A stretch of 64,000 nt of DNA from Calcarisporiella thermophila CBS 279.70. Taxonomy: Eukaryota > Fungi > Calcarisporiellomycota. Below are positions 1 through 64,000 of the stretch, piece by piece. Position numbers and translations under genes: made by a program. Numbering within the stretch: the stretch's first letter is position 1; the number at the start of each line of letters is the position of its first letter. The DNA is taken from positions 444,492 through 508,491 of the forward strand of contig NW_027192208.1 of assembly GCF_041956535.1 (NCBI RefSeq), written 5' to 3'. A model generated the notes under the pieces. That model did not search any database. It was not told the origin of the DNA and saw only the letters and a program-made list of their open reading frames with translations.

Positions 1-14
1 AAGCATACTGGAAA

Positions 15-2370
15 ATGTTGCGAGCCAAAACAGTCCTTGTTCGAGCACCCAATGCAATAAGAAAGCTTTACGGTAAGAAGACCTATTCGGCCAGGTTGAC
101 CCCGGATTTCCCATATCCTCACATGAATTTTCGCCTCTCTGCCTCTATATGGCATCGCAGTCTCACGCCGGCATGTCTCGTTCTCAAAGGCCGAAGAGGT
201 GGAGGTTTTTGTTGATGGGAAGTCGGTCAAAATTGAGCAAGGTGCTGCAGTTATCCAGGCCTGCGAAAAAGCCGGAGTGCCCATCCCGAGATTTTGTTAT
301 CATGGCAAGTTTTTTTTTCCTTCGGCATTGTACATGGATGGTAGTTGATGTTGCTCCTTCTATTTGACATTTTAAGAGAGACTCTCCGTGGCCGGCAATT
401 GTCGTATGTGTCTTGTAGAAGTCGAGAAATCCCCCAAGCCCGTCGCATCTTGTGCATTTCCGGTGATGCCTGGCATGAAGATCAAGACCGACACCCCGCT
501 GGTCCATCGCGCACGGGAGGGAGTGATGGAATTTCTGCTGGCAAATCATCCGCTTGACTGTCCTATCTGTGACCAGGGCGGGGAATGCGATCTGCAGGAT
601 CAGTCTGTGCGCTATGGGTCCGATCGGGGAAGGTTCCGCGAAATCGTCGGGAAGCGCGCCGTGGAGGAGAAGGACTTTGGGCCATTTGTGAAGACGGTGA
701 TGACGCGCTGCATCCACTGCACCCGCTGTGTGCGCTTTGCGAATGAGGTGGCGGGCGCGACCGAATTGGGGACGAGCGGCCGCGGAAACGACATGCAGAT
801 CGGAACCTACGTGGAACAAGCCATTGACTCGGAGATGAGCGGGAACATCATCGACCTTTGCCCGGTGGGCGCGTTGACCTCCAAGCCCTATGCATTCACC
901 TCTCGACCCTGGGAGCTGAACAAGACCGAGACGGTGGATGTGATGGACGCGATCGGGAGCAATATCCGGGTGGACTCTCGCGGTGTGGAGGTTATGCGGG
1001 TGGTCCCCCGCCTGAACGACGAGCTGAACGAGGAGTGGATCTCGGACAAGACGCGGTTCGCCTACGATGGCCTGAAGCGGCAGCGCCTCAACATGCCCCT
1101 TGCTCGGCAAGGCGGCCAGTTTGTGCCAGTGAGTTGGGAGCAGGCCCTCCAGCTCGCGGCGGAGAAGGCCCATGCCGCCAAGGGCAACGAAATCAAGGCA
1201 ATCGCGGGGCATCTGGCCGATGTGGAGAGCATGCTTGCGCTGAAGGATCTGCTGAATCGCCTCGGCTCGGAAAACTTGGCCCTCGATCAGCCGCTCGGGG
1301 ACAAGCCCCCCGCCCATGGCGTCGATTTCCGTAGCAACTACACCCTGAGCACCACGCTCGCGCGAGTCGAGGATGCGGACGCGGTGCTGCTGGTGGGAAC
1401 CAACCCTCGCCACGAGGGTCCCATTCTGAATGCGCGCCTTCGTAAAGGATACCTGCACACCGGCGCCGACTTGGCCCTGGTGGGGACCCCCGTCGACTTG
1501 ACCTACGAGTACGCCCATGTTGGGGAGCGCAGCCGAGCCGTGGAGGAGGTGCTTGAGGGGGGTCAGCATCCATTTTCCAAGCGACTGGCGGAGGCGACCC
1601 ATCCGATGATCATCGTGGGGAGCGGCGTGATGGAGACCCCGGACGCCCCCTATGTCCTCTCGAGGCTTGCGGAGTACGTCGATAAGCATCGAGCACGCTT
1701 CATTCGGGATGACTGGCGAGGATTTAATGTGTTCCAGCGAGCCGCGGCGCGCACGGGTGCCTATGACCTGGGCTTTGTCGCCTCGAAGGAGGCGGAGGGT
1801 GTGGACGCCAAATTTGTGTATCTGCTGAATGCGGACGAGATATCCGGCAAGGAGCTACCGAAGGAGGCCTTTGTTGTGTACCAAGGCCACCATGGCGATA
1901 CTGGGGCACAGTATGCCGACCTGATCTTTCCCGGCACCGCTTACACCGAGAAGAATGCAACCTACGTCAACACGGAGGGGCGCACCCAGCTGACCAGAGC
2001 GGCAGTGTCGCCTCCAGGAGCCTCCCGCGAGGATTGGAAAATAATTAGAGCATTCTCTGAGGTGGTGGGAGCGACGCTTCCCTACGACGACATCTACAGC
2101 TTGCGTGAGCGGATGGGAGAGATTGCACCGCACTTGGTGCACTACGGCGTAGTGGAGCCGAGCGCGGTCGCCGAGCTGGCCGTGAAATCGCTGGTGAAGG
2201 AGGGGGTGAAGGCAGAGGACATCGCGTTTCGGCCGGTCATCGAGGACTTTTATCTGACGGATCCGATCTCGCGCACCTCTTCGAACATGGCCAAGGGCTC
2301 GGCCTACTTCACCAAACGGACCGCCAAAGTGGGGGAGGACGCCGGAGACGAGGTGCGAATTGCCGTTTAG
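15..2370 (+). CDS. NDUFS1: NADH:ubiquinone oxidoreductase 75 kDa Fe-S subunit (complex I), 3 exons (15-72, 161-304, 377-2370)
   Basis: Spliced product reads [50 protein letters not shown] (Fe-S motifs); basic N-terminal presequence; intron 2 is GC-AG. Confidence 0.97.
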
Positions 2371-2998
2371 ATTTTTTTTTTTTTTGCACTCAGACCCGCA
2401 CATACAACCTGTTGTAATATTTCATGGCTCGGGTTTTCTCAAGCCCTTTGTTGATTCACTGCCACCCTGTTGCCCTCCCCACTCCCCCACGCCTTGCCCC
2501 CATTTCTCTTTTGTTTAAAACCAAAATTCAACCCTCGAGGGATGGATGCCCATATATTACTGCAATGGGTTTTCTTGCTAAATAGATGTTTTTCGTACTT
2601 TATTTTGATCCTCTTAGTTTAATAGGGCAAATGATGTCAAGACACTTGTGTGCACAAAAGCTCCAAAGGAGGGCCTCTTCTAAACCACGAAAATTTGCCT
2701 ATTGAAATCTCAGAAAACCCAGCGGCTACTGGGCGCAAGTATCGTGTGCTATTCCTTAGAAGCATGCTTCAACACTTGGCGTGTGCAATGCTCTAGACCT
2801 TTTTGCTCCAAATAAGCCTCGCTCGAATCTCCCCCTCCTTCTGGGTGTCTTGAACGGGGGAGGTTGCCTAATGCCAAACCTCTCGTCTTCGCTCATTATA
2901 ATGAAATTCTTGAGCGCCAAGCCACAATCCAGGCCAATTGGTTTTCAACGCGTCTATGGCCTCGCTAATCCCTTATTAACTGTACATTCAATGAGACC

Positions 2999-4159
2999 AT
3001 GGCAACAAGAAATCGCACCATTCTATTCCTCCAGTACCGCAACTCCCTCTCTCGGCCAACGAAGAGTACCCATGTTACAGCCCCAAACGCTAGCACGGTC
3101 TCGCTTGAAGAACAGGCGGGGCTCATGGAGAGCAGCGATCATGTAATAGAGCTCTCGATTCTGCCGCCGCGGTGGGTGGACATTGTCGACGAGGTCAACG
3201 ATGATATCAAGGGAATTGAAAGTGATAGTGAGTAGCAGTTCTTTTTCCCCCCTCTAAACCAGATCGCTTGGATGGGTCGGAATCTGATCGTATGTGTGCG
3301 ATGGATAGTTACCCAGCTTGACCAGATGCATGCAAAGCATTTATTACCAGGCTTCGATGACAGTACATCCGATGAGATTGCCATTGAGCGCCTCACCGAT
3401 GCCATCACAAGGGTAAGAGCCTTGCTTTTTATCGACCACACTTTCTGGGCTAGTCTCTCATTGTTAAAACCCTATATATTTTCCCTCAGCAATTTCACAC
3501 GACCCAGAACAAAATTAAGCGGATTTTCCAGGAGGCCCGATCTGTACCAGGCGCATCGGCCAATGAGGACGCCCTTGCCCGCAATGTTCAGATGGCACTA
3601 GCTTCCCGGCTCCAGGATGTCTCCTCACGCTTCCGCAAGAAGCAGTCGGCCTACATGCAGCGTATGCGTGGACGGGTCTCCCGCAATAAGGACTACCTTA
3701 GCTTCACAGAATCTGGGGGCGACACCTCCGAGATGCTTCTGGAAGACGAGGAGGGGCATGAGGATGGGTTCACACAGTCTCAGCTTGAGCTGGTGGAATC
3801 CTCCAATCAAGCCATCACCCAGCGGTCGCACGAAATCGAGCAGATTGCAAAATCGATCTCGGAGGTGGCAGAAATCTTCCGGGAGCTGCAGACCATGGTC
3901 ATCGATCAGGGGACATTGCTCGACCGAATCGACTACAATGTGGAGATGGTGTCTACCCATGTCAAGGAAGCATCGAAGGAACTCGATCAGGTAATTCGGA
4001 TCCGCATCCCCTCTTTTGCATAGCATCGCTTGCTCATCCTGCTTGGACTTGTAGGGCGCACTATACCAGAAGCGAGCACGGAAGCGGCAGATCATGCTGC
4101 TGCTGATCCTCCTAATCATCGGGCTGATCATCGTGCTGCTGTTCAAGCCACGGCGATAG
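2999..4159 (+). CDS. TLG2: Qa-SNARE syntaxin-16/Tlg2, 4 exons
   Basis: N-peptide MATRNRTILF, HLLPGFDD, SNARE motif QGTLLDRIDYN, C-terminal TM IMLLLILLIIGLIIVLLFK in last exon; three GT-AG introns restore frame. Confidence 0.93.
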
Positions 4160-4400
4160 CCGGCACTTCCCCTTCCCATCCACTTTGTTTTGGTGACGTT
4201 CTTATTGTTCATATTGCTTGTTTTCCTCCTCCCGATTGTACTTTTGCCTCGTTTTTATTATCTTCTGCTTTTGACGCGTTTTTTGTTTGGATTCGGAAAA
4301 GTAAAAAGGCACAGCGACTCGAAGGGCATAGAAGAGCTGCACTGTTATTTTATCTTACTTAATATATTTTTATTTGATATACCACCAATGACAACTGAGG

Positions 4401-4492
4401 GAGGGTGGAGAAGGAAAGGAGAGGAGAAGGGGGGAAGGAGGGGAGGCACGCCAAGGAGGGGAAGGGAGGGGAGGGGAGGGGAGGGGAGAGGG
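4401..4492 (+). repeat. Polypurine (GGGGA)n-like tract, G-quadruplex/H-DNA capable
   Basis: ggggaagggaggggaggggaggggagggg within an almost pure purine run between the convergent TLG2 and septin 3' ends. Confidence 0.7.
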
Positions 4493-4789
4493 TGTATATC
4501 ATGCTGCATAAAATCACATCGGTAATAAAAATTGAAATATTCCACACACATGGATAAAACAGCTATCCAAATAGATAAACACAAATAAAGATAAGAGGGA
4601 AAGTATAACTAATGACGGTGGGAAGCCTGTCAAAGGCACTTGCATACGAAAACAATAACAAGCAAGGGATTGGGAGGGGGTCGCCAGTGTCGTTGAAGAA
4701 TGATAACAATAAGAATAGAGTTGCTAAGATCCATTATGGGGGGGATTGACTACTTTTGACGTGGATTAGGGGGGGGTGAGGGTGCCGCG

Positions 4790-5992
4790 CTATACGGACG
4801 CTAGATTTTCGATTAGGCGCTGCCGCTCCTCCTTGGACAGCCCAAGGGAAGCTTTGCGGGCAAGCAGTCTCTCGGTGCGATACCTCTCGTAGTAGGCGCG
4901 CTGGGTTTTGAGTTTGAGGTCCTGGCGGTGCGAGGAGAGAAGGACGGAGCGCAGCACCGAGAGATCGCAGTGGCTAGGCTCGAGGCAGCTGATGAAGCCC
5001 CATGGGTATTGGCGGCCAAGCATCCCGCCCGTCTCGGCCGAAAAGACCGTGAAGGGGCACAGGCGCTGGAGCTCCCGATTCTCCTCGTCCAGCTCGGAAT
5101 CCATGTCCTCGTCTAAATCCTCCATGTCCCGTCGCCGGTGCTCCACGTCGGGAACCTGCTCGCCAACTGCACCGCCGGGCTTCCTCGAGGCCATATAAAG
5201 CAGCTCGGCCTCCTCAGCATGGAACTTGAAGACAGGGAGGCGTAGTCGCTGGATATCCGCCCGCACGCGCCGCTTGATAGCGTTTGCCTGTGAGAGGGTA
5301 AGCGTGTCCGATTTGGCGATCACCACCATGACATTGGTGCGTTTCCCAATCCATCGAATTGCACGGATGTCATTCTCGGTGAGTCCACGGTTTTGGGGAT
5401 CGATGAAGTAGAGGCAGGTGTGGATTTGGGTGTCGAATGCTTTGGGATTGCGTCTAATTTTGGTTTCCTAATGAAAATGACACAGTACAACGAATGGTTA
5501 GAAGCTGGGACCCATTGCAACGCTCCATTGCGTTACAGAGAAAAAAGGAACATCAAGATGTACCTCGGCAAGGGTAATGTCGAATTGCGTCTCCACATAC
5601 CGCACCAAATCCACCACTTGGTGTTCGAGGCGCCAATCCATGACCAACCCGGGAGTGTCAATAAATCGAATGTGGATTCTCTCTCTCTCCTCCAAGATGT
5701 CGTAGCCTGTGGCAACAAATTCGACGGTGGGGGCGGGATCCTCATTCCACTCCATCAGGTGCTCTAGCTTGGTTGCATCAATGCTGTGCTCGGATGCACT
5801 GGGATTGGTGGCGGTGGATGCGGTGGTGCTGCTTGTTGTGGAATTGGTGGATGAGACGGAGGATGTTCCGCGCGCTAGACAAAGCGTCTGGCAAAAGGAC
5901 CGGATGAAGGAGGTTTTGCCCACTCCACTAGGGCCGCACACCATGATGTTCAGCTGGGATGTGGTGTTTCTGCGCCTGAAATGAGGAGACAT
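4790..5992 (-). CDS. Septin-family GTPase (atypical), 2 exons
   Basis: G1 GPSGVGKTS, G3 DTPG, IHTCLYFID, G4 AKSD, septin-unique element GRQYPWG; one intron joins ...TLAE|ETKIRRNP... Confidence 0.88.
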
Positions 5993-8334
5993 TTTCTAAC
6001 AAGGCGAATGCCGACTGGATGGGGGGGGGGGGTGGATGGAATCCGGGCAGAGATAAGAGCAAGGTCAATGGCGGTGAAGGAGAAGATGAAGGAGAGTCAG
6101 TCTAATGGAGCTTTGTGGAAATGGGTTGCGCGGATTCTGGAATTCTTGGACAACGAAAGCTGAGAAAAGAATCTCCAAACAGCGACAAAAAAATTATGAA
6201 ATTAATTAAAAATAATTCGGAACAGACAGGGGAAAGGAAAAAGGGGATGCAATGCGGCAGACGTGACACAACAGGTTTAACGGGTGGCTTTTTTCCCCCT
6301 CACCAACGGCAGGCGGGCGAATCGATTAGCAAGAATGGAGATTAGGCGCTGCTGGCCGCCCCTCTCTCCTCCTCCCCCTCCTCTCTCCTCTTGTCCGGCC
6401 TGCATCTGCGACTTGGGCGCTACTGCAGCTTGTCAAACCTGGCCGAAGGGGCTCCTCTAGGTTAGAATTCGATTGATCGAGGGCCCTGTGCAACTGCCAT
6501 TCGCTGCCAAGACGCAAACCCCCCCGCCAATGAAGTCCCTATGATTAGCAAATCGATAAGGTCAGCAAACAAGGCATAAGTGGCTTGGCAAGACTTGCTG
6601 AACCGGTTAGGGGGCGGAGTCGCGCCGACAAGGATGACAGCACACATCACATCTTCGGCGTTACGAAAGCCATGGGCTATAGCATTGGGACAGAATCCGA
6701 CTCGGCTGCGTACGTCCTGAAGTTTCGCTCGAGCCAATTCGCTTTTCAAACGACTTCGTGCTTGTGTCTGGAATTCTTCGAGTTTGGCAATACACCCCAT
6801 TGCTTCAGCATGTTTGAGCTAGATCATCCAGACTTCTACTTCTAGATAAATCAACTGACCGTCCAACGGCTTATCACATCAGACCGAATAGGAGCAAGTA
6901 AGAGCTAAAATTCTTTTTCGCGTCATTCCTTAAACGATGTATTGTTGCCACTTGCCACTTTTCCAATTCAGCCCCTTGTTAGGTGTTCCCAAAAAGAGAT
7001 TTACTGTACAACTGCTTAATAAATACTATGAAATATTTTGCTGTGTTGCAAGGACAGCCTCTTACAAGCCGTCTTTGTAATGCGCCAATACCTTTGGTCT
7101 AACTTTGATTCCTTTTGGCTCAGTGTTTTGTTATGACCAGCGTAGATTTTGGGTCGAGAAATGAATCATTGGATAAGGCTTTTAACCATGTCTGGGCTTG
7201 GGTCGCTCCTCGTCTATGTTCTTATCACATATCTCCCCTCTAAACGACGAAAATGCACTGACAAGTCCAAGTTATACTGCTACTCGAACCCATCCAGCAT
7301 TCAATCAAGACTCCTTCTTTCGTTTACCATTTCACCACCATGCTGACCTTCCAAGCTCTATTTTTAAATCCCCTTCATCACTCCCTACCCTCCTGCTGGG
7401 TTTACTGCAGCCACTACAATATTTTCGTCCTATCATATTCTGTCGCATATGCGCCCCCTCCTGTCGAGCCACACATTAACCATCCTTAAATAATATTAGC
7501 TTGAGGCTGATGTTTTGGTGGTGCTTGTCCTGGATAGTTCCTCGTTTCCAACTCTACTTCTGTCACCCATTTGGCCGAGGGTTATGAAGGATAAACCAAT
7601 AGGCTAAATGGGCATTGGTAGTGGCACTAGGCTCAACCCCTCATTATCGCAGAATTCGGAGCGAATGATGCGTTTGTCGATGTCCGGCTCTAGCACAGAA
7701 TGGCGCTAGATCCCCAGGAAGAATCTCACTCAATTGAATGGCATATCCATCGAAGCAATCTACCCTTCCTACTGCCTACTTAAATTATTCGGTATATTTC
7801 CGGCCTCCAGAGGCCCATGGCTATTTTGTACCTCAGCCAACAGGTAGATTCTTGGTTTGATAACTCTGTATTCATAGAGTTAATACAGCGGTACTGTGCC
7901 GAAGTTTGGCCAGTGCATATAGATCACCACTAGTTTCTCAGATGATATTGAATAATTAAATCTTATGAAATGCAAAATGGGCTGGATAAATTTTGGAAGC
8001 TTTTTTCATGTTCACTTTAGAAACGCCTTGGCTGGCCCCCTCCGTTTTTTGCAACCGTATGTAGCATATCAACTGTACAAACGAATCGAACATGAAAAGT
8101 GCGAGCAGAGGAGCTTACCAGGTCCAGTTGGTGGGACCCAAAAGTTAACAAATGCATTGCTTTGAAATAGGACCAAATATAGAATTACACATAATATATA
8201 TTCGCACAACATGCATATATTCACACAATATAAATAGATAAATAGAGTTTTCCAATGGGAACAGCCTGGTTCCCTCTTGTAAAACTGGATTATCCCTCCG
8301 ATGTCCTTGTTTCCGTGTTGCATCCGCTCCTAAT

Positions 8335-11300
8335 TTACCGTACCTCGACCTTCACTCTCACTTTTCCCTCAGCTCCGTCTCGAAGCGGTACCCATATATC
8401 CGCTCGCTGGTCCGAGTTTGACACTAACTCCTGTATATTTATCTCGCATTTCCCAAGGGGGTCATCACTCCCGAGCGTGTTGTGGTCCAGCACATGGAGT
8501 GCCAGGGATGTATCCTCTTGCATTTGGAGGTCGAATGTTTCGTCCCTGAAGAAATTGCTAGTTAGTTGCAATATCGAAAATACTTAGAGATATATCTGTA
8601 TATACCAGTGAGGTGTGAGTGTTTTTTTTAGGTATTTCGTCTTATACACTTGCTTGCCACCGACATAGGCCTTCACGTATGGGTCCGAGGACCCGTTTTT
8701 GTCGGCACCTATCAAATCTTTCGCCTCTGCAAGCGTCACGATTAACTTTTTACCCCTCAGCGTTGGTGGCGATGGCGCGGCGGTTTTATGAAGTGTACCG
8801 TTCGTGGTTGGGGTAGCAGTAGGGGCCTTGGTGGGAGGACTTGATTGAAATGTGGGTGTGGATTCCGCTGGAGGGGAAGTGGCAGGAGGAGTAAGGTCGG
8901 ATGCTTGCGCATTACTAGCGGCGGCACCCGCATCTTTAGCGGGTGGAGTGGGGGGAAGGGCTTTGACGGCTTGGGCTGCCGCAAAATCTCTGGACGCGAT
9001 CGGCGTTTCTTCCTCTGCATTCTCCTCTTTTGCTTGGGAATTTGGCATGTTTTCCACTTTAGCTGCCTGGGGCTGCAGATACTTCTCTCCGTTCACAATA
9101 AATACCGGTCGCCATTTTGAGCTCACTCGGATCTTTCCCCTCACCCCCTCCCCAATTCCTAGCCACCCCTTCTCCTGCACATTTTCCTCCTCGTTTTCCC
9201 TCTCAACCTGGTCCAGAAACTCGTCTAAGCCGCAAGTCCATTGGCCAATCACCTCGTCCTCCATGATCCCTTCGTCCATCAGCGTAACGCTCACAAGGGC
9301 TCGTTCTCTGTCGAGTATTAGCATTTCGTGTGTGTGCTCCCACGAGGGTGCCATTGTGTGTTTGCGTGGTTTGGTTCGCGAGACCTCCGTCCCATTCACA
9401 CGCATAACTGCATATGTGTTGTAGGCCCGCGAGAGGCCTTTCGCCTGGTGTAATGTCAGCCGGAAGATGCCCGTATTGGAGGGCGGGGTCGGCTCTATCT
9501 CGCCGTTCTCTAGCTCTCGCGGCTGGAAAACAGGGAAATACCCAAGATCGATAAGGAGGTCGCCGTACTGTTTTCCCTCCTTTTCCACAGGCAGATTGCT
9601 ATCCAATAATCGGATGGAAATGTTATTACGAGATTAAATGAAATAAAATAGCCAGTGATACTGGGAAACGGGAGGCCTTTTCTCCTCAACGAAAATGGAG
9701 GTCAGCAACGTGGAAGATAATACTTACAGTGCCCGCAATCCCAACCCCTCTAAACCCGATAAATCTACTTCGCTGGTCCCAATACGCACATCTTTGCCGG
9801 GGTTTTTGTCCCACACCTCTAAGCTCATCCGACCCCCCAGGGACGCCATAAGGAAAAATTGGGTCTCGTTCCAGAACGGGTTGGTGGTATCCTTTTTCGT
9901 CTCGCTCCGCCACACCTCCTGCCCCCCCAGCATAAACTTCACGTATGGATCGGATTTGCCAAACAACTCCATATTTTTGAGCCGATGGCAGTTGCGCAGG
10001 GTGACCTGTAGGACCCCTCGTGTAGTATCATGGGAAGGGTTTAGTATAGATTCGATGTCGAGGGTGAAGACATTGGGTGAATACATCATTGGTCCAAGCG
10101 TAGCGTGCATCTGGTGATCTATGAAGCTGGCCAGCCCGGGCATGTTCGCCACATCAAACCCGAACGTCTCGCCCCCAATCGGCTTCAACTTGAAGTCAAT
10201 TTTGGGCCGCTCGTCAAAGCTGAGCGAGAAAGTCTTTATGTGAGGAAATGCCCCCGTGAAACTCAGCTTGACCTTGGCGTTGCCGCGGAATGAAATGTCC
10301 TCCACAAGAATAGGCATCCCTGCCCCGACTACGCCCTTGCCCACCCGGACATTGAGCACGATTTTAGGAGGTACTTTTTGGTGCTGCCCGTGGTCGAGCG
10401 AGCCGTCTTCCCTGGATGTAAACACGACTTTCCAGTCCATCAGCTACCAATTATTAAAGTGATTGCGTCATTTCGATGCAGATAAGGAGAATGCTCGCGC
10501 TAGAGTTCCAAGAGAATCTTACCACTTCATTTAGATTGGTGTGGGGATAGGTCTTGACCGCTTCGATCCGAGGGGCGGTCGTCCCTAGGGTAAACGTGGA
10601 GAGCCTCAGTGAGTCGATAAATCCCGGGGCTGAGTCCGCCAGGATCTGATCCACAATGGAGACAACAATGCCGCTGAGGACGGGCTCGTATATCAGCCAA
10701 AATCGATCCAGGAAAGCGTTCAGCCAGTCGGCGCTCTCGCTCTCGGATTCGAGAGACTGGCGAGACAGTTCTCGTGAAAGTTCATCACGAAAATTTCGGC
10801 GCAATCTCTGTACATGCACCGAATAGTACGCAACTAAGTGAAGATTCCGTCAATGTGTTTGCCTAACGAATGACATCCTTAAAGTATCCGATCGAATAGA
10901 GGAACACTTACAACAAAATGCAGCTATGAGAAAACATGCTAGAATACCTCCGCCATAGATCACCAAAAAATGCGATGCCAGCACCGCGACTAATATGTAG
11001 GCACTGTTTTCCAGCACGTCCAGAAAGTACAGCTCTCTTGTCAAGTGAGACAACATGTTTTGCTTGTAGAGAGCTCGCTTATCCCCAGCATCCTTGCTGT
11101 TGACATCATCCCCGGTGGGCATCATACAACGCCATCCAATTTTCTGACCTTTCTTTACATGCTTTTTCTCTTTCTTCTTTGACTCCATCTTTATCGATTT
11201 GTGTTTACATTTTTCCGCACTGGCATTTAACACTCTTTTCACTACCTCTGCATCGCGACTTCCCAATTCCGTCCCCACGCCGCCATGCGCTAAAACCCCA

Positions 11301-11443
11301 GTGGTAGTACCCGCACCAGCAGGGGCATGCATCTCTGCCTGGGCGGCTTTTTTATCCGGGCTTGCATCCGGATCGAATGAGTGTACAGGAGCAGCTCCAG
11401 CAGCAGATTCAAGGACAACTTTGTTAGCCTCCTGGGATTCCAT
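8335..11443 (-). CDS. Tricalbin / extended-synaptotagmin (TM hairpin, SMP domain, C2 domains), 5 exons
   Basis: ESADWLNAFLDRFW SMP start, KPIGGETFGFD, C2 motifs GKSDPYV and GADKNGSSDPYV; GT-AG introns link the ORF pieces. Confidence 0.92.
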
Positions 11444-11755
11444 TTGTGCAAGCGCTGTGATGAATGGCAGCTAAACTAGATGAATAAGTAAAGGATCGCG
11501 TTTCAATGGAAGATTCTAATTCGATAGAACAAAATGCGCCCAAAAATATGAAGGGGTGGCAAAGTGATAATTAGATTCTTATCGGATCCGTTAATTATTT
11601 GCTTCGATCTCCGATCAGTGCTTAGGGAAATTTACGTTGTTCAACTTTAGTTTTTGATTAGGTTTGGGCAGAGTAGCAGAGAGGGGGTAAGATAAAAAAA
11701 CGACTTTTATACAAAATACATTTATCGAAAAGGCATTATAGTCTCGTATTAACAA

Positions 11756-13229
11756 TCAGGTTTGCTTTCCTATAACCTCGTACCATTTCGGAAGGCACGA
11801 AAAGCTTTGCATATCTAAGGCAAATAAAAAATAGCTTGTGAATTGGCTGTTCTGGAATAGAATGGGTCAGGTGGATTAGGTTACCGAAGTTTTCACTTGG
11901 ATTGCAGCTGCATTTTAGGTTAAGGTCCCTTTCAGTCGGACAATGCCTATTTCATTAACAGAGTAGGGCAGAGGAGATCAGAGTCTTGACCTTCGAAGGA
12001 CGAAATGGAAAGAGTTAGAGTACGCACATGAACGGATCATGCTTATATCCGATTTCATTAAAGAAATGGATCTCCTCCTTCTTGAGGAACAGGGAGGCGG
12101 CGATCGAGTGCACCGGGGCGTCGCCCCATCTTTCATAGAAGAACCCGCCCGCCTTGTCTAGATACTCGAAGAATTTCAGATACGCGTCTGAACGCCAAAA
12201 TCGGAGGTCTCCGATCTCAAAGTTGGACCAAAAGTGGCATAGGTTATAGGTCTGGCCATCATCGTCAGTGATGAACTTCTGGGCATTTTCGGTTGGGATT
12301 AGGTGGGGGTGCTCGTTGATGAAACGCCTCACCGTTTGCCAGAGAGTCGGGATGGTATTCTCAAATTCGTGGACCGCTATGGTGAATCCTAATAATCATG
12401 ATAAGGGTTGCCCCCTCTCTCTCGATTAGTCCTACCCCTTCAGCCCATCCTAAATTTTCCATTTCCCCACCATATTTCTTGCCGTGATCCTGCATGTAGA
12501 GGAAAGGATCAAAGTCTAAGTCACAGAAAAACTGAACAGAGGGCTCAACGCGCCAGTAGTAGTCGTAATCCTGGAGAAGGGGATGGCGGAAGAAAAAGCC
12601 CGACTCAAATCTATTCAAGGTTGGGATGAGTAGATATGTTGTCTAGAGGGGGGGGGGAGGGTCAGCGAGCGTACCTGCACATGTGCCGGTACGATAAACT
12701 TCCACCGTAGACGACATGGTTTTTTTCCATCTCCTCACGCGATTTTCTCGCCTTCTCTTCGTCGATCCAAGAGGGGATACTCCAGTGCTCCTTCGGAATT
12801 GTACCTACCGTCGAGCATCATGTCAAAGGGTCATGTTAGAACCTATCCTCTGGATATCCACCTCAAAAGCTTATATTTACCGTAGTAGGTCGGCGATTTT
12901 GTGATTGCTCTTGTGAATATTTTGAAGTCTTCACTGAAATCCTCGTCGTTCAGAAATACCCATGGATACCCATACTTTCGATTAAATCTATCCTCCATCT
13001 GCTGCATTGTGTACCGGATCGAATAGATATCCCAGTTGCGCGCTAGAACGACAAAGGCTGCGCGCGCGCGTCGCGTTGTGTTAGCCAGGTCATCCACGGG
13101 AAAGGACGGGTGGTAGAAGTTTGGCTCGGGGTGGACCTCGGGGGCCGGCGAGGAGGAGAAGAGGAAGTGTAGGGCAACAATGATGAAGAGGGCAAGAAGC
13201 AGGTATTTGATGTTAAGCCTTTTGTGCAT
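11756..13229 (-). CDS. GT15 alpha-1,2-mannosyltransferase (Kre2/Ktr family), 6 exons
   Basis: Type [43 protein letters not shown]. Confidence 0.95.
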
Positions 13230-13810
13230 ACTTAACGAGCTCGTTTGATCCAGAAAGATAAGTTTGCCGAGGGAAAATATTTTTACAATGGAAAAAGGAA
13301 AAACATGAAGTAATTTTATGATTTTAGCAGTGAGGGTAAAAGGCGCGAGTTTCACATTCGCCCCTTGCTCCCTCCTCCTCGATACTATATTGTCAGTTCT
13401 CCTACTTATCCTTCCTTTCCCCTGTCCCCCTGGTCCGGCTCTTTACTAAAGCCGAGCGAAAGCGGTAGTGACCAGCTCGGAGTATTTCCCCTCCCCCCCC
13501 CCCCTTAGGGGATTTTAATATATGAGTAAATTGGGCATTTAAATTAAAGATTGCCATGGTCATAAATCAAGGAGGCAGATGTCTGAAAGCCTGCTTAATG
13601 CATCGTGCACCCACATATTAGGTGTCTCAATAAATAATGGGGAAGGTGGCATTTTCTCAGTGTTTTTTGATATGACAGCTGGGGGACATGAATCATAATT
13701 ACACGTCCGATATGGAAATCAAACCTATTTCTCGAGAGTATTAAATTATATCACGATGTTTTGTTCTCGATACTCTTAGGGTGCTCCACTATTGAAGCTG
13801 CTCATCTCTG

Positions 13811-14446
13811 ATGGAACCCAGACAGATTACTATCCGACAGGCCACCCCCAATGATGTGGAGGCTATCGTAGAACTCAACTTTCTTAGCCATCGCGAGGCA
13901 TTCCGGTAATTGCTCATGTAAACCCTTAAGCAATTCTTTTGTCCTCATTTTCTCTGCTATATACTCAGCAATATAGTCCCAGATGAGATTCTGGACCTCC
14001 CGCCTCTTTCCCCGGAGCGAATCGCTTTTCGCTCCCAGCTACTGAGGGATGATAATTTTACCCACGTGCTTGCGATTGACTCCAATGAGCTTGTCGGGTT
14101 TTGCTGTGTTGGCCCATCGGTCGCGTACCCAAACCTAACCGCTGATCCCACAGCCCTCGAGGTGCGTACGCTTTACATACGCGGGTCACACCAAGGCATT
14201 GGCCTTGGTCGTCTCCTTTTTTATGAGGCCGTGGAGCTGACTTTTAAGAAATGTCCTCGCGAGCATTTAATTGTACTGGTATTTGAAGAAAACAGGAATG
14301 CGAGAAAATTCTATGAAAAACTAGGTGGACGGTGCAAACTGTGCATACAGTATTTTTACGAAGGAAGTGAATATCCTTGCTGTGTATATGAATGGAACGG
14401 ATTAAGGGAGTGGCTGCAGAAATGGGGCTTGCAAAAGAAGCACTGA
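13811..14446 (+). CDS. GNAT-family N-acetyltransferase, 2 exons (13811-13905, 13969-14446)
   Basis: MEPRQITIRQATPNDVEAIVEL..., acetyl-CoA motif A QGIGLGRLL, motif B VFEENRNARKFYEKLGG. Confidence 0.88.
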
Positions 14447-14708
14447 GTTAGAATTAACACAGTATGGGTGCTTTATTAAACAATGGAGTTATATATATAT
14501 ATGAATGTATGTATTTAAGTTAAAGGGGAAATCAAAATAGAGGGGACATTTATAGTAAATATATACAGATAACTCACGCTATATGCTAATGTGAAAAATA
14601 TTTTGAGGAAACTATGTGGGAAAAAAAAAGTGGTATGATACAATGAGCAACAAAAAAAGTTTTAGATATTTACAAGGGAGAGAAGGGAGATTGCGTCCCC
14701 TCCATTGC

Positions 14709-15671
14709 TTAGGTAGGGACGGTGGAGTGACGTCGGCGCCCCTTCACATCTCCGACTAATGGAGATTTACCGCACGATTCCTCCTGCCTCCAGTGCCTTC
14801 GGAGAGCATCGCTGCGGGCAAATCCTTTGTGGCAGGCAGGGCATTCATACGGCTTCGCCCCGGTGTGCACACGAATGTGGCGGTGCAAGTCGTGCTTGCG
14901 AGAAAATGAACGGCGGCACATAGGGCAGTCATAGGGACGAGGGCTTGCGTGCAAGCGGATATGGGCCTTCAAACTGTTGTGCCGGGTGAATTGCTTTGTG
15001 CAGCCGGGGTGGGGACAGGGCATGGGCTGCTCGGAGAGTCCACGGGTGGATCCGGAGGAGCAGGAGGAGGAGATGGTGCTGTCAGGAGAGGAGGGGACGG
15101 GCGAAGTAGTGCGGGCGCGCGTATGCCTCTCCTGATGTTCGTCGTCGGATCCAGAGTTGGGGTTATAGAACACAAACTTCATTGGATGAGCTTGCTGTTG
15201 CAGGGGTTGGGATGGCGACTCCTCCATTTGAGGATCTTGAAGCTCCTCACATTTGATCAGCGTCGGGTCAATGGTGGCCACCCAGTTTCCGGCTGGTGAG
15301 GCAGCCGTGAACGACACCGGGGATTCGGAGTCCGCAGTCGATGCGGAGTCGTCGGTCAGCATGGCTAGGTCGAGCTCCGGCAGACCGTTGAGGAGCTCGT
15401 CAGCGGAGGAAAACCCCTCCATTAGCACGTCCGTGTTTAGGATGTCGTCCATGGAGAATTCAGGGGAGAAGGCAGGGACAGCTGTGTTGCTGAGAATCTC
15501 CGCGCACTGATTGAGGAGCTCCGCGTCGATAACGTCTGCATTGGTGGAGGGGAGCGCGTCCATGGGCGGAAGTTTTTCCAGCAGTGTACTGAAGTCCTGG
15601 GCAGACACGGGCTCCTGCCTGAGCTGCAGTTGCTCATCAAACAGGGATGAGGCGAGTGCTACGTCCAACAT
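14709..15671 (-). CDS. C2H2 zinc-finger transcription factor with Crz1-like finger array, single exon
   Basis: Three C-terminal fingers (CPHPGC..H..H; CPMC..HIRVHTGAKPY; CPAC..FARSDALRRH..C); acidic N-terminus and Ser-rich linker; first ATG at 15671. Confidence 0.88.
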   Translation of the reverse strand: MLDVALASSLFDEQLQLRQEPVSAQDFSTLLEKLPPMDALPSTNADVIDAELLNQCAEILSNTAVPAFSPEFSMDDILNTDVLMEGFSSADELLNGLPELDLAMLTDDSASTADSESPVSFTAASPAGNWVATIDPTLIKCEELQDPQMEESPSQPLQQQAHPMKFVFYNPNSGSDDEHQERHTRARTTSPVPSSPDSTISSSCSSGSTRGLSEQPMPCPHPGCTKQFTRHNSLKAHIRLHASPRPYDCPMCRRSFSRKHDLHRHIRVHTGAKPYECPACHKGFARSDALRRHWRQEESCGKSPLVGDVKGRRRHSTVPT

Positions 15672-15756
15672 TTTTGTGAATTTGAATGAGAATTTTTGCA
15701 ATGCGAGGAATGGTTGTATAACTCTACGGTGGAAAACGGCAGCTTCGGTGGGAGTC

Positions 15757-15983
15757 TTTTATATTTCACAAAAGCAATAGAGACGGCGGGGAGGATTGGC
15801 TGAGTGTGAAGAACCATCTAACCCTACTTGGAAGCCCTTTCCAGAGAGTGAATGACGATCTAAAAATTCCCTAGCTCTTTTGCATTAAATCACTCAGACG
15901 TCATTGCCCACGCTCCCATTGGCGGGTGCATTCAAATATAAAAAGATAGCTATCCTCTGCAAACCTTCCCTTGCTTTACGTCA
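15757..15983 (-). promoter_or_regulatory. Promoter of the C2H2 TF: TATA box, CCAAT box and two CRE/ATF-like sites
   Basis: TATAAAA at 15763-15757, CCAAT at 15799-15795, TGACGTCT at 15903-15896, TTACGTCA at 15976-15983. Confidence 0.5.
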
Positions 15984-17646
15984 TAACGCCGTAATCTCCT
16001 CACCCTCTGTGTAACATGTTAGTTTTTCGAAAATCTTCTCCTATATGCTTCGTCGGGGTGCAAACAGGAAAATGCTGAATCTGGAATTGCATCGACAGTT
16101 TAGCGCGCAAATATCGATTAGTCGAAAACATCGATTTTTGCGGCTACTGACGTATTGCCGATAAGCTCCTGTGAACCGCACCACCCAACTCTAGCAAGGG
16201 ACGCGCTGGAGGACAGGTCCACAAACAAGAAGGCTTCGAATAAAATTCGGTGTCGACAACCGGGCCTGCACCAGGCCGGCTGCCATCGTGGAGGGCCCCC
16301 GCCCAAGGGGCCGTGGGGAACTCAAGCGGGCAAGTGGTGGCTTGCGTCACTTTGGCCCTGGAAAGCCCTGCCCGCACCAAGCGCGAGCTTCCTCCGGCGT
16401 GGGCAATCCCGCGAGGGATCGAGCCGCGTTCAATGCCTGCATTGTTCCCCATGGAGCTTTTTGTTCGAGTGGGAGGTTGTGCAAGCGGACATTATCGAAC
16501 ACTTTGGAACAAAATCCCCATGTCGTCTGAGCCGCATTAGGAATAGCCATCGAATCCGCATAAAATAAAACGATTCAAGATCTGGGCGATTGAAACTCCG
16601 GCAAATAGAGTTCAGTGGGAATGGCGTCTTCGGCCAATGCGGTTGCACGAGAGGCCTCCATTTCGATCCTCCCCGGACACTATTCGACATGCGGGGACAA
16701 CTTACATAGCAGCCGCTTTAACGTGCGCAAAGCCGCAGCCCGCCCAAGCCTCCCAGGCACTTGCCGATTCGCGCTCTCACGTTGGATGGAATCGATCGAG
16801 ATCCGCGAGCCAACACCACCATCGTCACACGGCTCTGCTCTCTCCTCAGCAATGCCGTTAGACGCTGCGGATGGAAGGCTTTCGAGGTTTTCGAAGTCCA
16901 TTCACAAGCCGGACTCGGCGCGCTATTGACTGCAGACGGACCCACTTTCCAAACTCATCCGTCACCGTCCCTTCCCCGCACTCTGCAACCACCTGCCTCG
17001 GCGCCTTCTTCCTCGAGAAAACGAGTCGCCACCCACAGATTGTGCTGCTATCCCCAAAACGGAATAGGGCTATCCATGCATATCTGCCTGCCGCATCCTT
17101 CAAATTAGCAGCTTCATATGCCCAGTTTATGGCCTCATGGCCTTCTTAGGTTCTGCTGCGGCAATACAAAAAGCTGGATGCTTTCCCGCTGCGCTAGGCC
17201 CATATTACATCACGGAGGGCACCATGATACATAAGAGTTTATTAACGATTCATTAAATAAAAAAGTGCCATCGAAAGCCATTACTTCATCCCCAACCTTA
17301 CCTGCCATGATGACGCTTTGACCCACCCCCCCGGCTACGCATTAAGTAGGAGGCTGACCCAAGTTCAGACCCTGCAGCGCTGGGTGGGCACTTAAGCACA
17401 TTCTACAAATATGATCAAGCTTGACTCCAGACCTCTTGCCGTCCACTTGACAGGTAGGTCAGAGCGAATCAATCCTTGGCCTTCAATTACGTGCTTCCCA
17501 ATTTCAAATCATAGAATGATATAACGTTGCTGTATTGTTACTCTGTGAATGAAAGTACACCAAGAAACTCCATGTATTAGAATAAATACACAATTATAAG
17601 GTTATATATAAGAGATAATGAAATAAAGAGAGTATCTATTTATACA

Positions 17647-20120
17647 TTATACTAGTGTCTTGAGCACCCCCAAAAACCAAGGGTCGTCGTGGTTATCCTC
17701 CGTCTTCAGGGCGGCACTCTTCCTAATGGAACGCAACTTTGATCCCCGTTTTTCTGTTTGGAAATCCGGGGTGTATTGGAATATAGATATGCTTTTCGGA
17801 TGAGTTGGTGGGTGTGTATCGTAGGAGAATGGAGTAGGAGTCGCTGCAAGAATATCCTCATTCGTAGACGAATTCAATTGACCCGCTGGATCGTGGAAAG
17901 CCGATTCACGCAACCATGGGTTCATTTCACCTTCTGAAGCTTTGACGGGTAGCCCATTAAATATCTCTTCGCGATGTCGAGAGATGAGTTCATGGTGAGC
18001 CTGGAATATCGAAAACGGCATCACTTTGATTCTATCTGTGGAGAGTTGCGACGAATTCACTGTGTGATGGAGAGGGACGATTGCCTTGAAGAGGATGGCA
18101 TGGGAATTGCCGTAGGGTACAATCTCCGGGTGCAACACGGCCTCGGACGCTATCAATGGATCGCCTATTTGCCTTTCGAGTTTCTCAATGGACAGAGAGG
18201 TGGAATAAGCGAACAACACTCGCAGCCGGATCCGGCTTTGGGAGGTGGGGTCACCGGCATTAGCGAATGCGGATTGCAAATAGAGAGTAAGCTGCTGCGA
18301 ATTGCGCAGAATCTTTACTGCGTCACGCATGTTCAGCCCTTGTAAGGTTTGAATCAAAAAGTTCAGCTCGTGAATGGCATCCAGGGCGCGACCACTCTCC
18401 TCAAAATCGGGAGGGAGAATCTCCACCGCCGGCACACACGCCCCGTTTGCAGCGTCAGCTAATATGTGTAGGCCACCGGTAAGCGTGGGCCAAACCACGA
18501 ATGCCCCCACGAACACCCTTCCGGGCAGATACTCCGGCGAAGAGATTCCGTGGGTGATATAGCTATGCATCCCTTGGAATAACTTCATGATGTCTGCGCT
18601 GGGTACGTGTAGCTGAGTTCCGGCAGTGCGTGCTATTATATCGGGAGGCCCGAAACGGAAGCCACGCGATGTAAAATGGTCCGGCCCTGGGCCGCGGGTG
18701 CCCGAGGGTGAGAGGCGACGCACTAGAAACAGCATCTGGCCACGCCCACCGTCTACCAGGCTGAACGCGCTATGTGGATACAGCCCTTTTTCGCCATCCC
18801 ACCACTTGAATCTCCTACCCACAGAGGGCAAAACGCCGGTCGTTATCATTTGATCATGAAGAATCCCGGAATCGCAGAGTTGGATGTCGAGATCTTCAGC
18901 AAGTCGTAGGGCAGTAGCATGAAATCGTTCGAGGAAAACACGATTGCTCTCTTTCATATCCTCCCTCTTTATCTGCGAAAGCTCATACGAGAATGACCGC
19001 CAGCTCCAACTTGTGCGGAAAAGAAACTGGAATACTGGATGAGCCGGCGTGAGTTCGGCTTCCATTCCCTGTTGGTAGAACTCGCTGTCAATGGTTCGCA
19101 TGGGCAGCATACCGTCGTTGGTCACGAGCACTCGTCCGGCATCATCAAAATACACGCAGGAGAGCACGATTTTTTTCACTTGTGATTTGACCTTAAGGGC
19201 ACGACGCTGAGCAACAATTGTAAGTGAGAGTAGCCCTAAGCATACAAGAGTGGCGATTCCCGCGATGCATCCGACTAATACAGAAGGAGACAACGTGGTC
19301 ATGAAGTCTGTGCTGTTATTGACGCCGTTGGTCCAGTAGTGTGTCGCTGACATGCCAACGTAATGCATCCCACACACTGCGATGCCCATGATTAATGCGC
19401 ATCCAAACCTTTTATGCCAGCGGTCCTTCCACTGGGACTCGAGGTAGAAAAATATGATCAGCGCCACACTTAGTGCAGTTATCCCAATAAAAAATGAGGC
19501 AATCACGAGACTTAGTTCGTATCTTATACGATAGTGAATAATAGCAAACTGGCCAACATAATGCTGGAGTGGAAGGAATATACATCAATAACATGTCTTA
19601 AGGCTGTTGGAAGAGAGGTGATGTTTACCATACTGGGAATTCCAAACTATCGGAGAGAGAACGACGCAAGTGATTCGTTAGCTTGAAAAGATACCAAAGA
19701 TACCAAAGAGGATAAGAGTCTATTTACCCCTGCCAATATGCCAACGAGGCCGACTCTTGTCAAGGAAACGCTCTCAGCACTCCCAACAAAATAAAAAGCA
19801 ACCCCAACACACACCACTGCGACGATTAAAGAGGCTACTGTGTAGCCAGGGGCATAGATGAGCTGCACCGTATTGACGCCATCACCCAGGATCAGCGCGT
19901 TGTTCCCTATAAAATGCATCGACCATATTCCACATCCACCCATCGACAGAGAGGCCCCAAAGAGAAGAAGCCAGTTCAAGCTGCCTTGGCGAGCCGTGCG
20001 TCTCTGCAACAGCTCAAGAGTGGTGAAAGAGCCGATAACGGATACGACGTAGGATAGTACCACAATTGCAGGGCGGATGTTCTGCCGCACCTCAATCCAC
20101 TCTTTTGCTGCGTTGCTCAT
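17647..20120 (-). CDS. MHYT-domain integral membrane sensor-like protein with large uncharacterised cytoplasmic C-terminus, 3 exons
   Basis: Three MHYT-type motifs: GIWSMHFIG, GIPSM|HYVG (built using micro-exon 19646-19629), VCGMHYVGM; multiple TM helices. Confidence 0.88.
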
Positions 20121-20733
20121 ATTTCTTCGTCAATATGGTCCTAGCGGAAAACCTTTGAGAAAGAGCATGCAGGAAGGGGAAAAAAAAAGAAAATGAGACG
20201 AGAAAACAAAGATTGCACTCCATATTTCCAGGTATTAATTTGCGAATGAAACTTAATCCGAGCTCTAACATATTTAGATATTATTTTAAAAGATCCTTTT
20301 TAAATAGGGAGTTTTTAAGTTATAATTTGCAGAGAGTGTGTGGGTTTATACATAACATGCCGTAAATATTGGGTGGCAATTTTTACACCCGCTTGGTATT
20401 GAGGATATTTTCACGAAAATTACGGAAAAGGAGATTGTGCAGCGAAATTGAATGTTTGTAAGGCCAATTAGCAAACATGGAAATCGATCTTCTAATTAGA
20501 GCCAAGATTAGGGAAGAGACAAGTAATTTCCAGAATGAGAAGGTCCTTGAGTCATTGACAGACATGATATTAGCGAATTGTGATATTGGATAATAAACAC
20601 TATTTACACACAAGAGTACAAATAAATGACTACTAAAACAGAGCATGTACATGTCGCCTAGTTGTATAAAGGAGACATCCCATTTATATTAATAAATATT
20701 GGAAACGTGCTTAAATTTAAAAAACTTTTGCAA

Positions 20734-21711
20734 TCACTCGATCTTCCTCCAAGGCACGCAAATTGCCGTGGGACACATCGCACAGCGATGGGAGGCTATC
20801 GCACATATTTCATTTTCTTTGCACCTAGGGCATTTTGGAAGGTAATCCGTACACAGCATACAACTCTCGGGTTGACGATGAAGCCCGTCTATCGAGCTAA
20901 CCACCACTTTTGCATTTCGATGCTCTTCCGAAGAATGGTGAGGACCTAGTGCAGGCGGTGAAAACGGTATCATAGGCCTAAATAGAGTTTGCAGAAGTTG
21001 ACGCTTCTCTCTCCTAAATCCTTTCCCCGGGTAAGCCTTCCGTAACAACTCAAGCAGCATCATTCCTCCAGGTGACAGATTGGGTTTGACAGGCCCTTTA
21101 TCCGGAGAGAATTTCGAATCGTCCACACAAAAGCCGACTGAGAATTCATCAATGCTGGGCTCCAAGGGCGGAGGAGGAAGGATGGGACGATGAATATTTG
21201 TTAGATGCTGAGAGTTTGGTTCTAAACATGGGAATACGCCAATATTGATTCTGGAGCTCATTTTAGGCACTTTAGAACCAATGGAGAAATCATGTGAATT
21301 TTCCAAGTTTTCATTTGAAATATCTAAAGATATGAAATATTCATGTAAAGATTTGTATGACTGGCCAGAGCTTCCCAAACTGAACCTACCTTCTGTTTGC
21401 CTTTTGTAGAGGTATTTTTGCAAATTGAGCCCACTTGGTTCCCGATATACATTTTGAACACGTAGACCCTTGATTGGAACGCACATATTCTGCGGACTGG
21501 GTAGCTGCAATTGCAAACATACCTCATACTCCGTACAATCACTGCAGCTAAGACCTAGTTCTCTTCTCCCCGAACCACCCACACACACACACCGAGGTGG
21601 CAACAGCCGCAATTCATATTGTTGCTGATCTCCCGTACAATAACGTTCACACCTTATTGCCGAGATAAAAGGTATAGAAGTAAGAATCAAAAGAAAATTT
21701 AGTTCTCTCAT
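20734..21711 (-). CDS. Secreted Cys-rich protein with C-terminal Opy2-like 8-Cys module
   Basis: 325 aa single ORF, hydrophobic signal peptide, N-terminal Cys cluster, C-terminal CMLCTDYLPKCPRCKENEICAIASHRCAMCPTAIC. Confidence 0.7.
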   Translation of the reverse strand: MRELNFLLILTSIPFISAIRCERYCTGDQQQYELRLLPPRCVCVGGSGRRELGLSCSDCTEYEVCLQLQLPSPQNMCVPIKGLRVQNVYREPSGLNLQKYLYKRQTEGRFSLGSSGQSYKSLHEYFISLDISNENLENSHDFSIGSKVPKMSSRINIGVFPCLEPNSQHLTNIHRPILPPPPLEPSIDEFSVGFCVDDSKFSPDKGPVKPNLSPGGMMLLELLRKAYPGKGFRREKRQLLQTLFRPMIPFSPPALGPHHSSEEHRNAKVVVSSIDGLHRQPESCMLCTDYLPKCPRCKENEICAIASHRCAMCPTAICVPWRKIE

Positions 21712-22062
21712 ATAGATTACTAGGCAAGTTAAATATGAAAGAGCGTGAGAATGAATAGATAAGTGAGAACAGGGATGTCGAAATTATTAACATGGGTTTG
21801 TAATTACTGAATTTGTTCTGAGACCAAACAAACAAAACAGTCTTCAAATTTGGATATAACCTCTTGAAATGTGCTTTTTAAGGATAATAAATAGAGAGCA
21901 TATATTTATAAAATGGATGCAAAACCATTAAAATTATTACAACAAAAGGGAGAAAAAAAAAGGAAGGTAAATATCCATCTGAACGTAATAATAGACAGTA
22001 GGGAGGAAAAAAAACATTATGTTGATATATCAAAGACGAAAGCCTATTTGCCCCGGAAAAGT

Positions 22063-24064
22063 TCAATTTGAAGTTCGTACCAAGTGATTCGGAGAATTAT
22101 GGAAAAGGCTCTTCCACATGTACGCTTCAGATAGCAGCAATGCAACATCTTGCTCTGTCCAGTGTTGCGTCGGCAAGGATTGCAAGAACATCATTACCCC
22201 CTGGAAATCAAGGCGACGTAGTTGTTCGCTCCATTTGACAAGGAACGCAGCACACACATAGAGATGAAAAGTAGCAAACCCATCTGCACCTTCGGAAAAG
22301 TACGCATCCCACAAGCGAATGATATGACAGAGGCGGAATTCACGCATTAATAAACAATTCATCCATCGGAACGCAAATTGGATGAACTCAATGCCTTCCT
22401 CATTAAGATGGTCTGCTAGGGGAGCTAGAAAAGAGAGGAAAGAGAGGAATTAGGAAGATCCACCTAAACCACTCAAAATTTTATATATACCATCAATGCG
22501 GCAGACTAAATCTTTAAGCGTGGCAATCAAACGCTGAATACCGGGCTGGGCAACGGTATAGTTGTCTAGCATAGTGCCGAGCAATCTGGTTAGACACCAG
22601 AAACTATCGGCTTCAACTATGCTTAATATTTCTTGGGGTATTCGGGCTGGATCAGAGACTTCCGGATCGCCCTCTAGAATAGTTCGAACAAATGCATAAG
22701 CTACATTAGGAATAAATGGAGAGAAAGAAAAGATTTACCAATATATGCAGACAAGAACACCTGGAAGAACGGGGTTACCAAATCGTTGATTCCCTGAACA
22801 TATCCACTTGCTGGATGTCGAATAGCCCATACATAAAGGATACGCTCCAAACACTTTAATACAAAATAGAATCATTATCTAGAGATATATCAGAGTAATT
22901 AAGTAAAATCCTACCTCCTGTGTGGCTTTGTATTGATAGAGGGGGATTCCAGGGTTAGTCCGCGGAACATCGATCCGAATCTAGGAAACAGAAGGTAGGA
23001 TATGTTATCAAACAGAGCAAAAAATTTTCTTCATTCATTTCTACCTGTCGCCATATTGCAGGATCTAAACCGGACTGTCCCCGAGAAAAGGCTTGTGCAA
23101 CGCTCTCTTGATACTCTTTGCGTTTTCGAGCAAGCGTAGCAACACGTCTGTCTGCATTGCAAGGAAGATATCCCTTTAGAGGTGAAAATAAATTCAATAT
23201 ATACGCGGCTCGCATTAATTTTTTCTTTTTAATTTGTTACCAGGAGCAATTGCCACACCATAGGACGCAATTCTTCCGGTACTCCATTCCAGCTGAGCCC
23301 ACGTAATGCACCAAGGTCAATATTGGGTGCTTGAAGGATTTCCCTGAATTTATTCAGCCGCAATGTTCGTGCATCGATGCTATGGGTACCATGCTCCCTC
23401 ATATCAGGGAGAATTTTTAAACTGGCCGTTGGATCTATTGTCAATTATTACGAGATATTATAGGTATATTTTACCTACTCCTGAAATCCCTTAATATTAC
23501 GAAAACAAAAATCCGTACCTAGAAGCAAGCCAGCAACCTCTCTCTTAATTCTAACCTCGCCTTCCCTCTCCTCAACCTCGCTCTTTATATCCGATGTTGA
23601 ACATCTTCCTTCCCTCATTTTAGAATTTGAGCCAGTACCAATCACATTGACAGAAGACAGAGTAGATTCTGGTGTTATACCAGATGCCTTAGTATTCACT
23701 TCTACTACTTTATATACTTGCTCAGTTTTTCTCTCTGAACTCTGTACGTCTCCAAAATCAAGGCAATCGTCCCACTCATCGTTCGTCTCGGAAATAAACT
23801 CGGAAAAATTCCGGATGCCGGTCGACATAATACTAGTCCGATTGTTATTACCAGAGATTGCGGAATTGGAGAAAGCCACTGAGGATGCAACGTTGCTTGC
23901 ATGCGAGAATTGGGATCCAACTACAATATTCCCTGATTTTTTGGAGACTTCTCGTTCACTATTTCAAGAAATATATGAATTGCATATCTATTGAGTAAAA
24001 TAACGTTATGAAACGCTTACCTGCCACTATTGTTAGATCGTCTTTTCCAAATTGGTTGGACCAT
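22063..24064 (-). CDS. GYP1: Rab-GAP TBC-domain protein (Gyp1/TBC1D22), about 8 exons
   Basis: SWNGVPEELRPMVWQLL, IRIDVPRTNP, HPASGYVQGINDL, FAFRWMNCLLMRE; probable start MVQPIWKR at 24064. Confidence 0.92.
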
Positions 24065-24617
24065 GGAGGCCTTGGAGCTTTCGGCGAAGATAATAAGACA
24101 TAAATGAATGCTAATTCGGATGTCATTCAATAGGAAAACACATCATACCTTCTTCTTCTTTTTTACGATGTCAGCATGAAATTATCAAGTAGAACACTTG
24201 TAAAATTGAATTGATCTGTCAATTGAATTCAAATTTAGAATAAAAGTCACTGATATGAAAAATAAAGAAGGTGATCTACTTCATAAGTGACTAACCGTCA
24301 ATGATACCATATATATTGCTCGTCACTGAGATGCAGACTAATATGTTAGTGATGAACCCATTCTGCGTTAAAAAGCCAAAATCTGAAAACGGATGTTTCC
24401 ATATTGGAGAAGATTTAATATCAGGCGCAGCAATTTTCAGGAATAAAAACGTATAGTTATTGATAACAGAGAAAATTGCTCTAATAATATACAAGGTCAT
24501 TAGGGAGTTAAATAATGCAAGTAAAAAATGCAAATAAATAAGTAGTGCGAATAGTGTAGAGGAATGAATAGATGAATAGATGAAAATATAGGATTAATGT
24601 ACAAAAAATTGTAGAAG

Positions 24618-27600
24618 CTATGTGCTCGAGAGAATATCTTCTATCAGCTCTCCGGTCATATGCGCATTTCTCATTACCTGATTTTTGGTAACATTCGAAA
24701 AGGAACCGCAATCCATTATTCCCTGGAATCCGAGCTCAGCAAGGAAGTTCATTTGGGTCACATGCGAGAGATTTAATCCTCGCTCACCACCCTGCCAGCT
24801 TTCTTGATTTTCAACGGCCATCACCTCGCCAACCGTAGTTGCAGAAGAGGAGTCAGAGGGACCAGGAGTTGGTAGCGGCACGCTAGATATTATATTACAT
24901 ATAATTTTTCCAGCATTTTCGACGAGTTCACTGCTCGCATTTTCGCTCAAAATATGGCTCATTCTCGGCAGTAAGGCGCTGTATCTAAAAATAGAAGATA
25001 GTCAAAACTCATATCCGCACATTCGCACAAAAAACTACTTACATTAGTGAGAACACATCAGGAATAGCACTCGCCGTTTCCGACAACATACAAAACAATA
25101 TTGTCTTTTCCCTACTGTTCTCGGAATTATTCAACATTACCAACAACATCGACGCCAGCAACAAGGCAGAGGTATTATCAGGTATTTCAAGCCGATCAAA
25201 CAAACGCAGACACAGCTCGCTGCATGTCATCCCATTCTCAAGTGGCACGCCTACCATTTGCAGGAGCTCCTCCAGCTCACCACTCTGTGCTGTGTGCGGA
25301 ATTAAAACCATCAGATAGGCAAGGGCATGTGTAGTTATCAAATCTGCGCCGGAATTGCGCATCTCTAACTCAAGGAATCGATCTAGAAGTGCTCGCGTTC
25401 CTAGCTTAGATGTTGGATGCCGTAGTCCCTTGAGAAGCGTCGCCCCGGCAGCAAATGAGAAATGAGTAGAGAAACTGACTCCATTGGTCGAGTCGATATC
25501 TGCAGCTATATCATTTATCGGTTGTCTTAACTCCAAGAGCACTTCAGAAAAGCCCCTATCGAAATATCCATGGCCGTCTAACACATCTACTACCTCGTGA
25601 AGTAGATTAAGTGCACTGGTAAAAATAGGCATGTGGCCTATCTCTAATAATGCCATCACGATCCAGAATAGTCGAGGGAGATATCGCGAGTTTGGAGACA
25701 AACTAGAGACAGTGCTCGTCAGACACATAAGAATGCTGATAATGAGACTGCAGTCAGCATCGTTTATCATTGCTAGCGCGCCGCGCAGTGTTACGAGGAT
25801 CTGATATAGTAGGTCATCATCCAGGTTGCCCTTAGAGAGTATGCCAAGCACCACAAATGCTCTAGGTTGAATCGCAGGATTGAATTGGAATGAGGTACTA
25901 GACACGAGTGCAGTCCATCTTGAACGCCATTGATTCGCCAAATGTGTTGAGGAAGCGCCCATTTGAATAACTTCTGTCAACAGTTGTACAATTACCTCCA
26001 GTGAACTCAATTCCATTCCCTCCATATGATCTGATGAAGTTTCCTGTGTTATACTAAATGCGTTCGTGATCCGACTTAATCCAAAAAGTAAACACTGCTT
26101 CGGATCAGAAAATTCATTCAATACAACCTGAAGGCGCATCTTCTGGATATCCGATAAATGCGATGCCAACGCTAGGGATTGTGTTACATTAATAAGCAGA
26201 CCATGGATAGATGAGCGCAGCATTAGCGGGCCCGTGCAAGCAAGCATCGTAATGATGTGAATGAGTTCTGGGAGATGTTGCTGGACATGAAGCTGATTAT
26301 TGAAAGAGAGAGCAAGGCTGAAGCGAACCAGTACTATGATCTCCGAAAATGCGGAATGCTCGGTCAAGAGATATGTGGGTTTGATAGATGTACGAGTGAT
26401 GGCGTTGCGTAGACGCGATACCAATTTCCCGCTTAAAATTGTTGATGATAACGCGACTATAAGATCGGCCATCATGTCTGCTTGAGGTGAAATAGCTCCA
26501 TGTTTGACGGCATATCTCACGCATGAGTCCAATATCAACGGAATTATTTCTTCTATCTGCGAGAGAGTACACCAAACTCGAGAGAGGATGGTCGGGAATA
26601 TCTGGGATTGAGTGGCAGTGATTTCAAGTAATTGACAAATTATCTCGCGCACCCTATTCAATTCAGGGGACGACAAGTCGGATGATTGTACACCTCTGCC
26701 CGCATTAATAAACTTTCCAAGGTTTGATAACCACGGCGATATATACGAGAGGCATAGTTGCTTGTGTGCAATCTGGGATTTTGTAAACCCAACGAACCAT
26801 TCGCTGAGAAAATCCAATGTAAGCTGTGGTTCCGACTTTGCTAGCTGTTCGCTGACTGATTGTAAAAAGAGCGAGTTATTAGCGGGTATGCACAGGCCAT
26901 CAGCACTTATGAGAAGACCGCCAGTATCAAGATTGAAAGTGAAGCTGAGAGCGCGTAGCAAACCATATGCAGCAAGTCTTAGGGCGGGGTCTTCATTTCC
27001 GAGATTTAAAAACGCCATATTTAGGAGCGCTCCACGTACATCACTTGGCTGTAAACGACGCTCTTTGCGACCATTTGTCTGTAAGAGCCGATAATGCATC
27101 TGCGATGAGCGAATAGAATGGACAATATGTGTCCTCTCAGAGCTAGATAATGCGACTAAACCCGATGAATTTACTTTTTTATCGCATTTTAAAAAAAATT
27201 CATTCTCGTCAGAGGAAGTCGTTGAAACGATTACGTCGGAAATCATGCTAATATGATATATATCTACTAATTGTGCACGAAACCCAAAGAATGGGCCTTC
27301 TTTCCGCTGGGAATTTATATGTATCCACTCATTGCCCACACGCAGTATCGTGGGTATTCTAACCTGGTTAACGATTTTATAAACTGGGGAGAATGTTTTT
27401 GATGGCTCTGAGAGGATCTCCACTATAAGAATGTAATATGAAAACATATTCATGATAATCATAGCTATTACTTAACTTACATGACTTTTTGCAAATCGGA
27501 TTCTCTGATGGTGACATATATTCATAGAGCTCTGAAAGTGATGGAACGAACACTACCCTTCGTATGAAGAACATTGGTATAGCTCGAGGAAGTCCCATAA

Positions 27601-30600
27601 TGTACTCATGAAGCAAGCTTCCCGCCGAAAAAAAGTATGCACGATTTACGTTTAGTACGGTAGAATATGGCACGTACTGGAAAAATTGATTGAGCCACTG
27701 ATACGGGATGAAATTGTTTCTTGTTATCTGCACGCAGTCAAAGAGTATATCGAATGGCTTATCAGCATAGAGCAGTACGAACTTCAGTATAAAATAAAGC
27801 AGAAGTTCAAAATCTATCGACTCGTTGTTTATCCTGCGTATAACATATACTAATATTGGATATCGTTCCTAGCGGATAAAAAATGGTTTGAAATTAGCAA
27901 AAAGAGAAATTAAAACGGAAATTTTTGTTGCTTACTTTACTAAGTCCCCCATAATATAAAGCATTTGATTTCTCAAGTTCTAAGGTTGAGCGATGCGAAT
28001 TTCGTTGCATGAAATCATGGTACAAGTAATTCTTCGTTGAGAATGCAAATGGTTCGTTTGGCATGGAGGTCGGCGGTCGTTTCGAAGGGCCAAGCTCTCT
28101 GAGAACTCTAGAAAGCATTTCACAGACCTTTTCGGTATTCTTCTTCTCTGCCACAAGTGACTTATCTGATGGTTCACAAGAGGTGAGCGTAGAGTTACAG
28201 GAGCGGTGGGATTCTCTCAAAATATATGAACTGATCGAATTCATATTATCTTGGAGAAAGAACTGCAAACGTAAGTAATCTGCCTCTTCAAGAGCATTTA
28301 CATCCTGGGATTCGATCATATCAGAGGGCGAGTTGGCCTATGAAGTATATATAAGTATATTTGCCTTCTTCACACCGCCTTGAAAAAAAGAGGTGGATTA
28401 CCGAGATATCCCTTAGAAAAGTAGTTACTCGATATATATTGGAAGTTAAGAAGTCATTAAGTACTGTCATATATGGCTCCTTTGCGCCAAACAGAACATT
28501 ATTGGCCAAATTCTGAATGACTTTGGTGATAAGAGTGAGTCCGCGCCTAAATTCTTTACTGACAGCAGGCCGCACTAGCTCTTCCACCTCTGGTGCCACA
28601 ATTGCCGGACAAAAAAATCTTAGAAAAATGAACCCCCCGACCGCTGTATATTTTGCTTCTGGAAAGCGTCTTCCAACCGCTGTTGATAAGTGGAAACACA
28701 GCTCACGAAATACGGGAGGAACCTTATGTCCACTCGTGCAGATAACATCCAGAAATCGCTGGGTAGTGCATTTTAATTTCGCCAGATTTTGACTAATTTC
28801 TTCATCTTTCACCTTCGTCGGGTCTAATTCAAATGCATATTGGTGTGGTTTGGCATATAACTCCTGCAATAGCGGTTGAAGAGTAGATCTAATGTATTCG
28901 GCACCATGTTGACGCGCAAATGCAGATAAAAGTCGAGTTGCCATACTGTTACGTCGGAAAAGTTCTGATTCCGACTCGGTACTTGCAACTTCAAGCTCAA
29001 CTATAGCTCTAAGTAGTTGAGTTGTTTTTCCACGTGAATCGTAAACCTTAAGAAGTAGTGCGGAGAGCATATCGATATCAACAACAGGACAAACTTCACA
29101 CAGTGCCAGTGCAATCTGGGAATCGTTTTCGAACAGCATCTAGTGTTGTTTAAATTGATATTATAATCAATTGCTAAAGTAATATACTTATTCATAACAG
29201 AGGTCGGTCACTTACGTTTACCAGTTTTTCATATTTCTCCATGCGATTGCTTACAGAGTTAATTTTCAAGGTATCGAATTCCGTTCCAGAGTCCAGCATA
29301 TTTGTAAATACTTGCATAAACGCAAAGCGTATATTGCTCTCTTCATGATATCCCAGTGAGAGTGATGACTTAAATCCAACCTCGATATTACTGCTAATCA
29401 GGTGGGTAAGGGCAAGAATGACATGATCACGAAGGGAAATTAAGTCCCGAGAATAATCCTATCAATAAAATTTTACGGTAAGTTATCAATTATAACCGCA
29501 CATAACAAGCAATGGATCTACTTTAAATAAGATGTATGAGTCCTCGCTTGTAGTGTTCCGATAATTAATTGCTTCAGTTATGCGACACCGTTGAAGTAGC
29601 TTCATGAATAATTGAAAGTGCTTGTGAAAGAGCCGCGCTTTAAGCGTTTCGCTGTCACCATTAAACTCTTCTTGCGTATCTGGGATCAATGGGAGCTTCT
29701 CAAGTAGAATTGCTATGGCTTTAATACAAGCTAAGTTGAGATCTCTATAGACACGATCCAGGTGAGAAAACTCTTGCCGATTAAAGTCTATTTCCTATAA
29801 AAATATGAAATAAATATCGATAGAATACATGTCTCAATATTGGCGGCCATCTTACTGAAAACTCCCTTGCCCACTCAATAATTATATCAGCCAGTTTATT
29901 CCTTAACACCATTGGCTTATTAAAGATAATATATTCGCGTCTTGAAACTACCAACTCGCACATCTGACAGGCCTTTATCTTCATACGCAGCACCTCCTGG
30001 GACTGTCCTGCCTGATCAAGATAACGCAGAAAATTAAGCAATAGATTTCCCAGGTCCATACTGATATTGAATCCGCTCTCCTGCACACTTTCAAGGATAT
30101 TGCGCAAAATACTAATCGCCTGATCAACGAACAATGTTGAACGATCAGTGTGAATAGGCTCCCCGTACCGTTTAAAAAATTGAAGAATCTTCAACTCTAT
30201 TATTTGGAACATCTTTGTGTAAAGCGATGGAGATAGATCTGAACTAAGTGTTTCCAGTACAAGCCCTCGGAGAAGAACATTTTCCGATGTGAGAAGCAAA
30301 AGCATTTCCCTCATGAAGTGTTCAACAAGTTGATCATGCTCATTTTCTCTGTAATTCTCAATGGCACTACACATATTGTAGTCAATTGTCGAAGGATAAC
30401 TAGATGAAATGCAGCACCCTCCTAACGATGCGAGAAAGCCCGTGTAATTATGCCATTCAGCAACTCTATCATCAATATACTTGGATGAAGAAGCTAGTGC
30501 TGTACGCGCTGTCCAAAATTTTTCACGGAATGCTGATTTTGTCTTGGTGCCCGATATACCAATATTTTCATAAGACATATCCTCTTGCGTGTCTTCTGCA

Positions 30601-33334
30601 CTAGATGTCAATAACTGCGTTAATACCTGCCATCTCTTATATGCCTCTTCCCATGCCGCCAAGTTTCCTGGTGATGCATGTTTCAGCTTACATAGTTGCT
30701 TTCTGATTTTTTTCTGTTGTGCTTTACGACCAGTTATCAGCCCTCCTTTTTTTGATAATTGTGAATAAATTTGAAAATTCTCGATGATTGAAAGTTGGGA
30801 ACGCTGCGAATCAACAAGATCTTCAGTCAGAGTCGCCTCCTCGCATAAATAGCCAAGACATGTAGCGGCAAGAGAACATACGGTAGTATCTCGACTACAT
30901 AACAAAATTAATAAAGTAGTCTCTAGAGCTATGCTTGCCCCAATCCGTTCTGGTGAGTCTGAAGCTTGCCGAACATCTTTTGTTTGTTTACGCAAGAAAT
31001 TATTACGCTTAATGATTAAACTAAGCAGAGTTTCTAACAAGCTTTTAACTTGGCCATCTTGCTCTCTACTCTCTGCTAAAATTGCATTAGCCACGGTTCG
31101 TATTACTTCGCTCCCTGTACTCCAAAAAGTCGACATTAATGTCTCGGATGGTCCCCAGTGCTCAATGAAATTCTCATCGTGCAACTGGGTAAGTAGCTCT
31201 GCCGCATTGGCGCGTATGGCTGACACCGGTTCATAGAGGCATATGGCGATTGATTTGATGATTTGATGTAGCTCAAAGTAATGATCTGCCATTGTAACTC
31301 GCAGAACGAGATCCGGTTTGATACGGTAGAGTTTGAAAATAGTCAACAATAGCTCGAGACGAATATTGTGTTCTTCTCGCAATAACCGCTTTTGTTTCCT
31401 TTCACTTAAAGAAATCACCTTTCTTGCAAGTGATAGCTCATGGTGTGTTTTCTCACGATTCATACCCTCCTATCACATATTAGAGACATTAAAAATCTAC
31501 ACTCTCTTCACTTGACCCGGAATATTTACCATAAACAATTTTCTAATTTGTGATGGAATCGTGTCGCTAATAATATCGGCATAATTAGGGATAGAGGTAT
31601 GTATTTTCGACTCAGTTAAAATTAAGCAGCATTTCGCCAATGTCAACTTGAAAACGATGGGTGAAGTATCCTGAAGGCATATTGGGACAATTGTGCGGAG
31701 ACAGTGGCGTGGATTTAATCGAAAAAGTGACAAAATACAATCGATCATCAAGTTCTGATCTACTCCAATATCATATAGACTGAAAGGATGTTTTGCATCA
31801 AAAAGATTTTCCTAAGATTATAATTGATCATTAGTGTTAACTAAAGCAATTTTCTTTGATAAATTTTATACATATTTACACATAAGTCAGCCTCCACCTC
31901 TTTAACCATATTTGTTATTGCCGTTGCAACTGGGCAATCTAGAACATAATTGCTTGCCTTGCAAATGTCAATATAGCACACCGTAGATACATCGCTTAAT
32001 CTTGATCCTTTTCTGTTTTTCTTGAGTGTTTCGAGGAATGAGCTTGTCTTATCTCGTCCATGTGCACCCGCGTTCTCTGTAAGTGCAGATATAAAAATAT
32101 CTGGACATAGCAAGAGGAGCGTGGTTTGAAGAGGCCAAAGTGCAGTTTTTCGACGGTGACTATCAGCTAGTGAACTACAGATATCGAATAGAATTTCTGG
32201 ACCACCTTCAAGTCGCTGTTGATTGCGGTAGATTGTGGTAAACTCATTTGGGAATATTTCAATCCAGTTCCAGATTGCCCTGCGAAGGACCATGGCCAAT
32301 AAAGTCTGTGAAGACCGCCTTAAATGAGGGAAAAAGGAACAGGACTCTAATGTAATCATATGATTTTGAATGAGGACAAAGCTGGTATTAGAGCAAAAGT
32401 ACTAAACTCAAGCACACCAAAGTTACCTCTAAGTAGATTGGCTAGTCTCTCTTGGTTAAGACAAGCACATTCCAACAATCTGAAGTCCGGCATATCTGAT
32501 AATTCTGCATTGTCGTATGCTGAAGGCATTTGAAAAATACGAGCTTTAAGACGTGCGAGTACAATATTCCAATTGCTAGCAGTAAGATAAAAGAGTGTGC
32601 GACTAGCTGCTTTATATATGCCTGAAATAATATCGCAATGGGAGTTGGTTGAAGTAATAACAAATGTTTGATAGGTGAGGAAATCCATGGCAGCGAATGA
32701 CGACGATGAGGATGAAGAAATATATTGACGATTCACCAACGTCGTTAAGTTAGTACCATCTTCGGCCGGGTATATTAAGCGCACAAAGTTTGAAATGACA
32801 TCGAGTACATGCCTTGCCAAAGATCCATCAAGTGGGGGAGGGTCGGGAAGTGTGAAATCCATTTGCTTTTGTGATGCATCAACGTTTAAGGATATGCTGC
32901 ACCATTTCCAATGACTCGTTGCGCAAGCAGCTAATAAATTTAGTACGAAGTATTGAGATTGAAGAACCTCAAGTTGTGCAGTGTCATGTAAGTTTGTTGG
33001 AAATTGCTACATATTAAGTAGTTATCAACCTATCCAGTTTGAGGAAATTAGACTTATCGCGCGATATAATTACCTGGGAAATGGATTCAAGTAGTAGAAT
33101 AAGATTCCTGACAATAACCTCCAGTCTGTAGTGTGAGAGCTCCATAAGAGCAGACACGGTCTGCTCTATAAGTTGATCGCTCACAAGCTTCTCAAGGGTA
33201 GACCTTCCGTTGCAAGGCAACTATCCAAAAAGAGGGTTAGAAAAGTTAAAAGCTATCCCCAATTATCTACCTACATGGAGTTCAACGCGGCGGATCAGGG
33301 ATATAATGAGCTTCGAATCTACATCACATATCAT
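24618..33334 (-). CDS. NF1: Neurofibromin / Ira1-Ira2-like RasGAP (large multi-exon gene)
   Basis: Arginine finger LFRRNSMATRLL, GGFIFLRFFCPAIVAP RasGAP signature, downstream Sec14/PH-like region and DVRGALLNMAFLNLG, FQFNPAIQPRAFVVLG; all introns are in-frame GT-AG. Confidence 0.93.
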
Positions 33335-35000
33335 CTCCCGACTATATGATAATGGCGGATCGCGAAAAGAATATTATATAAGGTAAAATGATGAATACGG
33401 GAATGACCCCGTAGAAATAGAGTGAATGATTATGTATAAAATAATGCAGAAAAATTAGCAAGGCGGAACAAACATATGCGCCGAGTTGGCCTTGTCCGGC
33501 TAATAATATTTGGAAATTTATTCCCAGTTTTAGAAGACTCTCGCGATCCCAGTCATATGGATAGAAATGCGGCCCAAGTTTACAAAGCTCCGCTCTTTCG
33601 ATTGCCCCCACGGCGGGCCAAACAGCACAGGACTTGCGGGCGCAAGAGTGCCTCGTAAAATGCTTTTCCTAGTTAATAGGTGTCCAGATCGGGAAGGAGA
33701 GATCATTAGTAGCCTCAGCCCAATCTTTTGATTGGAAAACACGGTAGGGTCTCTGGCGATTTCTCGATCACGACCAAAGCGTCAGTGCGCGGAGCTGAGA
33801 AATCTGAAAACATACATATTCAGAAGCAATTGCCTATTCAATTGGGATATTTGTGATACTCTTGGCCGGTTTCACTACCAATAATTAGCTACCAATAATT
33901 TTTTGTAGGTTGATGCCAAGGAGGATATACCAAAACCAGCCTTGGGCCAGTGCGAAAGGCAGGTGGCCTTCTCCTATGCTTTACGATTTGCTGTGGTTTT
34001 CAGACGGTTTTTGGCTTTCTGTCAGAGTTGTGAATTTCTACGAAAAGAATATTGGCTTAATATATCCCCATATGCGAATCTTGATCTCGCAAGCAATTTG
34101 ATTCAGCTAAACGGTAAAATAGTAGTACATGCTCCAGATCAGTTTATATCAACTACTCTATCCCCCACTTGGCTCAACTGTGTATCACAGTAAACTGTAG
34201 TTTCCGCCTGAAAACTTTCCTCTTCACTTGAAAGAATTTCCTTTTTGAGTATTCTCCACTATCTCCTGCGACTATGATATCTTGTGTTAAGTGGGCAAGT
34301 TGATGGAGCTGCAAACAGCTTTATCACTTTCTAAAAATTTGGTGCATCACCAGTTAGCACAGCATTATTTGGCCTTTATCTTATTTTCTTAGGACTCGTT
34401 CGCACGAATTCTCGACTATTTTACTAGAGTCAATACTAGCGAATTTTTAGTTCAATGAAGTATTGTGCTCAATTATAATTTCGGGTCCAGTCAGATATAT
34501 ATCTATTTATATATATGTTGAAATGCATCATCTTTCACTATCATTCTTGGGAATTGTATCATCTTGTTAAAAATCTATCATAATAATATACCAACTTGCA
34601 TATATAGAGATGATCATTAGCTATTTGCTACAAAGAGAATAAAGTTGTGCGTTATACTCTACCTCGTAGTTATTCCGGTTTTGAGTTTAATACAATATCA
34701 TTCTGCTTATATAGCACAAATATACCTAGAAAATGCTTGTTATTCAGTTGTCCTCAAACATATATTAGCTATTATTCTTTGAAATTTAATGCTTGATTCC
34801 TAATTTGGCCTATCTCTGTGTTATAGATATTTACGATTCCTTAATTTACCGTCAGCTATCCCACTTATCGTCGGACAGGTTTCCCCCCACTCTCCACTTT
34901 CGCGTTTTTTTCTTTTTAAAAAAAAAATCGCGTTTTTCTCATCTTCACACCCATCTCCAGCAAACTACAAATTTATCCATCCATCCCCAAATTCAACGCA

Positions 35001-36284
35001 ATGGCAACTGTAAGTATTTTCTTTTAACATCGATAATCCTTGGAAGTTTTATCTTCAGTTTAAAACTGTTATATATCTTTATATTGGTTTATGTGGGGGT
35101 GGCGAATGATAATGATGATGATGATGATGATGGAAAATAATGGATCTTGTTGTAAATTGCAGTTTTTCTGTATTTTATTTTTGAGTACTATTATTTTGAG
35201 CGTATTTTGGTTTTGAAGTTAGTTTGGTGCCTGGATTATTGCTGAGTAAAATATTAGATGATGATTCTCATGTACTGCAGTTGGATCAGATGAATTTTAT
35301 TTTGTTCTTATACTTATCTAACCTATATTATATCATTTCCTGTAATTCGTTAGGAACGTGAGAATCTGGTAATACCTATTTACTCGCAAAGGTGTCTCAT
35401 TTTTTAATCCTCATTCTCAATTTATACTATATTTAGGTCTACCTCGCCAAGCTTGCTGAGCAATCTGAGAGATATGAGGGTAATTCCTTTATACAACTTT
35501 ACACAATTGATTCTCTATCGTCAGCTTTTGTGTAATCTTGTTTGGAGGATGAAAGTAGCTGAATCATTTTATTTTTACAGAAATGGTCGAGAACATGAAG
35601 CAGGTAGCTTCCGGCGACCAGGAACTCTCCGTGGAGGAGCGCAATTTGCTTTCCGTCGCATACAAGAACGTGATCGGTTCCCGCCGTGCATCGTGGCGTA
35701 TCATTTCTTCTATTGAACAAAAGGAGGAATCCAAGGGGAACGATGGTCATGTTGCAATGATCAAGGAATATCGTGCTAAAGTTGAGAAAGAACTCGCTAA
35801 TATCTGTGAAGATATTTTGGATGTGCTTGACAAACACCTTATTCCTCACTCAACATCTGGTGAATCCAAGGTCTTCTACCATAAAATGAAAGGTGATTAC
35901 CACCGCTATCTCGCTGAGTTTGCATCTGGCGATAAGCGCAAGGAAGCAGCCGACAAATCGCTCGAAGCCTACACAGATGCCTCAAATACCGCGGTTACCG
36001 AGCTTCAACCAACGCATCCCATCCGCCTTGGTCTTGCCCTTAATTTCTCTGTGTTCTATTATGAGATTATGAATTCGCCTGATCGTGCATGCCACCTTGC
36101 AAAGCAGGCGTTCGATGATGCGATTGCTGAACTCGATACTCTAAATGAAGAGTCGTACAAGGACTCGACGCTAATCATGCAGTTGCTGCGCGATAATCTG
36201 ACACTATGGACTTCTGATATGCAAGAGAGCGAGAATAAAAACGAAAAGAACGAGGGCGAAGAGGCTAAGGAAGAGGAAAATTAA
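35001..36284 (+). CDS. 14-3-3 protein (Bmh1/2-like), 4 coding exons including 9 nt and 15 nt exons
   Basis: MAT|ERENL|[14 protein letters not shown]|EMV...; [43 protein letters not shown]. Confidence 0.97.
35112..35132 (+). repeat. (ATG)n/(GAT)n microsatellite in 14-3-3 intron 1
   Basis: atgatgatgatgatgatgatg. Confidence 0.8.
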
Positions 36285-36559
36285 AGTCATGCATTTTCCT
36301 TTCTCTCAATTTATCTTGAAAATAAAGGCTAGTCCTTATTTTTTTTTCCCAAGATTAAATCTTTTTCTTATCCCTTAACTTTCTATTATTCTTTATTAAA
36401 AAAAATACGGTAATAATATATAAAATAAAGCATGCTTTTTTTTTCCCCAATATTTGTTATAAATTTAGAGATTTGGTTGAAAAAGGTGGCTTAAAACAAG
36501 CTCGCTACTACTTGATATTCATTCTCATCGAATTACATCATATTTAAATCAGCTTAGCA

Positions 36560-37845
36560 ATGGCTCAACCAGTAAAGACTGTTCCATGTCAATACAGAAC
36601 TGGAAGAATTCTCGGCCAGGGAACGTAAATATTCAATGTCAAAATTACTATTGTATTGAGGTTTAACATTTTGTATGTGATATTAGCTATGCGGTAGTAA
36701 AAGAGGCTGTTCACATTAAAACTGGGGAATTTTACGCTGTCAAAGTTATAAATAAGAGGCTTATGGCTGGTCGTGAACACATGGTCAAAAACGAAATCTC
36801 CGTTCTGAAGCGTATATCACAGGGTCATAAAAACATTCTCACTCTTGCTGATTATTTCGAAACAATGAATAATCTGTATCTCGTAACGGAGCTCGCTCAG
36901 GGTGGAGAGCTTTTCGACAGAATCTGTCGCAAGGGAAACTATTATGAGAAGGATGCTGCAGAGCTAGTGCGTGTGATTTGCGATGCAGTAGCGTATTTGC
37001 ACGATAACGGAATAGTACACCGAGGTATTAGATTAATATTATTTTAGAGACACTCTTGATAATACTAACGTTGGTATCTACTTTGCTTTATGTAGATCTA
37101 AAGGTTGTATTCTTATAGCGCATTAATCTGATGATAAGCAAGCTTTACTAAATACATTCTTTAGCCCGAAAATCTGCTCTTTAGGACCCACCACGAAGAT
37201 AGCGATCTATTAATTGCCGACTTTGGTCTTAGCAGAATTATGGATGCGGAACGCTTCTCTGTGTTAACTACCACATGTGGAACCCCGGTATCTCTTACTC
37301 TTTTTGTTCTAAAGGATTAAATAGCTTTGTCTTACTACTGATGATGTTAGGGTTATATGGCGCCTGAAATTTTCAAAAAGACTGGTCATGGGAAGCCCGT
37401 TGATTTATGGGCTATTGGTGTCATCACCTACTTCCTGCTATCTGGCATGACTCCTTTTGATAGAGAAAATTCTTTTGATGAAATGCACGCCATTGTAAAC
37501 GCCGATTATACTTTTGAACCTGCATACTGGGAGGGCATTTCCGAATTGGCTAAGGATTTCATACGTAGTTTATTAACAATCGATCCCGAAAGACGATTAA
37601 CTGCACGGCAGGCTCTTCACCATCCATGGCTCGTCAGCATGACACCCGATTCCCCTGTCGACAAGATGCGAGATCTTCTTCCTAATGTGCGCCAGAACTT
37701 TAATGCGCGCCGCACATTCAAAAAGGCAGTCGATGTGGTAAAACTTACAATCAAGTTGAAGAAGCATTCGCGTCAAGATTTGGACCCGGAGTTGCTGACA
37801 CCTGTGAAAGAAAATGTGGAACAAGTGCTGAACGCAGAAAATTAA
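36560..37845 (+). CDS. Ca2+/calmodulin-dependent protein kinase (Cmk1/CaMKI-like), 5 exons
   Basis: LGQGTYAVV, AVK, GGELFDRI, HRDLKPEN (needs 8-nt exon 37096-37103), DFG, CGTPGYMAPE, CaM-binding FNARRTFKKAV. Confidence 0.94.
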
Positions 37846-39091
37846 TCAAGTCGTTATATCTATTCCCTTATTTTGATTACGCTATCTTATATTTTTGGTG
37901 TTCATAAATGAAGAGAGTTTGGTATGAAGTACGCGTTAATTATTCTTGCTTTTACTCCCAGCTTTATTTTTATTTCTTATGTTACTATTTATCTGATAGA
38001 GTTTAGGAATTGCTCTACTTATTTCTTATGAGTTGCGCTTGGATTTTCAAATGATAATTCGTAATTTGACTTGATGCCATACATATAGAATTCACTGTTA
38101 ATTATGGCTAGTTTTAGTGGAGATTCTCCAGAGACTAAAAGAACATGGAGTGCAAAAAAATATTTACTGAGATGGTGAATCTTAAAAAAGGTGAAATATA
38201 CTCTACTAGGAACCTGAAAGTTGTTCTAATAGATTTGCATCAACGACATATGGTGTCGAAGCAGTCGGATTTCTCATTTCCATTGAAATGATATCAAGTT
38301 ATCATAATAATACCATGTCTTTTAATATTATGTATCTTATATTCTTAACCTATCAATTAAAGCTTACCTATCTTTAGTCATATTTTCGGGGCGCAGAAGA
38401 AATGTGTGGAAACTATATAGAGATGAATTTTCTTTTAGTAAACTATTATGCTAACCAATTTCAAGTATAATCCTGTGTACTTCCACAATATGGTTTTCAA
38501 AATGGAAAACTGTATCTTTTGTTAAACAACGGCATTTTAATTTTCAGATGGTTTCAAACATTCTAAACAAAGAACCATTCACTTTTACATACTATTCACC
38601 TAGCTTGCTCTGATATGACCCTTCAAATATTAGTGATTATAAGTGTGAGAAACTTTAGTCCAGCGAGAAACTAAGATTGATCCTGTTCTCAATGTTTATA
38701 ACACGAGAAGTCTGAAACTTTAGTTAACATTAGCTAGTCACTTTTCACCAGCGTGTTTTTCTTCATCATATCAGTTTTTATTGACACTCTCTTCATCAAA
38801 ATTTCGCATATATACAGTATATTATACTCGCTTCATAATTAATATAGTATTTATATCTTAACTGTATATTCTCTTCTCTTTGCCATTTGCATTTAAAATT
38901 TGAACTGGAATATCTAGGTTGAGTCGCAGCTTAGTGGAGTTGCACAGACCGCGCCAACAGCGCACTTGCAGCAAATTTTTGCCACCCACCTTTTCGCATG
39001 ATAACCTTCACTATTACTTGTTCAAGCCACGTTAGAGTATTTTCCATCTCATTTTTTCTCATCTTACTTCAAAATTATACACCACAGCAAT

Positions 39092-40473
39092 ATGAATTTG
39101 GACGTCGGGTTGCAAGACAAACCTGTGCAATTACATCGGAGAAGTCTGCTCCATGTACGGCACAGGGCATTATATAAATGCTGTTTGTGTATACATCTCA
39201 GAGCTGGTGGTTTTCTCATATGTTTGATATGGCTGGTACTTCGAAGCTATTCTAAGCGCTTACCTTTTTGCTCAAGAATTGTTTTTCACCACAGCTACTG
39301 AGCATGGTTCTTGGGACTTTGGCCTTTAAACAGATTAGTCGTAAGTGTGAATATGAATATCTTCAGTAGAATGGTACATGAAAATAATAGGATTGCAAAG
39401 CTTTCTTTTCGTACTTAAATCCAACCGCACACCTACTCTTTGGGGTAGCTAATGTTGTGCTAGGAATTACAGCAGTGCTTGGTTTTGTCGCGTTCTTCTC
39501 AGTAAATATCAAACTATTAACATATGATACGCTGCCCTTACAAAATTTCTTAGTAGACCCATCCATTCATTGTGCGTCCCTATTCTCAATTAGTATGGGC
39601 TACTATTTTCCTATACATGATAGATTGTTTGATCAATTTAATCATATTTTTAAATGAACGCTCAAAATATTTCGGATGGTGCGAGAATAAGGCATCAGAT
39701 CTTGTAGTTAGCGAATTGCAGCAGAGATACCCTAACGGAACGCTGGTCAACGTGACATTTGACATATCGAAGAGTGATTATGGAGATTTATTCAATTGTG
39801 AGCGCTTATATTCAAGCGAGATAAGACTCGCCTTACTCGCCTTAATTATGATGCTTGTAATATTTGTAAGTTGACTTATAATAACGTTCTATGAAGTAAA
39901 TTACATATCGATTTCCATACCATTCTTTATCATTAGATTTACTGGGCCACTTGTATTTGGTCTTACAGTCATAAGCGTAAACTTTGGTTTATTGCTCATA
40001 AACCTCACCTTATTGGAACAGTTTTGCCGCAGCCTCCTCCCCCTCCTGTTCCTCCTGTCAATCAGCCACTTGCGCAACCAGAACCTCCTGTTCCCGATAT
40101 TCCTTCAGTATCCACTCCTTTCCCTAATACTTCACAATACATTCCGGGAGGAATGCCTATGCTCGGAGCCACGCCAACTCCAGCAGTACCCCCGGGAATG
40201 CCAAATTTTCCTCCAAGAGCTGGTACAGGTGAGCCACAGTCCTTCTACAATCTTAGTCCGTATAATTCGCGACAAAAGCAGCGGTCAATGAGCGTAGACA
40301 ACATAGTGCCTCTGGCATCAGACGATCCAGCTTACCCTCATTGGAATTCTACAATAATGGAGCACGTTTCTTCCGTTCCAGATAGGGCTAGTTCACCACC
40401 ACCGCAGAACCGAAGTAAAATTAAATTTTTTAAGCGATTCAGGCCAACATACCATGGGGATCAACAAGTGTAA
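39092..40473 (+). CDS. Uncharacterised ~4-TM membrane protein with Pro-rich cytoplasmic tail, 5 exons
   Basis: KCCLCIHLRAGGFLICLIW start, hydrophobic segments joined by four GT-AG introns, luminal loop with two Cys, PQPPPPPVPP tail. Confidence 0.72.
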
Positions 40474-40923
40474 AATTGTCATTCTTAATAGGGTTTATTT
40501 TACTCATTGTTCAAATTATCACGCATCTATTTAATGTATCATTCATATTATCACCTCTACTCATTCTAAAAATCAATATATTTTTAATATCGATCCTTAG
40601 GCAAGAAAAAAATTAGAGAAAATGTACATGAAAATATTTAGAAGTATTTTTTTAACGCATTCGCTCAATCAATCGTCAAATATGAAGCAAATGAGTATAT
40701 TGACTGGTAATAACGACCACTTGTTTAGCTCTTATATTTGGCTCTCTAAAATTATATTCATGATATCCTCAAGTTTATTGTAAATCATTTAATATGGAAA
40801 TTCTTCGAATATATTACAAGTCACGGCAAAAATTTGATTTCGTGGCTTTTCTCAATATATCCAATATAGCCAAGGCTCATTGATTTTATAGGATTTTTCA
40901 AGCTACTTGATCGGTTAGCCAGC

Positions 40924-41394
40924 ATGGTATGTAAAAAGTGTGAAAAAAAGCTCGGTAAAGTAATTGTGCAAGACAAATGGAAGGATGGTGCCCGCAATGC
41001 GACAGGTATGAACATTTAAATCAAGTAAATATTGTAGCAAAATCTAACTCTATTATAATAGTTGGCACTGATCGAAAGCTTAACGAAAATAAATTATTGA
41101 GCAAAAGTGCCAAAAATAGGTAAGATGAAAAGAAATTGCATGGTGAAATATAGAGGCTAACTCGATCTTTAGATTTGCTCCATATCAGAACAAATGTAAG
41201 GTGTGCAAGTCGCGAGTAAACCAGGAGCATGCAAATTACTGTCAAGGTAAACAATTGAATTTTATCAATTCTCTTACAATATCTCATCGCTGGAACGAAA
41301 AATATTACTAGGATGTGCCTACAAGCAAGGACTCTGTGCAATGTGTGGTAAACAAATTCTTGACGTATCTATGTATAAGCAATCTTCAAAATAA
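40924..41394 (+). CDS. CRIPT: Cysteine-rich PDZ-binding protein, 4 exons (not in ORF track)
   Basis: MVCKKCEKKLGKVIVQDKWKDGARN...RKLNENKLL...CKVCKSRV...YCQGCAYKQGLCAMCGKQILD. Confidence 0.95.
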
Positions 41395-42285
41395 TTAAGA
41401 TCAGATCATGCTGGTTTAATATTATTCCTGATCAGTACTCGGATATTCTAGTACTCTTTGATCTTTTATTGTATTATTTTTCTTCTTTTTATTTTTCTAT
41501 TTGTACTCTAAATCTTTCTTCGACAGTTGTTACTACTTTAGATTTATTAAATATATATCAAAAATTGGACTTTTCCGTTTCTTTCATTGAAGGCCTAAAG
41601 TTAAGAATTGCTATTCATAGGGCAACAAGGTCAAGTGGGATGGAGTTATATACACAATATAGATAAATCCGTTTATCCTTAGTATTATCCATAATATTTT
41701 GGTAATGGTAGGTTGAAAATAGCGCATATGTTGACACATTTCAACATTATATAGCAAATCTTCAAAATTTAGCCGCAATGATAAGCTTTAAAAATTATAT
41801 TAATAATTATCTAGAAATAACAAAGCCATATTCACTTTTACATTTTGGCACAATACTTAGCATTGAGGAATATATAACTCGAGCATCTTTTATTTAAAAA
41901 ATACATAGCACATTAGTTATACCATAAAAAGTATGTACTTAAATGATAAAGGAAACTAAAGGCCGTTTCCCTTAGAAAAAAAATTGAAAAAAAAAATTCA
42001 AGATCACCATGAAATAACACTGTGAGATGTCATTTTTACTCTTGTGTTTAAATATCCGTTAACTCTATAATTTCAATAAGCATCTATAAAACCTAAATAA
42101 AATCTTCTATAAACATTCTAAATCACTACAAGCTTCCACTTGTCAAAAATGGCCATACATATTAGTAAAAAAAATGCAGCATAAATTATAATAATAAATA
42201 AATAGCAATATATATGTGGGTGAAATTTGTAAAAGCAACATGTCATTTATAGATCGAGAAAAGAAAAATAACACCAACTCCTATT

Positions 42286-43434
42286 TTAATTTTCTGCTGT
42301 TGCCTTCACGATATATCCACGATCTGCAATAATACCACGACAACGAATCATAATTGAGTAGCGGACTACCCACCGAGGTACAAGGGTTTCTTCCGATGAT
42401 ATTCCGTGTTCAGTAAGGATTGTATTAAGAGTATGGGTGGGTAGAATATCATTATGGTCGCTGTGTGATAACAACTCTATGTCTCTTTCGCGCGCAAACC
42501 GAATTAAATCCTTGGGAGCTGAGCAACAATCGTTTAAATTGATTTGATTGACAGCCGGAGGAATTGTTGCAGCTTCTACAAAAGTTTTAAGATTGTTGAG
42601 CGAGAACTCACTCACTCCTAATTTGCCTATGCGGTCGTGAACTTTCTCAAGTTCCTGGTGAGAATAGAAGTAATTATTCTTAAGCAATTATATCAAAGAT
42701 TTGAATCAAAATATTTTAACTTACCCTCCATGCTGCAATTTGTTCGTGGATTTTATCTTCAGTAGAATCTTTGGAAAAACTCTTTCCACTAAAAGAAAGA
42801 ATAAAAGTGTCGATGGCCTTGGTGCCAAGTAATTTTTCTAGGTGATCAAGAGCTTCACCGATGTATTCCGGTGGGGGAAAATGTGTCGCATTCTTATTAG
42901 AGTTAGGAAGATAGAAAAATTTAACTGTAGACAATTTTTAGGAAAATTAGCCATTGAACTCCAATTTAAAGCAAAGATTTACATTTACCTGTAATATCTA
43001 AATCTTCTCTGTCTTCATCGTAAAGCTTCATTCGTCGAATATCGGGCACTTCAAGTAAACTTAACTTCTCATCATAATTGAATGATGGTTGCTTTCCCGC
43101 ACCAAGGGATGCCACAAAAGTATCATGCAGCGACTTTATAAGCTAAATGGATAGCATGTAAAAATTAAATATACAATAACAAATAGCTTAGATGCCTGCT
43201 TACCTCTGCATTCGATTTTTTCAAGGAAATATTAGATCTAGTTGCTCCTGTCAGCAATAAATTGCCAGAATATACGACTAAGTTTTTAAACAACGGAAAT
43301 TTTGATTGTACGCTCCTGGAAAGGAAATTGTTGTGGTTTCCAGTATGAGCTTGAGGGTAGCTGTTGGCATGGTCGTCTGCATAATCTTTGGGACCTCCGT
43401 TAACGTGAAGGTGTGATAATGCAATTTGGGTCAT
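42286..43434 (-). CDS. GCLM: Glutamate-cysteine ligase modifier (regulatory) subunit, 4 exons
   Basis: YSGNLL, TVKFF, LGVSEF, QINLNDCCSAP, LLSHSD, WVVRYSIMIRCRGII (aldo-keto-reductase-like GCLM motifs). Confidence 0.9.
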
Positions 43435-43524
43435 GATTTCTACGTTAATAATTGGATGAAAAGGCGGGAATAGGAGATATTATATATTTTTTTTTCGAAA
43501 TGCCCAATTGATGACTACTCTCGA

Positions 43525-43930
43525 TTACTAATAGGAGACAAGTCACACTGTCGATGAATCAGCACGAATATATGAAAAAACAAACACACAAGCTCATTTT
43601 GCCCAAAAATATTCAATAAGGGGGGAACACCTCAAATATGAACGTCGATTCCCAATTAATGTAGAGGAGCAAAAACTGGTACTAAGTATATTGCAGAAAA
43701 TAAAATATATCAAAGTTGTCCTAAAAGAATAAACTAAACTATTTTGCTAAGCATCTTGCGTTCTGTAATCATATGATCATACAATCAGAGAACAAATTAC
43801 TACCATGTACAATTGATTAAAACTGATTGTAAGTATTTCATAGATTCACCAATTCCCAGGAATTTCCATAAGTGATTCTACACTTTCTCTTCAGGACATG
43901 TCCAGAAGCATTAAAAAGTTTGCTTAGTAA
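43525..43930. promoter_or_regulatory. Yap1/AP-1-like response elements upstream of GCLM
   Basis: TTACTAA 43525-43531, ATGAATCAGC 43554-43563, TTGCTAAGCA 43744-43753, TGCTTAGTAA 43921-43930. Confidence 0.45.
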
Positions 43931-44395
43931 AAAACAGAGACGAAGTAATATTGTGTTAACCCAAAAGCTTTGTGGTGGAAAGAGAAAGTTGTCAACTTAT
44001 ATTAAGCATTTGATTTAGAACTCCTGTTCTCTTTTATTCTTAGATTTTTATGAGCTAATCCTAACTACAAATTAGATAATTTTTTTTTGTCATTTCTTTA
44101 TCATAATATTCTGTGGAAACTATTTTCCTTTATATATACTCTCTTTTTCTATCATACCCGAAAATTACTAGGGAAATCGATATAGATAAATAGAGTTGTT
44201 CCTGATAACTTCTTAATACGCTCGAAAAACAAAGGAATTTCAGAGAAACCATTGACGATTGTGATTGGTTTTAACATGTGAAATTGTGAGAAAAAAATTT
44301 TTTAATAAAATATAAAGCCTCTGAATTGAGACGTGATTCTAAGAATCACTCTTATTTTCTTGCAATCTTCGATACCTTAATCATTCCACTTTAAT

Positions 44396-45577
44396 ATGAG
44401 CCACGATAAGGAGAACAATAATGGCGTCAACAATGACGCTGTTACAAACGGCAACACGCGCTCTTCATTCTACACGCGGCTAACCTCTTATCCGCTTGTG
44501 AATGACACTGTAAATGTCGTGCATTCGTATGTTACCGCCAATCCTTATGGTAAACGTGCCCTTGACACTGCCTCCGCTGCTGCCACTCGTCTTTCTGGCA
44601 TTGCCTCTCCAGTGCAAGAGCGTTTTGCATTACCCCTCGCCAAAGCGGACGAGTTTGCGCTGCGTTCTTTGGACTTTATTGAACATCGCTTTCCTGCTGT
44701 AAAACAGCCGACCGACGAGCTCATCCACCGTGTAGCCGAACCCCCACTTAAGATATATGCAGCTGCTCGCGAAACAGTTGACAAAAATATTACCGCTCCT
44801 GCTCACGATATCGTTGCAGGAATTGATTCTCGCTTCGGGGTTGTGATAGACCGTGCTGAGCAGGTTGTCAACCAATATTTACCACCTTCAGAACAAGAGA
44901 AAAGCAAAACGGATGAAAACAAAGAGATCAATGGTTACAAGTATAATACTACTCGTGCCTACAATTTATCTATCAGTACTCGCAACCGCATCTTTCACCA
45001 AATCCGTGAGCGCACTCCTGAAGAGTACCGAAAGTTAAAGGATAACAATGCTCTCGTACGAGAGATGGCCGATCGTGTAGAAAATCTCGCACAAGGTCTT
45101 GCTACATTCGCGGCATCCTTAAACGCACAGGTGGAAGAGCAACGCAAAGCCGTTCGTGCGCGTATTATTGCTCATGAACAAGAGCTTCGTAAACGTGTGG
45201 AAGAGACCCAACTCCGTGTTTCCCAGCGTAGAACTGCATTGACCCAATATACTCGTGATCAACTACCTGAATATGTGCGCGTTCGTCTCGATAAAGCAGC
45301 TGAGTATTTGAGCCAACGTTATTCTGAAGTACAACAGGAGATATCACGCAAGGACATTGGCCTATTCCAGAAGACACAGAATCTTACCCTATATACATTT
45401 GACCATGGCGTTCCCCTCGTGCAACAAGGTATTCAGGAGAGCGTTCGTGAAGTACAAGGACAAGTGAATTATCTGCAGAGTCAGGCCAGTAATGTAGTTG
45501 TGCAGGGTAGCCAATGGATACGCGACAGGCTTAACGGTGCAGCTAATATATTTGGACTGAAGATAGTACAAGAATAA
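44396..45577 (+). CDS. Perilipin-family lipid droplet protein (Pet10/CAP20-like), single exon
   Basis: PAT-like RLTSYPLVND...ADEFALRSLDFIEHRFPAVKQPT, amphipathic helical C-terminus; TATAAA at ~44311. Confidence 0.82.
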   Translation: MSHDKENNNGVNNDAVTNGNTRSSFYTRLTSYPLVNDTVNVVHSYVTANPYGKRALDTASAAATRLSGIASPVQERFALPLAKADEFALRSLDFIEHRFPAVKQPTDELIHRVAEPPLKIYAAARETVDKNITAPAHDIVAGIDSRFGVVIDRAEQVVNQYLPPSEQEKSKTDENKEINGYKYNTTRAYNLSISTRNRIFHQIRERTPEEYRKLKDNNALVREMADRVENLAQGLATFAASLNAQVEEQRKAVRARIIAHEQELRKRVEETQLRVSQRRTALTQYTRDQLPEYVRVRLDKAAEYLSQRYSEVQQEISRKDIGLFQKTQNLTLYTFDHGVPLVQQGIQESVREVQGQVNYLQSQASNVVVQGSQWIRDRLNGAANIFGLKIVQE

Positions 45578-45807
45578 CTCAATCCTGTTTTTATTAAAAT
45601 TAATTTGAATATAGTGAATTAATTTACAATACTTGTTTACCTTAATATTTCTGCGCATTTTCCTCAATGCTCCCTGATACACATGTTTCATTTCGTTATA
45701 AAATTCGGTGTAACAAAGTCCAGAATTACAGTTAGAGAAACAGGATACTTCTCTTCATCAACTCTCTCTCTCTCAATCTTAATTCCTTGCTATCTACTTC
45801 CCATTAA

Positions 45808-47459
<1,652 letters not shown>

Positions 47460-47647
47460 CATGGAAATTAATACAATTAATTTAACAATTCATTATAATA
47501 AACGCATTGAATTTTCAAGTTTTTATGGTTCCGAGAAAATCCGGTTGTTAATTTTAATGTGGCGCAGTGTCCCCCTTGCCTTTATCTACTGCCGCGCGAA
47601 ACATTTTTCATGGTTTCTCAATCGATTAAGCACTAGAACTTCTCAAA

Positions 47648-48132
47648 ATGACTGACGCTCAATCTACTGGAAATGTTAGCATATTGCTACACGCATTCAA
47701 GACTAAATTATTTATACGAACTTTTATATATATTTTTAGGCCGCTTTTATTAAAGCATCTGAAGATGTTAAAAAGTTTACTTCTAAACCTACAGATGATG
47801 AGCTCTTGAAGTTGTACGCTCTCTTCAAACAAGGTATTAATGGTGATAATGACACTGGTAAGTTTAATAGGAGGATGTACTTAAGAATCTTGTTTACATT
47901 GAATAACATCCATTATGCCATATCTATCCTCTAGCTGCGCCTGGCATGTTTGATTTCAAAGCCAAATATAAATGGAATGCTTGGAATGATCTTAAAGGTG
48001 CATATTTGCGTTCTAATATTTTTATTTCATTATGAGTAATTGGGTATTCGCTTTTCTTTAGGAATGAGTAAGGAAGATGCTCAAGCAGAATACATTAAGC
48101 TTGTCGAAGAACTAAAGCCCAAATATAATTAA
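47648..48132 (+). CDS. ACB1: Acyl-CoA-binding protein, 4 exons (not in ORF track)
   Basis: KPTDDELLKLYALFKQG, PGMFDFKAKYKWNAW, MSKEDAQAEYI; first exon MTDAQSTGN is less certain. Confidence 0.93.
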
Positions 48133-48860
48133 GCTTATCGCAGAAATATTTTATTTTTGTCGACTTAATCACTTTATATGGAATCTTATTTTTAAAATAA
48201 AATGAATTCCCTTAACATTTAAGATTGACAATGGAAAAAGAGTCGCTACAGTTCAATTCCAATTTTATTTGGTTTCAGCACTATAGACTATCTGTTGATG
48301 AAATAGCATGCAAAAAAACTATAAAATAAATCAACAAATAAAAAAATAAACAAAAAGAAAAAAAAGAAAATATTAAATTTAATTTAATTTTTATTTATTT
48401 AAATTTTTTGGAAAATTTTTATTGGAGGTATTCAATTCTAATTTTTCGCCAAAATGAAATTTGAAACCTATAAAATTTAATGAAAATAATGTTCAGGTAA
48501 CTCGATATTAAATATTTGAATTTATATTTAATGTTAAGATATATTTTTTGGTTGAAAACTAAGTTAACTGACAGAAAAAGGGCAAGTATTCTATTTATAG
48601 CCAGAGTGTGGAAGAATTACTAAAGAAAAGGAGAGGAAGAGAGGGTTATATACTGCAGATATGGAATATGTATATAGAAAATACAATTGCAAACTGAAAT
48701 AAACATTTAAATCTACATCTATCATTAACAGTAATAAAACAAAAAATTACAAGGGAGGGAAGTAAGAGGGGGATATAAAAGAAATAAGAGAAATCAAATG
48801 AAAGGTTAATCAGGAAGAGATCTTTAGTTTGCAAGTAGTGTATGGATTAATGACAGGGTA

Positions 48861-49676
48861 TTATTGTGCTGTTCCACCATTTTCAGATCGTGCTTGATTC
48901 TGACGTAAGAGCGATTCCAACTCTTGGTTTCTTGTAAGCTGTTGATGGAGTTGTTGTTGTAGCTGTCTAATATAATCACAGGAGCAACGTAGGATTATTC
49001 CTTTATTTGGCTTGACGTTTGGATCCATAAAATTCTCAGGAAGCAGTGTAGCGAGTTCTTGAATGCGATCATTAATATTATCGCGACGGCGACGCTCAAC
49101 TAAAGAAATTCACTAGATTGAGATACTCTCAAGATTAATTCCATATAAAAGACTTACCAGCATTGTGAGATTCTCTACGGTGCCGCCTTTTCTCTAACAA
49201 AAGCTGCGCGCTATAGAAAAACAGTTAATGCAGAGATAATTAAGAAAAAAAGTGAAATCTTACTGTTTATGATTGAGAATCTCCTCTTGTCCAAATAAGC
49301 CGTTAAGTAAAGCCATTTCACCTAGATTATACTGCAGTGAACGTGGGCGAGTAACTTGATCAAAATTTGAGCCTAGCCAGGATATGTTCGATGGCACTGA
49401 CATACTATGTAGTTGGAAAGAGCTTTCACCATAACTGCTCTGTGGTGATTGGCAAGCTACAGGCGCCTCTATGTCCGTCATATCGAAAAGCAGATCATGA
49501 TTGTCAGTGTATGGGGAATATAATGGTGCATCGACAGAAGATTGGCTAAAAGGGGAATCGGTAACGTCAGTTTGTCGAGGGGAGAGGTCTAGAGGGTCAA
49601 ATGCGTCTGGAATTTTGTCGCCAAGAGGTTTCTTAAATGTGTGAGTGGATCTTGACTGCTGTGGAAATGAGGACAT
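48861..49676 (-). CDS. bHLH-ZIP transcription factor (Rtg3/MITF-TFE-like), 3 exons
   Basis: [37 protein letters not shown], followed by Leu/Gln zipper. Confidence 0.9.
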
Positions 49677-49959
49677 GTTATACCTCTATTTTAAAGTAAG
49701 TAAAACAAACGCATGAAATGAAAAAAGAAAAATAAATTTGTAAAAGTAGAGAAGCGGAAGCTGTCAAAAATAAAATAATCAGTCCATGATTTGGCCCAGA
49801 GTATTTCTATTGGCTAAATGCAATGTAGTCACGGAAAATGACTGTTCCCATGACAATTTGAAGTTGAACTGAATCAGATCTGGATTTTTTTATTCTCTAC
49901 AGATTGACTTGTGTACATTATCCAATTCTTTATTTTTCCCCAAATTTCCATCCTTTAGC

Positions 49960-51330
49960 ATGTCCGATATAGAAGATCTCGCTCCACTTGAGCCTACTCT
50001 CCAGAACGTTCTCGATCAAACATCTCTTCACTGGATTTTCGTTGGAGGGAAAGGTGGTGTCGGAAAAACGACTACATCTTGCTCTCTTGCTGTTCAGCTT
50101 TCAAAAGTAAGAGAGTCCGTACTCTTGATTTCAACAGATCCTGCCCACAATCTGTCAGATGCATTTGGTCAAAAATTCAGCAAAGAAGCTACTCTAGTAA
50201 ACGGCTTCAATAATCTTTATGCTATGGAAATTGATCCTACATCCAGTATTCGCGAGATCATTGAGCAAAGTATTATAAGATTTATAAATTTATTTCATCT
50301 CTAGGAGATTGATATACATTTTATTAATATTAGCTGAGCAACAAGGTGGTGCAATGAGCTCAATCATGCAGGACTTAGCATTCGCTATTCCCGGTGTTGA
50401 TGAGGCAATGGGATTTGCAGAAGTGATGAAGTAAATAACATTCTTTTCTATTAATGTTTCCATCATTAACAAATTTTTTAGACAAGTCAAAAATATGCAA
50501 TTTTCAGTTGTCGTTTTCGATACTGCTCCCACTGGACATACTCTTCGCTTCCTCTCATTCCCGAGCGTGTTAGAAAAAGCTTTGGGAAAGGTATCTCAGC
50601 TTAGTGGGCGGTTTGGTCCTATGATTCAACAGGTAAATTTTTTTTCATTTTTGCGATTCGCTATTCTATGACAATTCTAATCTCCCCCATTATTGCACCT
50701 TTAAAGATGTCTGGTATGATGGGTATGAACTCTGACCAAGAGGACATGTTTAGTAAGCTCGAATCGATGCGTGGTGTAATTGCTGAAGTCAACAAGCAGT
50801 TCCAAGATCCCGTACTTACTGATTTTCTGTCATTTCCACGCAATATTGCTCAAACAGCTTTTTACTCCTTATTTAGGATACGACTACTTTTATTTGTGTG
50901 TGCATCTCTGAATTTTTATCGCTTTATGAGACTGAACGTATGATACAGGAGTTAACTGCTTATCATATCGACACTCACAATATCGTTGTAAACCAACTGC
51001 TATTCCCCAAAAAAGGTGAAGCTTTCTTTTATTATTATATTCAAACGCGCAAGTTTTAATCATGATTATACCTGTTATAGACTCCAATTGCGAGCATTGC
51101 TCTGTCCGCCACAAAATGCAGCAAAAATATCTCGAACAAATTCATGAATTATACGACGATTTTCATGTTGTCCAAATGGTAAGTTATATATATTAAATAT
51201 AAAGTATTATACCTTATTTAAATTGAGTGCCTTCTGTTAGCCGATGCTTACAAAGGAAGTTCGAGGTATTGAAGATATCAAACGTTTCGGCGAAATGTTA
51301 ATGCGGCCATATAAACCAACAGAAAATTAG
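49960..51330 (+). CDS. GET3: ATPase Get3/ASNA1, 7 exons
   Basis: [34 protein letters not shown], CxxC (CEHC). Confidence 0.97.
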
Positions 51331-51545
51331 ATTATAACTAATCGCATCCTTTTCTCAAGATATACTTTATCGGATGAGAATAAAATGTTTGCCATGAAAA
51401 TCATGTTTTTCGTAATTATTTATCAATGGTCAAATTGGAGAAAGTGAAAAGTGTATTTATTGATAACTTAGGGAGCGCGGTAACCTACTAAAAAGATTCT
51501 TGCGTTAATCGTGATAAAAAAATGAGTACACACTAAAAATTCTTA

Positions 51546-51616
51546 TTAAATCAGTTTATAAATATTATCATTTCAATCAAATGGTACGGACAAAAAATAT
51601 AAATTCATCATTTTAA
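51546..51616 (-). ncRNA. Box C/D snoRNA with 25S rRNA guide
   Basis: C box ATGATGA (51611-51605), guide TTGTCCGTACCA complementary to 25S UGGUACGGACAA, D' TTGA, C' ATGATAA, D box CTGA (51554-51551), terminal stem ttaaa/tttaa. Confidence 0.83.
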
Positions 51617-51740
51617 GGAAGTATGTAGGTAAACAATGAATGAACACTAACCTGTCTAAAATATTTAGTGTGGATTTACCTATAAATAAGGGATATGAGT
51701 TAATCTTGATACGATATATTAAAAAAAAGTATATTATGAA

Positions 51741-51817
51741 AAAATCAGTAGGTTAATAAAGTTCATCATTGGAAAACCATCTTGAAAATAGATCCGATTT
51801 AAAGATACATCATATTT
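51741..51817 (-). ncRNA. Box C/D snoRNA with 25S rRNA guide (U50-region target)
   Basis: C box ATGATGT (51813-51807), 12-nt guide CGGATCTATTTT complementary to 25S AAAAUAGAUCCG, C' ATGATGA, D box CTGA (51748-51745). Confidence 0.78.
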
Positions 51818-51942
51818 GTGTAAAACTTGTAAGAAATAAAAGTGCCTATTTACCTTATTGAGAATGCAGCGAGAATGTTGTCTACATTAAATTAAAATGT
51901 TAATATCAATATAATAATTAAAAATTGTTGTTTTTTTAAAAA

Positions 51943-52014
51943 AATGTCAGTCTCGAAAAAAACGTAATCATTATACTTCATTATAGCGTATATATAATAT
52001 AGCCATCATCCATA
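51943..52014 (-). ncRNA. Box C/D snoRNA, U54/SNORD54-like guide for 18S rRNA
   Basis: C box ATGATGG (52009-52003), guide ATATACGCTAT complementary to 18S AUAGCGUAUAU, D' ATGA, C' ATGATT, D box CTGA (51950-51947). Confidence 0.8.
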
Positions 52015-52463
52015 AAGTCATTTGAGTATTATCATAGGAAATGCTTACCTCTGAATAAGACAATAAACAAAAATACGAAGGTGTGCATCTCGAGTAAGCA
52101 AACTGTTTATATATACACATTGCTGCGCCATAAACAATTCGCTCCAAAAAAATGAGGTTTCTAAAATTGGTTTGAAGTGCCTCAATAGGATACAATATAA
52201 ATTAAACTACTTACGAACATTAACTATATCGTTAGATAGTTTAAATGTAGGTTTCGAAGGGAGGAACTTAGAAGTAGAATGGGTTCTCCTGATAACTTTT
52301 CAAATAGTATTTGATTGTATTATAGAGTTAACTTATATTCCATGCTGCTCTATATAATATACTCTAGACTTTCATGTTTATTATATTGCGTGTGCATTTA
52401 GTATTTATGTAATAAGCTCATAAATAAACTGGCGTTATGTGATAGTAACTCAAATTTTTCAAT

Positions 52464-54379
52464 TTAAAGCATCGTTCGAACAACTGAAGTTGCGACACGC
52501 ACAAGATAGGGGACCTGTCGCTCTGGTTGCAGAAAAGTATTGTCATCCACAGGATCACAGTAGTTTCGCAGCAAATCCAGTTCCTAGAAGAGGAAGATAT
52601 TGAGATTTAGGCACAATATATCCAGAAGTTACTTGCTTAACCTTGCGAAGCATTGCCCGAAGTTTTTCATTTTTCGAGATCATAATTACTTGAGCTTCCA
52701 AATCTCTTTCCATTGACCGGTGTCCGAAGTTGGGGGAGCCAACCATCGTCAGGCAAGGTAACTCGTCTTGTGCGGGGGTACACCATAGACCTGCAGAATT
52801 CATCAGTAAACTTTGGGGAAATCGAAATAGTTAAAAGATATTATCCGAACCTTTGGCATGATAGGTCCAGCCCGGCCGATTGTATTCCTCTATAATAATT
52901 TTATCCAATTTATTGCGCTTTTTGATTTCATTATAGAAATTGTGTTCGATATAGGTATATGCGGCAGGAAGGTGTCTAGATACTCCTTTTGAATTAAAAA
53001 ATCCGTTGGCCTAGATACAAAATGTTGGACGCAGAAAAATTCATAAGCGTATTTTTTTAAAAAATAATTACTCATTTTACCTCGGGCGCTGCTGTTAGGA
53101 TTCGAAAACTTGAATTCATTTTTAAAACACGCTCTTTATATTTTTTTTCAAAATTGAAATATCCTGATGTAAGAGCAACAGACCATGGGTTTTCAATTGA
53201 ATTTCTCTGAACTATATCAAGTAGTCTTAATGTCACAACCTCATCTTGTCGTATTCCGAGAGGACCCATTTGGATTAATGGCATAACCAATGTATCATTA
53301 GAAGTAGGTGATTGATAAATCCGAGAAGAGGGCGCTTGTTGGATCCATCTCTGAATGAAATTGCGCATGCGCTTTGATGCTAAACTTTTAAACGCGATAC
53401 TTTGACGCACAGGATCTACGCTGTTGGCTGGTATACGCAGGCTGTATGGTCCACTCTCAGAATGCCTGGACGCATCAATATAATATGAAAATGAGGATAT
53501 AGTCTCGAGAAGTTTCGCGAAATAATCGGTGAGCTCAGGTGCGTCACCAAAGTATATATAGCGGTCTTGACGATTGGTAAAATAATCGCTACTTAAATTT
53601 GCTCTAGCATGTTGCATGCAACAATATTAGCAAAAATACTATAGCAAATGATGGACGGAAATAATAGTTACCCACTTAACACAAGATTGTTATCGAAGCC
53701 GTATGCTTTAATATGCTGCAAGCCGATACCTTCATTGAAGCGCTGAGGAAGTGTTCGTTTTAGTATGCCTGTAAGATCAGGTGTATGGTACAAAGATATA
53801 TGAACGCGATCTTTGAAATCGCGTACTAGAGGTGTAAGAAGAGATGCAGGACTGTTCTCACTTCCACGAGTCCCTCGTAGACAATCCATTAAAATATGCA
53901 CACGCAATTTCGAATTGTTTTCGAGCGCTTCTCTAATTGAGTTCACCTTATTAAGATGTCAGAAAATACAAGCTATATGTCGAACATTTAAATTCAAATA
54001 TTTACTAAGTCTAACTCGGCAGAGCCTATATATAATGCTGATAAGAAAATACGATCCTTTGCCTGAAGGATTGAAGACTGAACAAAGTTTTGGTTAATGC
54101 AACACACTTCATTCAGCTAAACATATAAATTCTTACCTTGAGCGTATTGTAAAACTCATCAGGAGTATAAATCGGAATAACAGCGTGACCATTTAAAGGA
54201 ATAACAGGTGCAAGATCGTACAATTCAGTAAACGGATTTAATTCTGGACTTTTCACTGTGGCTGTATCCGAAGTATTAGTGTAGGATCTGCGCAGAGGTA
54301 GCAAACATCTCAAAAATCGCGAGATTTTTGTACTATATCTCAAATTGGTTAGGACTACTCGCGATAATGATAATGCCAT
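52464..54379 (-). CDS. PGS1: CDP-diacylglycerol--glycerol-3-phosphate 3-phosphatidyltransferase, 7 exons
   Basis: RIFLSALYIG, GLQHIKAYGFD, SGANLSSDYFTNRQDRY, WTYHAKGLW, GSPNFGHRS. Confidence 0.95.
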
Positions 54380-54509
54380 TAGAAATATAATGAACAATTT
54401 TTCTGTTACTACATTATTTGCCACTTAGTTTGCATTTAAATTATGAGGCGCAGTGCCGAGTATTTTTATATAATAAATTAAGACCGATAAAGTCCGTGAA
54501 TTTGAAAAC

Positions 54510-56588
54510 ATGGGACTAGATGAGGTACGAATTTCAAGCAAATAAAATGTTAAAGAATATGTTTCAAGACTATACTTTTCAATATTTGAATAGACATCCC
54601 AAAATAGTGGCATATCCAAGGAAGAGTTTAAGAATAATTCTAAAATGGTAGACGAGGCGCGATATATAGAGGCAGTTAATAAATTAATGGATCTGGTAAT
54701 TAATATTTAACATCAGCAATCATTTTCTTTTGGTTAACATAGGATACTATCTTACCTTCTCTTATTTTTGCTAATAAGCTACACACGAAAAAAGATAGGC
54801 CTGCTCATCTGTTCAAATTAAGCGTGAACGGTGTAGCTCGTACGCGTGAGAGCTTTCTGCTTTCTGCCATAGAGCCCGCATTTCGTGCTCGAACCCTAAA
54901 AGATGTGCTCTATGAAGTACAGCTGGCTGCTGATCGCTTGAAACGGCTTGATTTATTTTCTGAAATAGATGTGCTATTGGATGTGCCAAAAGATCCTTTA
55001 GCAACGGAGGATGCTATGGAGTTAGTATTAAATGTGCGAGAAAAGTCTAGATTGTGGGTAAAGACTGGCACAGAAGTTGGAAATGGAGAAGGCAACATGG
55101 TAACTTCTAACAATTAATTCAAAAAGATATTATATAATCTATATACTTCCATTGGTTAGAATGGCTCGATTAACATTCGTAATTTATTCGGTGGAGCAGA
55201 GACTTTAGAAACTAATGTTTCTTTTGGAACGCGTACTAGTTCTGCATTTCAAGTAGTTTTTATTTATTTTCAAAATTAATATACCCCTTGCTAACCAACA
55301 GTAAAGTTTTGCCTAGCAAAACCAGTCAATGCTAGTCCCGATGCGAAGCTGGATATCAACGCTTTTAATGTAGTTCGCAATAATATGCTTTTTAATTCAC
55401 ACGAGGAAGTTATGCGGGGTATTGGGGCTCGATTTAGAGTAATATAGAAAAATATTTGCTCCACTAGTCTAACCTTACGCCCCTAATGGTTATATTTAAT
55501 ATAATATTAAGGGGATTTCAAATTTCGGATATCATGAGCTATCTTATGGAGCAACATGGAGGACTATCGATCGTTTGGCCAGTGATGCGTCATTAAGGTT
55601 AGTGGTCCAACTTCTTCATGAATCTTCAAATATAAACCCCTTACTTTATATTTCAATGTCAAGTGTTCGTGAACAAGCAGGACATTCCTTGAAATCTTCT
55701 CTCCAGCATATCTTCCAACGGGATATGCGAGATGATTCGGTATTACCATCCAAAGGTAATTTACTAATAATTAGTGTTAGTTTAACTTTTGTTAATATAT
55801 ATATATATATGTTACAATTTTAGGCTACTTTTTACGGCTGACTCAAGTAATCAATATTAGGAATCTCTCAAATGATTAGCTTCTAATATCAAAATTGTAA
55901 AAATTAAGGAATTTGCTGGTGTGGGAGGGGGCGATGTGAATTTTTTCAAAAACGAAATCGAAAGCCAGATTAATTTTCCACTTGGCAATGATTGGGTATT
56001 AAGTTTGTCAGCACGCGGAGGTTTATTACACTCTTTGAATGCTATACCGTCCAAGATTAATGACCGCTTTTTCCTTGGTGGTCCGCTGTCCGTCCGCGGA
56101 TTCCGTACATGTGGAATTGGGCCAAGGGACAAAAGTGCGTAATAAGTTACCCGCGCAATCATTTATTGAGACATTCTTTCTAAACAATTCATTTTATCAT
56201 AGAGGATGCACTCGGTGGTGATGCTTATTGGGCGGCTGGAGCAAGTCTGCTTGCTCCTCTCTATGGAAAACTTCGTGATTGGCCATTAAGATTGCATTTG
56301 TTTGCTAATGGAGGAAGTTTAATCCAAGTGAAGCCAGGTGAGTGCTCCGGAATCTTATATTTGTTTTACACATAGCTCATTATATACATTTATTATTTAG
56401 GGACGCCCGTCAAGGATTCAATTGCTTCACTTTACAGTACTCCCCCCAGTGCTTCATTTGGGTTTGGGCTTGTTTATCGCCATAGTGTCGTACGCATCGA
56501 GCTCAACTTTTCGCTCCCACTGTGCATAACCGCCACAGATCAAGTCAAGAAAGGAGTCCAACTTGGATTAGGGTTGAGCTTTATGTGA
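54510..56588 (+). CDS. SAM50: Mitochondrial sorting and assembly machinery subunit Sam50 (Omp85 family), about 11 exons
   Basis: POTRA-like N-terminus, RNLFGGAE, DRFFLGGPLSVRGF, DALGGDAYW, C-terminal beta-signal QLGLGLSFM. Confidence 0.93.
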
Positions 56589-56903
56589 AAGTTAACGTCA
56601 CCTTTTTATTTCAGGAAAAATATACATGCTGGCTCTATAATCAAATAAATTCGAATTAGAGATCTTTATTTGTTCAATCCATTACAATGATATATAATCA
56701 ATGCAGTAGCATACGATGCATATGAAAACTGAATATTTATTTCGTTTTTTTTACAAAAAACAAAAAACAAAGAAAAAAAATGAATTGAATAAATTTATAC
56801 CATTTTCTCTCTCATACTCCCGTACTCACATACAATAAAAGATAAAAAAGCTAGGCCAAACGTCCAATAAACGTATTTCAACATATCTCCAAGAAAGAAT
56901 CAA

Positions 56904-59900
56904 TTATTGTTGATTCTCGCCAGAGCCCTGCATCGAAGCATACCGTTGCTGAAGATGAGGCGGAAGTTGATGCAGCGACTCAAGCATATGAGAGGGTGGG
57001 GTCATAGGGCCCGGTGGGCCACGTGCCATTGCGGGTATTCCGTTGGTCATGCCCATTATAGCTTGCGGGGGAGGGGGAGGAGGGTGCATTCCGCCATACG
57101 CGCCAACAGCCATTTGCCGAAGTAACATTTCATTTGGAGGCAAAAACATGCCAGGATGACAGTGCGGAGAAGGTGGTAATGGTCCAGGAGTTGGTGGTGG
57201 AAATAATGGCAATCGGGCAGGAAATCCCGACTGCGGCGCGTGTGGAGATAGAGGAATACCTTCCATAGGACCTCCGTGGTGATGGTGCATTGATGGCATG
57301 CCGATTCCAGGTTGAGGCGGTGGCAACGGAGGTTGCTGCTGTTGCTGATGGTGAGATGATGGACCAGAGTCTAAGTGGTCTCCAAAACCATTACCACTGC
57401 CCTGACGGATACCCATTCCTTGTTGTGCACGTTGAGATATCTGTTGATTCTGTGAATATGGAGGAAAATTAGGCATAAATGGTGCACGCATGTGCGCTGG
57501 TTGCTGCTGCATTTGAAAGAGATTCGTTGGAGCATCGCTTGCTCCCTGAACTGGATGTGTTAGGCGGCTAAATGTGGAGGTTGCATCAGAAGTATCTCTT
57601 GAAGGGTTGCTATACTGGTCCAAGTGAGATCCTTGATGTCGTAACTGTTGTCGTTGCATCATCTCAACTGTATTTTCATTAGGCACAGTCTGAGGCGAAA
57701 CGTGTGTGTTAAGTTGGGGAGAAGTTTGTTTTACAGCAGACACAAACTTGATCGAAGGGGAAGAAGAGGCTGATGAATTTTTAGATCCAATATCTGCTTT
57801 CTTAGTAAGTTGTCGATAAACAGATGTAGGTACGTTGCCACCGAATAGAACATGAATCGGTTTTCGCTTTTCAATTTGATCATCAGAATCCTTAGCAGTA
57901 TAGCTGTCTTCTTCTTTAATCACTTGTGCAGATCCTCCAAGAGGGGTATTCTCTTGATTGGCAGGTTGAGTATTCTCAGATATTGTTGAGTGCCTTCGTG
58001 ATCCAGAAGAGAGTTCCGATATAATAGATGGGTCTGGTGGAAGCTCAGTCGTAGTTATTGAACGAAGGGTAGTCTGTGAAACAAGAACGCTCGTATCTTC
58101 GCGAGGATTCGGAGAAGTTTTAAAGTCAATTGTCAGAGAATTGGACGCGGGGGATTGTCCATCCTTTAAAAGAGTTATTTAGTCAATCACACAATTTTGA
58201 AAATGGCTGTGTGCTAACATACCTTAGCTTTAGAAAGGACTTGCATGACTTTGCTAAATCCTGCAATATCTTCTTCTGTTGGGGCTCCAGTCGGAAATGA
58301 ATATGAAGGTCCATCAACTCCCATAGATTGCAACAGTTCTGCTTCAGAGAGCATTCGGCTTTCGTCATGTGTGGTCGGGGAAAGAGGTTGTGCGGGCGCG
58401 CCAAGTGGTACTTGACTCTGAAACAGAGTCTCCAATGAAATAGATTTCGGTTGCTCTTTAAGTGGGACTGCAGAAGTATTGAAGGCAGAGCCTTCAGAAG
58501 ACCGGCTTGAAAAGAATTTAGCGAATCGCGAGCCACCAGTCTTATTGCTATCCGGATCCAAACTCTTTGCAATGGTAAGCTTAGCAAGCTTATCTTCAGC
58601 AATAGCCACGTTATGTTGGACTACAAATTTCTCAAATGCAGAGAGCGAGTCAAACGAAGGATCTCCTCCCTTCGCAAAAAAGCTGTCGGTAGCCGCGGCT
58701 TTTAAGCTTTCGGAGCGTGGTTCATCTATTAATGAGGATGAGTAAAACGAGCATTGGATTCTTTTGTGTTTCATTAATTGCATACCAGTTGATTTAGATA
58801 AAGCATTTTCAACCATCTCAGATTCGCTTTTAGATATTTCATTGTCTTTCTCTCGTGATTTAGCAAAATGCTCTGCTTGATCGATCCTCCATGACACACT
58901 TGAGTCTGCTCTTGAAGAAGTCTTGGTAGAATCCTCCTTTTTAATTTTTTCATTTTGTCGACGATCTCGCTCTTTCATGCGAGCCTTCCATTCCTCCAAA
59001 TCCTGCATAGGGGGCGCCTTCATTTCATTTCCAAGAGCTGATTGTTTATCTTGCTCAGCTGCAGGGTCATAGTCCATCCATTCAGGTTTCTCTGAGCGTT
59101 CAAAAAATCCCTGATCGTCGCGACCCGAACGTCCAGCTATTAAATTTAAAATTTATGAAAAATTGCAAATATGCAATAAAATAGGGAAAGAAAATCACCT
59201 TCTCGCTTATTAAAGTGCATATTTTCACCCTCTCTTCGCTGGCGATTAAACGTACGATCTCCCTGTCCGGATAAAGTATTTCTCTCCTGGCGATTCCGCA
59301 CCTCTCGAAAATTAAACTGTCCTTCTGAAGAAGTCTTTTCATTCGAATTAAAAGATCTTGTTTGTTGGTTTAGGATCCCACGCTGTGCCCGCGTATCTTC
59401 ACGACCAATGTTACTCCGGCCACTACGTAAATCCTCGCCCGCCTATGAGATAATTTAGCATTTTCTTAATTACAGAAAAACATTCAATATTACCTGTCGC
59501 TGTCTAAAAATATATTGGCCACTAGAACGTGGGCTGGACACAGCTTTTTCTTCACTCGAGTATTGTTTCAATCCACCAGAACTTGATGAAGCAAAATTCA
59601 TTTTGGGGGGCCCAAGAACAATGTTTTTCTCTAGAAAACATGATGTATAAATTATTGAGTGGTGTAAATTAGTGATTTATGGTTGCTTACCTCCACGAGA
59701 CTTTCCTTCAGTAAGTGCAGATTTATTCTCCCCATTTTCGGCAAACGAATATAAGCTGTCATTTTCATCGTTAGTATTTAAGAAATATACAGAAATATTA
59801 ATGAGGTAAAAAAAACCTGTCATTTCCGTCAGTATATTTTCTGTGATGTGTCTCTCTATTAGGGGGTGGATATTCCCTATTGAAAACAGAATTTCAAAAA

Positions 59901-60205
59901 TAAGTATACCTCGTTGAGATGAAAGACTCAAAAAGAGACTAAAATATGTACCCAAACCACGATTCAATTGGTGGAAGATCATCTGGCCTATTTACTAGCG
60001 GACTTTCACGAAGTGCAAGCAACATCTTCCTCGAGTATCTTAGGATTTTCTTGGAATCAAAATCGGTTGTCTTTGCTATAGGAGATGCTGCCATTGGATC
60101 CATTAGATCTCCTTCATCTGCGACTCCCGAAACATTAGATGATTTTTGTGAGATTTCGACGGATGACATAAGTTGCTCGAGATCGATTCTTTTGAAGTTC
60201 TCCAT
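56904..60205 (-). CDS. eIF4E-binding protein, 4E-T (EIF4ENIF1)-like, multi-exon, low-complexity Pro/Gln C-terminus
   Basis: YSRKMLL (YxxxxL-phi) motif, IVLGPPKMNF, EKPEWMDY, GSRFAKFFS; exons join via GT-AG introns. Confidence 0.75.
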
Positions 60206-60633
60206 TGCTTCGTTCGATCTCTCGCTTTCTTCCCTCCCTATACTGATTTTTGTTGTTCTAAGTACCCGGAAAAAAAGGCAAAAAGTAACTGTAGATGAAG
60301 GTAAATGAATTAAATTAATCATGGCAGAATTTGTAACTTACTCAATAGATGCACTTATAAAAAAAAAATTCAGGTCGCACTAAACTTGTGAATTGCTTCT
60401 CTCTTCCCTATATAACGCGAAAAGTAAAGAACATCTCTAATAGCCGCACACACTGGTCATTTTTCCCCATCATTAGATACCAACGTCACTATATCAGGTG
60501 GCTTGAATTTTGCGGCTTAGATCTTGTTTACGATTCGCATAGGAGAGCAAGACAAAATTTTCAGAGCAACGGCTTGTTTGCTGTTCCTTCTCTTTCCCTT
60601 CGTTTTTAAACTTGGAAAATAGATTAGGTCAAC

Positions 60634-61306
60634 ATGTCCGAGCAGGTATAACATGTTTGTCTTTTTTTTAAAATGATGAGCATATAACTTTAAATTTGTC
60701 AGTTGGTATAATGTTTTTTATGATTGTTTCAGGTCGAGAAAGCTTTCCAGAAGCAGCGTGGTATTTTCTTGAATCCAAAGCTGGGCGCCAAAAAGGCTAA
60801 AGGCCAGCGTTTCTATAAGGATGTTGGTCTTGGTTTTAAGACCCCACGCGAAGCAATTGAAGGGACCTATATTGGTATAAATAACTTTATTTTATAACTC
60901 TCGAGTCCCAGTGCATAATTTTGTTCAACATAGACAAGAAATGCCCCTTTACTGGTGAGGTTTCTATTCGTGGTCGTATTTTGACGGGCGTAGTTGCATC
61001 AACCAAAATGAAGCGCACAATTATTGTTCGCCGCGAGTATCTTCACTACATCCCTAAATATAATCGTTATGAGAAACGTCATAAAAATGTTGCTGCGCAT
61101 CTCTCACCATGCTTTATCGGAGTTGAGCCAGGAGATCTAGTAACAATTGGACAATGTCGCCCACTTTCAAAGACTGTACGCTTTAATGTGGTTCGTGTGA
61201 CTAAGATCTCTGCTAAAAAGGTATGAATTTAGGTTGAATATTAAATTAATATTTTGTCTAAATTTATTATATAATTTATATATAGAAAATGTTCACCAAG
61301 TTTTAA
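60634..61306 (+). CDS. RPS11: 40S ribosomal protein S11 (uS17), 4 exons
   Basis: [51 protein letters not shown]. Confidence 0.97.
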
Positions 61307-61557
61307 TTACAATCAAAATATATAATAAATGCTTTTTGTTGCCTGAAAGAATGAATAGAATATTTTTAACCACAATAATTACCCTATATGAACTTTGATT
61401 TGTATAAATTGTTATTTTCATTCGGTAAATAGTCTAAAAACAGATTTAAGATTCCCTATGATTTTGTGCTACTTTAAGAACACCTGGCTGGAGCCATTAG
61501 AGCAGTAATATTTTTTTATTATTGAAAATACCTAAAAATTCGCTTCCTTGACGGATT

Positions 61558-63000
61558 ATGTTTTCTACATTGCGAGCAATCAAAGCAACATCTACGTCCA
61601 TAAGGATTGTGTCAACATGTTCTCGACATTCACGTCTTTCAACTCAAGTGCTATCGCGTCAACCGCTCACTCAGGTTATTCGGCATCCTTCTCTATCAAT
61701 TCAACCCAAAAGAGCGGGTTCATTAAGACATTTTCAAGTATCAGCTTCTCGAAGAGCACCATTATTCCCACTTCCTTATATAATCGCACCGCTTTTTAAA
61801 TCCAATTTATTTATTGCCTCTATGGCTAAGCTTTCACAATTTTCTCTTAGTATTCTCCCGCATTCTCTTTATCGTAGACACCGACGCTCCACACAGATTC
61901 TCATTGCTATCCCGTTAATATCGCTCGGTCTTGCTGTTTTTATTGGACTAGATCACGCTCCGAATACGGGTCGTTGGCGATTATTATTTATGACTGAAGA
62001 AGAAGATTATGCTATCTGCGAAGAAGGTGCCAAAGAGATGCTGGCGAGTGTTTCAGGCTTGATTTACGATGAAAATTCCGAGTATGTACAATGGGCACGC
62101 ACAGTATGCGCAAATCTTGCACGAGTGATTGATAAAGATTTGCGCCCAGGTGTGAACGAACCGATCACTGTTCCATCTGAATTTGAGGTGTTTGTAATCG
62201 ATGACAGATCTACATTCAATGCATATGCACTTGGATCGTCCAACAAGATCTTCCTTTACACTCCAATGCTTGAACTCATTGACCACGATGATGATATACT
62301 TGCGTCAGTACTCTCTCACGAGATGGCACATATTGTACAGCGACATCATATTGAATCACAGGCGGTTGCATCGATATTGCTGATGATAGAAGACATTGTT
62401 CGCGGTGCGACATGGTACATTATTGATGCATTGGGGCCCTTTATAAATGATTTTTTCAAAAATATAATGGATGGGCTCATTGAGATATCCACTTCGACTA
62501 CTTACAATCGTCGACTTGAAAAGGAAGCAGATTTAATTGGACTTGAATGGATGGCACGTGCTGGCTATAATCCAGAGAAAGCAGTGGTATTCTGGGAGCG
62601 AATGCGAGAACTAGAGCTGTTAGTAGAGAATGAGAATATGGAGGGAGAGAAACAAAGTGGGCAAATTGTTTTAAGAGAGGGAAAGCGAACCTCTCAGAAA
62701 ATACCTGGCGAAAATAACGAAAACGAAGATGAAAGGCAAATTAGTCGATCATTTGCACAAACTGTCGACGACTGGTTTGGTGCAAGCCATCCGTCTACAG
62801 AGGAACGTATAATGTATTTAAGTGCTCAAATGGAGCATGCGTTGGTGACGTACCATACAGCACTTAAGCAGAATGGTCCTCCAAAAAGATTTTTTGAGAC
62901 AATCAAGTTGCCTGAACATAATGTTAGTGAATCGACGATTGCATACTTACAATCATGGATTAAGAATACTTTCTTTAGTAAAAAATCGTCTTCTACTTAA
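61558..63000 (+). CDS. OMA1: Mitochondrial M48 metallopeptidase, Oma1-like, single exon
   Basis: Arg/Ser-rich presequence, APNTGRWRL, HEMAH zinc motif, EKEADLIG, ASHPS. Confidence 0.85.
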   Translation: MFSTLRAIKATSTSIRIVSTCSRHSRLSTQVLSRQPLTQVIRHPSLSIQPKRAGSLRHFQVSASRRAPLFPLPYIIAPLFKSNLFIASMAKLSQFSLSILPHSLYRRHRRSTQILIAIPLISLGLAVFIGLDHAPNTGRWRLLFMTEEEDYAICEEGAKEMLASVSGLIYDENSEYVQWARTVCANLARVIDKDLRPGVNEPITVPSEFEVFVIDDRSTFNAYALGSSNKIFLYTPMLELIDHDDDILASVLSHEMAHIVQRHHIESQAVASILLMIEDIVRGATWYIIDALGPFINDFFKNIMDGLIEISTSTTYNRRLEKEADLIGLEWMARAGYNPEKAVVFWERMRELELLVENENMEGEKQSGQIVLREGKRTSQKIPGENNENEDERQISRSFAQTVDDWFGASHPSTEERIMYLSAQMEHALVTYHTALKQNGPPKRFFETIKLPEHNVSESTIAYLQSWIKNTFFSKKSSST

Positions 63001-63681
63001 AATTTCTTAATACTAGTGAAAAATAATTTATCTCAAATCTCTGCGATTATCTGCCGGAAATTTTGACCGGGCTTGGGTTATATCCTAGGATGCATGCAAA
63101 TTTGATATGTCTGCGATAGAGGATTAAGATATCAACATGGATTTCATACATATCTTAATTATCATTGATCTTAGCGGCTTAATAATTTACGACATGTTCC
63201 AATGAAATATTGGGCATCAGTTATTGTGATTTCGACATCTATATATTTTGTATCAGACACGTTTCCAAGGGCTGGCATGTTTTTACTCTGTTTTCTCAAT
63301 ATGCTGACATATACTGTGTCATAATTCATCTGTAAGCTTTTGAAGTTTCACGTTTGAAAGAATGAAAGAATGTTTTCGCATGTTTGCGATAAATATTTTA
63401 GATTTTTAAATCAAAATAGTTTTCCAATAGGTATGGAAAAAACATATCATGATATGAAATGATATAAAGAACCTAATAAACCATCCATGTAGATAATTTG
63501 AAATGTTGTCTAAAAGCAGTGGGCATATTTTCATATTATATACCTATGATTCTGCTAGTATAATGTACACCTTGCCCAAGCTCAATTTCACCAGAATCAG
63601 TGAATTAATGAAGTTCAATTTGAAGAGGTTGAAGGGCGCCCAATTAAATTTTCGAACAAAACGACTCCCATATGTTCTATA

Positions 63682-64000
63682 ATGAAGGAATATTTTTCGC
63701 GTCTCCTACGTCTTCTTCCGCGTAAAGACTCTAATCAAATATATGACATATTTTCTTCACTTCCTCCTGATATATCTTCCGCTGCTATTATCAATTACCG
63801 AGACGAGCACGGGGACACTCTTGTTCACCATGCAGCACGACACCATAATATTAAAGCATTGCGTTTATTTTTGGAGCTCGGAGGAGATGCACAGGCTGTG
63901 AATAATCATGGTCGACATCCAATCCACGAAGCGATTGACAGCCGAGAATGTGTGCAAGAATTAGCCAAAGTGTGTGATGTTAATTGTATGAAGCGAGGAG
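63682..64000 (+). CDS. Ankyrin-repeat protein, ANKRD16-like (runs off window end; start uncertain)
   Basis: HGDTLVHHAARHHN...NNHGRHPIHEA...CVQEL...DVNCMKRG. Confidence 0.72.
   Translation, partial: MKEYFSRLLRLLPRKDSNQIYDIFSSLPPDISSAAIINYRDEHGDTLVHHAARHHNIKALRLFLELGGDAQAVNNHGRHPIHEAIDSRECVQELAKVCDVNCMKRG

Follow-up and report, generated by a model that had tools for sequence, protein, structure and literature searches.

Three candidate box C/D snoRNAs, one to an intron, in a putative non-coding transcript from the gap that separates GET3 from PGS1 in an early-diverging fungus

The vertebrate genes UHG (the U22 host gene) and GAS5 are spliced non-coding hosts that carry one snoRNA per intron, and their introns and exons are far larger than those described below. 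In vertebrates the intronic snoRNA is reportedly set ~50 nt upstream of the branch point, a placement that Hirose and Steitz are said to have described in 2001. Fungi have hosts of the same kind. In Neurospora crassa, UHG-like non-coding hosts (clusters I-V) with one C/D snoRNA per intron have been shown by RT-PCR (PMC2780460); like the transcript proposed here they have canonical splice signals and short ORFs, and the snoRNA lies 41-60 nt from the 5' splice site. Fungal clusters I-III are likewise found in non-coding hosts, including those of the zygomycete Rhizopus oryzae, which is early-diverging too and in which the cluster snoRNAs are all intronic and the host RNAs lack long ORFs (PMC3596301). 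Stepwise splicing and very short or even zero-length exons have been described for such hosts (PMC3596301). Because hosts of this design have been published for both Neurospora (PMC2780460) and Rhizopus (PMC3596301), the trio of units that we report is a further case of a known design, whose novelty the preliminary description of the locus overrated. The novelty lies in the locus and in what it contains, namely a U54-type guide, a snoR117-type guide and a third guide, and not in the design; the current view of snoRNA gene organisation is unchanged by the trio.

The analysed window, by which we mean the whole 64-kb stretch of DNA (G000:C18:444492-508491), belongs to a 28-Mb genome. In it GET3 on the plus strand and PGS1 on the minus strand are convergent, with 1133 nt of AT-rich sequence (25-30% G+C) between their stop codons, and GET3 is also convergent with the proposed host. 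When the ORFs over the region were searched, none in this gap matched a Pfam family. The gap is bounded by the following features.

51241-51330, plus strand: last coding stretch of GET3, with its stop codon TAG at 51328-51330
52464-52583, minus strand: true last exon of PGS1, 39 codons and the stop codon TAA at 52466-52464, following a 49-nt intron at 52632-52584

A Pfam search places the ArsA_ATPase domain in the first GET3 exon. PGS1 takes its identity from exon homologues named CDP-diacylglycerol--glycerol-3-phosphate 3-phosphatidyltransferase; the best homologues of its exons are 47-48% identical, and among named taxa Mortierellomycota and Mucoromycota come closest, at ~40-43% identity. 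With the C-terminus of a relative the last PGS1 exon shares 67% identity, and both finish at the same residue. A plain ORF reading misses this exon, and the apparent stop at 52555 sits in the spliced-out frame. A synteny check of two relatives found PGS1 followed by a gamma-tubulin-complex gene, with neither GET3 nor the gap there.

Read on the minus strand, the gap can be parsed into a transcript of five exons and four introns, as had been proposed for it. All of the coordinates, the GT..AG boundaries and the AATAAA signal of that parse proved exact, while its first exon and first intron are weak.

51440-52300, minus strand: putative host transcript from the sequence parse, its 5' end undefined and its 3' end inferred from AATAAA at 51461-51456
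52215-52300, minus strand: putative exon 1, uncertain, its start arbitrary, with a pyrimidine-rich stretch inside
52161-52214, minus strand: putative intron 1, 54 nt, GT..AG but weak, without a snoRNA
52049-52160, minus strand: exon 2, 112 nt, with the start codon (ATG at 52131) of the longest frame
51882-52048, minus strand: intron 2, 167 nt, donor GAG/GTAAGC (slash at the splice site; PWM score 9.37, top 0.6%), TTAAC 18 nt from the 3' splice site
51854-51881, minus strand: exon 3, 28 nt, from the sequence parse
51680-51853, minus strand: intron 3, 174 nt, donor AAG/GTAAAT (PWM score 10.39, top 0.25%), TTAAC 20 nt from the 3' splice site
51652-51679, minus strand: exon 4, 28 nt, starting with GTAAAT
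51488-51651, minus strand: intron 4, 164 nt, donor CAG/GTTAGT (PWM score 6.09, top 4.5%), TTAAC 17 nt from the 3' splice site
51440-51487, minus strand: last exon, ~48 nt, with AATAAA at 51461-51456

Donors were scored with a position weight matrix built from the 31 ORF-joining introns of the window and ranked among all of its GT sites. By this measure intron 1 has a good donor (GTAAGT, 7.33, top 2%); a usable branch motif was not found in it, the sole branch-like motif lying 41 nt from its 3' end. Introns 2-4 had been called unusually long, and so they are: the ORF-joining introns of the window are mostly 57-81 nt (median ~73), which makes the snoRNA introns 2-3 times the usual size. The exons are as small and as devoid of protein as had been stated. 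Read exon by exon, the longest frame runs for 41 codons from the ATG at 52131 to a TAA at 51667-51665. At the level of sequence the parse thus has two of the features by which a UHG/GAS5-like host is recognised, namely one snoRNA per GT..AG intron with canonical splice signals, and exons of 112, 28, 28 and ~48 nt that hold no significant ORF and no Pfam match. The junction of exon 3 with exon 4 (at 51652-51680) re-creates AAG/GTAAAT, the donor of intron 3, so that a second round of splicing could leave exon 4 out.

Introns 2, 3 and 4 each carry one unit with the boxes C, D', C' and D located in that order, in agreement with the preliminary description. We call the units sno1, sno2 and sno3.

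51943-52014, minus strand: sno1, box C ATGATGG at 52009-52003, D' ATGA at 51981-51978, C' ATGATTA at 51971-51965, D CTGA at 51950-51947
51993-51983, minus strand: D' guide of sno1, 11 perfect pairs with own SSU 594-604, predicting Gm597
51741-51817, minus strand: sno2, box C ATGATGT at 51813-51807, D' AAGA at 51783-51780, C' ATGATGA at 51769-51763, D CTGA at 51748-51745
51796-51785, minus strand: D' guide of sno2, 12 perfect pairs with own LSU 2013-2024, predicting Am2016 (+/-1)
51546-51616, minus strand: sno3, box C ATGATGA at 51611-51605, D' TTGA at 51580-51577, C' ATGATAA at 51571-51565, D CTGA at 51554-51551
51593-51582, minus strand: D' guide of sno3, 12 perfect pairs and one G-U with own LSU 2212-2223, predicting Um2215

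Box C of sno3 fits RUGAUGA, those of sno1 and sno2 each depart from it at the last position, and all three D boxes are CTGA. The D' boxes are degenerate (ATGA, AAGA and TTGA in sno1, sno2 and sno3), AAGA carrying two mismatches, and the predicted sno2 site is uncertain by one nucleotide either way for this reason. A terminal stem of 5 bp closes sno3, and stems of ~3 bp close sno1 and sno2. The minimum free energy folds of the units as single strands are no better than those of shuffled sequences, as expected for the box C/D class.

Rfam, which had been named beforehand as a check, matched no family at gathering thresholds anywhere in the window and gave just weak hits at permissive E-values. 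Guides were therefore matched to the organism's own rDNA, which was found on contig G000:C53 by primer-like pattern and comprises the LSU (3492 nt), the SSU (1807 nt) and 5.8S. The repeat also includes a 5S rRNA gene, oriented opposite to 18S-5.8S-25S (L006 8771-8889, minus strand). If a guide is taken to be at least 10 nt of antisense ending 1-2 nt before D or D', all three units have one at D'. The three guides are in D'+5 register and stand far above their next-best targets in the organism's own rRNA. The antisense elements of 11-12 nt had been one of the points on which the proposal was set in advance to stand or fall, and they pair with this rRNA over 11, 12 and 12 perfect pairs. A search of mature rRNA, the spacers and the rest of the rDNA contig gave no convincing target for the guides at box D.

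The placement of the units within their introns hardly varies. In introns 2, 3 and 4 the distance from the 5' splice site to the start of box C is 39, 40 and 40 nt, and that from the end of box D to the 3' splice site is 65, 65 and 63 nt. All three have TTAAC as branch site 17-20 nt before the YAG, and box D ends ~45 nt before this TTAAC. Of all window positions, 0.18% have a decent donor 35-50 nt upstream and, 55-80 nt downstream, a branch site with YAG; for three units together the probability is ~6e-9.

A second host in the same genome repeats this layout. Rfam U14 matches contig G000:C29 at 61.4 bits (E = 1.2e-11), and the match belongs to an snR190-U14 unit.

L127 1003-1720 (G000:C29:300594-301311): snR190-U14 host unit, two consecutive introns with one C/D snoRNA each
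L127 1149-1405 and 1460-1665: the two introns, with a 54-nt exon between them

A 14-nt guide in the snR190-like snoRNA matches own LSU 2495-2508, and the guides of U14 match own SSU 84-95 and 412-425. Upstream of the unit are TATAAAAG (a TATA box), a pyrimidine-rich leader and, ~45 nt before the TATA box, CAGTCACG, which resembles the fission-yeast HomolD box; on the downstream side the last exon is short and carries AATAAA. With spacings of 48/48 and 76/73 nt, the snR190-U14 host has the same one-snoRNA-per-intron design as the trio but ~10 nt more on each side; its cluster is conserved across fungi. Because the layout recurs in this host, we regard one snoRNA per intron as a habit of this genome. 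Together the trio and snR190-U14 make a clean case of fixed snoRNA placement in tiny fungal introns, which should be useful for snoRNA finders. Rfam SNORD27 gave no match in this genome.

These observations bear on whether the units are released by splicing at all. Clusters in S. cerevisiae and in plants are commonly processed from unspliced mono- or polycistronic precursors by an endonuclease and exonucleases, and were that so here, the GT..AG parse would be fortuitous or a decayed relic. We consider this very improbable, in view of strong donors, TTAAC and YAG all at constant distances, whose joint chance occurrence was given above, and of the U14 unit of the same genome, whose introns follow the same design. 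Release from introns remains the reading that we prefer, and the question becomes what the released RNAs would guide.

For sno1 the answer depends on the numbering of the SSU. The U14 of this genome predicts Cm416, for which the Arabidopsis counterpart is C418, so own SSU numbering is that of Arabidopsis minus 2, and own G597 corresponds to Arabidopsis G599, the U54 site, and to human Gm644. In Arabidopsis, SSU G599 (Gm597 in older numbering) is guided by U54; its human equivalent is Gm644, and yeast has no counterpart. The U54/SNORD54 snoRNAs of plants and human thus have the same predicted target as sno1 and share with it guide function only: Rfam brought up no hit of sno1 to this family, even with E allowed up to 10. 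An assignment of the sno1 site to yeast Gm562 was also considered and rejected, as numbering anchored on the organism's own U14 gives the U54 site. For sno2, Rfam gave no match at E up to 10, and the tables of Arabidopsis and Neurospora hold no site equivalent to A2016.

The D' guide of sno3 is, over 13 nt, identical and in the same register to the Rfam snoR117 consensus (RF01423), and this 13-mer is unique in the genome. The unit as a whole scores 15.4 bits against RF01423, below the gathering score of 42. As guide and register are identical, we predict that sno3 works like snoR117, although it is no scoring member of the family. Arabidopsis snoR117 was cloned, northern-blotted and found to be nucleolar, with a predicted site at 25S Um2103 that is listed as unmodified in yeast and human; RiboMeth-seq later found the site as U2114 (PMC2875012, PMC8053127). 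It is the same conserved LSU uridine as that of sno3 (Um2103/U2114 in Arabidopsis, U2215 here), although the Arabidopsis gene lies in a non-intronic polycistronic cluster whereas sno3 is intronic. SNORD18/U18 (RF00093), with 19.4 bits against a gathering score of 41, was rejected as an identity for sno3; the match comprises the boxes plus GUCCGU only, and the sno3 target is LSU 2212-2223 and not the A650-660 region, the U18 site being Arabidopsis 25S A661 and N. crassa 26S Am635.

The content of the trio also sets it apart from the published fungal clusters. Those in Rhizopus and other fungi are snR78-72, snR57-55-61 and snR41-70-51 (PMC3596301), and sno1-sno3 is a different cluster. The Neurospora table has no U54-type, snoR117-type or sno2-type guide (PMC2780460), and its hosts were demonstrated by RT-PCR, whereas ours is read from DNA sequence. 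The text of the survey of the fungal snoRNAome mentions neither U54-type nor snoR117-type guides.

Short matches to rRNA arise readily, and we therefore asked how often units like these would appear by chance. Within the interval, 12-mer matches to rRNA without any box requirement number 5, against 0.9 expected, and because such bare matches arise by chance here the box context is decisive. A relaxed box-plus-guide scan, in which D' with up to 2 mismatches is followed by a C' box, was run over both strands of the window (128 kb) and returned exactly sno1, sno2 and sno3, against an average of 0.125 in shuffled windows. A strict scan of the whole window, in which a terminal stem is required and D' may have at most 1 mismatch, returned sno3 only, with a null expectation of 0.075. 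When the segment from C to C' was shuffled, an equal match length was reached in 2.3% (sno1), 0.8% (sno2) and 0.9% (sno3) of trials.

Could any of the units still be a chance look-alike or a dead copy, sno2 and sno1 being the likeliest cases? The doubts attach to the D' box of sno2 and to its target, which has no reported modification in the model organisms checked, to the weak terminal stem and G-ending box C of sno1, and to the excess of bare 12-mers. Against these, all three units pass the box-plus-guide scan when nothing else in 128 kb does, they share one intron geometry, and the site at which sno1 is aimed has been validated as Nm in plants and human. We give this possibility scarcely any weight and treat all three as genuine snoRNA candidates. 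Two further perfect 12-mers lie outside a box context. One, at 51646-51657 on the plus strand, is complementary to own LSU 3068-3079 and overlaps the intron 4 donor; the other, at 51545-51556 on the minus strand, is complementary to own SSU 101-112 and overlaps box D of sno3. Chance most likely accounts for both.

We think it likely that the locus is a short, separate, minus-strand non-coding unit transcribed by polymerase II, which serves only to deliver the three intronic box C/D snoRNAs. That it is a separate gene with its own promoter, and not an extension of PGS1, is the weakest part of this explanation, and the signals in the gap make it moderately probable. PGS1 is read from the same strand, and only ~165 nt separate its stop codon from putative exon 1, and 416 nt from the donor of the first snoRNA intron, which makes an extension of that gene possible. 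The snoRNA introns would then sit in a long PGS1 3'-UTR, the host would be protein-coding, and the read-through or long-UTR transcripts would probably be targets of nonsense-mediated decay. The weakness of exon 1 and intron 1 suits such an arrangement, as does the lack of a distinctive promoter motif in the sequence. Two signals speak for a separate gene: ~70 nt beyond the PGS1 stop comes an AATAAA in TA-rich context, and between it and putative exon 1 stands a TATA-like element (~52362-52351). The multi-snoRNA clusters described in fungi, moreover, are in non-coding hosts, and three or four UTR introns would presumably burden an mRNA that is essential for lipid synthesis. On balance we consider the 3'-UTR arrangement unlikely.

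If the unit is a separate non-coding gene, a polymerase II transcript from the stretch where PGS1 and GET3 converge would be spliced, and the resulting lariats would be debranched and then trimmed by exonucleases down to the snoRNP core, with the proteins Snu13, Nop56, Nop58 and fibrillarin/Nop1 expected on the C/D and C'/D' boxes. Mature RNAs of ~71-77 nt would remain. The spliced exons (112, 28, 28 and ~48 nt), having no meaningful reading frame, would probably be discarded, and the snoRNPs would 2'-O-methylate SSU G597, LSU A2016 and LSU U2215.

On this explanation three snoRNA genes and their host lie unannotated in a genome where ORF-based annotation would miss them. Three rRNA methylations are predicted, and two of them tie early-diverging fungi to the patterns of plants and animals, not to that of yeast. 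A more far-reaching proposal, which we put forward tentatively and regard as somewhat doubtful, is that this zygomycete-grade fungus has retained two guides for methylations known from plants (the snoR117 site) or from plants and animals (the U54 site) and missing from yeast and the Neurospora list, and a third guide for a site not reported in the model organisms checked, all at a fixed, mammal-like spacing of ~45 nt upstream of the branch point. Were they true orthologues, the sites would go back to the last common ancestor of eukaryotes, with a loss in Dikarya, and snoRNP assembly that is coupled to splicing and depends on position would be an ancestral trait of opisthokonts.

When metagenomes were scanned with the sno3 guide, most matches were due to chance; ~20 were true snoR117-type C/D snoRNAs on algal-like or plant-like contigs, and guides of the sno1 or sno2 kind were found beside none of these ~20. 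Many of the algal snoR117-type copies have a conserved second guide at box D, which the fungal sno3 lacks. On GC-rich contigs that are probably from green algae, the snoR117-type snoRNA stands in two or three tandem copies (L033 891-1455; L041).
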